Translations under genes and position numbers: made by a program
The notes under the pieces: generated by a model
Database searches by the model: none
Seen by the model: the letters and a program-made list of their open reading frames with translations, nothing else
Told to the model about the DNA's origin: nothing
Shown: positions 1 to 56,085 of the stretch, in pieces
How the letters are laid out: the number at the start of each line of letters is the position of its first letter
Numbering within the stretch: position 1 is the stretch's first letter
Assembly (NCBI GenBank): GCA_947632545.1
Contig: CANRPP010000004.1
Location: forward strand, 1-56,085
Length of the DNA: 56,085 nucleotides
DNA from: an uncultured Bacilli bacterium
GTDB lineage: Bacteria > Bacillota_I > Bacilli_A > RF39 > UBA660
Direction: 5' to 3'

Positions 1-132
1 ACTAAATTTTTAGTTCTCTACACAGTTCATTTATCATTAGTTTTTGGTTTCACCAACACTTCTTGACATTGAACCTTAAAAACCAACGCTTCTTAATCAT
101 TTAAAATTGAAAATTTCAACTAAATTTTAAAA

Positions 133-209
133 TGGTCGGGAAGACAGGATTTGAACCTGCAACCCCTACATCCCAAATGTAGTGCTCTACCAAGTTGAGC
201 CACTTCCCG
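133..209 (-). tRNA. tRNA-Pro (anticodon UGG)
   Basis: Cloverleaf read by eye on the reverse strand. Acceptor CGGGAAG/CTTCCCG, encoded CCA, T-loop GGTTCAAATCC, anticodon loop TTTGGGA. Confidence 0.9.
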
Positions 210-216
210 ATAATAG

Positions 217-293
<77 letters not shown>

Positions 294-341
294 ATGTCAA
301 ATTAACCAATTATATATTAAAAATACTTATAACACAAAAAA

Positions 342-417
342 TGGTGGCTCCAGCGGGAATCGAACCAGCGACACAGGGATTTTCAGTCCCTTGCTCTACC
401 GACTGAGCTATGAAGCC
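342..417 (-). tRNA. tRNA-Phe (anticodon GAA)
   Basis: Reverse-strand cloverleaf, encoded CCA, anticodon stem AGGGA/TCCCT with loop CTGAAAA. Confidence 0.9.
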
Positions 418-425
418 AAAAATAA

Positions 426-502
426 TGGCGGTTCCTACGGGACTCGAACCCGCGATCTTCTGCGTGACAGGCAGACGTGTTAACCAGCTGCACCAAGGAA
501 CC
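426..502 (-). tRNA. tRNA-Asp (anticodon GUC)
   Basis: Reverse-strand cloverleaf, encoded CCA, anticodon stem TCTGC/GCAGA with loop CTGTCAC. Confidence 0.9.
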
Positions 503-506
503 AAAT

Positions 507-583
507 TGGTTGCGGGAAGAGGATTTGAACCTCTGACCTCTGGGTTATGAGCCCAACGAGCTACCAGACTGCTCTATCCCGCG
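507..583 (-). tRNA. Initiator tRNA-fMet (anticodon CAU)
   Basis: Anticodon loop CTCATAA. C1 opposite A72 is a mismatch (5' CGCGGGA, 3' TCCCGCA-A-CCA). Three G:C pairs (GGG/CCC) close the anticodon stem. These are the classic bacterial initiator hallmarks. Confidence 0.88.
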
Positions 584-589
584 ATATTT

Positions 590-689
590 TGGCGGAGGAA
601 AAGGGATTCGAACCACTTGCGCCATATTACTATGACCTACTTTAATAAAAATAATTAAAGCCCCTTTAACCAGACTTGGGTATTCCTCC
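590..689 (-). tRNA. Atypical tRNA-Ser-like gene (paralog of the adjacent tRNA-Ser-UGA; non-canonical anticodon arm, possibly a pseudogene)
   Basis: Acceptor stem, D-arm and T-loop are almost identical to the tRNA-Ser at 716-808, including GGAGGAATACCCAAGTCTGGTT and TTCGAATCCCTTTTCCTCCGCCA. The long variable arm is kept through compensatory changes (GTCAT/ATGGC versus GTCG/CGGC). The anticodon arm is replaced by a perfect 7-bp AT stem CTTTAAT/ATTAAAG with loop TATTTTT, which lacks U33 and a purine at 37. The T-stem has one U-C mismatch. Confidence 0.5.
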
Positions 690-715
690 ATATATAAATT
701 ACTATAAATAAATTT

Positions 716-808
716 TGGCGGAGGAAAAGGGATTCGAACCCCTGCGCCGCTTACACGACCTTCCGGTTTTCAAGACCGGTCCCTTCAACCAGACTTGGGT
801 ATTCCTCC
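716..808 (-). tRNA. tRNA-Ser (anticodon UGA)
   Basis: Class II tRNA with a long variable arm. Anticodon stem CCGGT/ACCGG, loop CTTGAAA, encoded GCCA end. Confidence 0.9.
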
Positions 809-813
809 ATTGT

Positions 814-902
814 TGGTGCCTAAGGCCGGACTTGAACCGGCACGAGGGTTGATTCTCGCAGGATTTTAAGTCCTGTGCGTCTACCAATTCCGCCACTCAG
901 GC
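814..902 (-). tRNA. tRNA-Leu (anticodon UAA)
   Basis: Class II tRNA with a long variable arm. Anticodon stem CAGGA/TCCTG, loop CTTAAAA. Confidence 0.9.
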
Positions 903-905
903 ACT

Positions 906-981
906 TGGTGATCTGTATGAGATTCGAACTCATGACCCTTTGATTAAAAGTCAAATGCTCTACCGACTGAGCTAACAGATC
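906..981 (-). tRNA. tRNA-Lys (anticodon UUU)
   Basis: Reverse-strand cloverleaf with anticodon loop CTTTTAA. Confidence 0.9.
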
Positions 982-987
982 ATAATA

Positions 988-1062
988 TGGCTGCCTCGGT
1001 TAGATTCGAACTAACGCATGTCAGAGTCAAAGTCTGATGCCTTACCACTTGGCTACGAGGCA
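988..1062 (-). tRNA. tRNA-Gln (anticodon UUG)
   Basis: Reverse-strand cloverleaf with anticodon loop CTTTGAC. The U1-A72 pair is typical of bacterial tRNA-Gln. Confidence 0.88.
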
Positions 1063-1072
1063 ATATAAGTAA

Positions 1073-1157
1073 TGGTGGAGAGAGATGGATTCGAACCATC
1101 GAACCCAAAGGGAACAGATTTACAGTCTGTCGCGTTTAGCCACTTCGCTACCTCTCC
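1073..1157 (-). tRNA. tRNA-Tyr (anticodon GUA)
   Basis: 85 nt with a long variable arm (bacterial class II Tyr). Anticodon loop CTGTAAA. Confidence 0.9.
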
Positions 1158-1165
1158 AAAAAAAA

Positions 1166-1241
1166 TGGTGCCGAAACCAGGACTTGAACCCGGAACCTAC
1201 TGATTACAAATCAGTTGCTCTACCAATTGAGCTATTTCGGC
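1166..1241 (-). tRNA. tRNA-Thr (anticodon UGU)
   Basis: Reverse-strand cloverleaf with anticodon loop TTTGTAA. Confidence 0.9.
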
Positions 1242-1246
1242 ATAAA

Positions 1247-1323
1247 TGGTGGACGATATAGGACTCGAACCTATGACCCCCTGCTTGTAAGGCAGGTGCT
1301 CTAACCAACTGAGCTAATCGTCC
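1247..1323 (-). tRNA. tRNA-Val (anticodon UAC)
   Basis: Reverse-strand cloverleaf with anticodon loop CTTACAA. First gene of the operon. Confidence 0.9.
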
Positions 1324-1346
1324 AAAACAACTAGTTGACAACATCA

Positions 1347-1375
1347 AATATACCAGTTTATATGTAATTTGTCAA
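1347..1375 (-). promoter_or_regulatory. Sigma-A type promoter of the 13-tRNA operon
   Basis: On the reverse strand: TTGACA, 17-nt spacer, TATATT. The -10 element ends about 24 nt upstream of tRNA-Val. Confidence 0.7.
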
Positions 1376-1400
1376 TACTCATTTTAACTTTTTACATTAT

Positions 1401-1769
1401 TTAAACTTTTTTACTTAATAATTCTTTTTCTTTTATAGATATCCAATTATCAAGACTTTCTTCTAAACATTTAAAACCAGTACCAACTTCAACAATTTTG
1501 GATTTTTTCTTTTTATTTATTCTATAATCAATATCCTTTATACTCAACTTTAAATGAAAATCATTATCGTTTACATCTAATATTTTTACATTTATAGTTT
1601 CCCCAATATTAACATAATCATTAATATTTCTAACAAATGAATTAGAAACTTCAGAAATATGAATTAAACCACTATAATAATTATCTAAACTAACAAAAAT
1701 ACCATATTTTTCTATACCAGTAACACAACCTGTAACTATATTGCCATTTTTATATTTTTTTCTTGACAT
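1401..1769 (-). CDS. S1 RNA-binding domain protein (YugI/GSP13/CvfD-like)
   Basis: S1-fold motifs GxVTGIxKYGIFVSL and GLIHISEV. I chose the ATG at 1769 because it follows GGGAAGGTG, rather than the upstream ORF-track start. Confidence 0.8.
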   Translation of the reverse strand: MSRKKYKNGNIVTGCVTGIEKYGIFVSLDNYYSGLIHISEVSNSFVRNINDYVNIGETINVKILDVNDNDFHLKLSIKDIDYRINKKKKSKIVEVGTGFKCLEESLDNWISIKEKELLSKKV

Positions 1770-1821
1770 ACTACACCTTCCCAATCAATTGTATCAAATA
1801 AAAAATAATAAGGCAAGTAAC

Positions 1822-1850
1822 TTTACATATATAAATTTTACTAGTATAAT
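1822..1850 (+). promoter_or_regulatory. Sigma-A type promoter for the NifU-like gene
   Basis: TTTACA, 17-nt spacer, TATAAT. Confidence 0.55.
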
Positions 1851-1865
1851 TAATTTGGTGATGAT

Positions 1866-2111
1866 ATGTCAAAAAAATCAACTGATAATACTATAACTAA
1901 AATTATTAGTATTATTGATAAAATTAAACCTTATTTAATAAGTGACGGAGGTAATCTTGAATTTATTGAATACAAAAATAATATTGTTTATGTAAAACTT
2001 TTAGGTGCATGTGCCGAATGCAATATGATGGATATTACTCTAAAAGATGGAATTGAACAAATTATTATGAATGAAATTCCAGAAGTAAAAGAAGTCATAA
2101 ATATTAATTAA
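1866..2111 (+). CDS. NifU C-terminal-domain (Nfu/YutI-like) Fe-S cluster scaffold protein
   Basis: 81 aa with the motifs DGGNLEF and LxGACxxC (GACAEC), typical of Nfu-type proteins. Confidence 0.85.
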   Translation: MSKKSTDNTITKIISIIDKIKPYLISDGGNLEFIEYKNNIVYVKLLGACAECNMMDITLKDGIEQIIMNEIPEVKEVININ

Positions 2112-2117
2112 AAACTA

Positions 2118-3017
2118 TTATATCCAATCAATTTTGGGTATTTTTTTTATTTTATTTAAAATTAAATATATATTATTAATATAATCTTCATATTCATCCA
2201 CTCTATTAAGTATATCCCTCATTAAATTATCATTATTGTTTATATTATTTACATTATTTATAGAAATATCAAATGAGTCAAAGTAAAAAGTTATATAAAA
2301 CATCCTACCATAAATTAATCGGCATAAAAATTCATCTAAATTTAAGGAATATAATTTTTTTTCTATATCAATATAATCATATTTTTTTTCAATAAAAACA
2401 TATTTTAAATATTCTGCAATATCTCTACTCCTATAATCAACTAATAAGTTTAATGGATTATTAAAAAAAACTGGTGTAATTCTTCTATGAGAAATATATA
2501 AATTATGATTTTTAGTATTTGCTGACAATGTATCATTAATATATGAAATTGCATTTTCGGCCATACCTATATAATACCAAATGCTTTCATTTATTAAAAT
2601 TTTATTATTGTCTGTATTAATAACTTGATATTCTATATAATCTATTTTTTTTGACCACAATTCACACCAATTAGTTTTAATAATTCTATCTATACTATTT
2701 TCATTTAAAAATACAATATTAGAATTATATATCATATTATATAATGTATTATTTTTATTAGACTTTTTTATTAAAATAAAATACCTTCCATTTATATTTG
2801 TAATAATTTCATTTTTTATATTTAGAATAATACTATCATAATTTTTATTACCATTTATAATTTTATATATTTGCATCATTTCTATAGGTTGTCTTGTAAG
2901 AGGCATAAATAAGTATTCTTCATTATTATAATTAAACTTATAATAGTTAGATATCTTAATAACATTAATATCGTTAAAATTATAATAATATTCTATATAT
3001 CTTTTTATTTTTATCAC
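2118..3017 (-). CDS. Putative CotS/YutH-family spore-coat kinase-like protein
   Basis: 299 aa. The layout resembles APH/CotS-like proteins (N-terminal beta region, central ISHRRI segment, C-terminal VDYRSRDIAEYL). It sits next to the yutI-like gene as in Bacillus. The catalytic motif looks degenerate. Confidence 0.35.
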   Translation of the reverse strand: MIKIKRYIEYYYNFNDINVIKISNYYKFNYNNEEYLFMPLTRQPIEMMQIYKIINGNKNYDSIILNIKNEIITNINGRYFILIKKSNKNNTLYNMIYNSNIVFLNENSIDRIIKTNWCELWSKKIDYIEYQVINTDNNKILINESIWYYIGMAENAISYINDTLSANTKNHNLYISHRRITPVFFNNPLNLLVDYRSRDIAEYLKYVFIEKKYDYIDIEKKLYSLNLDEFLCRLIYGRMFYITFYFDSFDISINNVNNINNNDNLMRDILNRVDEYEDYINNIYLILNKIKKIPKIDWI

Positions 3018-3051
3018 CTCTTATATAATTTTATGTAATATTTGAAATAAT

Positions 3052-3086
3052 AGACAAAAAAAAAGAAAATACATTTATATTTTCTT
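3052..3086 (-). terminator. Intrinsic terminator after the 482-aa gene
   Basis: Reverse strand: AGAAAATA/TATTTTCT hairpin followed by a T-run of 9 or more. Confidence 0.6.
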
Positions 3087-3093
3087 TAAATAA

Positions 3094-4542
3094 TTACATC
3101 GTTTTAGATCCTGAATCATCAACCTTATCTACAGAACTAGAATCATTAATCATACTATCTAATTCATTTGGAGAACTTGAAGCTGCTGTATTTTCTGAAG
3201 AAGATGGAGTAATAAATGATTCGTACATTTCAATAGACTTTTTAACTTCTTCCATATTACTTGTTATATTAGATATAGTTGCAGCTGTCTCCTCCATTGA
3301 TGTTTGGATTGAACTTTTAGCATTATCCAAATCGTCACTAACAGATTCACCTAAAGTTTTCATTTCTGAAACTAAACATTTTCTAGCTTCTTTTTTCTTA
3401 GCAGATTCTTTTTCAAGTAATTCTTGTTCTTCATGTTTAATTGCATCAATTTTTCTTTGTTCTTGTTGTTTTATTTTTTCAACAAGCGAATTTTTTTCTT
3501 TCTTAATTTTAAGAATTTCTTCTTTCATAGAGCTTAATTTTATTACATCTTCTTCATTTTCCATTTCTTTCATAAGAGTAGCTAATCTATCTCCATATTC
3601 ATTTAATTGATCACTACCATTACCATAATCAACATTATTATTAATAGAATTATCTGGTAAATTTAACTCATTATTATCAGAAGAATCTATTGGTATATTT
3701 AATTCAATATCATCAACAACATTCACATTAGACGAAAGTTTAGAAGCATTTTCATTTACATTACCTTTTTCCATATTATCTTTATTATCTCCTATTCCCA
3801 TCATAGATTCAAAAGTTTGTACTTCTGAATTTTCATTAGTTTTAGATGGCACAGTATTTTCTTCTGATGATACAGAAGTATTATTTTCTATATTAGCCAT
3901 ATTACTATCTACAAAGTTCGATACTTGAACAGGAACATTCTCTTGTTCAGCAGAATTAAATAAACCATTTATATCTTTATTCACAGATTCTGAATTTATA
4001 GAATTTACATCTACATAGTCTTCGTCTTTCCAAGAAGATTTTGCTATTATTCTTGCAGATAATTTGAAGAAAAATTTGGCTGCTCTATCTTTAATTCTAT
4101 CAGCAACCTTAATAGGTTTACTTTTATATGATTCTATTATTTTCAGTCTGGCATCAGAAATAACCTTTTGCTGTTGTTCTTTAATATTATCCAAAAATTC
4201 TGGTAGTAACTTAATATTTTCCTCAAGTTCTAATTTTTTCTCTTGGAAAGATAGTTTTAGTTCCTCTTTTTCCATAGCACTTATACTATTATCAAGAAGT
4301 TTAACTCTTATATCTTCTATTTCTTTTCTTAAATTTGATTGTACTTCTGGTTGTACTTGTTGATATAAATTTTTATATTGCCATTTTTCTTCATGTAATT
4401 TATTTAATTCCTCCATAGCGATTTTTCTAATTTTTTTATTAGTTTCTTCTGAAAGTTTAATTCTTTTATCAAATTCACGACTATGATAAGCTTTTAATAA
4501 ATCACGATATACAAAATCTACCCTTTCTTTATATGTACTCAT
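3094..4542 (-). CDS. Hypothetical coiled-coil, low-complexity protein
   Basis: 482-aa ORF rich in E/K heptad-like segments at both ends with an N/S/D-rich centre. No recognisable catalytic motif. Confidence 0.6.
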   Translation of the reverse strand: MSTYKERVDFVYRDLLKAYHSREFDKRIKLSEETNKKIRKIAMEELNKLHEEKWQYKNLYQQVQPEVQSNLRKEIEDIRVKLLDNSISAMEKEELKLSFQEKKLELEENIKLLPEFLDNIKEQQQKVISDARLKIIESYKSKPIKVADRIKDRAAKFFFKLSARIIAKSSWKDEDYVDVNSINSESVNKDINGLFNSAEQENVPVQVSNFVDSNMANIENNTSVSSEENTVPSKTNENSEVQTFESMMGIGDNKDNMEKGNVNENASKLSSNVNVVDDIELNIPIDSSDNNELNLPDNSINNNVDYGNGSDQLNEYGDRLATLMKEMENEEDVIKLSSMKEEILKIKKEKNSLVEKIKQQEQRKIDAIKHEEQELLEKESAKKKEARKCLVSEMKTLGESVSDDLDNAKSSIQTSMEETAATISNITSNMEEVKKSIEMYESFITPSSSENTAASSSPNELDSMINDSSSVDKVDDSGSKTM

Positions 4543-4555
4543 AAGCTACCTCCTT

Positions 4556-4834
4556 CTACTGATATTCATCTTTTGAAAGTTCACGCAATACATCCTTTAT
4601 TCTTGTCCATTCAGATTCATCTTCAACACCCATAAGTTTAGGTTCTCCGGATTCACGATTAACATTTGAAACATATACTGTTACATTTCCATTTTCATCT
4701 TTTTCATTTTTTGTATATATAACATATTCCTTTTTATTATCTTTAAATTCGAATGCTAATATAACCTCAACTTCTTCAATAGAGCCATCTTCTGATACAA
4801 TGGACATCATTCTCTTTTCTGCTTGATTTTCCAT
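4556..4834 (-). CDS. DUF1292 family protein (YrzB-like)
   Basis: 92 aa with the pattern EVxxAFEF, KEYVIYT and a C-terminal W-containing helix typical of DUF1292. Confidence 0.7.
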   Translation of the reverse strand: MENQAEKRMMSIVSEDGSIEEVEVILAFEFKDNKKEYVIYTKNEKDENGNVTVYVSNVNRESGEPKLMGVEDESEWTRIKDVLRELSKDEYQ

Positions 4835-4900
4835 ATTATGTTCCTCCCTTTACTATTCATTTAAATCCATTTTACAATATTTGAGAATTTTTTACAATAG

Positions 4901-5179
4901 TTATTTAATTTTTTTTAATAAAAACCACTTTGCACCATATGCACAATAGTTTTCAATATAGTCATCTAATGTCTTGATATCATTGACTTTAGTAGCATTT
5001 TTATTATCACTATCATAATATCCTTTTAGTCTTAATTTATCATATGAATAATCACCAAATATATAATCAAAAGGTTCAAAATAATCTGTTACCTTATCCA
5101 TAAATTCATCATTATTAAAAATTTTATTACTATCTTTTATTAATTCATAGCTATTTTTATCAACAATAATTTTTTTCAT
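4901..5179 (-). CDS. YutD-like protein (DUF1027)
   Basis: About 92 aa. GDYSYDKLRLKGYY and YCAYGAKWFLL resemble the YutD family. Start chosen after GAGGT. Confidence 0.6.
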   Translation of the reverse strand: MKKIIVDKNSYELIKDSNKIFNNDEFMDKVTDYFEPFDYIFGDYSYDKLRLKGYYDSDNKNATKVNDIKTLDDYIENYCAYGAKWFLLKKIK

Positions 5180-5211
5180 AATCATACCTCAATTAAAGTA
5201 TAGCACACTAT

Positions 5212-5928
5212 TTAATTAATAGGAAGTGTAAAAATTGATGAATCTTTTTGAAGTTGTTGTTGATAATAATTTGGTATAGTACCTTGAACTACTTTAATTG
5301 TTAGTGGAATATCATTTTGTACTTTTACCTCTTCCGTTTTTAAAGGCATAGTTATAAGTTCTGTTACTTCTATATGAAGATTGACTTCAATATAAACACT
5401 ATTAATTCCATAAGTTGCAATTTTAGTATTTAAATTTGTTATAACTTGACCAATGAAGTTAAATTTTATTGGGACAACTGGCCCAGTATTTGAAAATAAA
5501 GAATTTGATAAAGCAATTCCAACAGGTAACTCACATACAATACCATTTTTTATATTTTTAAATCTTAATCCTTTAAATGTATTTGCTAGATCCATATTAC
5601 CAGCATTACCATTTTCTAAATTAATCAATTGGTTTTGTACTTTTTTTGTAGATTTTTCCAATATTTCATTAACTTCTTTAGTTTTAAAATCAATCATTTG
5701 AATTTCACCTTTTTCATTATTAGTAGTTTTAAAAATATCTCCATTTAATTGTTTAACAAATTCTTTATCTATAGAATAATTTATAACATATGTACCAAAT
5801 CTTTTTGCCTCTACTTGTGAATACCGTCTAATTGTTGGATTTAATCTTTTACCAATATATACTACTAATATGAAAGCTATTATAAGTGCTGAAAAACTTA
5901 TTCCCATAATTAATTTAAACTTTTTCAT
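5212..5928 (-). CDS. yunB: Sporulation protein YunB
   Basis: N-terminal TM helix. The C-terminal block GPVVPIKFNFIGQV...TKIATYGINSVYIEV...IPLTIKVVQGTIPNYY closely parallels B. subtilis YunB (GPKIPVRFNLIGDA...KPYGINNALIDI...VPVSIKAVQGEVPQFY). Confidence 0.85.
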   Translation of the reverse strand: MKKFKLIMGISFSALIIAFILVVYIGKRLNPTIRRYSQVEAKRFGTYVINYSIDKEFVKQLNGDIFKTTNNEKGEIQMIDFKTKEVNEILEKSTKKVQNQLINLENGNAGNMDLANTFKGLRFKNIKNGIVCELPVGIALSNSLFSNTGPVVPIKFNFIGQVITNLNTKIATYGINSVYIEVNLHIEVTELITMPLKTEEVKVQNDIPLTIKVVQGTIPNYYQQQLQKDSSIFTLPIN

Positions 5929-5963
5929 ATTTAATATTATGATTAAAAAAAAACAATAGAATA

Positions 5964-6683
5964 TTATCTATTGTCCAAAATCTTTTGCAATTCGACACAT
6001 TTATCACTATCCATAGGTTTAACTCCATCAAGTTTATAAGGAAGTCCCAATTTTTTATATTTATCTATACCAAATGTATGATATGGCATTAATTCTATTT
6101 TTTCTATATTTTTTAAATCTTTAATAAAATTTTTTAAACCTATAATATATTCTTTTGTATCATTAACTCCAGGTACAATAACAGTCCTTAGCCACATTTT
6201 TTTATTTTTATTTTGACATGCATATAAAAATTTTAAAGAATTATCAATATTTTTACCTGTTATGTTTTTATAATCTTCATTTCTATATGCCTTAATATCA
6301 AGAATAACTAAATCCACTAAATCAAGTATTTCATTATAATCATTAGTAGAACCTGCAGTATCAATTGCAGAATTAATTTTATATTTTTTACATAATTTAA
6401 GGCATTCTACTAAAAATTCTTTTTGTACAAGTGGTTCTCCTCCTGAAAAAGTTACTCCACCATCTGAACCATAATAATTTTTATAGCGAAGTACTTGTTC
6501 CATTAAATCTTCAGGGGTCATTTTAATATTACCTTCTTTATTTGCCCAAGTTTCAGGATTATGACAATACTTACATCTTAAAGGACAACCTTGTAAAAAA
6601 ACTACAAATCTAATTCCTGGTCCATCAACTAGACCCATTGTCTCAATTGATGATATATCTCCTAATACTTTAGATTTTTTCAT
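5964..6683 (-). CDS. pflA: Pyruvate formate-lyase activating enzyme (radical SAM)
   Basis: CxxxCxxC motif ([12 protein letters not shown]) and [10 protein letters not shown]. It overlaps the 3' end of pflB by 14 nt. Confidence 0.93.
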
Positions 6684-8898
6684 GGAAAGTCCTACTTATT
6701 ACCTCTAATTGTTTTTCACGACTTAATCTATTAAACCATACAGCATAACCACTTACTCTAATAGTTAAGGTTGGATATTTTTCTGGATGATCCATAGCAT
6801 CAATTAATGTTTCTCTATTTAACACATTAACATTCAAATGATGTGCCATTTGTTTAAAATATCCATCTAACAATGCTACTAAATTTGTAATACGTTCATC
6901 TTCTGTATGACCTAATGCATTGGGAGTGATGGAAAAGGTATTAGAAATTCCATCTTCACATACTCCTGCATAAGGTATTTTGGCAACTGAATTTAAAGAA
7001 GCTAAAGCGCCGCTTGCATCTCTTCCATGCATTGGATTGGCACCTGGTGCAAAAGCAACACCGGCACTTCTTCCATCTGGAGTTGCACCTGTTTTTTTAC
7101 CATATACTACATTTGATGTTATTGTAAGAATTGATAATGTATGTTTAGCATTTTTATATAATTTATGTTTTCTTAATTTTTCTATAAATAACTTAGCTAA
7201 ATTAACTCCTATTTCATCTACTCTATCATCATCATTACCATATTTTGGAAAATCACCTTCTATTTCAAAATCTGTAGTAATTCCTTCTTCATTTCTAATT
7301 GGCTTTACTTTAGCATATTTTATTGCAGATAATGAATCAATTGCAACAGAAAATCCGGCTACTCCAAAAGCCATAAGTCTATTTACATTAGTATCATGTA
7401 ATGCCATTTGCCCAGCCTCATAAGCATATTTATCATGCATATAATGAATAATATTCATGGCATCAACATAAGTTTTTGCTACTTTTTCAAGAACTTTATC
7501 ATAACTTTTCATAACTTTATCGTAATCTAGAATCTCATCATCCATTTTATCTATATCTTCTACAATTAAACCACCTTTTACTTCATCAACACCACCATTA
7601 ATTGAGTATAAAAGTGCTTTTGCTAAATTACATCTAGCTCCAAAAAATTGCATATCACGACCAACTCTCATTGCAGAAACACAACATGCAATTGCATAAT
7701 CATCTCCATAAAGTGGTCTCATTACATCATCATTTTCATATTGAATAGAATCTGTAAGGATTGATATTTTAGCACAGTATTTTTTAAAATTAATTGGTAA
7801 TTTTTCTGACCACAAAACTGTTAAATTTGGCTCTGGTGATGAAGATAAATTAATTAGTGTATGCAAATATCTGAATGAATTTTTTGTAACAAGTGGTTTT
7901 AAATCACTAGTCAATCCACCAATTGATTCTGTAACCCAAGTTGGATCTCCTGCAAATAAATCATTATATTCTGGAGTACGTAAATGTCTTGCTAAACGAA
8001 GTTTTATAATAAATTGATCAACTATTTCTTGAGCTTCTTCTTCTGTAATAGTTCCTTCTTTTAAATCTCTTTCAATATAAATATCTAAAAAAGTTGAAGT
8101 TCTACCTAGACTCATTGCTGCACCATTATTTTCCTTAATTGCAGCTAAATATCCAAAATAAACCCATTGAGTTGCTTCTTTAGCATTTAAAGCAGGCATA
8201 GATATATCAAATCCATAACTTGCAGCCATATCCTTAATTTCACCTAAAGCTTTTATCTGCATACTTACTTCTTCTCTAAGACGAATAATTTCTTCAGTAA
8301 TTTCTACTTTTTCTAATTCTAGTAAATCTTTTTTCTTTTCTTCAACTAAAAAGTTAATACCATATAAAGCTATTCTTCGATAATCTCCAATTATTCTTCC
8401 CCTTCCATATGCATCAGGAAGTCCAGTTAATAAACCAACATGTCTTGCTTTTCTAATATCACTAGTATATGCATCAAATACACCATCATTATGAGTTTTC
8501 CTATATTTTGTAAATTTTTCCTCAACATCCTTATCCCAGGTGTAGCCATATGCTTTTAGTGATTCTCTTACCATACGAACTCCACCAAATGGATTAACTA
8601 TTCTTTTAAGTGGTGCATCTGTTTGAAGTCCAAAAATTACTTCATTATCTTTATCAATATATCCTGGAGCATAATTATTAATTCCAGAAACAGTCTTTGT
8701 ATCAACATCAAGTATACCTTTTTTTAATTCTTCTTGAATTAATTTTTCACATTTAGACCAAACCTTTTTAGTTTTATCGGTTGGACCAACTAGAAATTTA
8801 TCATCACCTTCATATAGTGTGTAATTATTTATTATAAAATCGGAAACATTAATCTTATCTTTCCAATTATCTCCTCTAAATCCTCTATAATAATCCAT
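6670..8898 (-). CDS. pflB: Formate C-acetyltransferase (pyruvate formate-lyase)
   Basis: 742 aa. Active-site Cys-Cys (IACCVSAM) and the glycyl-radical motif TIRVSGYAV near the C-terminus. Confidence 0.95.
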
Positions 8899-9016
8899 AA
8901 ACTACCTTCTTTCTTATATTTTCCAATAGTTATTATAACAAAAAAGATAGCTTATGAAAACTATTCTTTTATAATTTTACTTTATATTGTCACTTTTATA
9001 TCAATAAAATATATAA

Positions 9017-9259
9017 TTATATTTTATCGGAATTATCAGTTTTTTGAACTAAAATAACATCTTCACCTATTTTTGTTATATCTTTCCATAAAACTACTCT
9101 ATCTTCTTCTCTATTAAAGGAAAAAAATTTCTTATTAGATTCAATTACTAAAGATTCAATATTACCATCATAGCCAACATTTACATCAATTATATTTCCT
9201 ATATTTTTTCCATCAAAAACGTTAACAATATTTTTACTTTGTAAATCAGAAAGTTTCAT
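9017..9259 (-). CDS. YlmC/YmxH-family sporulation protein (PRC-barrel)
   Basis: 80 aa. The N-terminus LSDLQSKNIVNVFDGKNIGNIIDV is typical of the family. Located immediately downstream of sigG. Confidence 0.8.
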   Translation of the reverse strand: MKLSDLQSKNIVNVFDGKNIGNIIDVNVGYDGNIESLVIESNKKFFSFNREEDRVVLWKDITKIGEDVILVQKTDNSDKI

Positions 9260-9312
9260 AGTACCACCTATTTAAGTATATGAATATTAATAACCTTTTT
9301 GCATAAATTTAA

Positions 9313-10089
9313 TTATTTCAATACTTTTTTTAGTGAACTTATAGCAGATTTTTCTATTCTAGATACTTGTGCTTGACTAATAGCTAATTCTTCTGCAATC
9401 TCCATTTGTGTTTTCCCAATTACAAATCGCTGATCTAAGATATGCTGTTCTCTTTCACTTAAATTATCTATTGCCTCGTTTAAGGCTAACTTTATTTCCA
9501 TATCTTCACTATTTGTTTTTTTATCTTCTATTTGGTCACATAAATATATTGTATCTCCACCATCATTATATATAGCTTCAAACATACTAATTGGTTCTTT
9601 TAAAGAATCAAGAGAATTTACTATATCAAATGTAGTTACACCTAATTCTTTAGCAATATCTTCTGTTGGTGGCTCTACTCCATGTTTAGAAATATAATCT
9701 TCTTTATACTTTAATGTTTTGTAAGCAATATCTTTTAATGATCTGCTTACTCTTATACTATTATTATCACGAATATATCTTCTAACTTCTCCTAAAATCA
9801 TTGGTACTGCATATGTTGAAAATCTAACTTCATGTGACAAATCAAAATTATCGATTGCTTTTAAAAGACCCACACAACCTACTTGAAATAAATCGTCCAT
9901 ATTATCACATTTATTATTAAACCTTTTTAATATTGATAATACTAACTTTAAGTTGCCATTGACTAATTCATCTCTAGCAAACATATCCCCTTCTTGCATT
10001 CTTTTAAATAAGTCATTCATTTCTTGATTACTTAATACTTTAATATTTGCTGTGTTCACACCACTGATTTCTACTTTGTGGCGTGCCAT
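9313..10089 (-). CDS. sigG: Sporulation sigma factor SigG (forespore)
   Basis: Near-colinear match to remembered B. subtilis SigG: KVEISGV, LVNGNLKLVLS, RFNN, DDLFQVGCVGLLKAIDNFDL, FSTYAVPMILGEVRRYIRDNNSIRVSRSLKDIAYK. Confidence 0.88.
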   Translation of the reverse strand: MARHKVEISGVNTANIKVLSNQEMNDLFKRMQEGDMFARDELVNGNLKLVLSILKRFNNKCDNMDDLFQVGCVGLLKAIDNFDLSHEVRFSTYAVPMILGEVRRYIRDNNSIRVSRSLKDIAYKTLKYKEDYISKHGVEPPTEDIAKELGVTTFDIVNSLDSLKEPISMFEAIYNDGGDTIYLCDQIEDKKTNSEDMEIKLALNEAIDNLSEREQHILDQRFVIGKTQMEIAEELAISQAQVSRIEKSAISSLKKVLK

Positions 10090-10108
10090 ATAAAATCTCC
10101 TTTCATAC

Positions 10109-10139
10109 TAGTTATGATTTAATAAAGAAAATTTTATAC
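10109..10139 (-). promoter_or_regulatory. Putative forespore (sigma-F/sigma-G type) promoter of sigG
   Basis: Reverse strand: GTATA, 18-nt spacer, CATAACTA, about 20 nt upstream of the sigG RBS. This fits the GTATA/GHATR-N18-CATnnTA class from memory. Confidence 0.45.
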
Positions 10140-10171
10140 AAAAAAACTATAAATCTTAATTTTATAGTTTT
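10140..10171 (-). terminator. Intrinsic terminator after the thioredoxin-like gene
   Basis: Reverse strand: AACTATAAA/TTTATAGTT hairpin followed by TTTTTTTG. Confidence 0.6.
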
Positions 10172-10203
10172 AAATTAGTAAATATTTATAAGTAATAAAC
10201 ACA

Positions 10204-10899
10204 TTATTTTATTTTTTTAATACCATCAATATATATTTTTTTTAATTCACTATATTCTTTTGTAGTTAATTTTTTATTTTTTGTTTTATTTGATTCTACT
10301 GTAGATACATGCATTTTTTTAATTTCTCCATTTTTTATAAATAATACTGTAGGAAAATATAATCTTTTTATAGAATCATCATTTAAGCCTTCATATACTT
10401 CGGCTTTATCACCTAATAATTTTAATATTTCATAATATTCATCACTACCATTATGTAGAGTTAAAACTTCACCTTCTGGAGATAAGTATTTTTCATCCCT
10501 ATCACCATATGCATTATAGTAATATAATGTGTCAAGCTCCATTTCAGATTTAGCATCCAATAAAACTTCTACTGCACTTCTACACCAAGAGCATTGTGGA
10601 TATCCAAAATAAATTATACCTGTTTTATTTTTCATAAAACTAACGGTTTCTTTTCCATTTAAATATTTAACACCATTGTCTTCCATAATATCAACATTAA
10701 TATATTTATTATTAGATAAATCTTTTTTATCATTATACTTTTCGTATTCTTTTTTAAAATATCGTTCATCTTTAGTAAGCTTATTTTTTGAAACAGTTAT
10801 ACAAGATAAAATAATTATTATAACTAATAATAAACAAATAAGATAAATAATTTTTTTGTTATTATTATTTTTTTTCTTTTTAGTTTTTCTTTTCTTCAT
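10204..10899 (-). CDS. Membrane-anchored thioredoxin-fold protein (CxxC)
   Basis: Lys-rich N-terminus plus one TM helix. An extracytoplasmic domain carries YFGYPQCSWCRS (CSWC redox motif). Confidence 0.7.
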   Translation of the reverse strand: MKKRKTKKKKNNNNKKIIYLICLLLVIIIILSCITVSKNKLTKDERYFKKEYEKYNDKKDLSNNKYINVDIMEDNGVKYLNGKETVSFMKNKTGIIYFGYPQCSWCRSAVEVLLDAKSEMELDTLYYYNAYGDRDEKYLSPEGEVLTLHNGSDEYYEILKLLGDKAEVYEGLNDDSIKRLYFPTVLFIKNGEIKKMHVSTVESNKTKNKKLTTKEYSELKKIYIDGIKKIK

Positions 10900-10901
10900 A
10901 A

Positions 10902-11333
10902 TTAATCACTTCCAATTATACTTATAATGCTTTTTAATAATCTTTCTTTATCACTTGGTTTTCTTTTTTTAGGTCCTTTTATATTATAATGTTTTCTTAA
11001 TTTTATATTTTTACTTTTTGCATCCATCAAATAATCAATATTATTATCAGTATAAAAATAACCATATTGATTTAAGACATAAGCCTTCTTTAATAAAGAT
11101 AAAACTGCTACTCCATAATCTCCAGTTAATACTAAATCACATTCTCTTACATCATTTTCAATTAATAAATCTGCGGCATTATTACCTATTGTAGTTACAA
11201 TAACTTTGGCGTAACTATCATCAATTACATGTGATGTATCTACATAGATTATAACCTCTTTTGAATATTTTTTGCAAATAGTAATTATTTCATTAATATT
11301 AGGAAAAGAATCTCCATCTATTAAAACTCTCAT
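10902..11333 (-). CDS. YaiI/YqxD-family protein (DUF188/UPF0178)
   Basis: 143 aa. The N-terminal MRVLIDGDSFP pattern and the size fit the family. Overlaps the upstream gene by 4 nt. Confidence 0.5.
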   Translation of the reverse strand: MRVLIDGDSFPNINEIITICKKYSKEVIIYVDTSHVIDDSYAKVIVTTIGNNAADLLIENDVRECDLVLTGDYGVAVLSLLKKAYVLNQYGYFYTDNNIDYLMDAKSKNIKLRKHYNIKGPKKRKPSDKERLLKSIISIIGSD

Positions 11334-12175
11334 ATTATCTTTTTAAATTCACTTGGTATATCTGTAGTAAAAGTAATTTCCTTCTTTTTAATTGGATAAA
11401 ATATTTTTAGTCTATTTGCATGTAAATAAAGTCTATTATATTTTTTATCATCATTACCATACTTTTTATCACCAACAATAGCATGATTAATATTAGCAAG
11501 TTGAACTCTTATTTGATTTTTTCTTCCTGTTTCTATATTTACTTTCAATAGACTATAATTATTTTTTTCTTTTATTACTTCATAATTTGTTATAGCGTCT
11601 TTTCCTATATTATTTTTTGATACATATACAAAATTAGTTTTTGTCTCATTAAGTTTATTTATTAATTTTTCCTTTTTATTATTTAAATATCCATTAACTA
11701 TTGCAATATATTCTCTTAACTTTACTATATTATTCCAATCTTTTTGAAGCCTATTTTTAGTTTTTTCATCTTTTGCTAGTAAAACAATTCCACTAGTATC
11801 TTTATCCAATCTATGAACTATAAAGACCTTATCATTTTTATTTTTACTTTTTAAATATTCACTTACATAATGATATAGTGTCTTTTCTTTTTCTTTATTT
11901 GTAGAAATAGTTAAAAGTCCACTAGGTTTATTAACTACAATTATATATTGATCTTCATAGATAATATCAAATAATAATTTATTAGTACTTTTAGTTTTAG
12001 TATCTATTAAAATAATCATATCTTTATATACTTTATAATCATATTTAGTAGTTTTAACATTATTTACATAAATTGAACCATGAGTTAAATATGACTTTAT
12101 CTTCTTTTTAGGAATATCTAAATTACTATATAAATAATTTAATAAAGTATCATTATTTTTTACTTTTATTTTCAT
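11330..12175 (-). CDS. RluA-family 23S rRNA/tRNA pseudouridine synthase with N-terminal S4 domain
   Basis: Catalytic motif HRLDKDTSGIVLLAK and C-terminal GRKNQIRVQL. Confidence 0.88.
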   Translation of the reverse strand: MKIKVKNNDTLLNYLYSNLDIPKKKIKSYLTHGSIYVNNVKTTKYDYKVYKDMIILIDTKTKSTNKLLFDIIYEDQYIIVVNKPSGLLTISTNKEKEKTLYHYVSEYLKSKNKNDKVFIVHRLDKDTSGIVLLAKDEKTKNRLQKDWNNIVKLREYIAIVNGYLNNKKEKLINKLNETKTNFVYVSKNNIGKDAITNYEVIKEKNNYSLLKVNIETGRKNQIRVQLANINHAIVGDKKYGNDDKKYNRLYLHANRLKIFYPIKKKEITFTTDIPSEFKKII

Positions 12176-12203
12176 AATTTTATATTCCTCCTATTTAAAA
12201 ACT

Positions 12204-13391
12204 CTATAAATTACTATCTATATGTAGTTTAACTTCTTTTTTATATTCTTCAACTCCAGGTTGATTATAAGGATTAACTCCAAATAAATATGAAGAAAAT
12301 ACTGCAGATAACATAAAAAACATACTTAACATTCCTATATTTTCTATAGTTAATTTATCTAGACTAATTATAACACTTGGAGTATTTCCCTTTTTATGAG
12401 CTCTACAGACAGAATTAATAACTATATTATTTAATTCATTTAATGATGTATTATTAATTTTTAAATCATTATCTTTCTCTACTTTTATTACAGTTTCAAA
12501 TATTATATTATTTCCTTCTTGAATAAATTGACCTAATGAATGTAAATCTCTAGTATTTACTGTCGATACTGGAAAGATTCCTAAATTATTTTTACCTTCA
12601 CTTTCTCCAAATAGTTGTTTTATCCATTCTGTATAATAATATAAATTATCTTGATATACACTAAAATTTTCTATATATTTTTTCTTTTTAAATAATTCTA
12701 TACGATTAGATGCATAAATGTATGCCTTATCTATTAAATCAATACCTTTTTTATAACCAGCAATTAAATCTTTTATATTTATATTTGCTACTGCTAAAGG
12801 AAGAAGATGAGCTGCAGTTATTAGACTATATCTTCCTCCAATATCTGAAGGTATTTCAAAAGAAGTATAAGAATTATTTATGGCTTCTTCTCTTAATTTA
12901 CCATTTTCTTTATCAGTAGTTATAATAATCCTTGATTTTAATTCTTCATTACTATATTTTTTTTCTAATTCAGTCTTAATAATTTTATAAACTAAACTTA
13001 CCTCTAAAGTAGTTCCTGATTTACTTATAACATTTAAAGTTACATCTTTATCCTTAATATAATCAATAACTTCTAATAAATAATTAGTAGATAAATTAGT
13101 TCCTAAATAAATAAGTTCGGTATCTTTTTTCTTAAAATGATTCTTAAACATTTCAGATATAGCAAAACTACCCATAAAAGAACCACCTATTCCAATAACA
13201 ATTAATATATCACTATTTTCTTTAATTTTATTAGAAATATCTATAATTCTATTTACCTCATTATCATCAATTATATTATTTATAAAACCTGACATTTTAT
13301 CATTATATAATTTAGAAATAAGTTCTTCTTTTTTGTTTTTTAAAGTAGCAATATTAGTATCATTATAAGTATTAAAATCAAAACTAATCAT
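12204..13391 (-). CDS. pgi: Glucose-6-phosphate isomerase (short form)
   Basis: SIS/PGI motifs GIGGSFMGS, ISKSGTTLE, DIGGRYS and FGESEGK. The start overlaps the stop of the upstream giant gene by 8 nt. Confidence 0.82.
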   Translation of the reverse strand: MISFDFNTYNDTNIATLKNKKEELISKLYNDKMSGFINNIIDDNEVNRIIDISNKIKENSDILIVIGIGGSFMGSFAISEMFKNHFKKKDTELIYLGTNLSTNYLLEVIDYIKDKDVTLNVISKSGTTLEVSLVYKIIKTELEKKYSNEELKSRIIITTDKENGKLREEAINNSYTSFEIPSDIGGRYSLITAAHLLPLAVANINIKDLIAGYKKGIDLIDKAYIYASNRIELFKKKKYIENFSVYQDNLYYYTEWIKQLFGESEGKNNLGIFPVSTVNTRDLHSLGQFIQEGNNIIFETVIKVEKDNDLKINNTSLNELNNIVINSVCRAHKKGNTPSVIISLDKLTIENIGMLSMFFMLSAVFSSYLFGVNPYNQPGVEEYKKEVKLHIDSNL

Positions 13392-16300
13392 TATCTTTAC
13401 CTCTTTTTCTATATACTATAATATCGTAAGATTTCTTTTTATTATCTAATTTAATTATATTAGGACTTTTATTTTCTTTACCATCTATTATAATTTTATT
13501 TTTACTATCTAAAATAACCTTAATATTATAAGTAGTATCTAAATATTTATAAGTAATTTCATAATTTTTCCATTCTCTAGGAACATGAGGTTCAATATAT
13601 AATTTATCACCACGTTTTTTTAAACCAATAATCTCTTCAATACCTACTCGATAAAACCAGCCAGAAGAACCTGTATACCAAGTCCAACCACCTCTACCTT
13701 CATATCCTACTTTTGAATAGATATCAGCAGCAATTACATAAGGTTCTACTTTATATGTATCAATAGATTTTTTATCTAGGCTTCTATTAATTGGGTTAAT
13801 CATTTGATAATATTTATAGGCTCTATCACTATAACCACTTTTAATTAAAGCCATTATGTACCATGCAGTAGCATGAGTATATTGTCCCCCATTTTCACGA
13901 ATACCTTTAGGATAACTCATAATATAACCAGGTGTGTTTAATGATTTTTCAAACGGAGGATCAAGTAATTTTATAATTCTAAAGTCCTTATTAACAAGTC
14001 GTTCTTCAACAGAGTTAATAACACTAGGTATTCTAGACTTTTCTATAACATCACTCAAAATAGAAAAACTTTGAGAGATCAAATCTATCTTACATTCGTC
14101 ATTTTCTATACTACCTAATTTATCACCATTATCAAAATAAGCACGTAAGTAATAATCTTTATCCCATCCATATTTATTTAAATTTTCTTTTAGTTTTTCA
14201 TTAAAACTTATATAAGAATCTTTCTTAATATCTGGATAATATTTATCTAATAGTTTAATAAAGTTATTTATAATATCATATAAGAAAAATCCTAACCAAA
14301 CACTTTCTCCTTTTCCTTTAATTCCAACTTTATTCATACCATCATTCCAGTCACCACCACCCATTAATGGTAATCCATGACTTCCAATATTACTCATTGC
14401 TAATTTTAAAGATAAAAGTAAATGGAAAAATAAAGGTTTAGTATAAGCACTATATGTAAAAATAACTCCTCTTTCATTTTCATGTTCAGATAAACTATCA
14501 CCTACAACAAAAGGAACTTCTTCATCTAAAATAGATTTATCATCAGTAACTTCTAAATAATAAATAGTTGCATAAACTAACCATAAATAATCATCCTTAA
14601 AACGACTACGAATACCAAAATGATTTTTGCTATGCCACCAATGAAGTACATCTCCTTCTATAAATTGATGTTTAGCATTTATTAAAATTTGATTTCTAGT
14701 ATAATCTTTATTTACAACACAAATATTCATAGAATCTTGTAACTGATCACGATAGCCAAAAGCACCACTAACTTGATAAAATCCTGCTTTGGCTTGAATT
14801 CTAGAAGATATAGTTTGATATAAATACCAACCATTTAACATATAATCAAATGCTAAATCTGGAGTTTTAACTTTAACAGTTGATAATCTATCACTCCAAG
14901 AGTTAATAACTAATTTTAATTCACCTTTAGCAGTAGTTAAATTATTATACTTCTCTATTAAAGATAAATTTTTATCTATTTCTTTACTACATCCTAAAGT
15001 AAATACAATTTCTTTTTCACTATTTGCATCTAAATCAATACATACATTAATATCTTTAACTAATATTTTATCAATAGTTGCAGAATTAATTTTTTCTGAT
15101 GAAGACATAAATACATTAACATCACTATAATCAATACTATAAACATTACGAAGTTTTAAGTAATTATCATCACCCATAAATTCAGTTAAAATATGACGAG
15201 AAGTTTTCTCTTCAAAATTACCAAAAGTAGGATTTATAAAGAATGATATATCTAATTTTTTATTAATAGCTTCTTTGTTAGTTAATTTTAATATATATAT
15301 TTTTACATTATCTTCTAAAGCTACAAATTCAGTTAAAGAATGATGTAGTTCTTTAGTTTCACTTTCTAAAATAGAATAACCAAAACCATGTCTACATTTA
15401 GTAGGTTCAAATAATTTATCATTTATCTTAATACCTTCAGATTTATCATTTATAACCATTTCATTTGTCCAAGATGTTATTTTAAATTCATAACTATTAT
15501 AAGCATAAGTATAACCACATCCATTATTAGTTATAATAGTACCAAAATTACCATTTGAAATAACATTACTCCATGGAGTTGGGGTATTCATATTTTTAAT
15601 GACATATTCCATACCTTTTTTACTAAAGCCACCATAACTATTATCAAATTTTAATCTATCTTTATAAACTACATTTAAATTAGCTTCTGTTTCTAATCTT
15701 TTATAATCATTTATTTTATTATTTTTTTGTAGTAAGTCTATCTCATCTTTTAAGGAATAATGACTCTTAACATTAAACATTAATCTAGGAACTATTTTTA
15801 ATAAAGACTTATCTTCTTCTGTAAGATTATTACTATCTATTACAGTAACTATTCCAGGTGTATTTCTAAAACTATTTACACTATAAATTCTATATAATTC
15901 ATTATCAATTTCTTTTCTAACTATTTTAGAAGAATAATCCTTTTCACTATTAACAATAATTATATCTACAAATATAGATTTATTTTTAAAGTATTCAAAT
16001 GCTTTTAATATATCATATACAAAAGGCATATCTAATACATCTTTTATATTTACTAGTATAATTGGTCTATCTCCACTGACACCAAATTTCCATAATCCAT
16101 TTTGAGCTAAAGCATTTTTTCTTAAATATTCCCTTCTTTTATCATTAACTGCTATTTTAGTTGTCTGATATAAATAATTTAACATTATATTATAAGTACG
16201 CATCTCTTCGCCAGTTAAATTCATATTTTTGGTATGAACAATATTCATAGCATTAGCCATCCTGAAGGCTTTTTTTATTGATAATCTATCACTATAAGTA

Positions 16301-19300
16301 TTAACCATTTCTAAAACCTGTTCCATACTTCTACCAAATCCACAGATAAAATATACTTCTTTTTTACTATTTGGAGCAATTTCTATTCTATTTCTAATAC
16401 TCATAACTGGCTCTAATGAAGTACCTACTGAATTTGTTAAATCACTATTTAATGCATTAGGATTAGTTGCAGTATTACCTCTTCCTATAAATTTAAATCT
16501 ATCTGTTTCATAACTATACTTATCAACAGGATTTTCAATAAGTAATCTATTAATCATATAAGTTTTAGTACCTGTTTCCCTATTTTTTCTAGTCATAATA
16601 AGAGAATTAGTTTCTTCTTCATATGAACTTTCTAAAAACATACTATTAAATACACGATGAGCAACATCATCAGTATTTTCACACAAAATAGGTTCTGTAT
16701 AAGTAGTCAATTCCAATACTTTAAAATCATCACTATCATTTGTAAATGTATATTTTCTAATTTCTGCATGATGACTTCTTGTAACAATTATTTCTGTTTT
16801 AGTAGTAATAAAACCATCTGTTCTTATATATTTAATTTTATCTGATGCAAAAACTACTTCATACTTATCTGGTTTTTCATTTATGGGAGCATAAGTATTA
16901 GACCAAATTTTGTTAGTTGCAATATCTTTAATATATAAAAACATACCATAATCTTGTTCAGTTATTTTACGATATCTATTTAATTGTAAAGTTCTATATC
17001 TAGAAAAACTATTACCTCTATCATTCATAAGTAGAGTATATTTTCTATTTGATAAAGCACTAACTTCTGGCATATCTGAAATATATGAGAATACTCTAAT
17101 ATCATTATGAATAACTTCTTTTTTATAATTATACTTTTTATATTTAGCTATTTTCATATCAATATCAGCTTTTACTTGAACTTTTTCTTTTAGTAAAATA
17201 TCAAATGATTTTACTTTAACATTACTATGAAAATATTCTTGAATAATATTATCTTTTAAATAATTTGTAATACCTATTAAACTCATACCTTGATGATGTG
17301 CATAGCAAGATCTTACAACTGCTTTCGTATCATAATCATAAGCATCATAAAATCCATACTTTGATAGCATATTTAATTGTTTTAATCTTTCTATATTTTG
17401 ATATACATCTTCTGGATATAAAGACATTATCATTAAAGATGAATAAGGAGAGATAACTATTTTCGTATTTTTATCTTCGCGAGCTTTAAGCGCAGGTACA
17501 GAAAAACTACTGTATTTATAATTTTCTGAATTATCTAATTCATCATATGCCGATTCACTTATTCCCCATGGTAGTTTTTTAGAAACTGATATGACATAAT
17601 CTTTTTGACAGAAATATGCAAAATTATATGATTCATCAAGCAAAGTGTTTTTATAATTTTTCATATAAAGAAGAGGCATATAATATTCAAAAGCAGTACC
17701 ACTCCATGAGATTAACCCTTTATGTTTTTTATAAGTAGTTAATGATTTATCTAGACAAAACCAATGTTTACTTGACACATCACCTTTACATATAGCAACA
17801 AAACTAGTAAGTCTAGATTCACTAGCAAACTTATTATAATTATAAACTGATAAAGCATGATCATCATCTGAATAACCAATACTAAATACATCTTTTTTAG
17901 TATATAACTTTTTAAAATTAGTATTAGCTATTAATTTATCACACAATTTAACTAAATTATCTTCATCATGTTTTTCTAAAAATTCACGCACTACAAATAA
18001 AGCTGCTATTAAATTACCTGAATCTATTGTAGATACAAATCTAGGACTTAATACTTTTTTAGTTTTAATATCATACCAATTATATAAATGACCATGCCAT
18101 TTTTCTAAAGAATCTATTGTGTTAATTATATTTTTTAAATATGCTATTGCATCCTTCAAAGTTATAAATTTAAGTTCATAAGCACAAATAACACTAGTTA
18201 GCGAATAACTAATATCAGTAGAAGAAGTTCTATAATCAAGCTTAACATCTCTATTTGTTTGATAATTATCAGGTACTAAATAATTATTTTCTATAGTTAA
18301 ATTCTCTTTAAAATAATTCCATGTTCTTCTAGCAATACCTAAAATATCTTTATTCTTTCTAGAATCTAATTTTTTATTATCATAATTAAAACTTTTACTA
18401 ACATAATACATATATAATGGCGCTACTAAAAAGATAATAGAAATAACTAAAGCATAATAATTTTTTAAGTAAATACCTACTCCAAATAAAATTACTGCTA
18501 TAAATATATTAAATTTAAAATTATTAATATAATTAAATAAACTAAATTTAGAATTATTTACAACATCTTCTGCAGTTGTCCAGTTAAGTAAATTTTTATG
18601 TGATATAAATAATCTATATAAAGATCTAAAAAAGGCATCCATATATAAATATGTATAATAAGGAATAGTTGAAAAAACAACAAGGCTTCTTATAATTAAA
18701 GATTTTCCACCAAAAGTTAAATTTTTATAATAAATTGTAGTTCTATCATTTTTTTTATAATAAAATTTGTTTTTTAAAAATACAATTATTGGAAAAGATA
18801 TAACTAAATATAAAAATATTAAAAATATTAATTTATGATTTGAAAAGAATATTGTAAATATAATTAGTAATAATAAAGCAGGAGATAAAAACATTCTAAT
18901 AATATTATCAAATATTTTAAATTTACCTAAAATATTTATAGGATTTTGTTCTTTAGTACCATCTTTTCTTTTAGTTTTAGGAAGTAAATATCCAATAATT
19001 TGGGTATCTCCTCTAGCCCATCTATGTTGTCTATTAGTATCATGTAAAAATTCTGATGGAAAGTCTTCTATAAATTCTATATCAGATACATATCCACATC
19101 TTAAATAATTTCCTTCTATTAAGTCATGAGATAATATTAAATTATCAGGAAATTTATCATATAAAATTTTATCAAAAACTTCTAAATCATATATACCTTT
19201 ACCAGCAAAACTTCCCTCAAAAAATAAATCTTGATTAATACTAGGTACTAAAATACTATAAGCATCAAAGCCCCCTATTCCAGCAAAAACTTGTGAATAT

Positions 19301-21048
19301 AATGATTTATTAGTTGATTCTATATCAATATTTAATCTTGGTTGCATAATTGAATAACCACTAATAACTTTAGTTTGAGCTTTATTTAAGACCGGAGCAT
19401 TTAAAGGATGTGCCATACACCCTATTAAATTTGGTAAAGAATTTAAAACTACTTCTGTATCTGTATCTATTGGAATAACATACTTTATCTTTTTATCAAA
19501 TAAGTGTAATGTATTAGCATTAAAATATTTTTCTTCATCTTTTTTAGTCATTTTTCCAAGTAGTAATCTATTAAATTGAAGTAAAGCTCCCCTTTTTCTT
19601 TCATAACCTAAATACTTATTTTCTTTTTCATTCCATATTCTTTTTCTATATATAAAATGAAAGATTTCTTTTTTATATTTTTTATTTAATTTATCAACAT
19701 AATCCAAACCAAATTCTTTTATTTTTTGATCTATAGGAAGAGTTTTTTTATCACTTTCTTTTATATCACCAAGTAATGTAAAATATAAATTATCACTCTT
19801 ATTTACAATATATAATGTTTCTAATTTATCAAACATTTTCTTAATTTTTTCAGTACTATTAATAATAGTAGGTATAACTACCATTGAAGATGCTGTATCA
19901 GGTATCTTTTTAGAATAATCCATTTTAGGTAATGGCTTAACTTTAATAAACAAACTAACTATTTGATTAATTATTTGTATACTTAATTGTAAAACAGGAA
20001 TAATTAATATCAAGAATCCAATAATTCTATTAGCTATAAAATATTTAGATAAATAATAACTAATAATAATACTAACACTAAAAATTGATAATATATAAAT
20101 TATCATCCTAATAGTATAATTTTTATTTTTAAATAAACTAAATCCAATATGAGTATCAGATATATTTATACTATCTAATAATTTTAAAACATAATCATGT
20201 TCACTAATATTTTTTTTCTTCGCAAATTTAGTAATTTTTTCCCTGTATAAAGTTTTAGTCTCAGCAGTCATATTATAATATATCTTATCTTCCATTAAAA
20301 GTTTTTCACACTTACTAATAGATTCAAATAAATCTTCTATATCATAGTCAACAAATTCCTTAATATTATTAAATATATTAGCAATTAATATATTAGTAGT
20401 AGCTCTTTTTTTATATTCATCATTTAAAACTTCTCTTATACTAATATTATTTTTTTCTAATAACAAATTATATTCTCTAAATAATAAATTAGTCCCTACA
20501 CCTAGTTTTTTTAATTGATTACTAATCTCAAAGATATAATTACTATCATGTATAATATCAATATTATTAACTTCAAAAACACCAACATCAGAAGTTGGAG
20601 GTAAATTATTAACTATTCTTTCTATTTCTTCTTTAGCGCATAATTCTTTATATGATTCCCTACATATTTCATTTAATTTAGATACATATATTAATAATAA
20701 TATTTCAGGTATTGATGAAATTTCTTTATATGAAAAATACATATTTTGTTTTTTCTGATATGCATTTATATCTTTTATAAAACTTTTATAATTTATATTG
20801 TATTCTGATTCTTCTACAATATTTTTAACTACTGCATAAATACTACTACATTTATTAAGTTTTTTACTAATACCTTTTCTATTTTCATAAATGCTTTTTT
20901 TATTTTCAACTATTAAATAATAATTGTCAATTAACCATTCATTAGTTATACCAACATATTTAAATTGTTTAGTCTTACTAACTAAGTTGTCGTAATACTC
21001 ATTTATATCAGTACAATCTAAAAAAAATTTCTTTAAGTATTTATGCAT
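13384..21048 (-). CDS. Cyclic beta-1,2-glucan synthase-like giant protein (N-terminal membrane GT domain, central alpha/alpha-barrel-like region, C-terminal GH94-like glucan phosphorylase domain)
   Basis: 2554-aa uninterrupted ORF with RBS AGGAGAG. A TM cluster is followed by a GT core from VVIPTIINS (about aa 390) to HRWARGDTQ (about aa 674-682, nt about 19003-19029), a QxxRW-like motif. A second TM cluster follows. The C-terminal part has GH94 signatures: GGGDWNDG (nt about 14340-14365), GGQYTHATAW and GRGGWTWYTGSSGW. Confidence 0.8.
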   Translation of the reverse strand: MHKYLKKFFLDCTDINEYYDNLVSKTKQFKYVGITNEWLIDNYYLIVENKKSIYENRKGISKKLNKCSSIYAVVKNIVEESEYNINYKSFIKDINAYQKKQNMYFSYKEISSIPEILLLIYVSKLNEICRESYKELCAKEEIERIVNNLPPTSDVGVFEVNNIDIIHDSNYIFEISNQLKKLGVGTNLLFREYNLLLEKNNISIREVLNDEYKKRATTNILIANIFNNIKEFVDYDIEDLFESISKCEKLLMEDKIYYNMTAETKTLYREKITKFAKKKNISEHDYVLKLLDSINISDTHIGFSLFKNKNYTIRMIIYILSIFSVSIIISYYLSKYFIANRIIGFLILIIPVLQLSIQIINQIVSLFIKVKPLPKMDYSKKIPDTASSMVVIPTIINSTEKIKKMFDKLETLYIVNKSDNLYFTLLGDIKESDKKTLPIDQKIKEFGLDYVDKLNKKYKKEIFHFIYRKRIWNEKENKYLGYERKRGALLQFNRLLLGKMTKKDEEKYFNANTLHLFDKKIKYVIPIDTDTEVVLNSLPNLIGCMAHPLNAPVLNKAQTKVISGYSIMQPRLNIDIESTNKSLYSQVFAGIGGFDAYSILVPSINQDLFFEGSFAGKGIYDLEVFDKILYDKFPDNLILSHDLIEGNYLRCGYVSDIEFIEDFPSEFLHDTNRQHRWARGDTQIIGYLLPKTKRKDGTKEQNPINILGKFKIFDNIIRMFLSPALLLLIIFTIFFSNHKLIFLIFLYLVISFPIIVFLKNKFYYKKNDRTTIYYKNLTFGGKSLIIRSLVVFSTIPYYTYLYMDAFFRSLYRLFISHKNLLNWTTAEDVVNNSKFSLFNYINNFKFNIFIAVILFGVGIYLKNYYALVISIIFLVAPLYMYYVSKSFNYDNKKLDSRKNKDILGIARRTWNYFKENLTIENNYLVPDNYQTNRDVKLDYRTSSTDISYSLTSVICAYELKFITLKDAIAYLKNIINTIDSLEKWHGHLYNWYDIKTKKVLSPRFVSTIDSGNLIAALFVVREFLEKHDEDNLVKLCDKLIANTNFKKLYTKKDVFSIGYSDDDHALSVYNYNKFASESRLTSFVAICKGDVSSKHWFCLDKSLTTYKKHKGLISWSGTAFEYYMPLLYMKNYKNTLLDESYNFAYFCQKDYVISVSKKLPWGISESAYDELDNSENYKYSSFSVPALKAREDKNTKIVISPYSSLMIMSLYPEDVYQNIERLKQLNMLSKYGFYDAYDYDTKAVVRSCYAHHQGMSLIGITNYLKDNIIQEYFHSNVKVKSFDILLKEKVQVKADIDMKIAKYKKYNYKKEVIHNDIRVFSYISDMPEVSALSNRKYTLLMNDRGNSFSRYRTLQLNRYRKITEQDYGMFLYIKDIATNKIWSNTYAPINEKPDKYEVVFASDKIKYIRTDGFITTKTEIIVTRSHHAEIRKYTFTNDSDDFKVLELTTYTEPILCENTDDVAHRVFNSMFLESSYEEETNSLIMTRKNRETGTKTYMINRLLIENPVDKYSYETDRFKFIGRGNTATNPNALNSDLTNSVGTSLEPVMSIRNRIEIAPNSKKEVYFICGFGRSMEQVLEMVNTYSDRLSIKKAFRMANAMNIVHTKNMNLTGEEMRTYNIMLNYLYQTTKIAVNDKRREYLRKNALAQNGLWKFGVSGDRPIILVNIKDVLDMPFVYDILKAFEYFKNKSIFVDIIIVNSEKDYSSKIVRKEIDNELYRIYSVNSFRNTPGIVTVIDSNNLTEEDKSLLKIVPRLMFNVKSHYSLKDEIDLLQKNNKINDYKRLETEANLNVVYKDRLKFDNSYGGFSKKGMEYVIKNMNTPTPWSNVISNGNFGTIITNNGCGYTYAYNSYEFKITSWTNEMVINDKSEGIKINDKLFEPTKCRHGFGYSILESETKELHHSLTEFVALEDNVKIYILKLTNKEAINKKLDISFFINPTFGNFEEKTSRHILTEFMGDDNYLKLRNVYSIDYSDVNVFMSSSEKINSATIDKILVKDINVCIDLDANSEKEIVFTLGCSKEIDKNLSLIEKYNNLTTAKGELKLVINSWSDRLSTVKVKTPDLAFDYMLNGWYLYQTISSRIQAKAGFYQVSGAFGYRDQLQDSMNICVVNKDYTRNQILINAKHQFIEGDVLHWWHSKNHFGIRSRFKDDYLWLVYATIYYLEVTDDKSILDEEVPFVVGDSLSEHENERGVIFTYSAYTKPLFFHLLLSLKLAMSNIGSHGLPLMGGGDWNDGMNKVGIKGKGESVWLGFFLYDIINNFIKLLDKYYPDIKKDSYISFNEKLKENLNKYGWDKDYYLRAYFDNGDKLGSIENDECKIDLISQSFSILSDVIEKSRIPSVINSVEERLVNKDFRIIKLLDPPFEKSLNTPGYIMSYPKGIRENGGQYTHATAWYIMALIKSGYSDRAYKYYQMINPINRSLDKKSIDTYKVEPYVIAADIYSKVGYEGRGGWTWYTGSSGWFYRVGIEEIIGLKKRGDKLYIEPHVPREWKNYEITYKYLDTTYNIKVILDSKNKIIIDGKENKSPNIIKLDNKKKSYDIIVYRKRGKDND

Positions 21049-21147
21049 AGCCTATCTCTCCTATCTAATAGATAGTATATCATAAACGTATTAATATTAA
21101 AAGAATAAAGGCGAAAAATACTAATAAAAAATATTAATTTTCAAATA

Positions 21148-21173
21148 AAAAAATCGTTAAAAAACGATTAATT
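21148..21173. terminator. Hairpin terminator between the tRNA cluster and the giant gene
   Basis: AATCGTT/AACGATT stem (21152-21169) flanked by an A-run and a T-run. On the minus strand it follows tRNA-Ser(GCU). Confidence 0.55.
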
Positions 21174-21179
21174 TTTTAA

Positions 21180-21270
21180 TGGCGGAGCAGGAGAGATTTG
21201 AACTCTCGCGCCGGTTGCCCGACCTACACCCTTAGCAGGGGCGCCTCTTCAGCCTCTTGAGTACTGCTCC
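21180..21270 (-). tRNA. tRNA-Ser (anticodon GCU)
   Basis: Class II tRNA with a long variable arm. Anticodon stem CGCCC/GGGTG, loop CTGCTAA, encoded GCCA end. Confidence 0.88.
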
Positions 21271-21283
21271 AGCTGCACTTATA

Positions 21284-21312
21284 ATATTACATTATTATAA
21301 GTACTATGTCAA
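21284..21312 (-). promoter_or_regulatory. Sigma-A type promoter dedicated to tRNA-Ser(GCU)
   Basis: Reverse strand: TTGACA, 17-nt spacer, TAATAT. The -10 element ends 13 nt upstream of the tRNA 5' end. Confidence 0.6.
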
Positions 21313-21322
21313 TAATTAAAAG

Positions 21323-21344
21323 AAAAAAACTCATAATGAGTTTT
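21323..21344 (-). terminator. Intrinsic terminator after tRNA-Glu
   Basis: Reverse strand: AAACTC/GAGTTT hairpin followed by TTTTTTTC. Confidence 0.45.
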
Positions 21345-21353
21345 ACTACAAAA

Positions 21354-21430
21354 TGGTGACGAGTACGGAATTCGAATCCGTGAATGCTGCCGTGAAAGGG
21401 CAGTGTGTTAAGCCGCTTCACCAACTCGCC
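21354..21430 (-). tRNA. tRNA-Glu (anticodon UUC)
   Basis: Reverse-strand cloverleaf. Anticodon stem CTGCC/GGCAG, loop CTTTCAC. Confidence 0.88.
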
Positions 21431-21433
21431 AAA

Positions 21434-21510
21434 TGGCGCCCCAACTAGGACTTGAACCTAGGACCCCTTGATTAACAGTCAAGTGCTCTAACCAACTGAG
21501 CTATTGAGGC
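21434..21510 (-). tRNA. tRNA-Asn (anticodon GUU)
   Basis: Reverse-strand cloverleaf with anticodon loop CTGTTAA. Confidence 0.88.
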
Positions 21511-21513
21511 ATC

Positions 21514-21590
<77 letters not shown>

Positions 21591-21718
21591 AAAATAACTA
21601 GTACTTCTTAATTCTACATTATAATGAAATTTTTTGCAAGAGAAAATTTAATTTTTTATAAATTGCATATATAGAGTACTATAAAATAACAAATAAATCA
21701 AGTATTTTTGACTATAAT

Positions 21719-21747
21719 TTGACAAATATCAAGTTCAATAGTATAAT
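21719..21747 (+). promoter_or_regulatory. Consensus sigma-A promoter for the 80-aa membrane protein gene
   Basis: Perfect TTGACA, 17-nt spacer, TATAAT. Confidence 0.75.
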
Positions 21748-21770
21748 ATGCACGACAAAGGGGGATTATT

Positions 21771-22013
21771 ATGGATAAATTAAATAATACAAGAATTAGA
21801 AATTTAAAAATAGCTCGTGCAGCAACAACACTTGTAGCAGGTATAGGTGTAGGAGGAATTGGTTATACTCTAACAAGTTTAGGCGATAAACCATTTGAAT
21901 TTTTAACTATTGGTATTGCCTCTATTGCAACAGTAGGATATAATTCATATCTTACCTATAAAAATAATATAGAATTAAAAAATGAAAAGAATAAAACTAT
22001 GTGTAAAAAATAA
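21771..22013 (+). CDS. Small two-TM membrane protein, unknown function
   Basis: 80 aa. Strong RBS AAAGGGGGA 7 nt upstream. Two Gly/Ala-rich hydrophobic helices (AATTLVAGIGVGGIGYTL and FLTIGIASIATVGY). Confidence 0.65.
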   Translation: MDKLNNTRIRNLKIARAATTLVAGIGVGGIGYTLTSLGDKPFEFLTIGIASIATVGYNSYLTYKNNIELKNEKNKTMCKK

Positions 22014-22023
22014 TTAAATTATA

Positions 22024-22052
22024 TTGTAATATTTATAACTTTGAGGTATAAT
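22024..22052 (+). promoter_or_regulatory. Putative sigma-A promoter for tRNA-Lys(CUU)
   Basis: TTGTAA, 17-nt spacer, TATAAT, ending 17 nt upstream of the tRNA. Confidence 0.5.
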
Positions 22053-22069
22053 TTTATCAGACCTCAAAT

Positions 22070-22145
22070 GGACTGTTAGCTCAGTTGGTAGAGCAACTGA
22101 CTCTTAATCAGTGGGTCTAGGGTTCGAATCCCTAACAGTCCACCA
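22070..22145 (+). tRNA. tRNA-Lys (anticodon CUU)
   Basis: Plus-strand cloverleaf. GGACTGT/ACAGTCC acceptor plus ACCA, D-loop AGCTCAGTTGGTAGAGC, anticodon loop CTCTTAA, T-loop GGTTCGAATCC. Confidence 0.92.
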
Positions 22146-22183
22146 GATTGATAAAAAACTTGAAAAATTCGAGTAAAGATAGA

Positions 22184-22212
22184 AAACGTACTTGATAAAA
22201 GTGCGTTTTTAT
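22184..22212 (+). terminator. Intrinsic terminator after tRNA-Lys(CUU)
   Basis: AAACGTACT/AGTGCGTTT stem (one G-U pair) followed by TTTTTAT. Confidence 0.55.
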
Positions 22213-22220
22213 GTTATGAT
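22192..22220 (+). promoter_or_regulatory. Putative promoter of the antitoxin-like sRNA
   Basis: TTGATA, 17-nt spacer, TATGAT with an extended -10 TG (TGTTATGAT). Confidence 0.5.
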
Positions 22221-22226
22221 GTATTT

Positions 22227-22340
22227 GTCAAGGAAACTTGCATAAAATAAAAAAGGAATACCTAATTTTGATGAGTTAGGTACTATTCCTAAATTTTTTT
22301 GAGATTAGTACCGACTTATACAGTTGGTACTATTTTTATT
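22227..22340 (+). ncRNA. Candidate antisense sRNA (type I antitoxin-like), convergent with the 30-aa peptide gene
   Basis: The predicted start lies downstream of the 22192-22220 promoter. Hairpin 1 (22254-22290) is followed by a T-run. Hairpin 2 (22307-22331) has a G-U pair on this strand but an A-C mismatch on the other, and is followed by ATTTTTATT. Hairpin 2 overlaps the last codons of the peptide ORF. There is no ORF with an RBS on this strand. Confidence 0.4.
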
Positions 22341-22408
22341 AGTATGATTAAAATCACAATAATAAGGAGTATTATGATAGAGCAAAGATATTTCTCTTGT
22401 TTTCTCAT
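22316..22408 (-). CDS. Unannotated 30-aa hydrophobic peptide MRKQEKYLCSIIILLIIVILIILIKIVPTV (type I toxin-like)
   Basis: ATG preceded by GGAGGTG at 7-nt spacing. A charged N-terminus is followed by a single TM helix. It has its own promoter and a structured 5' UTR with an anti-SD element. Too short for the supplied ORF track. Confidence 0.55.
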   Translation of the reverse strand: MRKQEKYLCSIIILLIIVILIILIKIVPTV

Positions 22409-22478
22409 AATTTCACCTCCTTCCACTTTTACAAGTAAAGGAGAATAGTACCTAAACTAATTAAGTATTCCTAAAATA

Positions 22479-22507
22479 ATTATATCAAACGTTTGTTTTT
22501 AACACAA
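22479..22507 (-). promoter_or_regulatory. Putative promoter of the 30-aa peptide mRNA
   Basis: Reverse strand: TTGTGT, 17-nt spacer, TATAAT with an extended -10 TG (TGATATAAT). Confidence 0.5.
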
Positions 22508-22559
22508 TAGATTTTATAAATAATTATGATAATTTAGAAAACGCAGTGAAGATAGTTTG

Positions 22560-24155
22560 TTAACTATTTTTTTCTAGCATTATTTTTTTATCAAAATAAT
22601 AATGTTTATTACATATTTCGGTTAATTTTGGTCTATGCGTAACAATAATATAAGTCTTATCTTTTAAATATTTATTTATCATATCATAAATTTTATTTTC
22701 TGATAAACTATCCAAATTAGATGTTGGCTCATCCAAAATATAAATTTCTTTATCTAATAAAATACCTCTAATAATATTCAATCTTTGTTTTTGTCCAGCT
22801 GATAATTTAATTCCTTTTTCACCAACAAGAGTATCTAATCCCTTTTCTAAAGTATTAATCCATTCATATAATCCAGCATCTTTTAAATATTCATTTAATG
22901 TTTCATTTGAAATTTTCTTTCCTAAACATAAATTTTCTTTAATAGTTAAATCAAACAAATCAGATTCTTGTGAAATATATGCGACATCTGGAACTTTAGA
23001 AGTTGGAGTACCATCAGTTAAATAATTACTATCATCAACATTATAAAATCTACAAAATAATGATAGAAAAGTAGACTTTCCTTGACCTGATTCCCCAATA
23101 ACACTAATTTTATCTTTTTTGTTCAATGAAAAATTAGGAATTTTAATAGCAATATTACTTTCATCATTATATTTGAACTCAATATCTTTCATAGTTATAT
23201 TTTTCCAGTTTCTAATTTTATTTTGTGGCTCTTCTTCTATAATCATTTTTTCAATTTGATTGTTTGCTGATTTAAATTTATTATAATGTATAAATAAAGA
23301 TGCAACTCCTCTCAATTCAACATTCAAGCCACTAAACATAGATGAATAAAATACTAAATAGCTGAACACATTATCTCCATTTTTCATTCTAAAAAATAAA
23401 CTTATTAATATGATTGCATACATTAAGTAAACTAATCCATTAATACCATCTGATCTCATAGAGCGAAAAACATTAGACTTTTTCATTGGCTTTTTTACAA
23501 TTTCAAATTTATTATTCATTATATTAGTTGCATAATTTAAAGCCTCAAAATTTTTAACTATTTTAACATTTTGTAAGAAATCAACTGAAGTTGCATTATA
23601 TTTAGCATTTTTATCATTATATTCTTCTTGTATTTTAACATTTGATTTTGTAATTATGACATTATAAATAACAATGATGATTGTAAAAATTAAACAAACA
23701 ATAAACATAATATAACTTTGTGTCCATACTTGAATTAAGAAAATAGTTATTGCAACACAAAAGCCATTTATTGTCATCATTATTTCATTTAAAAGTGAAA
23801 TAGTTTCTTCACCTATTATGTCTAATTGTTTTTTTAAATAACCCGTATGAGTATCATTAATTCTTGAAATATTCATATTGCATATTCTTCTAAAATAAGA
23901 TATTTGTAAGTCTTTTTTACTTACTTCAAGAAAAGGTTCTACTTTTATATTCCATAATACATTAAAAAATATTTCTAATATTTTTATTATTACAGTAAAT
24001 ATAATAAGTAGTTTAAATTTTTCAAGACTAAAAGGCACAGTTAAAAATATTGATAATATAACTGGCATAATATATAGACATACATTTTCCAAAAATGCAT
24101 TTATAAAACATAATGCATACTTTTTTTTATTTAAAACTTTAAATGGATAAAACAT
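22560..24155 (-). CDS. ABC exporter, fused permease and ATPase
   Basis: 531 aa. About six N-terminal TM helices, then Walker A GESGQGKST, signature LSAGQKQR and Walker B ILDEPTSNLD. RBS AAGGGAGG. Confidence 0.88.
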   Translation of the reverse strand: MFYPFKVLNKKKYALCFINAFLENVCLYIMPVILSIFLTVPFSLEKFKLLIIFTVIIKILEIFFNVLWNIKVEPFLEVSKKDLQISYFRRICNMNISRINDTHTGYLKKQLDIIGEETISLLNEIMMTINGFCVAITIFLIQVWTQSYIMFIVCLIFTIIIVIYNVIITKSNVKIQEEYNDKNAKYNATSVDFLQNVKIVKNFEALNYATNIMNNKFEIVKKPMKKSNVFRSMRSDGINGLVYLMYAIILISLFFRMKNGDNVFSYLVFYSSMFSGLNVELRGVASLFIHYNKFKSANNQIEKMIIEEEPQNKIRNWKNITMKDIEFKYNDESNIAIKIPNFSLNKKDKISVIGESGQGKSTFLSLFCRFYNVDDSNYLTDGTPTSKVPDVAYISQESDLFDLTIKENLCLGKKISNETLNEYLKDAGLYEWINTLEKGLDTLVGEKGIKLSAGQKQRLNIIRGILLDKEIYILDEPTSNLDSLSENKIYDMINKYLKDKTYIIVTHRPKLTEICNKHYYFDKKIMLEKNS

Positions 24156-24310
24156 AAAAAGCCTCCCTTATACAATTCTAACATAATTTTATTTTTTTTA
24201 ATATCATTATTGGATATTTCTATTGTCCAAAAGTCTTGTATGACTTCCTATAGTCATTATATTTATAAAAGCACGTTTTTATAATGTGTTTTATATCAAT
24301 AAACATACAC

Positions 24311-24342
24311 AAAAAAACATTCAATATATTGAATGTTTTTGT
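24311..24342. terminator. Bidirectional intrinsic terminator (ends the PepSY gene transcript on the minus strand)
   Basis: Perfect palindrome ACATTCAATA/TATTGAATGT flanked by an A-run and a T-run. Confidence 0.65.
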
Positions 24343-24401
24343 TTAATGTACATCACCAAAATCAATGATCTAGGTGATGTTTTTGTTTAAACTACAATAA
24401 A

Positions 24402-24767
24402 CTAATCTCTTTCTTTAAAAGATTTTACTATCTCACCTGTTTTTGCATTAACATAAAAATCATATTCATAACCATCATATTTAAAATCTATTTCATAAAC
24501 TGCTATATTATATTTATAATCTAATTCATTATCTAAATCAGAAATATTTTCCCTACTTATATTTAAACTTTTTAATGCAATTTCTACAGCCTCATCGCTT
24601 GAAATATAGCTACTATCATTTGCATCAGGACTTTCTATATTATATTCTTCAACAGATGAGTTATTATCTACTCCATTGTGTCCATTTCTAAAAAATAAAC
24701 TACCAATTAATATTAATAATATTACAATTACAACTGATAAAATAATAATTATATAATTTTTCTTCAT
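24402..24767 (-). CDS. PepSY-domain membrane-anchored protein
   Basis: 121 aa. N-terminal TM helix. C-terminal ISSDEAVEIAL...YEIDF...YEYDFYVNAKTGEIV fits the PepSY fold pattern. Confidence 0.7.
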   Translation of the reverse strand: MKKNYIIIILSVVIVILLILIGSLFFRNGHNGVDNNSSVEEYNIESPDANDSSYISSDEAVEIALKSLNISRENISDLDNELDYKYNIAVYEIDFKYDGYEYDFYVNAKTGEIVKSFKERD

Positions 24768-24827
24768 AAATTAAAACACCTACCTTATTACTATTATTAT
24801 ATACTAAAATACTAAAAAAACAAATTA

Positions 24828-25406
24828 TTATTTACAAGCATTAATAAATTCTTTAAATAACTTATTACTATAGAAATCATAATTAATCATTCTTTCCGGA
24901 TGCCACTGTACTCCTATTTGAAATTTATGCTTTGAGTTTTCTAATGCTTCTATTAAATCATCTTCACTCATACCAACAATTGAAAATATTTTAGATGTTT
25001 TAGGAGTTTCATTATGATGACTATTTACATGTATTATTTGATTTTTTATTATTTGACCTAACTTGGAATCTTTTAAATAAACTTTATGAACATAGCCTTC
25101 TTTTTGATAATGATTATTAATCCTTTCTAAATGTTCTTTTGTATCATATAAAGCCATTGACTGCATACCTTGACAAATACCTAATAAAGACAAATTATTA
25201 TCAAGAGCATACTTTATTAAATAATCATCAAGCTCTCCTTTTTTATCACCACCTGTTATTAATATTCCAGAACAATTATAAATATTATCTATATTATTAT
25301 TATCAATTAATATTGGATTACCTCCATATTTTTTTATAGCATTTATATAAAAGTCATTTTCAATTTCTGTATTTTCGTCTCTTTTTAAAACACAAATATT
25401 TTTCAT
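24828..25406 (-). CDS. Class I glutamine amidotransferase-like / peptidase C26 (gamma-glutamyl hydrolase family)
   Basis: Nucleophile elbow LLGICQGMQ and the C-terminal GVQWHPE motif. Confidence 0.8.
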   Translation of the reverse strand: MKNICVLKRDENTEIENDFYINAIKKYGGNPILIDNNNIDNIYNCSGILITGGDKKGELDDYLIKYALDNNLSLLGICQGMQSMALYDTKEHLERINNHYQKEGYVHKVYLKDSKLGQIIKNQIIHVNSHHNETPKTSKIFSIVGMSEDDLIEALENSKHKFQIGVQWHPERMINYDFYSNKLFKEFINACK

Positions 25407-25430
25407 AATAAATAAAAAGAATAGATTTCT

Positions 25431-26654
25431 CTATCCTAATTTTCCTTTAACCCCTTTCAAACCTTTTAATCCACCATTTGTAAATCCTTTTAAGATATTA
25501 GTATCAAATGTATAAGTTTTACTAAGTCTTCTTTTATAATCTTTTATTCCTATATTTATCATATCATCTAATAATTCACTATAACTAACACCTAATGGTT
25601 CCCATAAATAGTAAGCTAAACTTCCAGGAATAGAGTTTATTTCATTAATATAGACTTTCTTTGATTTTTCATCAATTAAGAAATCTATTCTACAGGTTCC
25701 AGCTGAACCTAATGCTTTAAATGCTTTAGTAGCAATTTCTTCTATTTCTTTTTTCTGTTTATCTGGTATTTCTGCAGGTATTTTACGATTAGCTGATGCC
25801 ATACCTTTAGATCCACCTTTTACAGGATATTTAAATCCACCTTTTAATTTTCCTTTATTACCTTGAATATATTTTTCATCATATGTTAAAAATTTATTTC
25901 CAGATATTACTTCTTCAATTACACTTAATTTTTGATGTTCATAATTTCCTACTACACTAATATTAACTTCTTTTAAATCTGTAACTACTTCTTCAACTAA
26001 AATCTTATTATCATATGAAATAGCATTATCTATAGCTTCTGTTAATTCTTTATCATTATCAGCTACTTTTATTCCTATACTACTACCCGTAGTTGCAGGT
26101 TTTACAATAACTGGATATTTTAATTTTTTAATTTCTTTTATTACTGATTCACTATCATTTTTATAATCGCAGTCATAAAACCAAGTATATTTTGTCATTG
26201 GTAATTTTTCTTTTTCAAAAATATCTTTCATAAATACTTTATCTTGTCCTACAACTGATGCATATATATTACCACCTACAAATGGTATACCAATTGCTTG
26301 TAAATAACCTTGAATTACACCATCTTCTCCATTAGTACCATGCATAATTGGAAATGCTATATCGATATCTGTTATGATATTTTTTGGAAATTTTTTATTT
26401 TGAAGTACAAAAGAACCATCTTTTGCATATAAAATAACATTTTTACCATATTTTTTTATTAAATTCATATCAGAATATATTTCAATATCCTTAAGCATAT
26501 TACCAGTATACCATTCTCTATCTTTAGTTATATAGATAGGTATAATTTCATATTTTTCTTGATCTAATTTATTTATAGCTTGTATAGCAGAGATAATACT
26601 AACTTCATGCTCTACTGTTTCTCCACCATAAATAACACCTACTTTAATTTTCAT
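25431..26654 (-). CDS. ddl: D-alanine--D-alanine ligase (long variant)
   Basis: ATP-grasp Ddl pattern: KVGVIYGGxSxEHEVS, HGxNGEDG, EINSIPGS. It contains a Gly/Lys-rich insertion and a Gly/Lys-rich C-terminal tail. Confidence 0.85.
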   Translation of the reverse strand: MKIKVGVIYGGETVEHEVSIISAIQAINKLDQEKYEIIPIYITKDREWYTGNMLKDIEIYSDMNLIKKYGKNVILYAKDGSFVLQNKKFPKNIITDIDIAFPIMHGTNGEDGVIQGYLQAIGIPFVGGNIYASVVGQDKVFMKDIFEKEKLPMTKYTWFYDCDYKNDSESVIKEIKKLKYPVIVKPATTGSSIGIKVADNDKELTEAIDNAISYDNKILVEEVVTDLKEVNISVVGNYEHQKLSVIEEVISGNKFLTYDEKYIQGNKGKLKGGFKYPVKGGSKGMASANRKIPAEIPDKQKKEIEEIATKAFKALGSAGTCRIDFLIDEKSKKVYINEINSIPGSLAYYLWEPLGVSYSELLDDMINIGIKDYKRRLSKTYTFDTNILKGFTNGGLKGLKGVKGKLG

Positions 26655-26665
26655 TTAAACATCTC

Positions 26666-28276
26666 CTATTCATTATATGTATCAGGTAAATCATTTTCAA
26701 ATAATGCATATACATCCTTTTTACCTGTTAATGTATTTATAAATGTGTAAGCATCTCTTACATCATTATATACTATTATATGTTTTTTATCGAAACCACT
26801 TTCAACTAAACCATCATAAATTGGTTTTGTATGCTTTTCTCCAATTAAAACAGCATAATCTGCAACTTTAGCAATTTGACGACCAAATTCTTTATTATAT
26901 TCATCTTCTTTTTCTGCAAGTTCAATCATACCAGGTGTTACAACTACTTTAACACCAGGCATCATACCAAGTACTATAGTTGCATTTTCTGCTCCAACTG
27001 GATTAGAATTATAAGCATCATCTATCATATAGAAATTACCCAATTTTTTAAGTTCTAATCTATGTTCAACAGCTTTTACAGATTTAACTGCTTGTTGTAA
27101 TTCTTTAATAGAAATACCAAACTCATATCCCAAAGCTAAAGCTGCTAGAATATTATATACATTATGATTTCCTAATAATTTAGTTTGGAATTCATATGCT
27201 TTATCTTCATTTTTAAATTTAACTTTAAAAGTAGTTCCTTTACTACTACATTTAATATCAGTAGCACGTACATCAACATCTTTATTATTTATACCTACCC
27301 AAATAGTTCTTACATTATTTTTTAGTTTATAACTAACTTGTTTAGGATCATCACCATTAAGTATACCAATACCATCTGAAGGAAGAGATTCTATAAGTTC
27401 AAATTTACCAGTTTGTATATTTTCTTCACTACCAAATGACTCTAAATGTGCAGTACCAATAGTTGTTAAAATACCATATTTAGGATGAACTAAATTACAA
27501 AGTCCTTTTATCTCACCTTTTACATAAGCACCCATTTCTGCTATAAAGATATCTGTAAACTTATCCATATTATTATTTACAGTCATAATAAGTCCATTAA
27601 ATGTATTTAAATTTCTAGGTGTAGGTAGAGCATTATATTTAATATTTAAAATATCTGCTAAAATATTCTTACTACTAGTTTTACCATAACTACCTGTAAT
27701 ACCAATTATTTTTAAATTAGGCATACTTTTTAATTTAGATTGTGCTTTATGTTTATAATAATGATATACTCCTCTTTCATATGGATGATTAATTATATTT
27801 GCAAGAAAAACTATAAATGCATTTAAATATACCATACAAGATAAAATAGTTATCATTAACCATAACATTTTAATATCTTTATAATATATAACTCCAATAA
27901 CTACAGGAATTAAATATAAAATAGTTGTTGTAATTATAAGTCTTCTAACTCTTTTTGTAACTACAAGTGGTTTTTTAGTTTGTTCATTTTTTGCTTTAGT
28001 AGATAATATATAACTTTCATAGGCATAACTTGCTACTAAAGCAATAAGTAATCCTATTAAACTTCCTTCAGATTTATAAAATACCAATAATCCTAATAAA
28101 GAAAATATTATTGATAGAATTATTATATTAATAAAATCTTTAGAGTTTTTAAATACCCATTTTAAATATCTATTATTTTCATTATATAGATTTTGTTGTA
28201 ACATATGTAACGATTTTTTTGATTTTACAATTATTGTAACTATTATTACTAATAATAAAATTAAATACATAATCAT
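26666..28276 (-). CDS. murF: MurF-like Mur ligase (UDP-MurNAc-tripeptide--D-Ala-D-Ala ligase) with N-terminal multi-TM domain
   Basis: Residues from about 190 onward match MurF: IGITGSYGKTS P-loop, AEMGA, TIGTAHLE, NGDD, and C-terminal DDAYNSNP and VVTPGMIE. The first 170 aa or so form five hydrophobic helices in place of the usual domain 1. Confidence 0.75.
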   Translation of the reverse strand: MIMYLILLLVIIVTIIVKSKKSLHMLQQNLYNENNRYLKWVFKNSKDFINIIILSIIFSLLGLLVFYKSEGSLIGLLIALVASYAYESYILSTKAKNEQTKKPLVVTKRVRRLIITTTILYLIPVVIGVIYYKDIKMLWLMITILSCMVYLNAFIVFLANIINHPYERGVYHYYKHKAQSKLKSMPNLKIIGITGSYGKTSSKNILADILNIKYNALPTPRNLNTFNGLIMTVNNNMDKFTDIFIAEMGAYVKGEIKGLCNLVHPKYGILTTIGTAHLESFGSEENIQTGKFELIESLPSDGIGILNGDDPKQVSYKLKNNVRTIWVGINNKDVDVRATDIKCSSKGTTFKVKFKNEDKAYEFQTKLLGNHNVYNILAALALGYEFGISIKELQQAVKSVKAVEHRLELKKLGNFYMIDDAYNSNPVGAENATIVLGMMPGVKVVVTPGMIELAEKEDEYNKEFGRQIAKVADYAVLIGEKHTKPIYDGLVESGFDKKHIIVYNDVRDAYTFINTLTGKKDVYALFENDLPDTYNE

Positions 28277-28277
28277 A

Positions 28278-29009
28278 CTAATTACCTCCTTCTAAAAATG
28301 TATTAATTATATTTATTATTTGATACAAGTTTTCTAAATATACATAATGCCCACCTGGTAAAACTACTAATCCTGCATCAGGCATAATTTTTTCTAAATC
28401 TTTTGCTTCTTCTACTGGTTCTTCTGTATCATTATCACCCCAAATTAATAATGTAGGTTCTTCTATTTTTTTAGCATACTCTGATAAATCTTCATTAACT
28501 GTATTAACAAGTATTTGTCTCATCATAGGACTAGCAGCTTTATAATCTCTAGAACCTATATATTTTTTCATTTTTTCTCCAATACTATCCATACCTGGTA
28601 ATTGTTTCATTTTTTTCAAAATTTTAGTTTTCATTGATAATTCTTTTTGTTTCCTAATACAAGGACTACCAAATAATATAAGTTTTTCTATTTTATTATC
28701 TGCACTATATCTAATAGCAACTCTTCCACCGAAAGAGTGTCCCATAATTATTGGACATTTTATCTTTAATTTTTCAACTACTTTTTCTAACATTTCTTTA
28801 TAATCTTCAATAGTCCATGGTGTTTTTGGTTCTTCACTTTTTCCAAAGCCAGGAAAATCTATAATTGTAATTTTATATTTATTACTTAAGTTATCACCAA
28901 TTGGTTTCATCATCTCAATATTTTGACCCCAACCATGAAGTAATATAATATCTTTACCATCACCATATTGTATGTAATTAATATCAATATCTTTAACCTT
29001 AATTTTCAT
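28278..29009 (-). CDS. Alpha/beta hydrolase
   Basis: HGWG oxyanion motif and the nucleophile elbow GHSFGG. Start chosen at the ATG following GGTGA. Confidence 0.8.
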   Translation of the reverse strand: MKIKVKDIDINYIQYGDGKDIILLHGWGQNIEMMKPIGDNLSNKYKITIIDFPGFGKSEEPKTPWTIEDYKEMLEKVVEKLKIKCPIIMGHSFGGRVAIRYSADNKIEKLILFGSPCIRKQKELSMKTKILKKMKQLPGMDSIGEKMKKYIGSRDYKAASPMMRQILVNTVNEDLSEYAKKIEEPTLLIWGDNDTEEPVEEAKDLEKIMPDAGLVVLPGGHYVYLENLYQIINIINTFLEGGN

Positions 29010-29110
29010 TATATCACCAAACAAATTATATCATAAATGATATTTAAAAGAAAATAATACTTAATAAATTACACTTTTTTACATACTATTATTAAAATAT
29101 TATATTAAAA

Positions 29111-31483
29111 TTATAAATTATCACTATATCTTATAGTTAATATATAGAATAACGCTATTACTTCAATCATCCAAACATATCTATATTCTTGATGACCCAT
29201 AGCTATAAATAAAGTTAAAATATTAACAATTATTGGTATCATAGAATATAATTTTTTCTTATTATTAATTAAAAAATAAATTCCTATAATAATAAGTATA
29301 TCGAAATAAATACCCGCTCTAAAAGAAATTATATTTAATAATTCATTATTAGAAATAAACAATAATATATTATTTACCTTTTTAGATATAGGTTTATACT
29401 TTGTTTTAATACCAAACTCTTTTGCATAATTAGTATCAAATTCATCATATAAAGTTTGATATTTATAAACCTTAACCCTATCTTTTTCTGATACATTCCA
29501 AATCAAATCAGTACCATATAATCTATCTTTAACTAAATAAATTGGATGTTTTACAAGATTTTTTAAATATATTTGAATTATCTTCTTTTTATCAATATCT
29601 TTATTTCTTATATTAGCGTCACTATAATGCAATAACAAATCATGATTATATTTATCATAACTACTATCCATCTTATCTTTACTAATTACATTATTTGTAA
29701 TATAATTATACGTTTTTTTATCTAGTGAAACATCATTTACAAATAAATAATTAATTCCATGTAACATTGTAATTATATCAAAATTTCTAGGAGCATCATT
29801 AACTTTTAAATAATTATATAAAGGTATACGTACAAAAAATACAAATAGTGAAGATATACATGGTATTAAAAATATAATAAATTTTTTCCTTCTATAACTT
29901 AAAATTAATAAAGCAGTAATTACAACAATAAATATATATATGCCATTATGTCTAAATAAAGCTACTAATACCATACTTATAATTAAATATAGATAATTTA
30001 ATTTATTAGAATTAAAATATTTTATATCATTAATAATTAAATATAAATAATATGAAAGTGCAACTAAAGCTATTATAAAGTCACTATCTTTAATCATAGT
30101 AATAAGCATAATACTAGTAACAGGAAATATTGTAAAAATAATAGAAATAATATATATATATTTAAGTTTTAAACCCTTTTTTCCAAAATAAAATAAAATA
30201 CTATTAAGTAATAAAGAATATATTATTAATCTAAAATATAAAAAATAAATAATATCATTAAAAGTTTTATTAAATAGTCCTATTAATAAAGTATGGAAAT
30301 ATGGATGCCAATTATTAAATACTGCATTTTTAATATCATTTAATTCCATATATGTATCAGCATGAACTATAAAAGGATAAAATATATATGCATAAAAAAT
30401 ACATATTCCTAATGTCAATAAAAAGACGATAATTCTATGCATAGTAATATTTTTAATTTTATTATTATTACTAGATTTAATATAATCAATAAAACTAATA
30501 ATATATGGAAATAATAAATAAATTAATAATACAAATACACATAATAACATAATTAATAATAAATTAATTTTATCATTAATTAATCTATCTCCAATAAAAG
30601 AAATACTTATTATAATACTACCTATTAAGTATAATAACTTATTCTTATCACTTTTATTATTTAATTTAAGTCTTAAAAATAATGTTACTAATATTGTAAT
30701 AATTAATTTAGTAAATAAAGAAATATTTATAATATTATTTAATTCAATAACTAATATAAATAATAACATTATAAATTTTTTTCTATCGCATAAAGTTGAT
30801 ATACTAATACCAAAATATATAAATAGTAAACTTAAAAAAATTAAAATATTTTTTAATATATTATTATCAAATTTAGTATTATTTAATTTATATTTATATG
30901 AAGAATCATATATTTTATTTATCTTTACATTTTTATCATATTTATAACTATCAATGACCTTTAGTCTATTATTTATTAAAATATTATACTTATCTTTTTG
31001 TCTTTGAAAATCTATTTCAATATTATCTATTTTATTACAATTAATTATATACTCTTCATTTCTTTTTAATGTAAGTTTATAAGAAGAATCAAGTTTATTA
31101 TATATTTTATATTCTGTTATTAAACTAGCGTCATTTATTAAATCATATAATTTATTATATGAATGATTTGTTTTAACTAAATTTCCATTTTTATATATCC
31201 CTTCTATAGTAATTGGTACAGAACTTATATTTTTTATAGTAATATATTTATTACTACTCTTGTATATAAAATTAGGAATAGTAAAAATAATTAATATTAT
31301 AGAAATTATAATAGAAATAATAATATTTCTTTTATTAATTTTATATTTAGATTTATAAATTATACTAATAAAAAAATATATTATTAACATACTTGAAAAA
31401 ACAATAGAAAAAATATTAGTATATTTTATAATACTATAGTAAATAGGTAATATAATTAATAAAATTAAATATAATATTTTCAT
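29111..31483 (-). CDS. Large polytopic membrane protein, unknown function (possibly GT-C-like)
   Basis: 790 aa with more than 15 predicted TM helices, an extracytoplasmic domain of about 150 aa after TM3, and a soluble region of about 200 aa near the C-terminus. No motif was recognised. Confidence 0.6.
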   Translation of the reverse strand: MKILYLILLIILPIYYSIIKYTNIFSIVFSSMLIIYFFISIIYKSKYKINKRNIIISIIISIILIIFTIPNFIYKSSNKYITIKNISSVPITIEGIYKNGNLVKTNHSYNKLYDLINDASLITEYKIYNKLDSSYKLTLKRNEEYIINCNKIDNIEIDFQRQKDKYNILINNRLKVIDSYKYDKNVKINKIYDSSYKYKLNNTKFDNNILKNILIFLSLLFIYFGISISTLCDRKKFIMLLFILVIELNNIINISLFTKLIITILVTLFLRLKLNNKSDKNKLLYLIGSIIISISFIGDRLINDKINLLLIMLLCVFVLLIYLLFPYIISFIDYIKSSNNNKIKNITMHRIIVFLLTLGICIFYAYIFYPFIVHADTYMELNDIKNAVFNNWHPYFHTLLIGLFNKTFNDIIYFLYFRLIIYSLLLNSILFYFGKKGLKLKYIYIISIIFTIFPVTSIMLITMIKDSDFIIALVALSYYLYLIINDIKYFNSNKLNYLYLIISMVLVALFRHNGIYIFIVVITALLILSYRRKKFIIFLIPCISSLFVFFVRIPLYNYLKVNDAPRNFDIITMLHGINYLFVNDVSLDKKTYNYITNNVISKDKMDSSYDKYNHDLLLHYSDANIRNKDIDKKKIIQIYLKNLVKHPIYLVKDRLYGTDLIWNVSEKDRVKVYKYQTLYDEFDTNYAKEFGIKTKYKPISKKVNNILLFISNNELLNIISFRAGIYFDILIIIGIYFLINNKKKLYSMIPIIVNILTLFIAMGHQEYRYVWMIEVIALFYILTIRYSDNL

Positions 31484-31538
31484 ATTTTCACCACTATCTA
31501 AAAAAATTATATCATAATATTAAAAAAAGATTAAATAT

Positions 31539-31886
31539 TTAATCTTCTTTTTCATTAATACTTTCTATTATATTTTCTATATGTTCTCCATATGCAATAG
31601 AATCATCATATATAAATTTTAATTCTGGAGTATGTCTTATTTCTACTCTTTCACTTAATTTACCTCTTATAAAGTGGCTAGCGCCTTTTAAAGCTTCTAA
31701 AGTTTTTTCTTTTCTAGAATCATCTAGTACCGTAAAATAAACTTTAGCGTAGCTAAGATCATTAGTAATATCTACACCTGTTATAGTAACAAATGAGATA
31801 TCTTCATCTTTAATTTCAGTCATTAGTATATTACTAATTTCTTGCATAAAAACATGATTTAATCTCTCTATCTTAATATTTGCCAT
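31539..31886 (-). CDS. rbfA: Ribosome-binding factor A
   Basis: 115 aa with ITGVDITNDLSYAKVYF and the RHTPEL(K)F motif. Confidence 0.9.
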   Translation of the reverse strand: MANIKIERLNHVFMQEISNILMTEIKDEDISFVTITGVDITNDLSYAKVYFTVLDDSRKEKTLEALKGASHFIRGKLSERVEIRHTPELKFIYDDSIAYGEHIENIIESINEKED

Positions 31887-31927
31887 AAAATCAACTCTTT
31901 TCTTATTTATAGTATAACAAAATTATA

Positions 31928-31956
31928 TTGAAAAATAAATAAAATTAATATATAAT
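31928..31956 (+). promoter_or_regulatory. Sigma-A promoter of the HTH-repeat protein gene
   Basis: TTGAAA, 17-nt spacer, TATAAT, followed by RBS AAAGGAGAG. Confidence 0.65.
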
Positions 31957-31978
31957 AATACGGCAAAGGAGAGCTATT

Positions 31979-34000
31979 ATGGAAACAATTGAAGAATTTA
32001 AATATAATATTAAAAATAATGAACAAAGAAAAAACTTTTTTATTAATAAATTTAAAAATGATTTAAAAAGATTAAATATTATATATGATAATAATGATCT
32101 TGAAAAATTACTTATAGAAGCTATAGATTCATATGATGATATTCCTATTAAGTTTCCTTCTTATGGCCTAAATTATATAAAGGAAAAATTACAAATAGAT
32201 TCTTCAAAACCACAAAAAAATGATATATTTTCTGAAGATGAAATGGTAATATTAAATTTATATTTATCAAAAAATAAAGATGGCAATTACTTAAAATCCG
32301 ATGAAATTGCAAAAAAATTAGAAATAGGTATATTAGATGTAACACAAGCAGTTCATAAATTAAATCAAAATATATTGTACAACTATAATAAAACTAGTAA
32401 AATCTTTAACAATGTAAAAAAAATAATATCAGAGAGAGAACATATGCAAGATATAAGAAAAATTAATACTAATAAAACTATATCTGATGAAGACATTGAA
32501 ATTATAGGACTTTTTACTGGACAAATAAATGATATTTGTTTAGATATAGAAGAAATAGCTCAAGAAAAAAATACAAGTGCATTAATTATGAAACAAAGAA
32601 TAGAAAAAATTTATGAACTAATTTACAATCCAAAAAATTATTTCTTATTAAATGAAAAATATCCTAATATAGACAAAATGTTAAGACTTAAAGGTAAAGC
32701 ATTAGGTATAACATTACCTAAAATATATAAAAATAAATCTATATCTAGTGAAACACCTACTACTAATGAAGCACAAAAAAGTAATATAAATGAAGATGTA
32801 AAACCTAAAACTGAAAATAGTAATAAAATACCTACTATTAAATCTGAACAAGAACATCAACCAGAAATAAAAGAAGCAGATGATAAAACAATTTTAAAAG
32901 ATGTAGAATTTCTTAAATACCTATATAAACCTAAATCTAATAACACTTATTATTCAGTTGTAGAAATTAAAAATTTATTAAATCTGACTACAAATTCATT
33001 TCATAATAAGAAACATCGTATCTTAAAAAAAATGTATGACAGTAAAAAATATAAAGAGCAAATATATGAAATATATCCTGAATTAAGTGACGATATTAAT
33101 CTTTATAATAAAAAGCACAATAAATATATAAAAACATCTGATAAAAAAATTTTAAAAGATGTAGAATTTCTTAAATGTCTATATAAAAAGCAAGATAATG
33201 GTGCCTATTTATCTATAAATGAAATTGCCAATTTATTAAAGTTTAGTAATAAAAATAGTGTAAATAATAAAAAAATTAGAATTATGGATAAATTAAATGA
33301 TGATGAAGATTATAAGGAAAGAATTTCAAAGCTATATCCTGAATTATATTATGATATTAAAGTAAAAGAACAAATATCTAATACTGATCATAATGAAACT
33401 AATAATATCACAATAGATGAACAAATACCTAACTCTGATTACAATGAAACTAATAAGATTACAAAAGATGAACAATTATTATTAGATAGACTATATATAG
33501 ATAAAACAAGAACAATAGAAACGAAAAAATCTTATTGTGAAAAATTAAATATCAGTACAGAATTATTTGATATATTAAATGAAAATTTAACAATAAAGTT
33601 AGTTAAAAATAAAAATTTAAAAACAGCATATCCAAACTTTGAAATAGAAAAAGAAATAATAACAAACTATTTTAATATAAAAAGTATTACATTATCAGAA
33701 AGTGAATTGATAAATATCAAAAATAACTCTAGAAAATATGATTTACCAAACTATAAAGGTGAACGAAATAACTTATTAAAAGGAATTGAATTAATTGAAA
33801 AATCTAAATATAGTGAATATATTTCCTTATGTACTTATGAACAAAAAACAATGCTTGCATTAAAATTTGGATATTTTAATAATACATTATATTCAACAAA
33901 AAACATTTCTAATCTATTCAATGTAACAAAAGAAGAAATATCTATACTTACTGAAGATTGTATAAAAACTACTAATAAACAAAAAATAAAAGGTAAATAA
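31979..34000 (+). CDS. Protein of six tandem sigma-70 region-4-like HTH modules, unknown function
   Basis: 673 aa. Modules follow a recurring pattern: a short acidic stretch, L/I-x-x-L-Y, then (S/T)xxEIAxxL and a recognition-like helix. Examples are LNLYLSK..SDEIAKKLEI..VTQAVHKL, FLKYLYK..SVVEIKNLLNL and MLALKFGY..STKNISNLFNVTKEEIS. Confidence 0.6.
   Translation: METIEEFKYNIKNNEQRKNFFINKFKNDLKRLNIIYDNNDLEKLLIEAIDSYDDIPIKFPSYGLNYIKEKLQIDSSKPQKNDIFSEDEMVILNLYLSKNKDGNYLKSDEIAKKLEIGILDVTQAVHKLNQNILYNYNKTSKIFNNVKKIISEREHMQDIRKINTNKTISDEDIEIIGLFTGQINDICLDIEEIAQEKNTSALIMKQRIEKIYELIYNPKNYFLLNEKYPNIDKMLRLKGKALGITLPKIYKNKSISSETPTTNEAQKSNINEDVKPKTENSNKIPTIKSEQEHQPEIKEADDKTILKDVEFLKYLYKPKSNNTYYSVVEIKNLLNLTTNSFHNKKHRILKKMYDSKKYKEQIYEIYPELSDDINLYNKKHNKYIKTSDKKILKDVEFLKCLYKKQDNGAYLSINEIANLLKFSNKNSVNNKKIRIMDKLNDDEDYKERISKLYPELYYDIKVKEQISNTDHNETNNITIDEQIPNSDYNETNKITKDEQLLLDRLYIDKTRTIETKKSYCEKLNISTELFDILNENLTIKLVKNKNLKTAYPNFEIEKEIITNYFNIKSITLSESELINIKNNSRKYDLPNYKGERNNLLKGIELIEKSKYSEYISLCTYEQKTMLALKFGYFNNTLYSTKNISNLFNVTKEEISILTEDCIKTTNKQKIKGK
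32882..32929 (+). repeat. 48-nt intragenic direct repeat, copy 1
   Basis: gataaaacaattttaaaagatgtagaatttcttaaatacctatataaa. It matches 33140-33187 at 44 of 48 positions and is offset by 258 nt (86 codons). Confidence 0.85.
33140..33187 (+). repeat. 48-nt intragenic direct repeat, copy 2
   Basis: gataaaaaaattttaaaagatgtagaatttcttaaatgtctatataaa. See copy 1. Confidence 0.85.
33368..33469 (+). repeat. Tandem 51-nt (17-codon) repeat, two copies
   Basis: Encodes EQISNTDHNETNNITID and EQIPNSDYNETNKITKD. The units are adjacent and in frame. Confidence 0.85.
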
Positions 34001-34045
34001 TTAAACTGTCCAACTTTTTGGGGTTTTATTATTTACCTTTTTTAA

Positions 34046-36175
34046 TTATCTTTTAATTTCTACTAATTCATAAACTTCTATGATATCTTTTTCTTTATAA
34101 TCTTGGCAATTTTCTAAAGTTATACCACAATCCATATCCTTCTTTACTTCTTTAACTTGATCTTTTTCATGTTGTAATGTATTAATTTTTCCATTATAGA
34201 TAACTGTACCATCACGTATTATTCTAGCATTAGCATTACTTTTAATATTTCCAGATAATACATGACATCCAGCAATTAAACCAACTTTAGAAAATTTAAA
34301 TAATTGTCTTACTTCTAAAGTACCGATTACTTTTTCTTCATATTCAGGATCAAGCATACCTTTCATAGCAGCTTCCATATCTTCTACTACTTTATAAATA
34401 ATATCATAGTTCCTAATTTCTATTCCATACTCTTTAGCAATATCTGCTGTTTTAGAGTTAGCACGTACATTAAATCCAATAATTATAGCATTAGAAGCGG
34501 AAGCAAGAACTACATCACTTTCAGTAATTGCACCTACACTACTTCTTATTACATTTATTTTAACACCTTCAACGTTAATTTTTTCTAATGAACTTTTTAC
34601 AGCTTCACTACTACCATTTACATCTGCTTTTATAATAACATTTATTTCTTTTATACCTTCTTGAATTTGACCAAATAAATCTTCTAATGTCATTCCACTT
34701 TTATTAGTAACTTCATCTCTTGCTCTCACAGTTCTTTCTTCTGCAATTGATTTAGCTTGTTTTTCTGTTTCAAAGGCCATAAATCTATCTCCTGCAGATG
34801 GAACATCAGAAATACCTGTAATTTCAACTGGAGTTGATGGAAGTGCTTCTACTAAATTTCTTCCTAAATCATCTTTTAAAGTTCTTACTTTACCATAACT
34901 TGTGCCAACTACTATAGGATCTCCTAATCTTAAAGTACCATTTTGAATTAATAATGATACAACAGAACCTATTTGTTTATCTTTACGTGATTCTATAACT
35001 GTACCACTTGCATAACGATTTGGATTAGCTTTTAACTCTTGCATATCAGCAACTAATAAAATATTTGATAACAACTCATCAATGCCTAAACCTGATTTTG
35101 CTGATATTTTACATACAATTGTATCTCCACCCCATTCTTCAGGTGTTAAACCATTTTCCACTAACTCAGTCATTATTCTATCTGGATTAGCACCCTCTTT
35201 ATCAATTTTATTAATAGCAACTATAATAGGTACATTTGCTGCTTTAGCATGGTCAATTGCTTCTTTAGTTTGAGGCATAACGCCATCGTCTGCAGCTACT
35301 ATAATAATAACAACATCTGTAACACTAGCTCCACGTGCCCTCATTTCTGTAAAAGCTTCATGACCAGGTGTATCAATAAAAGTAATTTTTCTTCCATCAC
35401 ATTCTACAGAATATGCACCAATTGCTTGAGTAATACCACCGGCTTCTAAACTTACAACATTAGTCTTTCTAATTGTATCTAGTAAAGTTGTTTTACCATG
35501 ATCAACATGACCCATAATTGTAACAACTGGAGGACGTGGTACTAAATATTCTTCCCTATCTTCTAATTCAAGATTTTCAAAGTTTGAAATATCACTAGTT
35601 TCTTCTCTTTTTAAAATTTTATTATAATCGCTAACTAAAACTTCACATGTTTCAAAATCTATACTTTGATTTACATTAGCCATAATACCTAAAGCCATAA
35701 CTTTTTTTACTAATTCAGCACCACTAACATCTAATAATGCTGCAATCTCCCCAATAGTCATTCCTTCTTTATATAAAATAACATCATCATTTTGAATAGC
35801 TTCATTACTTTGTAATTTTTCACGATGCTTATAAATTTTCTTTCTTTCTTTAATAAAATTATTTTTAGCTTCTTGTTTTTTTACTACTTTAGTTTTTACC
35901 TTTTCAAATCTTTCTTGTTTATCTAAATCAATATTTGCTTCTTCTGCAAGTGCTTCTGCTTTTTCACTTACTTCTTCTTCATATAATTCATCTTCATTAT
36001 CACTATCATTTATATAATCTTCTTGATCTTGAATTTCATTATCAAGTAAAATTATATCCTCTTCTGATAACATAGACTCATCATTTTCATAACTAATACC
36101 AATCTTATCACATAAAGCTTTAACTAAATCTATATCCATATTAACATCTTGTGCATAATCAATTAAACTCATCAT
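34046..36175 (-). CDS. infB: Translation initiation factor IF-2
   Basis: G-domain motifs GHVDHGKTT, DTPGH and NKID. Start taken at the ATG after GAGGTGA. Confidence 0.95.
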   Translation of the reverse strand: MMSLIDYAQDVNMDIDLVKALCDKIGISYENDESMLSEEDIILLDNEIQDQEDYINDSDNEDELYEEEVSEKAEALAEEANIDLDKQERFEKVKTKVVKKQEAKNNFIKERKKIYKHREKLQSNEAIQNDDVILYKEGMTIGEIAALLDVSGAELVKKVMALGIMANVNQSIDFETCEVLVSDYNKILKREETSDISNFENLELEDREEYLVPRPPVVTIMGHVDHGKTTLLDTIRKTNVVSLEAGGITQAIGAYSVECDGRKITFIDTPGHEAFTEMRARGASVTDVVIIIVAADDGVMPQTKEAIDHAKAANVPIIVAINKIDKEGANPDRIMTELVENGLTPEEWGGDTIVCKISAKSGLGIDELLSNILLVADMQELKANPNRYASGTVIESRKDKQIGSVVSLLIQNGTLRLGDPIVVGTSYGKVRTLKDDLGRNLVEALPSTPVEITGISDVPSAGDRFMAFETEKQAKSIAEERTVRARDEVTNKSGMTLEDLFGQIQEGIKEINVIIKADVNGSSEAVKSSLEKINVEGVKINVIRSSVGAITESDVVLASASNAIIIGFNVRANSKTADIAKEYGIEIRNYDIIYKVVEDMEAAMKGMLDPEYEEKVIGTLEVRQLFKFSKVGLIAGCHVLSGNIKSNANARIIRDGTVIYNGKINTLQHEKDQVKEVKKDMDCGITLENCQDYKEKDIIEVYELVEIKR

Positions 36176-36185
36176 GTTAATCACC

Positions 36186-36449
36186 TCACTTTTCTAATAT
36201 TTCTTTAATTTCATCATAAACAGAATCATCTATATTACATTCTAATCTTTTTTCTAATATTTTACTCTTTTTAGCTTTTTCTAATACACTAACATCTTTT
36301 TTTATATAAGCGCCTCTACCATTAGCTTTGCCAGTTGTATCTACAATAATTTTTTTATCAGGCGTTCTAACTATTCTAAGAAGTTCTACTTTAGGTAAAG
36401 TTTCTTTAGTAACAACACATGTTCTTAAAGGAATTTTCTTAACCTTCAT
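36186..36449 (-). CDS. YlxR/RnpM-family RNA-binding protein (DUF448)
   Basis: 87 aa with PLRTCVVT and GRGAYI motifs. Sits in the canonical position between nusA and infB. Confidence 0.88.
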   Translation of the reverse strand: MKVKKIPLRTCVVTKETLPKVELLRIVRTPDKKIIVDTTGKANGRGAYIKKDVSVLEKAKKSKILEKRLECNIDDSVYDEIKEILEK

Positions 36450-36482
36450 TATATAACCTCCTTATATTTACTAACATCAATA

Positions 36483-37619
36483 TTATGCTTCTTCTCTAAA
36501 GTTTATTCCTTCATCTCTTGCTTGCTCATAATTTTTAATATCTATACGATAATGAGTTAATCTACTAGCAAGTTTTGCATTTTGACCTTTTTTACCAATA
36601 GCAAGTGAAAAATTATCATCATCTGCAATAACCATAGCTTCTTGCTTTTTAGGATCAGTTATAGCAACTTTTAAGTTTTTTGCAGGTGACAAAGCATTCT
36701 CTATAAATATAGCTGGGTCTTTATCATATCTAACTACATCTATTTTTTCACCATGTAATTCTTCAATAATACGCGCTATACGGGAACCTTTTTCACCAAT
36801 ACATGCTCCAATTGGATCAATATTAGGATTTTCTGAATATACAGCAATTTTACTTCTATTACCAGCATCTCTTGCTACACTATAAAGTAGTACAGATCCA
36901 TCTGATAATTCTGGAATTTCAAGTTCAAATAAACGTTTTACAAAACCATAGTGAACTCTTGAAAGTAAAATAAGTAAATTCTTACCATTATTATCAACTT
37001 TAGTAACATATACTTTTATTTGACTACCCATTTCTATTTTTTCACCAGGAATAATATCTTTTTTAGGTAAAATACCATTAGTACGTCCTAAATCAATAAA
37101 ATAATTATCTGTATCTTCAAGTGCTACTGTACCAATAAGTAATTCATCTTGTTTATCTCCATATTCTTCCATAATACTATTTCTTTCAGCTTCACGCATT
37201 TTTTGAATAATAACTTGTTTAGCTGTTGATGCTGCAACACGTCCAAAATCTTTTGGAGTAACTTCTGTATCAATTGTATCTCCCACATTTAATGATTTAT
37301 CTTCACGTCTAGCGTCTTTTAATTTTATTTCAATATCAGGATTAAATAATTCTGGTAAAATTTCATTACCCTCTTCATCTAATTCAACATCTTCTGGATA
37401 ATCTTCTGGCTTATCATCATCAACTACTGTTAAATAAGAATATACTTTAATATCTCCCGTATCACGATTTATTAATACTTTTACATTTGTTTTAGAATTA
37501 AAATTCTTTTTATAAGCAGAAGTTAAGGCAAGTTCCATAGCCTCATATACTACTTCTTTATCAATTCCCTTTTCTTTAACAATATTATCAACTGCTTTTA
37601 AGAATTCTTTACTATCCAT
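36483..37619 (-). CDS. nusA: Transcription termination/antitermination factor NusA
   Basis: 378 aa with an N-terminal domain, S1 domain (GTVALED..YFIDLG) and two KH domains (GACIGEKGSRI and LAIGKKGQNAKLAS). Confidence 0.95.
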   Translation of the reverse strand: MDSKEFLKAVDNIVKEKGIDKEVVYEAMELALTSAYKKNFNSKTNVKVLINRDTGDIKVYSYLTVVDDDKPEDYPEDVELDEEGNEILPELFNPDIEIKLKDARREDKSLNVGDTIDTEVTPKDFGRVAASTAKQVIIQKMREAERNSIMEEYGDKQDELLIGTVALEDTDNYFIDLGRTNGILPKKDIIPGEKIEMGSQIKVYVTKVDNNGKNLLILLSRVHYGFVKRLFELEIPELSDGSVLLYSVARDAGNRSKIAVYSENPNIDPIGACIGEKGSRIARIIEELHGEKIDVVRYDKDPAIFIENALSPAKNLKVAITDPKKQEAMVIADDDNFSLAIGKKGQNAKLASRLTHYRIDIKNYEQARDEGINFREEA

Positions 37620-37872
37620 TAATACTCTCTCCTTTTTCCTCTGAATAAATATCTAATTCATCATAATCATGTTCAATCTTATCAGTTTTATCCATAATCT
37701 CATTTATAATTTTAGATGCCTCTGTTATTCTATTTAAATCAATAACAGTATCACTATCAAGTACAATATTAAATACATTTTTACCTTCTACTTTAGAAAT
37801 AAAAGCATCACTAACAAACATATTTAAATCACTAATTTTAGAATCAATTAAAGATTTAACTATATCCTTCAT
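37612..37872 (-). CDS. rimP: Short RimP-like protein (N-terminal domain only)
   Basis: Occupies the rimP position, with an 8-nt overlap onto nusA. It is 86 aa versus about 150 aa for typical RimP, and the C-terminal Sm-like domain appears absent. RBS GGAGGTG. Confidence 0.55.
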   Translation of the reverse strand: MKDIVKSLIDSKISDLNMFVSDAFISKVEGKNVFNIVLDSDTVIDLNRITEASKIINEIMDKTDKIEHDYDELDIYSEEKGESING

Positions 37873-37893
37873 AAACACCTCCTACATATTTAA

Positions 37894-37917
37894 AGGAGTG
37901 GATAAAATTCCACTCCT
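37894..37917 (-). promoter_or_regulatory. 5'-leader hairpin of the rimP-nusA-infB operon (attenuator or SD-switch candidate)
   Basis: Reverse strand: AGGAGTGG/CCACTCCT stem followed by TTTAAAT. The 3' arm is also complementary to the rimP SD (AGGAGGTG) located 12 nt downstream. Confidence 0.4.
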
Positions 37918-38034
37918 CCTTTCTTTAATAGATTATACCACAATTTATATAAATTTCAAATAATTATTTATATATTTTAAATAAAGTATGTATTTTAATA
38001 GTAAATTATGATATTATTTAATAGGTGATTATAT

Positions 38035-38718
38035 ATGAAAAATAAAAATTTAATAAAGAATATTATAAAACTATTTATATGCTTTTTCTTATTCTTTTAT
38101 AGAATAATATTTATTTTACCTATTATTAAAATACTAAATATTAATACTAAAAAAATGAGTACTCAAACAGAAATAATATTATCTCTTATTGGTAATATAA
38201 TATTTAGTATAGTTATATTTTTAATGTATAGAAAAGAAATTATAAATGAATGGAAAATATTTAAGAAAAATTTTTCTGATAATATAGATACTAGTATAAA
38301 ATATTGGTTAATAGGATTAGTTTTTATGGTATTATCAAATTTTATATTAAACTTTATTTTAAATGGAGGCCAAGCTCTTAATGAACAAGGTGTACAAAAA
38401 ATGATAGATAAAGCTCCTTTAATTATGTTAATTACTGCAGGAATTATTGGCCCTATAAATGAAGAATTAGTATTTAGAAAAAGTTTTAAAAATGTCTTTA
38501 AAAATAAATGGTTATTTATATTAATATCAGGTATTATATTTGGATATTTACATGTAGATAGCGCTACTAATTTAATACAATTTTTATATATAATTCCATA
38601 TTCATCATTAGGTATTGCTTTTGCTACTACATATTATAAAACAGATACAGTATTCTCATCTATTTTTGCACATATGTTACATAATACTATTTTAACTTTA
38701 TTATCAATGTCAATATAA
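38035..38718 (+). CDS. CPBP-family intramembrane glutamic endopeptidase (CAAX protease-like)
   Basis: Multi-TM protein with the motifs EELVFRK, FGYLH and HMLHN. Confidence 0.85.
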   Translation: MKNKNLIKNIIKLFICFFLFFYRIIFILPIIKILNINTKKMSTQTEIILSLIGNIIFSIVIFLMYRKEIINEWKIFKKNFSDNIDTSIKYWLIGLVFMVLSNFILNFILNGGQALNEQGVQKMIDKAPLIMLITAGIIGPINEELVFRKSFKNVFKNKWLFILISGIIFGYLHVDSATNLIQFLYIIPYSSLGIAFATTYYKTDTVFSSIFAHMLHNTILTLLSMSI

Positions 38719-38726
38719 AAGAAGTA

Positions 38727-39347
38727 TTAAGAAATACCTCTTTTTATTTTTGTATCATAAATAACTAAGAAAATAGATATTACAGCTTCTATCATAACTG
38801 ATATAAAATATACTTGCCAAAACATATCAGTAACTATCATATTTAATGTAAATAACATATAAATTATATGATTAATAATCATAGAAAAGATATAACTAAA
38901 ATATACTAATATCCCCTCTTTTTTTATTTCCATATTAGAAATTATATAATAATATATTGCTGAATTTACAAATAAACTAACAAAATAACTAATAGCTTGA
39001 GAACCTATTTCTATAAAATCTAATCTCTTACCAATTAAATCTTCTATTAAAATTATAAACGCTATAATAATCAAGGTTGAAATAATAGTTGATTTTAAAC
39101 TATATTTAAATCCTAACTTTTTAGTTATATAATTACTAGTAAATACAATACATGGTAATATAAATACAGCAAATGTTATATTACAACCAAATAAATTAAA
39201 AGTATAACTTTTTAAAGCAGTAGCTAAAATTGATATAGTTGCAAGTAGAAATGTAAATAGAAAAAATTCATTATCTATTTCTTTAGTAATATCTTTCTTT
39301 TTTCTTACAACTTTTTTCTTTTTTTTAGATTTATCTTTATTTTCCAT
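38727..39347 (-). CDS. Integral membrane protein (possibly VUT/DUF165 family)
   Basis: 206 aa. Lys-rich N-terminus followed by about six TM helices. The resemblance to YhhQ-type proteins is weak. Confidence 0.4.
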   Translation of the reverse strand: MENKDKSKKKKKVVRKKKDITKEIDNEFFLFTFLLATISILATALKSYTFNLFGCNITFAVFILPCIVFTSNYITKKLGFKYSLKSTIISTLIIIAFIILIEDLIGKRLDFIEIGSQAISYFVSLFVNSAIYYYIISNMEIKKEGILVYFSYIFSMIINHIIYMLFTLNMIVTDMFWQVYFISVMIEAVISIFLVIYDTKIKRGIS

Positions 39348-39445
39348 AAAATAAACCTCCTATCTTATTTATATTTATAATACCATATTTTATAAAAAAG
39401 TAAAATAATTTTAAAATATATGGTACAATATAATTGGTGAAGAAT

Positions 39446-40372
39446 ATGTCAAGTCGTGAAGAAAAGAATAAAAAAAAGCAAGATGAATTAGAAAAGACTG
39501 CTAAAAGGGAAAAAAGAATTAAAATAATAAAATTAACTATAAAAATCTTCATAATTGTATTTATTATTTTATTAATATCACTATTTTATGCAGATTATTC
39601 ATCTAAAAATATTATTGTTAAAGAAAAACGAATTAGAAATGAAAAAATTCCTACTAGTATGAATGGAATCAAGATTATTGCTTTTTCTGATTTAGATTAT
39701 GGTTCTACAATTTTTAATAATGAAGTTAAAAAACTAGTAAAAATTATAAATAAAAGAAAACCTGATATAGTTATATTTACTGGTAATTTAATTAATAAAA
39801 ATTATAAAATAAAAACTAAAGAACAAGAAGAATTAATAAAAGAATTACAACAAATAAATACAACTATGGGTAAATATGCTATTACAGGTAAAAATGATAA
39901 AGATAATTTTAATACTATTATGAATCAAAGTAGTTTTACAATTTTAAATAATGAATATGATCTTATCTATAATTCTGATAATAATCCTATTCTTATTGTT
40001 GGTCTTTCAAGTCTATTAAAAGAAAAAAGAGATATAGATAAAGCTTATTCATACTTTAATGAAGAAACTCATAACTCTAATATATATACAATTAGTATTA
40101 TGAGTGAGACTGATGATTTGGATAGTATTTTATCAAAATATCATAGTGATTTAGTATTAGGTGGAAATTCTCTAAATGGTGAAATGAGACTACCACTAAT
40201 TGGAGGTATTATTAAAGAGGATGGTTCAAAAAAATATATAGATGAATACTACAAACTAAATGATACAGAAATCTATATCTCCAGTGGGATAGCATCTCCA
40301 AATACAGGATTTAGATTATTTAATAGACCAAGTGTTAATTTATTTAGAATAACTAATAAAATGGAGAAATAA
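39446..40372 (+). CDS. Membrane-anchored metallophosphoesterase (YkuE/calcineurin-like)
   Basis: N-terminal TM helix. IIAFSDLDYG and IVIFTGNLI resemble metallophosphoesterase motifs I and II. ATG at 39446 is preferred over the TTG at 39434. Confidence 0.6.
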   Translation: MSSREEKNKKKQDELEKTAKREKRIKIIKLTIKIFIIVFIILLISLFYADYSSKNIIVKEKRIRNEKIPTSMNGIKIIAFSDLDYGSTIFNNEVKKLVKIINKRKPDIVIFTGNLINKNYKIKTKEQEELIKELQQINTTMGKYAITGKNDKDNFNTIMNQSSFTILNNEYDLIYNSDNNPILIVGLSSLLKEKRDIDKAYSYFNEETHNSNIYTISIMSETDDLDSILSKYHSDLVLGGNSLNGEMRLPLIGGIIKEDGSKKYIDEYYKLNDTEIYISSGIASPNTGFRLFNRPSVNLFRITNKMEK

Positions 40373-40374
40373 TT

Positions 40375-40725
40375 ATGAAAAAAAGAAAAAATATAAAAAA
40401 CATAGAACATATAATAAGAAATATATTAATAATCTTAACAATCATAAGTTTAACTATAACAACATTAAATTTTACTTATTTGATATACCAAGATAAAAAT
40501 ATTGAAATAATAAATAATTTTTTAATTACTTATATAAATGGTCCCCTATTTATAATAGATAATATTTTAGTATTTATATTTTCTATTTTATATATTATCT
40601 TTGCTTTAAAATCAAAAAACGAAAGAGTATTAAAAATCTTCTTTAGTCTATTTGCAATATTTACAACTATTACTTCACTAACTCTTACAATAAATGTTAT
40701 TGCTAATATATTTAATATATTTTAA
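40375..40725 (+). CDS. Small membrane protein, unknown function
   Basis: 116 aa with three hydrophobic helices. Starts 2 nt after the upstream stop. Confidence 0.55.
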   Translation: MKKRKNIKNIEHIIRNILIILTIISLTITTLNFTYLIYQDKNIEIINNFLITYINGPLFIIDNILVFIFSILYIIFALKSKNERVLKIFFSLFAIFTTITSLTLTINVIANIFNIF

Positions 40726-40741
40726 AGAAATAGTAAACTTA

Positions 40742-41776
40742 CTATTTTTTTGATACATAAATATTAACACTACCTATTTTTTTATCTTTAAGATAAATAT
40801 CAATTCTACCTACTATATCATTATTTTTATAATTTTTTAATTTAGTTATTTTTACAACAGTTTTTACTAAATCTTTTTCATCTTCACTTAATAAATATGA
40901 AAAATCTTTTTTTAAATATAACTTATCTTTAAAAAACTCTTTATTTATACTAAAATTATTTTTATCAATTATTTTATATTTATCATACTTACTATAAATA
41001 TATTCATATAAATTTTTATGTGTTTCATATTCATTAGGATCATCTAATGTAACTATTGTTAATTTTAAATTATTTTTTTTAGCTGTAGTAACTAAAGTTT
41101 TACCTGCACTCGGAGTATAACCATTTTTACCTCCTGTACAATATTCATAACTATTTAATAATTTATTTCTATTAATCCATAAATAACTTTTATTTTTAGT
41201 TTGTACTTCATATCTTTTAGTATTAGTTATTTTTCTATAAGTATCAAAATTATTATAAGCATACCTTGATAATAATGCCATATCATAAGCAGTTGAATAA
41301 TTTTTAGTTTTTTCATCTAAACCATGACTATTAGCAAAAATTGTATTTTTCATACCTATTTCATGAGCTTTTTTATTCATTAATTTTACAAATGATTCCT
41401 CATCTTTTGATATATTATTTGCAATTACTACTGCAGCATCATTGCCACTTCTAAGTAGTAACCCATATAATAAATCATTTAATGACATTGCCTCATTATA
41501 TTCTAAATATATACTAGTACCATACATTTCTAATATTTCATCTTTTGCTTTATAAACATCTGTAAGTTTACCATTTGATAATGCTACTACTGCTGTCATT
41601 ATCTTAGTAGTAGATGCAATTAATCTCTTATCATTAACATTATTTTTATAAAGTATTCTTCCACTATCAATATCCATAACTATACTTGATTTAGAAGTAT
41701 CCATTTTAGCAAATACAGATATTGGCATAAAAAAAATTATTAATAAAAAAATCATATATTTCCTCAAGTTTATCAC
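40742..41776 (-). CDS. D-alanyl-D-alanine carboxypeptidase (PBP5/DacF-like, S11)
   Basis: Signal peptide, SxxK (ASTTK), SxN (SGND) and a KTG-like motif (GKNGYT). Confidence 0.85.
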   Translation of the reverse strand: MINLRKYMIFLLIIFFMPISVFAKMDTSKSSIVMDIDSGRILYKNNVNDKRLIASTTKIMTAVVALSNGKLTDVYKAKDEILEMYGTSIYLEYNEAMSLNDLLYGLLLRSGNDAAVVIANNISKDEESFVKLMNKKAHEIGMKNTIFANSHGLDEKTKNYSTAYDMALLSRYAYNNFDTYRKITNTKRYEVQTKNKSYLWINRNKLLNSYEYCTGGKNGYTPSAGKTLVTTAKKNNLKLTIVTLDDPNEYETHKNLYEYIYSKYDKYKIIDKNNFSINKEFFKDKLYLKKDFSYLLSEDEKDLVKTVVKITKLKNYKNNDIVGRIDIYLKDKKIGSVNIYVSKK

Positions 41777-41806
41777 CTAAGAAATTATATGACTATATTT
41801 TTTATT

Positions 41807-42223
41807 TTATTTAATTTTATTAATTAATCTTTCTACATTAGAGTATATTTCCCTAAAACATAAATCAAAATCTCTAGTATACCAAGGATCATCTATTTCT
41901 TTATCTGATAATAAATATGTTTTATCACTATTAGGTAAGATACGTTCTAAATCATACAAATTTTCATTATCCATACAAAATATATAATCAAAATCATAAT
42001 AATCTTTATAACTAATTTGTCTAGCTCTATGTTTTTTATAAGGAATATTATTTTTATCTAAAACCTCTTTTACAGGTTTATATATATCATTACCAAGTGC
42101 CTCTGTAGTAGTAGCTTTAGATTCTATATAAAATTTATTTTCTTTATCTAAATATTTCATTATATAATCAGCCATAACTGACCTACATATATTACCATGA
42201 CATACAAATAATATTTTTTTCAT
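41807..42223 (-). CDS. Low-molecular-weight protein-tyrosine phosphatase
   Basis: CX5R(S) P-loop VCHGNICRS near the N-terminus and a DP motif near the C-terminus. Confidence 0.88.
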   Translation of the reverse strand: MKKILFVCHGNICRSVMADYIMKYLDKENKFYIESKATTTEALGNDIYKPVKEVLDKNNIPYKKHRARQISYKDYYDFDYIFCMDNENLYDLERILPNSDKTYLLSDKEIDDPWYTRDFDLCFREIYSNVERLINKIK

Positions 42224-42230
42224 ATAAACC

Positions 42231-42920
42231 TCACATATATTTTTTTATTAAAATAGATTTTTTACCATTTGATTTAATATAATCTATTCCAATATATTTA
42301 AATTTACCTATACCTCTAATAGAAAATATATCATTATCTTTTAAGATATAATTACTATTAGTACATAAATTATAATTAACAATAACTTTTTTATTTTTTA
42401 TCATTAAATTACTATTACTTCTACTAGTAGGTATAAGTCTAGATATAATATTATCAATTCTTAAAGATGATACATTTAAATTTATATCTAAATAGTTTAA
42501 TTTATAATCATTAACTATATCTAAATCCATCTCTAATAATTTAACTTTTTTATTACCAATTGTTATAAAATTATTTATCATATAATCTTTTATAGTATTT
42601 AAAACAACTATATAATATTTATCATTATTAATTATAATATCTCCAAATGAATCTTCACATATATTATGACTAAATAATGCTCCTAATATTTCTCTATGAG
42701 TTAGATTACTATTAGTTTTTATCTCATATAATGTAATATTTAATTTATTTGTATAAACAATTAATTTTTCTGCATCATCAAATAATTTAAATACTTTATA
42801 ATTATTAATATATTTTTTTATATGATTTATTACAAATCTAGTATCAACAGGATTTAAAAAGTTAGAGTTATCTCCTCTAATAACCTTTTCCACTTGGTTA
42901 TTTAAACTAAATTTATCCAT
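42231..42920 (-). CDS. YlmH-like RNA-binding protein with C-terminal S4 domain
   Basis: N-terminal FLNP motif. The C-terminal LRIDNIISRL...IKNKKVIVNY segment is an S4-type alpha-L motif. Confidence 0.65.
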   Translation of the reverse strand: MDKFSLNNQVEKVIRGDNSNFLNPVDTRFVINHIKKYINNYKVFKLFDDAEKLIVYTNKLNITLYEIKTNSNLTHREILGALFSHNICEDSFGDIIINNDKYYIVVLNTIKDYMINNFITIGNKKVKLLEMDLDIVNDYKLNYLDINLNVSSLRIDNIISRLIPTSRSNSNLMIKNKKVIVNYNLCTNSNYILKDNDIFSIRGIGKFKYIGIDYIKSNGKKSILIKKYM

Positions 42921-42960
42921 AGTATCACCAATACATATATAACATAGATATATTAATTAA

Positions 42961-43179
42961 TCAATTTACTTTATAGACTTTTTTATTTAAATCAAGACCA
43001 TTTAATTGTAATTTAATAATTACATCAGTTATTTCTTTATCAGATAAAATATTTTTTAAATTATTTCTATTTAATATCCATAAATCATTTACTATATTTA
43101 TATTATTTTCTATTAATTTATTTTCTATACTTTTAGATAAATGTAATACATTAATTGAATTATTTAATAAATCTTTCAT
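42961..43179 (-). CDS. Small helix-hairpin-helix protein (RNA polymerase alpha CTD-like)
   Basis: 72 aa. LHLSKSIENKLIENNINIVNDL resembles the RpoA-CTD HhH. Start taken at the ATG after AGGTGA. Confidence 0.5.
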   Translation of the reverse strand: MKDLLNNSINVLHLSKSIENKLIENNINIVNDLWILNRNNLKNILSDKEITDVIIKLQLNGLDLNKKVYKVN

Positions 43180-43307
43180 ATAATCACCTACTACATAATA
43201 AAAAATAACTACCAACTGGACTTACGCCAATTAATAGCTACTCGTTGTAAGTATATTATATCAATTATTTATTTTTAATGTAAGAATTTTTATAGAAAAA
43301 GGACTAA

Positions 43308-43922
43308 TTAATATAGTCCATGTAATTTTTGTCTATCTGTATCTGATATATCTTGTAGTTTCCATTCACCATCTTCTTTAGTAAGATTAAATGTAATAGT
43401 ATAGGTAGTTTTATCAGTAACATTTTTTAACTCACTTATTTTATATTCAACATAGTCTTTTAACTCTTCTGCTTTATCTTTAACATCTTCTGCGGCATCT
43501 TCTACTGCATTATCATCTTTATCATCTTCTTTATCTGCTTCTTCTTTTGCTTTATCTTCTTCTTGTTTAAATTCATCTTTATGTTGGTCATAATATTCTT
43601 TTGATTTATTTATAGAAGTAGCATAATCAAAAACTTCAATTTCAACATCAACAGTAGCAGTATCTCCATCTATTTTTTCATCTTTGATTTTATAAGATAA
43701 ATTTTGATATTGTTTTTCCATTAAAGCACGATAATCTTTTTTCTGGTCATCATTCATTTCTGTATCATTATCCATAACTACATCTAATTGAGTTAAAACA
43801 TCATCATCTAATTTTTGATATTTACTTAAAAAATCCTCTACTTTTTTACTTGGTGTATTTGCAGTATTACTACATCCTACCATTAATAATAAGCCTAGAC
43901 AAATTACTAATAATTTTTTCAT
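43308..43922 (-). CDS. Lipoprotein, acidic, unknown function
   Basis: Lipobox LLMVGCS after the signal peptide. RBS GGGAGGAA. Confidence 0.7.
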   Translation of the reverse strand: MKKLLVICLGLLLMVGCSNTANTPSKKVEDFLSKYQKLDDDVLTQLDVVMDNDTEMNDDQKKDYRALMEKQYQNLSYKIKDEKIDGDTATVDVEIEVFDYATSINKSKEYYDQHKDEFKQEEDKAKEEADKEDDKDDNAVEDAAEDVKDKAEELKDYVEYKISELKNVTDKTTYTITFNLTKEDGEWKLQDISDTDRQKLHGLY

Positions 43923-43974
43923 AATTATTCCTCCCATTTATATAATGGAAGAATTTTAAAAATTTATACCTAAA

Positions 43975-45753
43975 TTATTCAACAGTAACAGATTTTGCTA
44001 GATTCTTTGGTTTATCTACATCACAACCTCTATTAACAGCAGTATGATATGCGATTAATTGAAGAATTGGAACTACTAATAAAGATATTACAAATTGACT
44101 AACATCATCTACACATATTTCTAAATTTCTATTTTGTTTTAGAGATTTTCTTGAAATAATAACTGTTTTAGCACCACGAGACTCTACTTCAATTATATTA
44201 GAAATAGATTTTTCACAAAGTTCTTCATCAGTTAAAATACAAAATACAAATATTTTATCATCAATTAAAGAAATAGTTCCATGTTTTAATTCACCTGATG
44301 GATATGCTTCACTATGAATATAAGAAACTTCTTTTAATTTTAAGCTTCCTTCTAAACACATTGCATAATCATATCGTCTACCAATAAAAAATATATTTTC
44401 ACTATCTTTTATTTTTTTAGCTATTTTTTTATATTCATTTTCTCTATCAATAACATTTTTAACTAATTTAGGAATATTTCTAAATTCAGCTATATAATTA
44501 TCTATATTATCAATTAATTTTTTACTATAAGCTAGTTTTAAGGCAAGTAATGATATAATTGCAACTTGAAGTAAATAAGCTTTAGTAGTAGCAACTGCAA
44601 TTTCTTCTCCTGCTTCAATAAATACAACTTTATCTGCTAATCTTGCGATAGTTGATGTTTTTACATTAACAATTGCTAAAGTATCTTGGCCTTGTTCTTT
44701 TGCTTTTTTTAAAGCTGCAATTGTATCTGCCGTTTCTCCAGATTGTGAGATTAAGATTACTAAAGTTTTATTATTATAAATATTATTTTTATATCTATAT
44801 TCACTAGCTACTTCACATATTGCTTTAGTATTTGCTTTTTCTTCAAATAAAGTTTTACCAATCATTCCAGCATACATTGCAGAACCACATGCAACTATAT
44901 GAATCTCATCATATCCTTTTAAATCTGGAATAGATGAAAAATCTTCTAAATAAGGTTTTAAAGTTTTTTCTAAAACCATAGGTTCTTCATTAATTTCTTT
45001 TAACATATAATGAGGATAACCATTTTTACTTTTACTATTTACATCTATATCTATAGTATCTACTTTTTTATCTACTTTATTACCATTTGAATAATAATTA
45101 ATTTTATCTTTAGATATTTCAGCTATATCATTATCTTCTAAAAAAACAAATTTATTAGTAAACATATTAATTGCACATATATCACTAGCAAAAAAATTTT
45201 CATCTTTACCAATACCAATAACTAATGGAGAATCTTTTTTTATAACATATAATTTATCTGGAATATTTTTTATCATAATACCTAATGCATATGAACCTTT
45301 AATAATACCAATTACTTTAGAAAGTGTTTTTATAATATCATTATCTAAATATTTATTAATTAATGCAGCTACTACTTCAGTATCAGTTTCACTATTAAAT
45401 TTAATTCCTTCATTAATTAAACTAGCTTTTAACTCTTTAGCATTTTCTATAATTCCATTATGAACTATAACTACATTACCACTACTATGAGGATGTGCAT
45501 TAACTAAATTAGCCTCTCCATGAGTTGCCCATCTAGTATGAGCTAAACCAATATTATATTTATCTAAATTTATATTTTTTAATTTTTCTTCTAAATTTTT
45601 TATTTTTCCTACACTTTTGATAATTTCTATATTGTTATTATCAGTTAAAGCAATACCAGAAGAATCATAACCTCTATATTCAAGATTTTTAAGTCCCAAA
45701 ATTAATACATCTTCTGCCTTATTTTTTCCTATATAACCAACAATTCCACACAT
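43975..45753 (-). CDS. glmS: Glutamine--fructose-6-phosphate aminotransferase
   Basis: N-terminal MCGIVGY nucleophile, two SIS domains, and a C-terminal KPKNLAKSVTVE. Confidence 0.95.
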   Translation of the reverse strand: MCGIVGYIGKNKAEDVLILGLKNLEYRGYDSSGIALTDNNNIEIIKSVGKIKNLEEKLKNINLDKYNIGLAHTRWATHGEANLVNAHPHSSGNVVIVHNGIIENAKELKASLINEGIKFNSETDTEVVAALINKYLDNDIIKTLSKVIGIIKGSYALGIMIKNIPDKLYVIKKDSPLVIGIGKDENFFASDICAINMFTNKFVFLEDNDIAEISKDKINYYSNGNKVDKKVDTIDIDVNSKSKNGYPHYMLKEINEEPMVLEKTLKPYLEDFSSIPDLKGYDEIHIVACGSAMYAGMIGKTLFEEKANTKAICEVASEYRYKNNIYNNKTLVILISQSGETADTIAALKKAKEQGQDTLAIVNVKTSTIARLADKVVFIEAGEEIAVATTKAYLLQVAIISLLALKLAYSKKLIDNIDNYIAEFRNIPKLVKNVIDRENEYKKIAKKIKDSENIFFIGRRYDYAMCLEGSLKLKEVSYIHSEAYPSGELKHGTISLIDDKIFVFCILTDEELCEKSISNIIEVESRGAKTVIISRKSLKQNRNLEICVDDVSQFVISLLVVPILQLIAYHTAVNRGCDVDKPKNLAKSVTVE

Positions 45754-45793
45754 AATTTTACCTCCTATTTAAGTATATACAAAAAAAGAATAA

Positions 45794-46183
45794 TTAATCT
45801 TTCTTTTCTTTATCAAAAAAATTATTTAATAACATTGAACACATAATAAATAAAAAAGCTATAGATAATACCAAAAAATTATTTTTTAAATATTTTATAT
45901 TTATTGTATACAATGTATTATTAAAAGAATATATATTATAGTATAAAAAACTAGTATACATAGTAATAATTATAATAGAAATATTATTTAAAATAGATTT
46001 TTTAACTTTTTCTTTATTTTTAATAAATATAAATAATTCAATTATAAGAGTAATTAATACTACTAGTAAAAATAATATACCTTGCCAACTAGATTGATAT
46101 ATAAAAGGTAACATTTCAATAACTAAAAAGCTTAAAAGTACAAATGATATTATACTAATATAAAATATTATTTTTTTAATCAT
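45794..46183 (-). CDS. Small multi-TM membrane protein, unknown function
   Basis: 129 aa with four hydrophobic helices. The start overlaps the stop of the upstream AAA+ gene by 1 nt. Confidence 0.55.
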   Translation of the reverse strand: MIKKIIFYISIISFVLLSFLVIEMLPFIYQSSWQGILFLLVVLITLIIELFIFIKNKEKVKKSILNNISIIIITMYTSFLYYNIYSFNNTLYTINIKYLKNNFLVLSIAFLFIMCSMLLNNFFDKEKKD

Positions 46184-47229
46184 TATCCATCAAGTCTTTC
46201 ATATGGTAATTGATTTGGTTTTTGTTCATCTATTTCATCACTAAATATTTCATCAAAATGTGGTAATTCTTTTTTTATAACATCTGGATATACATTTTTA
46301 GTACTTTCTATAGCTTTTCTAAAATCCAAGATATTTACTTTATCTCTATTATCAAATAAAGCATTAGAAAAAGCTTCTTGAACAATAGTTAGAGAAACAT
46401 CTGGATATCTTGAACCTATTTCATATATTCTTTTATATTCACTAGTTATATCTGTAATAAATTCCATTATTCTTTGTTGAACAAAAGGAGAATACATCAT
46501 TTTTATACCTGTTCTTTTTTCTATTTTAGGTAAGGTTCCTACTAATATAGATATATTTTCATCTCTTGTAGGCTCTTCTACTAAAACTCTTTGAAAACGT
46601 CTAACAAAAGCTTTATCTTTTAATATATATCTTTCATACTCTTCAGTAGTAGTAGCACCAATTACTTTTATATCACCTCTATCTAGAGCAGGTTTAAACA
46701 TATTAGCAAAATCAAGTGCTTCACCTTTACTACCCATTAAAGTATGAATTTCATCAATAAATAATATTAAATTATTATACTTTTTTAATTCATCTATTAA
46801 AGTATTTACTTTAGCTTCTCCTGTTACAGGATCAACTCCAAGTAGTGCAGAAGTATTTATTTTTATAACATTATATTTTGATAAAGCATCTGGTACCAAT
46901 CCTTTTTGAATACGATATGCAAGTCCTTCAACGATAGCAGTTTTACCAACGCCAGGTTTACCAGTTAATACAACTGATTTATCTGGAGTAAGTAATACTA
47001 ATATAATTTCTTTTATTTGTTCATCTCTACCTATAGCAGGATTAGTTATATAATTTCTATCATTAAAATTTTCACCATAATTAGATAAAATACTAATTCT
47101 TTTTTCTTGTAAATTAAATTCACTATTATCACTTCTAGTAGCATTACCTATATCATTGTTCATTCTACTAATTCTAGTTATTTCTCTATTATTAATATTA
47201 TTAACACCAGGCATTTCACTCTTATTCAT
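46183..47229 (-). CDS. Stand-alone Clp/Hsp100 D1-type AAA+ ATPase domain protein
   Basis: 348 aa. GRDEQIKEIILVLL, Walker A GKPGVGKTAIVEGLA, Walker B ILFIDEIHTLMG, GDIKVIGATTTEEY and FVRRFQRVLVEEPT closely follow the ClpA/B/C first nucleotide-binding domain. No N-domain, M-domain or D2 is present. Confidence 0.75.
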   Translation of the reverse strand: MNKSEMPGVNNINNREITRISRMNNDIGNATRSDNSEFNLQEKRISILSNYGENFNDRNYITNPAIGRDEQIKEIILVLLTPDKSVVLTGKPGVGKTAIVEGLAYRIQKGLVPDALSKYNVIKINTSALLGVDPVTGEAKVNTLIDELKKYNNLILFIDEIHTLMGSKGEALDFANMFKPALDRGDIKVIGATTTEEYERYILKDKAFVRRFQRVLVEEPTRDENISILVGTLPKIEKRTGIKMMYSPFVQQRIMEFITDITSEYKRIYEIGSRYPDVSLTIVQEAFSNALFDNRDKVNILDFRKAIESTKNVYPDVIKKELPHFDEIFSDEIDEQKPNQLPYERLDG

Positions 47230-47305
47230 ATTATCACTTTCCCTTATAAGATATTATATCATAATTAATATTATATTTAATAACGTAATTAATTCCTTTA
47301 CATAA

Positions 47306-48127
47306 TTATTCATCATAAAATTCTAAAAATGAATGTTTTTCTCTATTTTTACTATATCCTAATATACAATCTAGGTTAATATTATCTAAACTTTTAAAAA
47401 TATTATAATCTACTCTATCATTTATCTTTCTTAAATTATTTATTAATTCTTTTACTTCTTCTCTTTTACTACTTTCTTTATTAGTAGAAATATTTTCTGT
47501 AAAGCGACACGCACAATTTATAAAATTTAAATTATTATAATTTTTCCACGATATAATATCACTTTCTTTAACTAAATAAAGAGGTCTAATAAGTTCTAAA
47601 CCTATAAAGTTATCACTATGAAGTTTAGGCATCATTGTTTTTAATTCTGCTCCATATAACATTGAAAGTAGAGTTGTTTCTATAACATCATCAAAGTGAT
47701 GACCTAAAGCAATTTTATTACAGCCTAATTCTTTGGCTCTACTATATAGAAATCCCCTTCTCATTCTAGCACATAAATAACATGGACTTTTATCTATATC
47801 ACTAACTATTTTAAAAATATCACTTTCAAATATTTCTAAATTTATATTAAGTAACTTTGCATTAGATTCTATTAACTCTCTATTTTCCTTACTATATCCT
47901 GGATCCATCATAACATAATGTACTTCAAAATGAAATTTACCATGTTTTTCTAACTCTTCTATACATTTAGCTAATAAAAATGAATCTTTTCCACCACTAA
48001 TACAAACCATAATTTTATCATTTTCTTTTATAAGTTCATATTCTACTACAGCTTTAACAAATTTAGCCCATATATCTTTACGATATTTTTTTATAATACT
48101 TCTTTCTATTTCTTGATATTTTTCCAT
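47306..48127 (-). CDS. ttcA: tRNA 2-thiocytidine biosynthesis protein TtcA-like (PP-loop ATPase)
   Basis: PP-loop CISGGKDS plus CxxC motifs (CYLCARMRR and CACRF). Confidence 0.8.
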   Translation of the reverse strand: MEKYQEIERSIIKKYRKDIWAKFVKAVVEYELIKENDKIMVCISGGKDSFLLAKCIEELEKHGKFHFEVHYVMMDPGYSKENRELIESNAKLLNINLEIFESDIFKIVSDIDKSPCYLCARMRRGFLYSRAKELGCNKIALGHHFDDVIETTLLSMLYGAELKTMMPKLHSDNFIGLELIRPLYLVKESDIISWKNYNNLNFINCACRFTENISTNKESSKREEVKELINNLRKINDRVDYNIFKSLDNINLDCILGYSKNREKHSFLEFYDE

Positions 48128-48167
48128 ATATAACTCCTATAAATATCATCTTAAATAAAATATTTTA

Positions 48168-49052
48168 TTACTTTGATGCCTCATATATTTCATTAATAGA
48201 TTCATATAATTTCTTATCAAATATATCTTCACTATCATTAACACTTAATCCCTCTAATAGCGCTCTTGAAAAACTAGCAATCATCCCTTTATTTTTAGAT
48301 AACTTATTACAAGCCTCACTTCTTTTATATCCACCTGATAAAGCAACAACTCTAATTACTTTAGGATTATTAAGATATGAACTATAAAAATTATCAATAC
48401 TAGGTATTGTAAACTTAAACATAACTTTAATATCATCATCTAAGTTTTCTAATTCTATATCAATTTTTTCTTTTAATATTCTTTCACATTCTTCTTTATC
48501 TTTAGCATCAATACTAACTTCAGGTTCTATTATTGGAATTAAACCTTTTCTATATATTATTTTTGCATAATAAAATTGTTGTTTTACTACTTTTTCAATA
48601 CCTATTTCATTAGCTTCTTTTATAACAGATCTCATTTTAGTACCAAATATATTTCTCTCTAGTGCATTATCTAATATTTCAATTAAATTAGGAATATCTT
48701 TCATTAATTGAACACCATTTTCTATATCTAGTAGGCCTCTATCAACTTTAAGAAATGATGGTATAGATTTATTTTTCCATAAATAATCACTTGTATATAA
48801 ATTATCTATTTTTCTATTAATAGTTTCTAAAAATAAAATTACACCAATAATATGTTTATTAGTAAAACTACTACTTTTTATAATTCTTTTTCTCATATTA
48901 TGAATTAAATCAAACATTTCTTCTTCATTTTTATATTTATCTTCATTAATTCCATATAAGCTTAAAGTTTTTTTACTACTACCACCACTTTGATCTAAAG
49001 CTGCGATAAATCCATTATTATTTTTTACTATATTTAACATTTCTTCATTCAT
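48168..49052 (-). CDS. Class I fructose-bisphosphate aldolase
   Basis: N-terminal IAALDQSGGS motif, as in Gram-positive class I Fda. Start placed at MNEEML, 23 codons inside the ORF-track start. Confidence 0.8.
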   Translation of the reverse strand: MNEEMLNIVKNNNGFIAALDQSGGSSKKTLSLYGINEDKYKNEEEMFDLIHNMRKRIIKSSSFTNKHIIGVILFLETINRKIDNLYTSDYLWKNKSIPSFLKVDRGLLDIENGVQLMKDIPNLIEILDNALERNIFGTKMRSVIKEANEIGIEKVVKQQFYYAKIIYRKGLIPIIEPEVSIDAKDKEECERILKEKIDIELENLDDDIKVMFKFTIPSIDNFYSSYLNNPKVIRVVALSGGYKRSEACNKLSKNKGMIASFSRALLEGLSVNDSEDIFDKKLYESINEIYEASK

Positions 49053-49143
49053 ATAAAACACCCTACTAATAGTATAACTTATTTTTAATATTCTATATAA
49101 AATAATAAAAATATTATACAAAATTTTACAAAAAAATAATAAA

Positions 49144-50034
49144 CTATTTTTGTTTATTATTCTTATTTTTTATTTTTATGGGATTAACATGAATTACAGT
49201 TAAATATATTTCATCTAGTTTTTTATCAATTTCTTTTTCAAGATTATCTGCAATTTCATGACTTTCAAAAGTAGATAAATTTCCATCTACAAATATAGTA
49301 AAAGATATTTGATATTTATATCCTATAGGAGTAGCATTAAAATGATTTACTTTTTTTATTTCACTATGTTTATTTATAATATCATACACTATACTTTTAG
49401 TATCATTTGAAATAGATTTATCCATTAATACATCATAACTTTCTATATATATTTTAATACCAGTAATAATTATCCATACTGATATAAAAATACCAACAAT
49501 ATAATCAAAGAAATAGATATTATAAATAGCTAAAATACATGATACTAAGTTAAAAAAAGTAATTATACAATCATTTCTATGATCTTTAGAATTTGCTTCT
49601 ATTAATAAATTATTATATTTTTTAGAAATCTTATTAGTATAAATATATAGTAAAAACTTTACTACAATAGTTACAATACATACAATAATTAACCAAATAG
49701 AAAAATCAAATTTTGAATTATGAATAAATGATTCAATAGAATCAAATAATACTTTAGCACCCATTATAATCATAGCAATACTAATTAACATTGAATAAAT
49801 ATATTCTGCTTTACCATGACCTAGATTATGATCATCATCACTTGGCTTACTAGCTATCTTATTACCAATAAAAGTCATAATAGATGAAAATATATCACTA
49901 GCACTGTTAAAACTATCAGCAATCATAGCTTGACTATTAGTAATAAAACCTATAATAGCTTTAATAATAAGTAAAAATATATTACCAATAATACCTAATA
50001 TACTAGCAAGTTTAGCTTTTTTAAATCTTTCCAT
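49144..50034 (-). CDS. Cation diffusion facilitator family transporter
   Basis: 296 aa. Six TM helices with a DxxxD-like site in TM2 (ADSFNSASD) and HRND in TM5, plus a C-terminal cytoplasmic domain. Confidence 0.82.
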   Translation of the reverse strand: MERFKKAKLASILGIIGNIFLLIIKAIIGFITNSQAMIADSFNSASDIFSSIMTFIGNKIASKPSDDDHNLGHGKAEYIYSMLISIAMIIMGAKVLFDSIESFIHNSKFDFSIWLIIVCIVTIVVKFLLYIYTNKISKKYNNLLIEANSKDHRNDCIITFFNLVSCILAIYNIYFFDYIVGIFISVWIIITGIKIYIESYDVLMDKSISNDTKSIVYDIINKHSEIKKVNHFNATPIGYKYQISFTIFVDGNLSTFESHEIADNLEKEIDKKLDEIYLTVIHVNPIKIKNKNNKQK

Positions 50035-50136
50035 AAGTCCACCTCAATTAATTATACATATTAGATTATATCTTATATTATGATAAAAATATACTATTAC
50101 TTGATAAATTTAAAAAATATTATAAACTACTCAAGT

Positions 50137-50162
50137 AAAAAGACTATCAGTATTGATAATCT
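50137..50162 (-). terminator. Intrinsic terminator after the serine hydrolase gene
   Basis: Reverse strand: AGATTATCA/TGATAGTCT hairpin (mismatched at one position) followed by TTTT. Confidence 0.45.
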
Positions 50163-50181
50163 TAATCATATAAATTATTAT

Positions 50182-51276
50182 TTAACTTTTAACTATTGAA
50201 TTTGATATATCATTTACATATTTATAAAACATATCAGAATAATCATCACTATTATAGTTACTAGTAAAAGTGATTATTAAATTTTGATCTGGCACAACAA
50301 ATAAAAATTGTCCACCAAAACCTTGAGCATAATAACAATGATAATTATTATTTCCCACATCTCTTATCCACCACTGATAACCATAATCTGCAAGGCTTCC
50401 TCTTTCTACCTGTACTTTTGTTGATTCTTTAATCCAAGTGGAACTTATTAACTCCTCTTTATCCCATTTTCCATTATTAAGATATAATAATCCAAATTTT
50501 GCAAAATCATACTCTGTTAAAGTATAGCCATTACCTCCATCAGTTACTCCTTCAGGAGATGTTTCACATTTTATACTATCAATATCCATTTTATCAAATA
50601 AATTTTCTTTACCAAATTCAAATAAATTTTTATTAAGTACTTTTTCAAGTAAAGCTGATAAAACATGAGTATTTCCAGTAGAATATCTAAATCTTGTTCC
50701 TGGAGTATTTTGCATAGGACTATTAAACATATATGAAGTCCAGTTACTAGACTTTCTCCAATCCTCCCAAATAGATGTATCAGTTGAGATAAATCCAGAT
50801 GTATGTGTTAAAAGATGTTTTATAGTAATTTGTTTTTGTAAGTCATTATTTCCATGTTTTATTTCATCAAAATAATTAGAAATCAAAACATCTACATTAT
50901 CAATATAACCTTTATCAATAGCTATTCCCATTAAAGCTCCTGTAATACTTTTAGAACATGAGTGAATAGGAAACTCACTATTTTCATTATATCCATCTTT
51001 AAAATACTCATTTACAATAACCCCATCTTTAATAATAAGACTAGAAGTTATTTCTTTAGTTTTTATAGACTCATTAAATGAATTTATAATATCTTTATTC
51101 ATGTTATGATTTTCTAAACTATCTTTCTTCCAAATAAATTTTTTTGCCTCTTTAATATCTTGTTCTTTTGGTTTTTCATAGCTTTTTGTAGTACTCTTAT
51201 TTCTTAATAAAAATAATAATGATATTAAAACTAAAATTACTATTATAATAAATATTATTATTTTTTTATTTTTCAT
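50182..51276 (-). CDS. Serine hydrolase (beta-lactamase / class C-like, membrane-anchored)
   Basis: N-terminal TM helix. SxxK motif HSCSKS and the typical LLTHTSG motif. Confidence 0.8.
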   Translation of the reverse strand: MKNKKIIIFIIIVILVLISLLFLLRNKSTTKSYEKPKEQDIKEAKKFIWKKDSLENHNMNKDIINSFNESIKTKEITSSLIIKDGVIVNEYFKDGYNENSEFPIHSCSKSITGALMGIAIDKGYIDNVDVLISNYFDEIKHGNNDLQKQITIKHLLTHTSGFISTDTSIWEDWRKSSNWTSYMFNSPMQNTPGTRFRYSTGNTHVLSALLEKVLNKNLFEFGKENLFDKMDIDSIKCETSPEGVTDGGNGYTLTEYDFAKFGLLYLNNGKWDKEELISSTWIKESTKVQVERGSLADYGYQWWIRDVGNNNYHCYYAQGFGGQFLFVVPDQNLIITFTSNYNSDDYSDMFYKYVNDISNSIVKS

Positions 51277-51409
51277 AACTTACCCTCACCTATAAAGTTG
51301 TTATTAGTATTAATTCTTTAATTACATAATTTATTATATTCTTATGAAATACAGACTTTAATCAAACATTTTTTATTTCTTATTTTAAGAAGCTGATATT
51401 TTGTCATAT

Positions 51410-52371
51410 CTATTTTGAAACTAAAAAATTCATTACTAAGTCAATTAGTATATCTTTTTCTTTAGGATTAGACTCTGCGATAAGTAGTGTAATTGCAACA
51501 AGTGTATTGTTATCAATAACTTGTCCTTTTTCATTATATAAAATATTATAAAATTCTAGGAAATATATAAATAATGTTGCAGCAATTCTTTTATTACCAT
51601 CAATAAAAGTATGATTTTAGTTATTAAATATAAAAAATTAGCTGCTTTTTCCTCTATAGTCATGTATAAATCTTTCCCATCAAAAGATTGATATATTGTA
51701 CCTATAATTTCTTTTAATCCCTCATCTCTTTCAAGGGCGAATAAATCACTATTACTATTAAATTTTAATTATCTAATTATATACATACAATCTTCATAAG
51801 TTATTTTCTTATCATTTTTTGTCCCACTGGGTTTTGATATTCTTTTATAATCATAATCATCAAGTAAATTTAAAGCATTTGAATAGTTATTTATTACTTT
51901 AATTATTTCTTGAGTCTCTTTTCCTTTTAATTCAGTATCTATTCTCCCTGCAATATCTATTAATTTGATTGTTTTTTCAAGATATTCTAATCTCTTTTGA
52001 TTAACAGCATAACCTTTAATCATATAATCTTTTAATACTTTAGATGCCCACTTTCTAAAAATAACACCATTTTTAGATTTTACACGATAACCAATACTTA
52101 TAATCATATCAAGATTATAGTAATCTAATTCTCTAGTTTGAGTTTTATCTGATAATGCTCCATGTTGAGTGGTATGTGCAAATTTTGCACATACCTCATT
52201 TTTATCCAATTCATTATCTTTAAAAACGTTATTTATATGTCTTGCTATAACTGTTCTATCTCTATCAAATAATCTAGCCATTTGTTCTAATGAAAGCCAT
52301 ACTGTTTCATCTTTCATATTGACTTCTAACTTAACACTTTGATTTTCAAATAATATAATTTCATTCTTCAT
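51410..52371 (-). pseudogene. RhuM-N-terminal / Fic-domain protein, disrupted (in-frame TAA plus a 1-nt frameshift)
   Basis: The N-terminal 200 aa (51769-52371) are RhuM-like. Reading continues in the same frame past the TAA at 51769-51771. After a -1 shift in the A-run near 51615-51618, the Fic motif appears: NHTFIDGNKRIAATLF (HxFx[DE]GNxR). The stop is at 51410-51412. Confidence 0.75.
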
Positions 52372-52430
52372 TACTTATCACTCACTTTAATTTAATTTTT
52401 ATTGATATTATTTTAATTTAAAATTTATTT

Positions 52431-53030
52431 TTATTTTTTCATAATTTCACTAGTCATTTTATTAATATATTTGTTAATCATTATATAATCTTTAATTGGA
52501 ATTTTTATTCTTTCAAATAATCTCTTTAATACTTGTACTAGATTTATCTCTTTACTTTTATATTCTTTTATTTTATGTTGCATATCTCTTTTAAAAGCTC
52601 TTTTATATGAATGAACTAAACTAGTTCTTTTTATGATGATTTTACCTTTTAAAGTAGTGGTATTCATGTACATATAAATATGTCTTCCTTCAAATATTTT
52701 CGAAGGAGATAATTTTTTATATAAATACTCATATATTAAATCAGCATAATCATAATACATATCTTTATTTTTTATTTCTGGATGTTCATTTATAAAAGAA
52801 TCTAACAATTGTTTTATATTATCTGGTCTATTTTTTAAACTAGCACCAAACATCCAGTCTAAACTTATTAAATCCATTTTTTTGTCTTTTTTTATTTGGC
52901 GAGCTAATGTAGTTTTTCCTGATCCCATCATTCCAGTAATATTAATGATATCATCATTTGTTAATTGGATTTCTAAATCAGATTTATCCTTAAATATACC
53001 TACATATTCTGTTCTTGACATACTATTCAC
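52431..53030 (-). CDS. P-loop NTPase/kinase-like protein, unknown function
   Basis: 199 aa with Walker A GMMGSGKTT. No further motif was recognised. Confidence 0.55.
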   Translation of the reverse strand: MNSMSRTEYVGIFKDKSDLEIQLTNDDIINITGMMGSGKTTLARQIKKDKKMDLISLDWMFGASLKNRPDNIKQLLDSFINEHPEIKNKDMYYDYADLIYEYLYKKLSPSKIFEGRHIYMYMNTTTLKGKIIIKRTSLVHSYKRAFKRDMQHKIKEYKSKEINLVQVLKRLFERIKIPIKDYIMINKYINKMTSEIMKK

Positions 53031-53178
53031 CTAATTTTTATTATAACATAAAATAAATTTTAAATTATATTATTTATCTTATTATAATAAAGTGTTTTAA
53101 TTTTTATAAATTTACTAAAGTTTATTAAAATAACTATATTTTTTGCATTTAGTATCTGGATTTGGTATCTAGATAATA

Positions 53179-53230
53179 AAAATTTTAGTAGTTGAAAAGG
53201 TAGTTGGAATTTGTTTTCAACTACCTTTTC
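53179..53230. repeat. Repeated terminator-like hairpin element, copy A (3' of pepF)
   Basis: aaaattttaGTAGTTGAAAAGGTAGTTGgaatttgttttcAACTACCTTTTc. Stem GAAAAGGTAGTTG/CAACTACCTTTTC. Shares a 19-nt and an 11-nt identical block with 55956-56006. Confidence 0.7.
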
Positions 53231-53236
53231 TTAATT

Positions 53237-54931
53237 TTATTTAATTTCTGTTTTCATTAAAACTAATCTTTTTTCTAATTTTGATGATATATCTTGAACT
53301 ATAACCTCGTTAAATGGATTTGGTAAATGATATTTTTCAATAAGTTGATTAAAAGGATAATATGATGCCACTTGTGCAATATCTTTAAAAGGTTTTAAAT
53401 CATTAGAACAAGAAGTCCATAAGGCAATTGCACCAAAATAAGAAAGTGCATAATCAATATAGTAAAATGGATCCAAATAAATATGAGATTGTCTGTAAAA
53501 ATATCCACCTGCATCCAAATTAATATGACCTGCATTAGATTTTTCAAGATTATATTTTTTTACTAACTCTAGCCATATTTTTCTAATGTCATCTACTTTT
53601 AAATTTTCTTTAGAATAAATTTTTTCTTGAAATTCATCAACTAAACATATATAAGGCATCATACTAATAAGATTATATAATTTAGAAACAGAAAATTTTT
53701 TATAATCATCAGCATTAAATAGATTTCTTAAATGCTCGATTGATATTAATTCCATAGCGTAAGAAAACATTTCAGCTATTTCCATAGTAGGATATTTAAG
53801 TAATGATGAAACAATATATTTTTTATCTAAAACACTTGAACAATATTTTTGAAAGGCATGCCCAACTTCATGAGTTATAGTAGATATATCTAAATAATTA
53901 TCCTTAAAATTACCTGTTATCACTGGTAAGCCTGTTTCTACTAAATAATTGGTAATAGCAAAATTAACTTTATCATCACGATGAACTAAATCTATATAAC
54001 CATGATTTAATATATTTTTATAAAAATTTCCTAATTCAGTATCAATACTATTAAACGTATTTGATATTTTACTTAATAATTCTTCACCTTTAAATAATAA
54101 ATTGGGCATTTTAGAAAAATAAATAGTATCATAATATTTTAATTCATTAATTCCAAGTTCTTGCTTTTGCCAATTTGTTATTTTATGACATAGTGGAATA
54201 ATATATTTAATTATATTAGATCGAAATTGATCTATATCTTTATAATCATAACCAAATCTTCGATGTTTATATAAACTATAAGCTACATAATTTTTAAATC
54301 CTAATCTTTTTGCTTGTTCATTTCTAACATTAACTAGTTCATAAAGTATATGATCATAATCTTTTTGTTTAGAGTAATAATAATCATTAATAGCATCATG
54401 AGCTTTTTTTCTTATATTTCGATCTTTATTCGAAAAATAACCAGCTATCTTTCCAATAGTTTGTTCTTCACCATCATACATTATTTTACTTCTATTTAGT
54501 TCCCTATAACAGGTTTTTAATTGATTTTCTTTTTGTTGTAATTCTATTATATCTTCTGATGTAATTTTCATTTGAAATTCTATTGTATAAAAAAAGTTAG
54601 TTGGCATTACTTTGCTTAATTTTTCTTTATATTTTGATTCCATTATTATTTGATAAAATGGTACAAACAAAACGTCAAATTTAGGTTTATATTCATTCCA
54701 ATAATCCATTTCTTTTTTAAAAAATTCATCATTTAAATTTCTCATATTCCTTATATCTGCATAATCATACATTTCTTCAATATGATTTTGAATAAAAATT
54801 AATTTTTTACAAATTTCTAAAAACTGAGGATAATTTGAACTTTCTTTCAACTGAACTATTAAAGCATTAATGTTATTACTAGTATCTTCAAAAGATATTC
54901 GATTATATTTTATTTTATTAAAATCAAGCAT
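53237..54931 (-). CDS. pepF: M3-family oligoendopeptidase (PepF-like)
   Basis: 564 aa with the zinc motif HEVGHAF and a downstream E. The length fits the M3B family. Confidence 0.82.
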   Translation of the reverse strand: MLDFNKIKYNRISFEDTSNNINALIVQLKESSNYPQFLEICKKLIFIQNHIEEMYDYADIRNMRNLNDEFFKKEMDYWNEYKPKFDVLFVPFYQIIMESKYKEKLSKVMPTNFFYTIEFQMKITSEDIIELQQKENQLKTCYRELNRSKIMYDGEEQTIGKIAGYFSNKDRNIRKKAHDAINDYYYSKQKDYDHILYELVNVRNEQAKRLGFKNYVAYSLYKHRRFGYDYKDIDQFRSNIIKYIIPLCHKITNWQKQELGINELKYYDTIYFSKMPNLLFKGEELLSKISNTFNSIDTELGNFYKNILNHGYIDLVHRDDKVNFAITNYLVETGLPVITGNFKDNYLDISTITHEVGHAFQKYCSSVLDKKYIVSSLLKYPTMEIAEMFSYAMELISIEHLRNLFNADDYKKFSVSKLYNLISMMPYICLVDEFQEKIYSKENLKVDDIRKIWLELVKKYNLEKSNAGHINLDAGGYFYRQSHIYLDPFYYIDYALSYFGAIALWTSCSNDLKPFKDIAQVASYYPFNQLIEKYHLPNPFNEVIVQDISSKLEKRLVLMKTEIK

Positions 54932-54948
54932 AATATCACCTACAAATA

Positions 54949-55005
54949 TTATAACATAATATATTCAATTCTAATTTCTAGTTTATTAAAATCAATTTTA
55001 ATCAT
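54949..55005 (-). CDS. 18-codon upstream ORF (MIKIDFNKLEIRIEYIML) ahead of pepF
   Basis: AGGAGG lies 7 nt upstream of the ATG. The ORF ends 17 nt before the pepF ATG. It shares the 14-nt string ttgattttaataaa (DFNK) with the pepF 5' end. Confidence 0.3.
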   Translation of the reverse strand: MIKIDFNKLEIRIEYIML

Positions 55006-55016
55006 ATTTTTGCCTC

Positions 55017-55338
55017 CTATTTTTTTACTTTATTTCTTGTTTCATACAAATCTATTGCGCTTTTTAATCCGTTTTCCTTTGCTAAATTTAAATAATAGTC
55101 TGCAAGTTCATAATTAACATCTGTACCTCTACCATTGTAATAGAAATTAGCTCCTAAATCATATATGGCTGCAATATGTCCTTTATCAGCACATTCTTTT
55201 ATAATTTCAAATGCTTTATTATAATCTTGTTCTATTTCTCTAAGTCCAAAATAATAATAAGCTCCTATTACAAATTATACCTAAAACTATTGAAATAATT
55301 AGGCATAAAACTATTATTATTAAATATTTCTTATTCAT
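55017..55338 (-). pseudogene. Membrane-anchored Sel1-like repeat protein, frameshifted
   Basis: The ATG at 55338 gives MNKKYLIIIIVLCLIISIVLGIICN and then runs into a stop. The +1 frame from about 55270 encodes IGAYYYFGLREIEQDYNKAFEIIKECADKGHIAAIYDLGANFYYNGRGTDVNYELADYYLNLAKENG, which is Sel1/TPR-like. Confidence 0.6.
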
Positions 55339-55343
55339 CTTCT

Positions 55344-55622
55344 CTAATCTTTTCCTACAAAAACATTATAAATTTTATTATAGCAATATCCTAATTTTGC
55401 ATGGGTAGAGTCTTTGACTAAAATACCAAGTTCTTCTAATTTATCAATTAATGTAGACACAGTATTTCTTGAAACCCCAGATTCTTCTTCAATTTCTTTT
55501 TTGGTAAATACAATTTGATGAATGATTGCAGGCATTATTCTATAAATTGCATTGCTGCTTAATTTTTCTATTAATTGCATATCTTCTTCGTAAATTTTTT
55601 GAATTCTATTAATTTTTGCCTA
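55344..55622 (-). pseudogene. C-terminal remnant of a Fic-family protein (winged-helix tail)
   Basis: The open frame starts right after a TAG with no upstream coding continuity. FTKKEIEEESGVSRNTVSTLIDKLEELGILVK resembles the wHTH tail of long Fic proteins. There is no convincing RBS at the internal ATG (55580). Confidence 0.4.
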
Positions 55623-55633
55623 AAAGAAAATAA

Positions 55634-55668
55634 AAAATGCACAATAAATCAATAATATTGTGCATTTT
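55634..55668. terminator. Bidirectional terminator hairpin
   Basis: AAAATGCACAATA/TATTGTGCATTTT stem with a 9-nt loop, flanked by A- and T-runs. Confidence 0.55.
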
Positions 55669-55687
55669 TCTCTTTTTTTGACATATT

Positions 55688-55706
55688 TTGCACAACATTT
55701 GTGCAA
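55688..55706. promoter_or_regulatory. Perfect palindrome TTGCACAA-cat-TTGTGCAA (operator-like)
   Basis: 8-bp arms with a 3-nt spacer, directly downstream of a TTGACA hexamer (55678-55683). The same TGCACAA half-site forms the arms of the hairpin at 55634-55668. Confidence 0.35.
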
Positions 55707-55823
55707 TTTATTGCTTTCTTAATCATTTCATAGCATAAGTATAATTTTCAAATTTAATATAGATTACTTACATAAACTTTTTTAAAAATCAGCATTTTTA
55801 ATCAAACTATTATAATTTATGGC

Positions 55824-55848
55824 AAACAAAAATAGAGCCTTTCGGCTC
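55824..55848 (-). terminator. GC-rich GAAA-tetraloop terminator
   Basis: Reverse strand: GAGCC-GAAA-GGCTC followed by TATTTTTGTTT. Confidence 0.55.
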
Positions 55849-55955
55849 CTTCGGGGGCGGTTAGTATTCACGCACTTCTAAGTTTATTTAAATACTTTTA
55901 CCTTTATTTTAAAACTTATAAAATTATTTAGGCAGCACAATTATGAATCAAAGTT

Positions 55956-56006
55956 TAAAATTTTGGTAGTTGAAAAGGTAGTTGAGATTGTTTCTTAACT
56001 ACCTTT
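55956..56006. repeat. Repeated terminator-like hairpin element, copy B (3' of the partial gene at the window end)
   Basis: aaaattttgGTAGTTGAAAAGGTAGTTGagattgtttcttAACTACCTTTTg. See copy A at 53179-53230. Confidence 0.7.
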
Positions 56007-56011
56007 TGTGT

Positions 56012-56085
56012 TTAAATTTTATAATACATTTGATTTTTACTAGTTGGTTTATCGGGAATAGTAAGAGCCACTAGTCCTTCATTTA
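56012..56085 (-). CDS. 3' end of a gene running into the window (C-terminus ...NEGLVALTIPDKPTSKNQMYYKI)
   Basis: Open frame from the window edge to the TAA at 56012-56014. The IPDKPxSKNQ-Y tail resembles C-termini of Fic or AlbA_2-type ATP-binding regulators, from memory only. Confidence 0.4.
   Translation of the reverse strand, partial: NEGLVALTIPDKPTSKNQMYYKI

Follow-up and report, generated by a model that had tools for sequence, protein, structure and literature searches.

Setting of the cassette

The window analysed here comprises 56,085 nt of contig CANRPP010000004.1 (GenBank assembly GCA_947632545.1), from an uncultured Bacilli bacterium, and has a G+C content of 23.6%. Between its tRNA-Lys(CUU) gene and an ABC exporter gene lies a 414-nt spacer that contains, on the minus strand, a promoter, a structured 5′ untranslated region (5′ UTR), a 30-codon open reading frame (ORF) and a terminator and, on the plus strand, a convergent promoter followed by hairpins. 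All the elements listed in the original prediction, which came from a reading of the sequence, were located where it had placed them. Their layout, namely a small hydrophobic peptide, a sequestered Shine–Dalgarno sequence (SD), a convergent 3′-overlapping small RNA (sRNA) with its own promoter and a fold-back within the mRNA, is present and conserved as a unit. The arrangement looks like the gene of a 30-residue membrane peptide, tightly repressed and facing an antisense sRNA. By the comparative evidence, the region is a functional unit and not a product of chance. Its features exceed chance because the predicted mRNA and sRNA reach fold z-scores of −7.5 and −5.9, respectively, against dinucleotide shuffles, and because the unit is conserved in about 70 genomes.

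The peptide gene

The putative toxin ORF (22316..22408, minus strand; stop codon 22318-22316) opens with an ATG at 22408, 7 nt after GGAGG, and encodes MRKQEKYLCSIIILLIIVILIILIKIVPTV. As proposed, this 30-aa peptide has a positively charged N-terminus (MRKQEK) and a single predicted transmembrane helix; its 19-residue Kyte–Doolittle mean peaks at 3.49, which places it, in size (under 60 aa) and hydrophobicity, among peptides of the type I kind. The consensus in the family is M[RK]K[QST]EKYLC[STA]IIILLIIVILIILIKIVPTV. Of 58 copies, 52 have an intact ORF. None of the 50 gapless copies has acquired a stop or lost its ATG, although 17.7 such copies would be expected and the lowest count in 2000 simulations was 8; the simulation treats the copies as independent when they are actually related. 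Third codon positions vary most (19, 13 and 27 variant alleles at positions 1, 2 and 3), synonymous changes account for 37% of those observed compared with 23% of all possible single substitutions, and one family copy carries an in-frame 3-nt deletion in the ORF. These patterns indicate that selection is keeping the 30-aa ORF open.

The first reading could place the peptide in no nameable family, and the searches agree. Six peptide variants matched no toxin family in Pfam, NCBIfam or PADLOC at E ≤ 10, giving only insignificant matches to unrelated membrane segments. Neither the peptide nor the ABC protein next to it was on record in exact look-ups, the peptide motifs were not found in the literature, and a protein search retrieved five sequences among 1.84 billion representatives at E ≤ 0.001, all of the same peptide family. 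Annotation pipelines miss these peptides because they are almost absent from protein databases. For the window region and 10 related loci, only tRNAs reached the gathering score in Rfam, and no report of such modules was found in the literature on the clade related to ‘Clostridium sp. CAG:594’ and Ca. Onthousia.

Predicted transcription and folding of the putative toxin mRNA

The promoter of the putative toxin mRNA (22479..22507, minus strand) consists of a −35 box TTGTGT (22507-22502), a 17-nt spacer and an extended −10 box TGATATAAT (22487-22479). A simple promoter scan missed it, because TTGTGT matches TTGACA at only 3 of 6 positions; support for the call comes from the family alignment, in which the TTG and TGnTATAAT columns are 82–98% conserved and the spacer varies. 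In sister subfamilies, the toxin genes are preceded by the same promoter type. On the 5′ side of the −35 box, a semi-conserved A/T-rich region (22508..22556, minus strand, ..ACTGCGTTTTCTAAATTATCATAATTATTTATAAAAT; column conservation 60–87%) may act as an UP element. Just upstream of the corresponding region, most copies carry an AT-rich, covarying hairpin Z, which is absent from the copy in the window.

The mRNA is predicted to span about 227 nt (22246..22472, minus strand; both ends predicted). Its 5′ UTR element (22443..22472, minus strand) can fold as the local hairpin originally described (22471-22443, −5.3 kcal/mol) or serve as the 5′ arm of a long-distance 5′–3′ interaction. The element is perfectly complementary to both arms of the 3′ terminator through inverted repeats I6 (14 nt at 93%) and I7 (13 nt at 100%), in keeping with the claim that the 5′ UTR and 3′ hairpins are near-copies. 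That terminator (22248..22290, stem 22290-22254, minus strand) is the complement of hairpin 1 of the sRNA plus a U-run and doubles as the 3′ arm of the interaction; its stem of −9.7 kcal/mol, followed by UUUUUUAUUUU, was rightly recognised from the start and is nearly invariant, a conservation partly inflated because hairpin 1 was the search pattern.

In the minimum free energy structure of the mRNA (−68.7 kcal/mol), 27–30 pairs join the 5′ and 3′ ends. Folding with 5′–3′ pairing gives −68.3 kcal/mol compared with −53.2 kcal/mol for local hairpins only, so closure is worth about 15 kcal/mol. Covariation within subfamily A, that of the window copy, was discarded as a test between the two states, in each of which about 96% of the 5′ UTR alignment cells are paired, and comparison between subfamilies was therefore used. 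An equivalent 5′–3′ pairing of 24–29 bp recurs in subfamilies B, C and D with different sequences (z = −7.1 for B).

Downstream, an anti-SD/SD stem-loop (22414..22444, minus strand) pairs CUCCUU (22443-22438) with the SD AAGGAGGTG / AAGGAGGUG (22422-22414) and would sequester the ribosome binding site. This stem, which the original prediction had anticipated, has a stability of −12.0 kcal/mol and forms in every predicted state of the mRNA. It shows compensatory changes, a U-A pair being replaced by C-G in two copies and by U·G in three, and the other subfamilies have an analogous CCUCC/GGAGG stem. Intrinsic mRNA structure limiting translation, one of the marks of a type I system, was thus found in silico in the form of the anti-SD/SD stem and the 5′–3′ closure.

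The predicted antisense sRNA

On the plus strand, the promoter of the candidate antitoxin sRNA (22192..22220) combines a −35 box TTGATA (22192-22197), a 17-nt spacer and an extended −10 box TGTTATGAT (22212-22220). The promoter scan found this predicted site with 10 of 12 matches plus the TG (−10 TATGAT), and the block TTG + TGnTATnAT is 89–98% conserved across the family with a drifting spacer (41–75%). The predicted non-coding sRNA of about 112 nt (22227..22338; both ends predicted) comprises a 5′ hairpin (22229-22240), an A-rich linker, hairpin 1 (22254-22290), hairpin 2 (22306-22332) and a U-run (22333-22337), and folds with −35.6 kcal/mol. Its 5′ hairpin displays compensatory changes from CAAG/CTTG to GAAG/CTTC and GAGA/TCTC. 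In silico, the sRNA thus has a promoter and a terminator to itself, as the antisense RNA genes of type I systems do.

Either hairpin had been proposed as the end of the sRNA. The second is retained: its U-run is invariant, whereas hairpin 1 is followed on the plus strand by only about four U in most copies, so hairpin 2, not hairpin 1, is the most likely end of the sRNA (about 112 nt). Hairpin 2 is also the only terminator-like site detected by scan in the region, on the plus strand, and the expectation that it would be more stable there holds: it pairs fully only on that strand, by G·U in 53 of 59 copies and A-U in 6, the G·U copies having A·C on the minus strand.

With its end at hairpin 2, the sRNA would stop within the final codons of the ORF. 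The predicted overlap of the two RNAs (22246-22338) therefore amounts to about 93 nt of perfect complementarity, with a duplex energy of −145.6 kcal/mol. Two further pairings had been suggested. The 5′–3′ fold-back within the mRNA stood up, both in its energy gain of about 15 kcal/mol and in its recurrence. Direct pairing of the sRNA with the 5′ UTR fared less well, being weak (−26 kcal/mol), imperfect and leaving the start codon uncovered; the terminator regions are complementary.

Hairpins at the tRNA-proximal edge

The 3′ trailer of tRNA-Lys(CUU) (22146..22185, plus strand) consists of GATTGATA, hairpin Y (22158-22174, ACUUG/CGAGU) and an A-rich linker. In copies that adjoin tmRNA or one of 13 different tRNA species, conservation starts directly after the CCA. 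The stem of hairpin Y covaries (ACTCG/CGAGT, ACTCA/TGAGT and ACTTAA/TTAAGT), and module-free tRNA operons end in the same trailer, there followed by a U-run; by this comparison, tRNA genes of the clade generally use hairpin Y as a terminator.

Immediately downstream, hairpin X (22186..22210, plus strand) has an 8-bp stem ACGUACUU/AAGUGCGU, a 5-nt loop and flanking A- and U-runs; its fold energy lies between −11.4 and −13.6 kcal/mol in this copy and most others. Its stem has been exchanged with pairing kept (CGUAC/GUGCG, CAUAC/GUAUG, GCGAC/GUCGC and GAGAAC/GUUCUC), both-sided changes affecting 9 of 11 pairs. Hairpin X looks like a terminator and insulator between the cassette and the tRNA transcription unit. 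It overlaps the −35 box and spacer of the sRNA promoter, and the position of the −35 box inside a terminator-like hairpin could weaken this promoter; divergent copies without hairpin X have the consensus −35 box TTGACA.

Among 93 cassettes, 28 follow a co-oriented tRNA or tmRNA gene at a fixed distance of about 60 nt (58–71 nt), and the orientation is always that of the antitoxin strand. About two thirds of the cassettes adjoin no tRNA; such copies still have the trailer and a stub that ends in CCA, and a relaxed ARAGORN run did not recognise the stubs as tRNAs. The window shows no duplicated tRNA-Lys 3′ end of the sort that marks an integrated element.

Distribution and variation of the family

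An exact-pattern scan for hairpin 1 in species-representative genomes recovered the module at 77 loci from about 71 metagenome-assembled genomes of uncultured gut Bacilli, a very AT-rich clade related to ‘Clostridium sp. CAG:594’ and Ca. Onthousia. Sixty near-full copies are 85–93% identical, with unalignable flanks and a highly conserved block that extends from −35 box to −35 box. The ORF, the convergent promoter and the hairpin architecture are all conserved in these relatives, the test that had been set for the module. Covariation in the large hairpins is sparse within subfamily A, and the near-invariance of these hairpins is partly an effect of ascertainment, because the scan required an exact hairpin match.

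There are at least four peptide subfamilies; their hydrophobic peptides are unrelated, but the cassette of antitoxin promoter and 5′ stem-loop is common to all. The subfamily cassettes are multi-copy and occur in tandem arrays; neither the module nor the peptide has a second copy in the window. In 9 of 58 copies, lesions affect only the SD, the start codon or the ORF and the sRNA side is intact. Tandem multi-copy arrays and peptide-side lesions would be typical of type I systems.

The copies have no fixed partner gene and lie in varying genomic contexts. Synteny with the ABC gene was dropped as a lead, as the module is absent at six loci around ABC homologues 81–89% identical. Multi-copy occurrence near tRNAs or prophages had been expected; the tRNA part is supported by the 28 of 93 cassettes mentioned above, but viral contigs, where many type I systems have copies, gave no match to the hairpin pattern or the sRNA cassette, and a prophage origin is therefore unsupported.

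Interpretation and rival explanations

The spacer quite probably holds a single member of a type I toxin–antitoxin-like cassette family that has not been described before. In the mechanism that we propose, the sRNA would pair with the 3′ third of the toxin mRNA, probably loop to loop first, and a double-strand-specific RNase such as RNase III, suggested by the length of the perfect duplex, would cut the hybrid, so that little toxin mRNA accumulates. What survives would stay untranslated because of the anti-SD stem and the 5′–3′ closure. Loss or reduced synthesis of the sRNA would then allow the peptide to be made, to insert into the membrane and to cause cell arrest or death. At the outer edge, hairpin X would insulate the cassette from the adjacent tRNA transcription unit.

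The coding and antisense evidence would fit equally well with a harmless small membrane protein, perhaps a regulator or part of a membrane complex, whose expression a cis-antisense RNA adjusts and which has no role as a toxin or in addiction. Many small bacterial membrane proteins are nontoxic (PMC10730256), and with the SD sequestered in every predicted state the gene may just be weakly expressed. We nevertheless hold this to be unlikely: lesions have arisen repeatedly and independently on the peptide side only, with the antisense side retained; four unrelated hydrophobic peptides occur in tandem arrays behind one antisense cassette; the predicted repression is triple-layered (anti-SD stem, 5′–3′ closure and 93-nt antisense overlap); and the partner gene is not fixed, the genomic contexts being varied. 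A further rival is chance, in the form of ordinary tRNA-Lys and ABC gene terminators combined with a spurious AT-rich ORF. At 23.6% G+C, Ile/Leu/Lys-rich ORFs and promoter-like hexamers are common, and the scan returned 16 promoter-like sites against 12.2 expected, but this account is already contradicted by the comparative data and its probability is negligible: about 70 species share the entire unit, in differing contexts and with the ORF kept open, fold z-scores are about −7, and ABC homologues in relatives lack the module.

The association with tRNA genes admits a different account, in which the conserved entity is a tRNA-trailer repeat spread by 3′-end recombination, or a functional 3′ external transcribed spacer RNA, and the peptide and antisense RNA are secondary. 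The co-oriented tRNA or tmRNA near 28 of 93 cassettes, the conservation from the CCA onwards, the stub and trailer kept by tRNA-less copies and the general use of hairpin Y as a tRNA terminator in the clade all speak for it. That the ORF is selected to stay open, that the SD, start codon and dedicated promoter are conserved, that hairpin X and its U-run separate the tRNA transcript from the sRNA, and that about two thirds of the cassettes are not beside a tRNA make it quite improbable; mobility is, moreover, compatible with toxin–antitoxin function.

Within the toxin–antitoxin reading, a bolder and rather unlikely proposal is that the cassettes do more than lie near tRNA genes, the clade's conserved tRNA 3′ trailer being the base on which they are built. 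If so, tRNA 3′ ends with their shared trailer-terminator might form a portable landing or recombination site, where a toxin–antitoxin cassette of about 400 nt would spread without a recombinase of its own. Alternatively, read-through from growth-rate-controlled tRNA promoters might supplement the antitoxin, and the drop in stable-RNA transcription on starvation would then release the toxin.

By sequence and comparison alone, the analysis adds a candidate type I family with at least four toxin subfamilies. Its design appears modular, one cassette of antitoxin promoter and 5′ stem-loop serving different toxins. Unusually, the cassettes are linked tightly and in one orientation to the 3′ ends of tRNA and tmRNA, which points to a new route of spread or to a tie between toxin control and stable-RNA transcription.

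Comparison with known type I systems

The module had been likened to the Fst, TxpA and BsrG systems; this likeness stands for the architecture and not for homology, no profile match having been obtained. In Escherichia coli, Ibs/Sib and Ldr/Rdl form tandem multi-copy arrays of very hydrophobic short peptides, each with its own antisense RNA, and the cassettes resemble them in their multi-copy tandem arrays of hydrophobic short peptides with a predicted antisense RNA each. Unlike here, the antisense RNA of Sib/Ibs covers the whole ORF, and there is no sequence similarity; we know of no link to tRNA genes for the Ibs/Sib and Ldr/Rdl loci.

With hok/Sok of plasmid R1, the cassette shares a toxin mRNA whose two ends pair, by prediction in the cassette, and whose SD is sequestered; this closure recurs in the four subfamilies. 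The full-length toxin mRNA of Helicobacter pylori aapA1/IsoA1 is likewise 5′–3′ closed, with its SD sequestered, and the full-length mRNAs of hok/Sok and aapA1/IsoA1 are translationally inert. In both systems, which belong to Proteobacteria and Campylobacterota and not to Bacilli, the antitoxin targets the 5′ leader, whereas the sRNA described here overlaps the 3′ end. In Gram-negative bacteria, processing turns long inactive toxin mRNAs into active ones (PMC6562991).

The Enterococcus faecalis par locus (Fst; RNA I / RNA II) and the Fst/Ldr family share with the cassette convergent transcription across terminator hairpins, an SD in an intramolecular stem-loop, a membrane peptide of about 30 aa and additional similarity of the antitoxin to the 5′ part of the mRNA (PMC8309996). 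The Fst/Ldr helix motif (APxxxGxxx / PxxxGC; PMC8309996) is, however, missing from the cassette peptide, which has a single proline, at position 28, and no glycine. Fst/Ldr RNAs pair at their terminator loops and then at 5′ direct repeats over the start codon; the cassette has no DRa/DRb-type repeats pairing the two 5′ ends.

Bacillus subtilis type I systems are characterized by 3′ overlap, RNase III dependence and an SD sequestered in 4–5 G-C pairs (PMC6562991). Like txpA/RatA, bsrG/SR4, bsrE/SR5 and yonT/SR6, the cassette has a predicted convergent, 3′-overlapping antitoxin, an SD in a short G-C-rich stem, a small single-helix membrane peptide and a Firmicute host. It differs from them in showing no toxin sequence similarity in profile searches, in not lying on prophage-like DNA, in its predicted 5′–3′ mRNA closure and in the nested terminator that each of its RNAs has of its own, as well as in an antitoxin promoter and 5′ stem-loop common to several unrelated toxins and in the tRNA gene that often adjoins. 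The family would thus join traits of Gram-positive systems, the 3′ overlap and the SD stem, with a trait of Gram-negative ones, the 5′–3′ closure of the toxin mRNA.

Organization and conservation of the convergent cassette

Read on both strands, the spacer between tRNA-Lys(CUU) and the ABC exporter gene holds every element listed in the original prediction. On the minus strand, a promoter (TTGTGT, a 17-nt spacer and TGATATAAT; 22507-22479) is followed by a 5′-UTR hairpin (22471-22443), an anti-SD CTCCTT (22443-22438) opposite the SD AAGGAGGTG (22422-22414), a 30-codon ORF running from an ATG at 22408, 7 nt past GGAGG, to 22316, and an mRNA terminator (22290-22254). On the plus strand, scans of the region reported a TTGATA-17-TATGAT promoter with an upstream TG (22192-22220) and, as the sole terminator-like site, hairpin 2 (22306-22332). 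The predicted folds are strong for both the mRNA (-68.7 kcal/mol, z = -7.5) and the sRNA (z = -5.9), and the G+C content of the window is 23.6%. Sequence and comparison show a unit that combines a coding, tightly structured mRNA with a convergent non-coding RNA under a separate promoter, both RNAs being predicted. In the window region, Rfam recognized tRNAs alone and gave no match for the module RNAs, and no further module copy was found within the window.

The source organism is related to ‘Clostridium sp. CAG:594’, and the adjoining ABC exporter is 89% identical to the protein of that MAG. The module is not tied to the exporter gene, because it is absent from the six loci examined around ABC homologues in relatives. 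When one genome from each GTDB species was scanned for the hairpin pattern GGAATACYTAAN{3,20}TTAGGTACTATTC, 77 loci in about 71 assemblies were returned (module-bearing loci carry L numbers here); nearly all are ‘uncultured Bacilli’ MAGs from the guts of rabbit, mouse, chicken and other hosts, and one is Candidatus Onthousia faecavium. Searching these loci with the 340-nt module by BLAST recovered 60 near-full copies with 85-93% identity, and a MAFFT alignment with 150-nt flanks delimited a high-conservation block from the toxin -35 (22507) to the sRNA -35 (22192), with conservation dropping beyond. Since the search required an exact match to either of the large hairpins, the near-invariance of these hairpins is partly an ascertainment effect. 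Two module-bearing contigs (L041 and L062) are labelled ‘uncultured Muribaculaceae’ MAGs (Bacteroidota); as every other match is from Bacilli, mis-binning seems likelier than transfer.

A retained peptide and one-sided decay

The peptide, with the consensus M[RK]K[QST]EKYLC[STA]IIILLIIVILIILIKIVPTV, combines a basic N-terminus with a single helix of very high hydrophobicity. Its ORF is intact and in frame in 52 of 58 aligned copies, and the 50 gapless copies are all free of premature stops and all keep the ATG. Random placement of the same number of substitutions produced a mean of 17.7 copies damaged in one of these ways and a minimum of 8 (2000 trials); the simulation treats related copies as independent and thus overstates their independence, but the direction of the result clearly holds despite their kinship. 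Codon positions 1, 2 and 3 have 19, 13 and 27 variant alleles, respectively, the third position thus varying most. Synonymous substitutions are over-represented (22/59 observed versus 62/270 possible), and one copy carries an in-frame 3-nt deletion. The original prediction could name no family for the peptide; Pfam, NCBIfam and PADLOC likewise gave no match, its motifs were not found in the literature searched, and a scan of 1.84 billion representative proteins returned only five matches, all mis-called unnamed ORFs of the same family.

Lesions occur in 9 of the 58 copies, always on the peptide side: short deletions within the SD (L055, L025), loss of the entire SD (L053, L073, L078), a 14-nt deletion of the start region in two L069 copies, a point change in the SD together with frameshifts (L012) and a late frameshift (L023). 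All nine keep the plus-strand promoter and hairpins, an asymmetry that would be expected for a harmful peptide and a protective antisense RNA, and that points indirectly to such a pair.

Architecture of the mRNA across subfamilies

The anti-SD/SD stem (-12 kcal/mol) is present in every predicted state of the mRNA, and one of its pairs varies across copies as U-A (50), C-G (2) and U.G (3). Each arm of the 5′-UTR hairpin has its perfect complement in an arm of the 3′ terminator; unlike this 5′-3′ pairing, each local hairpin requires a 3-nt bulge. Computed folding of the full-length mRNA gains about 15 kcal/mol from 5′-3′ closure (-68.3 versus -53.2 kcal/mol). Variation within the window-type subfamily fits the local and the closed states alike, with 96% paired in each.

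The 77 loci contain 97 occurrences of a plus-strand block of about 53 nt (U-run, -10, 5′ hairpin and A-rich linker), frequently in tandem, and the peptides behind it, 27-30 aa long, are of at least four kinds: the window type, MKTKTFILKVLKFITIILFLLIIMIVVIKK and MKKRPFIIKVLRLIAIILLLLTLLVIAIKI, MYKKDFLIFSLIIIIFLLIALLFTFVK and MNKKDFLILSLVILIFLLILLLFLVLI, and MKKKDLLISFLILIIILLIVSVMILCIKK. Each type has its own anti-SD/SD stem, a hairpin past the stop codon and a 24-29-bp pairing of the mRNA 5′ end with the terminator region, in sequences that differ by subfamily (GAGUGUCUACC with GGUAGACAUUC in one, GAGUGCUUGCC with GGCAAGUACUC in another); the mRNA of one sister subfamily folds with z = -7.1. 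Because pairing is preserved with differing sequences, the comparison strongly supports 5′-3′ closure as an architecture kept while sequence changes between subfamilies, and the fold-back originally proposed recurs well beyond the window. Arrays of two to five cassettes mix toxin subfamilies behind the common antitoxin promoter block (L056:1382-4416, L069:3600-5950, L032:2312-4594, L028:2456-4311, L075:1539-2865); in L075, two window-type modules lie about 1 kb apart.

The antisense RNA and its terminator

In both promoters of the aligned copies, the -35 and extended -10 boxes are conserved and the spacers variable. Just past the plus-strand -10, a 4-bp hairpin (22229-22240) shows compensatory changes (CAAG/CTTG to GAAG/CTTC to GAGA/TCTC); the predicted mRNA ends short of this region, which puts the constraint on a plus-strand RNA. 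Termination of the sRNA had been placed at either hairpin 1 (22254-22290) or hairpin 2. Hairpin 2 contains a plus-strand pair that is G.U in 53 of 59 copies, where the minus strand has the A.C mismatch noted at the outset, and A-U in the other six, and the U-run after it is invariant. Hairpin 1 has only about 4 U behind it on the plus strand in most copies. Hairpin 2 is thus the most likely end of the sRNA, for a predicted transcript of about 112 nt (22227-22338), and the mRNA is predicted to stop at the hairpin 1 complement. Instead of sharing one bidirectional terminator, the two RNAs would have separate terminators, nested and convergent, with a predicted RNA overlap of about 93 nt that takes in the last seven codons of the ORF.

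Linkage to tRNA genes and flanking sequences

Multi-copy occurrence near tRNAs, which the original prediction had suggested looking for, is seen in 28 of 93 cassettes: a tRNA or tmRNA gene lies 58-71 nt upstream, always co-oriented with the sRNA, and these genes represent 13 tRNA species and tmRNA. Conservation begins directly past the CCA with GATTGATA, followed by a covarying hairpin Y (22158-22174), an A-rich linker and hairpin X (22186-22210), whose covarying stem has an A-run on one side and a U-run on the other and which overlaps the sRNA -35. The trailer consensus at tRNA operon ends of the clade, CCA-(G/A/T)AT(T/A)GATAnnAAACTCG...CGAGT (hairpin Y), was drawn from window positions 22146-22185 and the tRNA 3′ flanks in L001, L017, L018, L027, L028, L038 and L051; it is followed by AAAAATAGAAAA and hairpin X if a cassette is present and by a U-run if not. 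That the trailer with Y also terminates cassette-free tRNA operons identifies it as a native tRNA terminator of the clade, onto which the cassettes appear to be joined. In the window, the tRNA cluster ends at tRNA-Ser (21180) and tRNA-Pro (133) lack the conserved trailer, and tRNA-Glu (21354) has a short Y-like terminator.

Cassettes away from tRNAs retain the trailer and, just upstream, a short CCA-ending stub, either AAAAGTTGTCGTACTTCTTCCTTTAGGGCACCAG (L055, L056, L007, L036, L038, L065, L083) or AAAAGTTTGAAATAACTTTCTTACTCGCACCAG (L082, L010, L011, L053, L049, L032). Neither ARAGORN at a relaxed threshold nor Rfam called these stubs tRNAs; decayed tRNA 3′ ends and mini-helices are two possible origins. 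Recombination through the common trailer could account for the linkage itself, as could targeted insertion or a functional coupling with tRNA transcription.

Several individual loci add to this picture. In L017:3560-4600, tRNA-Lys(CUU) with a Y terminator only is followed by a glutamine-amidotransferase-like gene and then by a CCA-ending stub, another hairpin Y, hairpin X and a cassette, an order resembling a precursor from which Y-to-Y recombination would give the window layout. In L072:1-160, a unit of about 22 nt (CGACTCGGGTTAAAATAACAAAA) occurs four times in tandem after the CCA-ending stub and before hairpin X, as if the region of hairpin Y had expanded. The copy at L066:1381-1700, directly after tRNA-Thr(GGU), combines a degraded sRNA -10 (TATCCT) with an intact toxin ORF; either the assembly is wrong here or the copy hints that the antitoxin can be supplied by read-through from the tRNA. 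Most copies (e.g. L018, L025, L034, L061) carry, ahead of the toxin promoter, a covarying AT-rich inverted repeat, hairpin Z (ATATTGAnnnnTCAATAT), followed by GCAAGTGTGTTTTCTAAATTGTCATAATTTTTATAAAAT; the window keeps just the 3′ part of this region (22508-22556), and the element may be a UP element, operator or insulator. Also in the window are a single 2554-aa ORF just past the adjoining tRNA cluster (13384-21048, minus strand) and, immediately 5′ of tRNA-Lys(CUU), an ORF of 80 aa predicted to include a hydrophobic stretch (21771-22013, plus strand), preceded by a perfect TTGACA-17-TATAAT promoter in the promoter scan (21719-21747).

Proposed mechanism and comparison with known systems

The cassette is probably type I toxin-antitoxin-like, as originally proposed, a reading that sequence analysis supports. 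The computed sRNA-mRNA duplex has about 93 nt of perfect complementarity (-145.6 kcal/mol). Pairing of the sRNA with the 5′ UTR, also put forward originally, is weak and imperfect (-26 kcal/mol, computed), stops short of the SD and start codon, and is unlikely to be the main contact. The sRNA would instead pair with the mRNA 3′ region, and RNase III would then cleave the duplex, by analogy with txpA/RatA, bsrG/SR4 and bsrE/SR5; mRNA escaping cleavage would be kept silent by the anti-SD stem and 5′-3′ closure.

The cassette was not found on viral contigs in a search of these. The Fst/Ldr motif APxxxGxxx (PMC8309996) is absent from the window peptide and profile models are unmatched; the cassette belongs to no known toxin family. 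In txpA/RatA, bsrG/SR4 and bsrE/SR5, pairing takes place at the 3′ ends, the duplex is cut by RNase III and the SD lies within 4-5 G-C pairs (PMC6562991). The cassette would work in the manner of this Bacillus 3′-overlap class, and its mRNA shares the fold-back idea with hok-type mRNAs.
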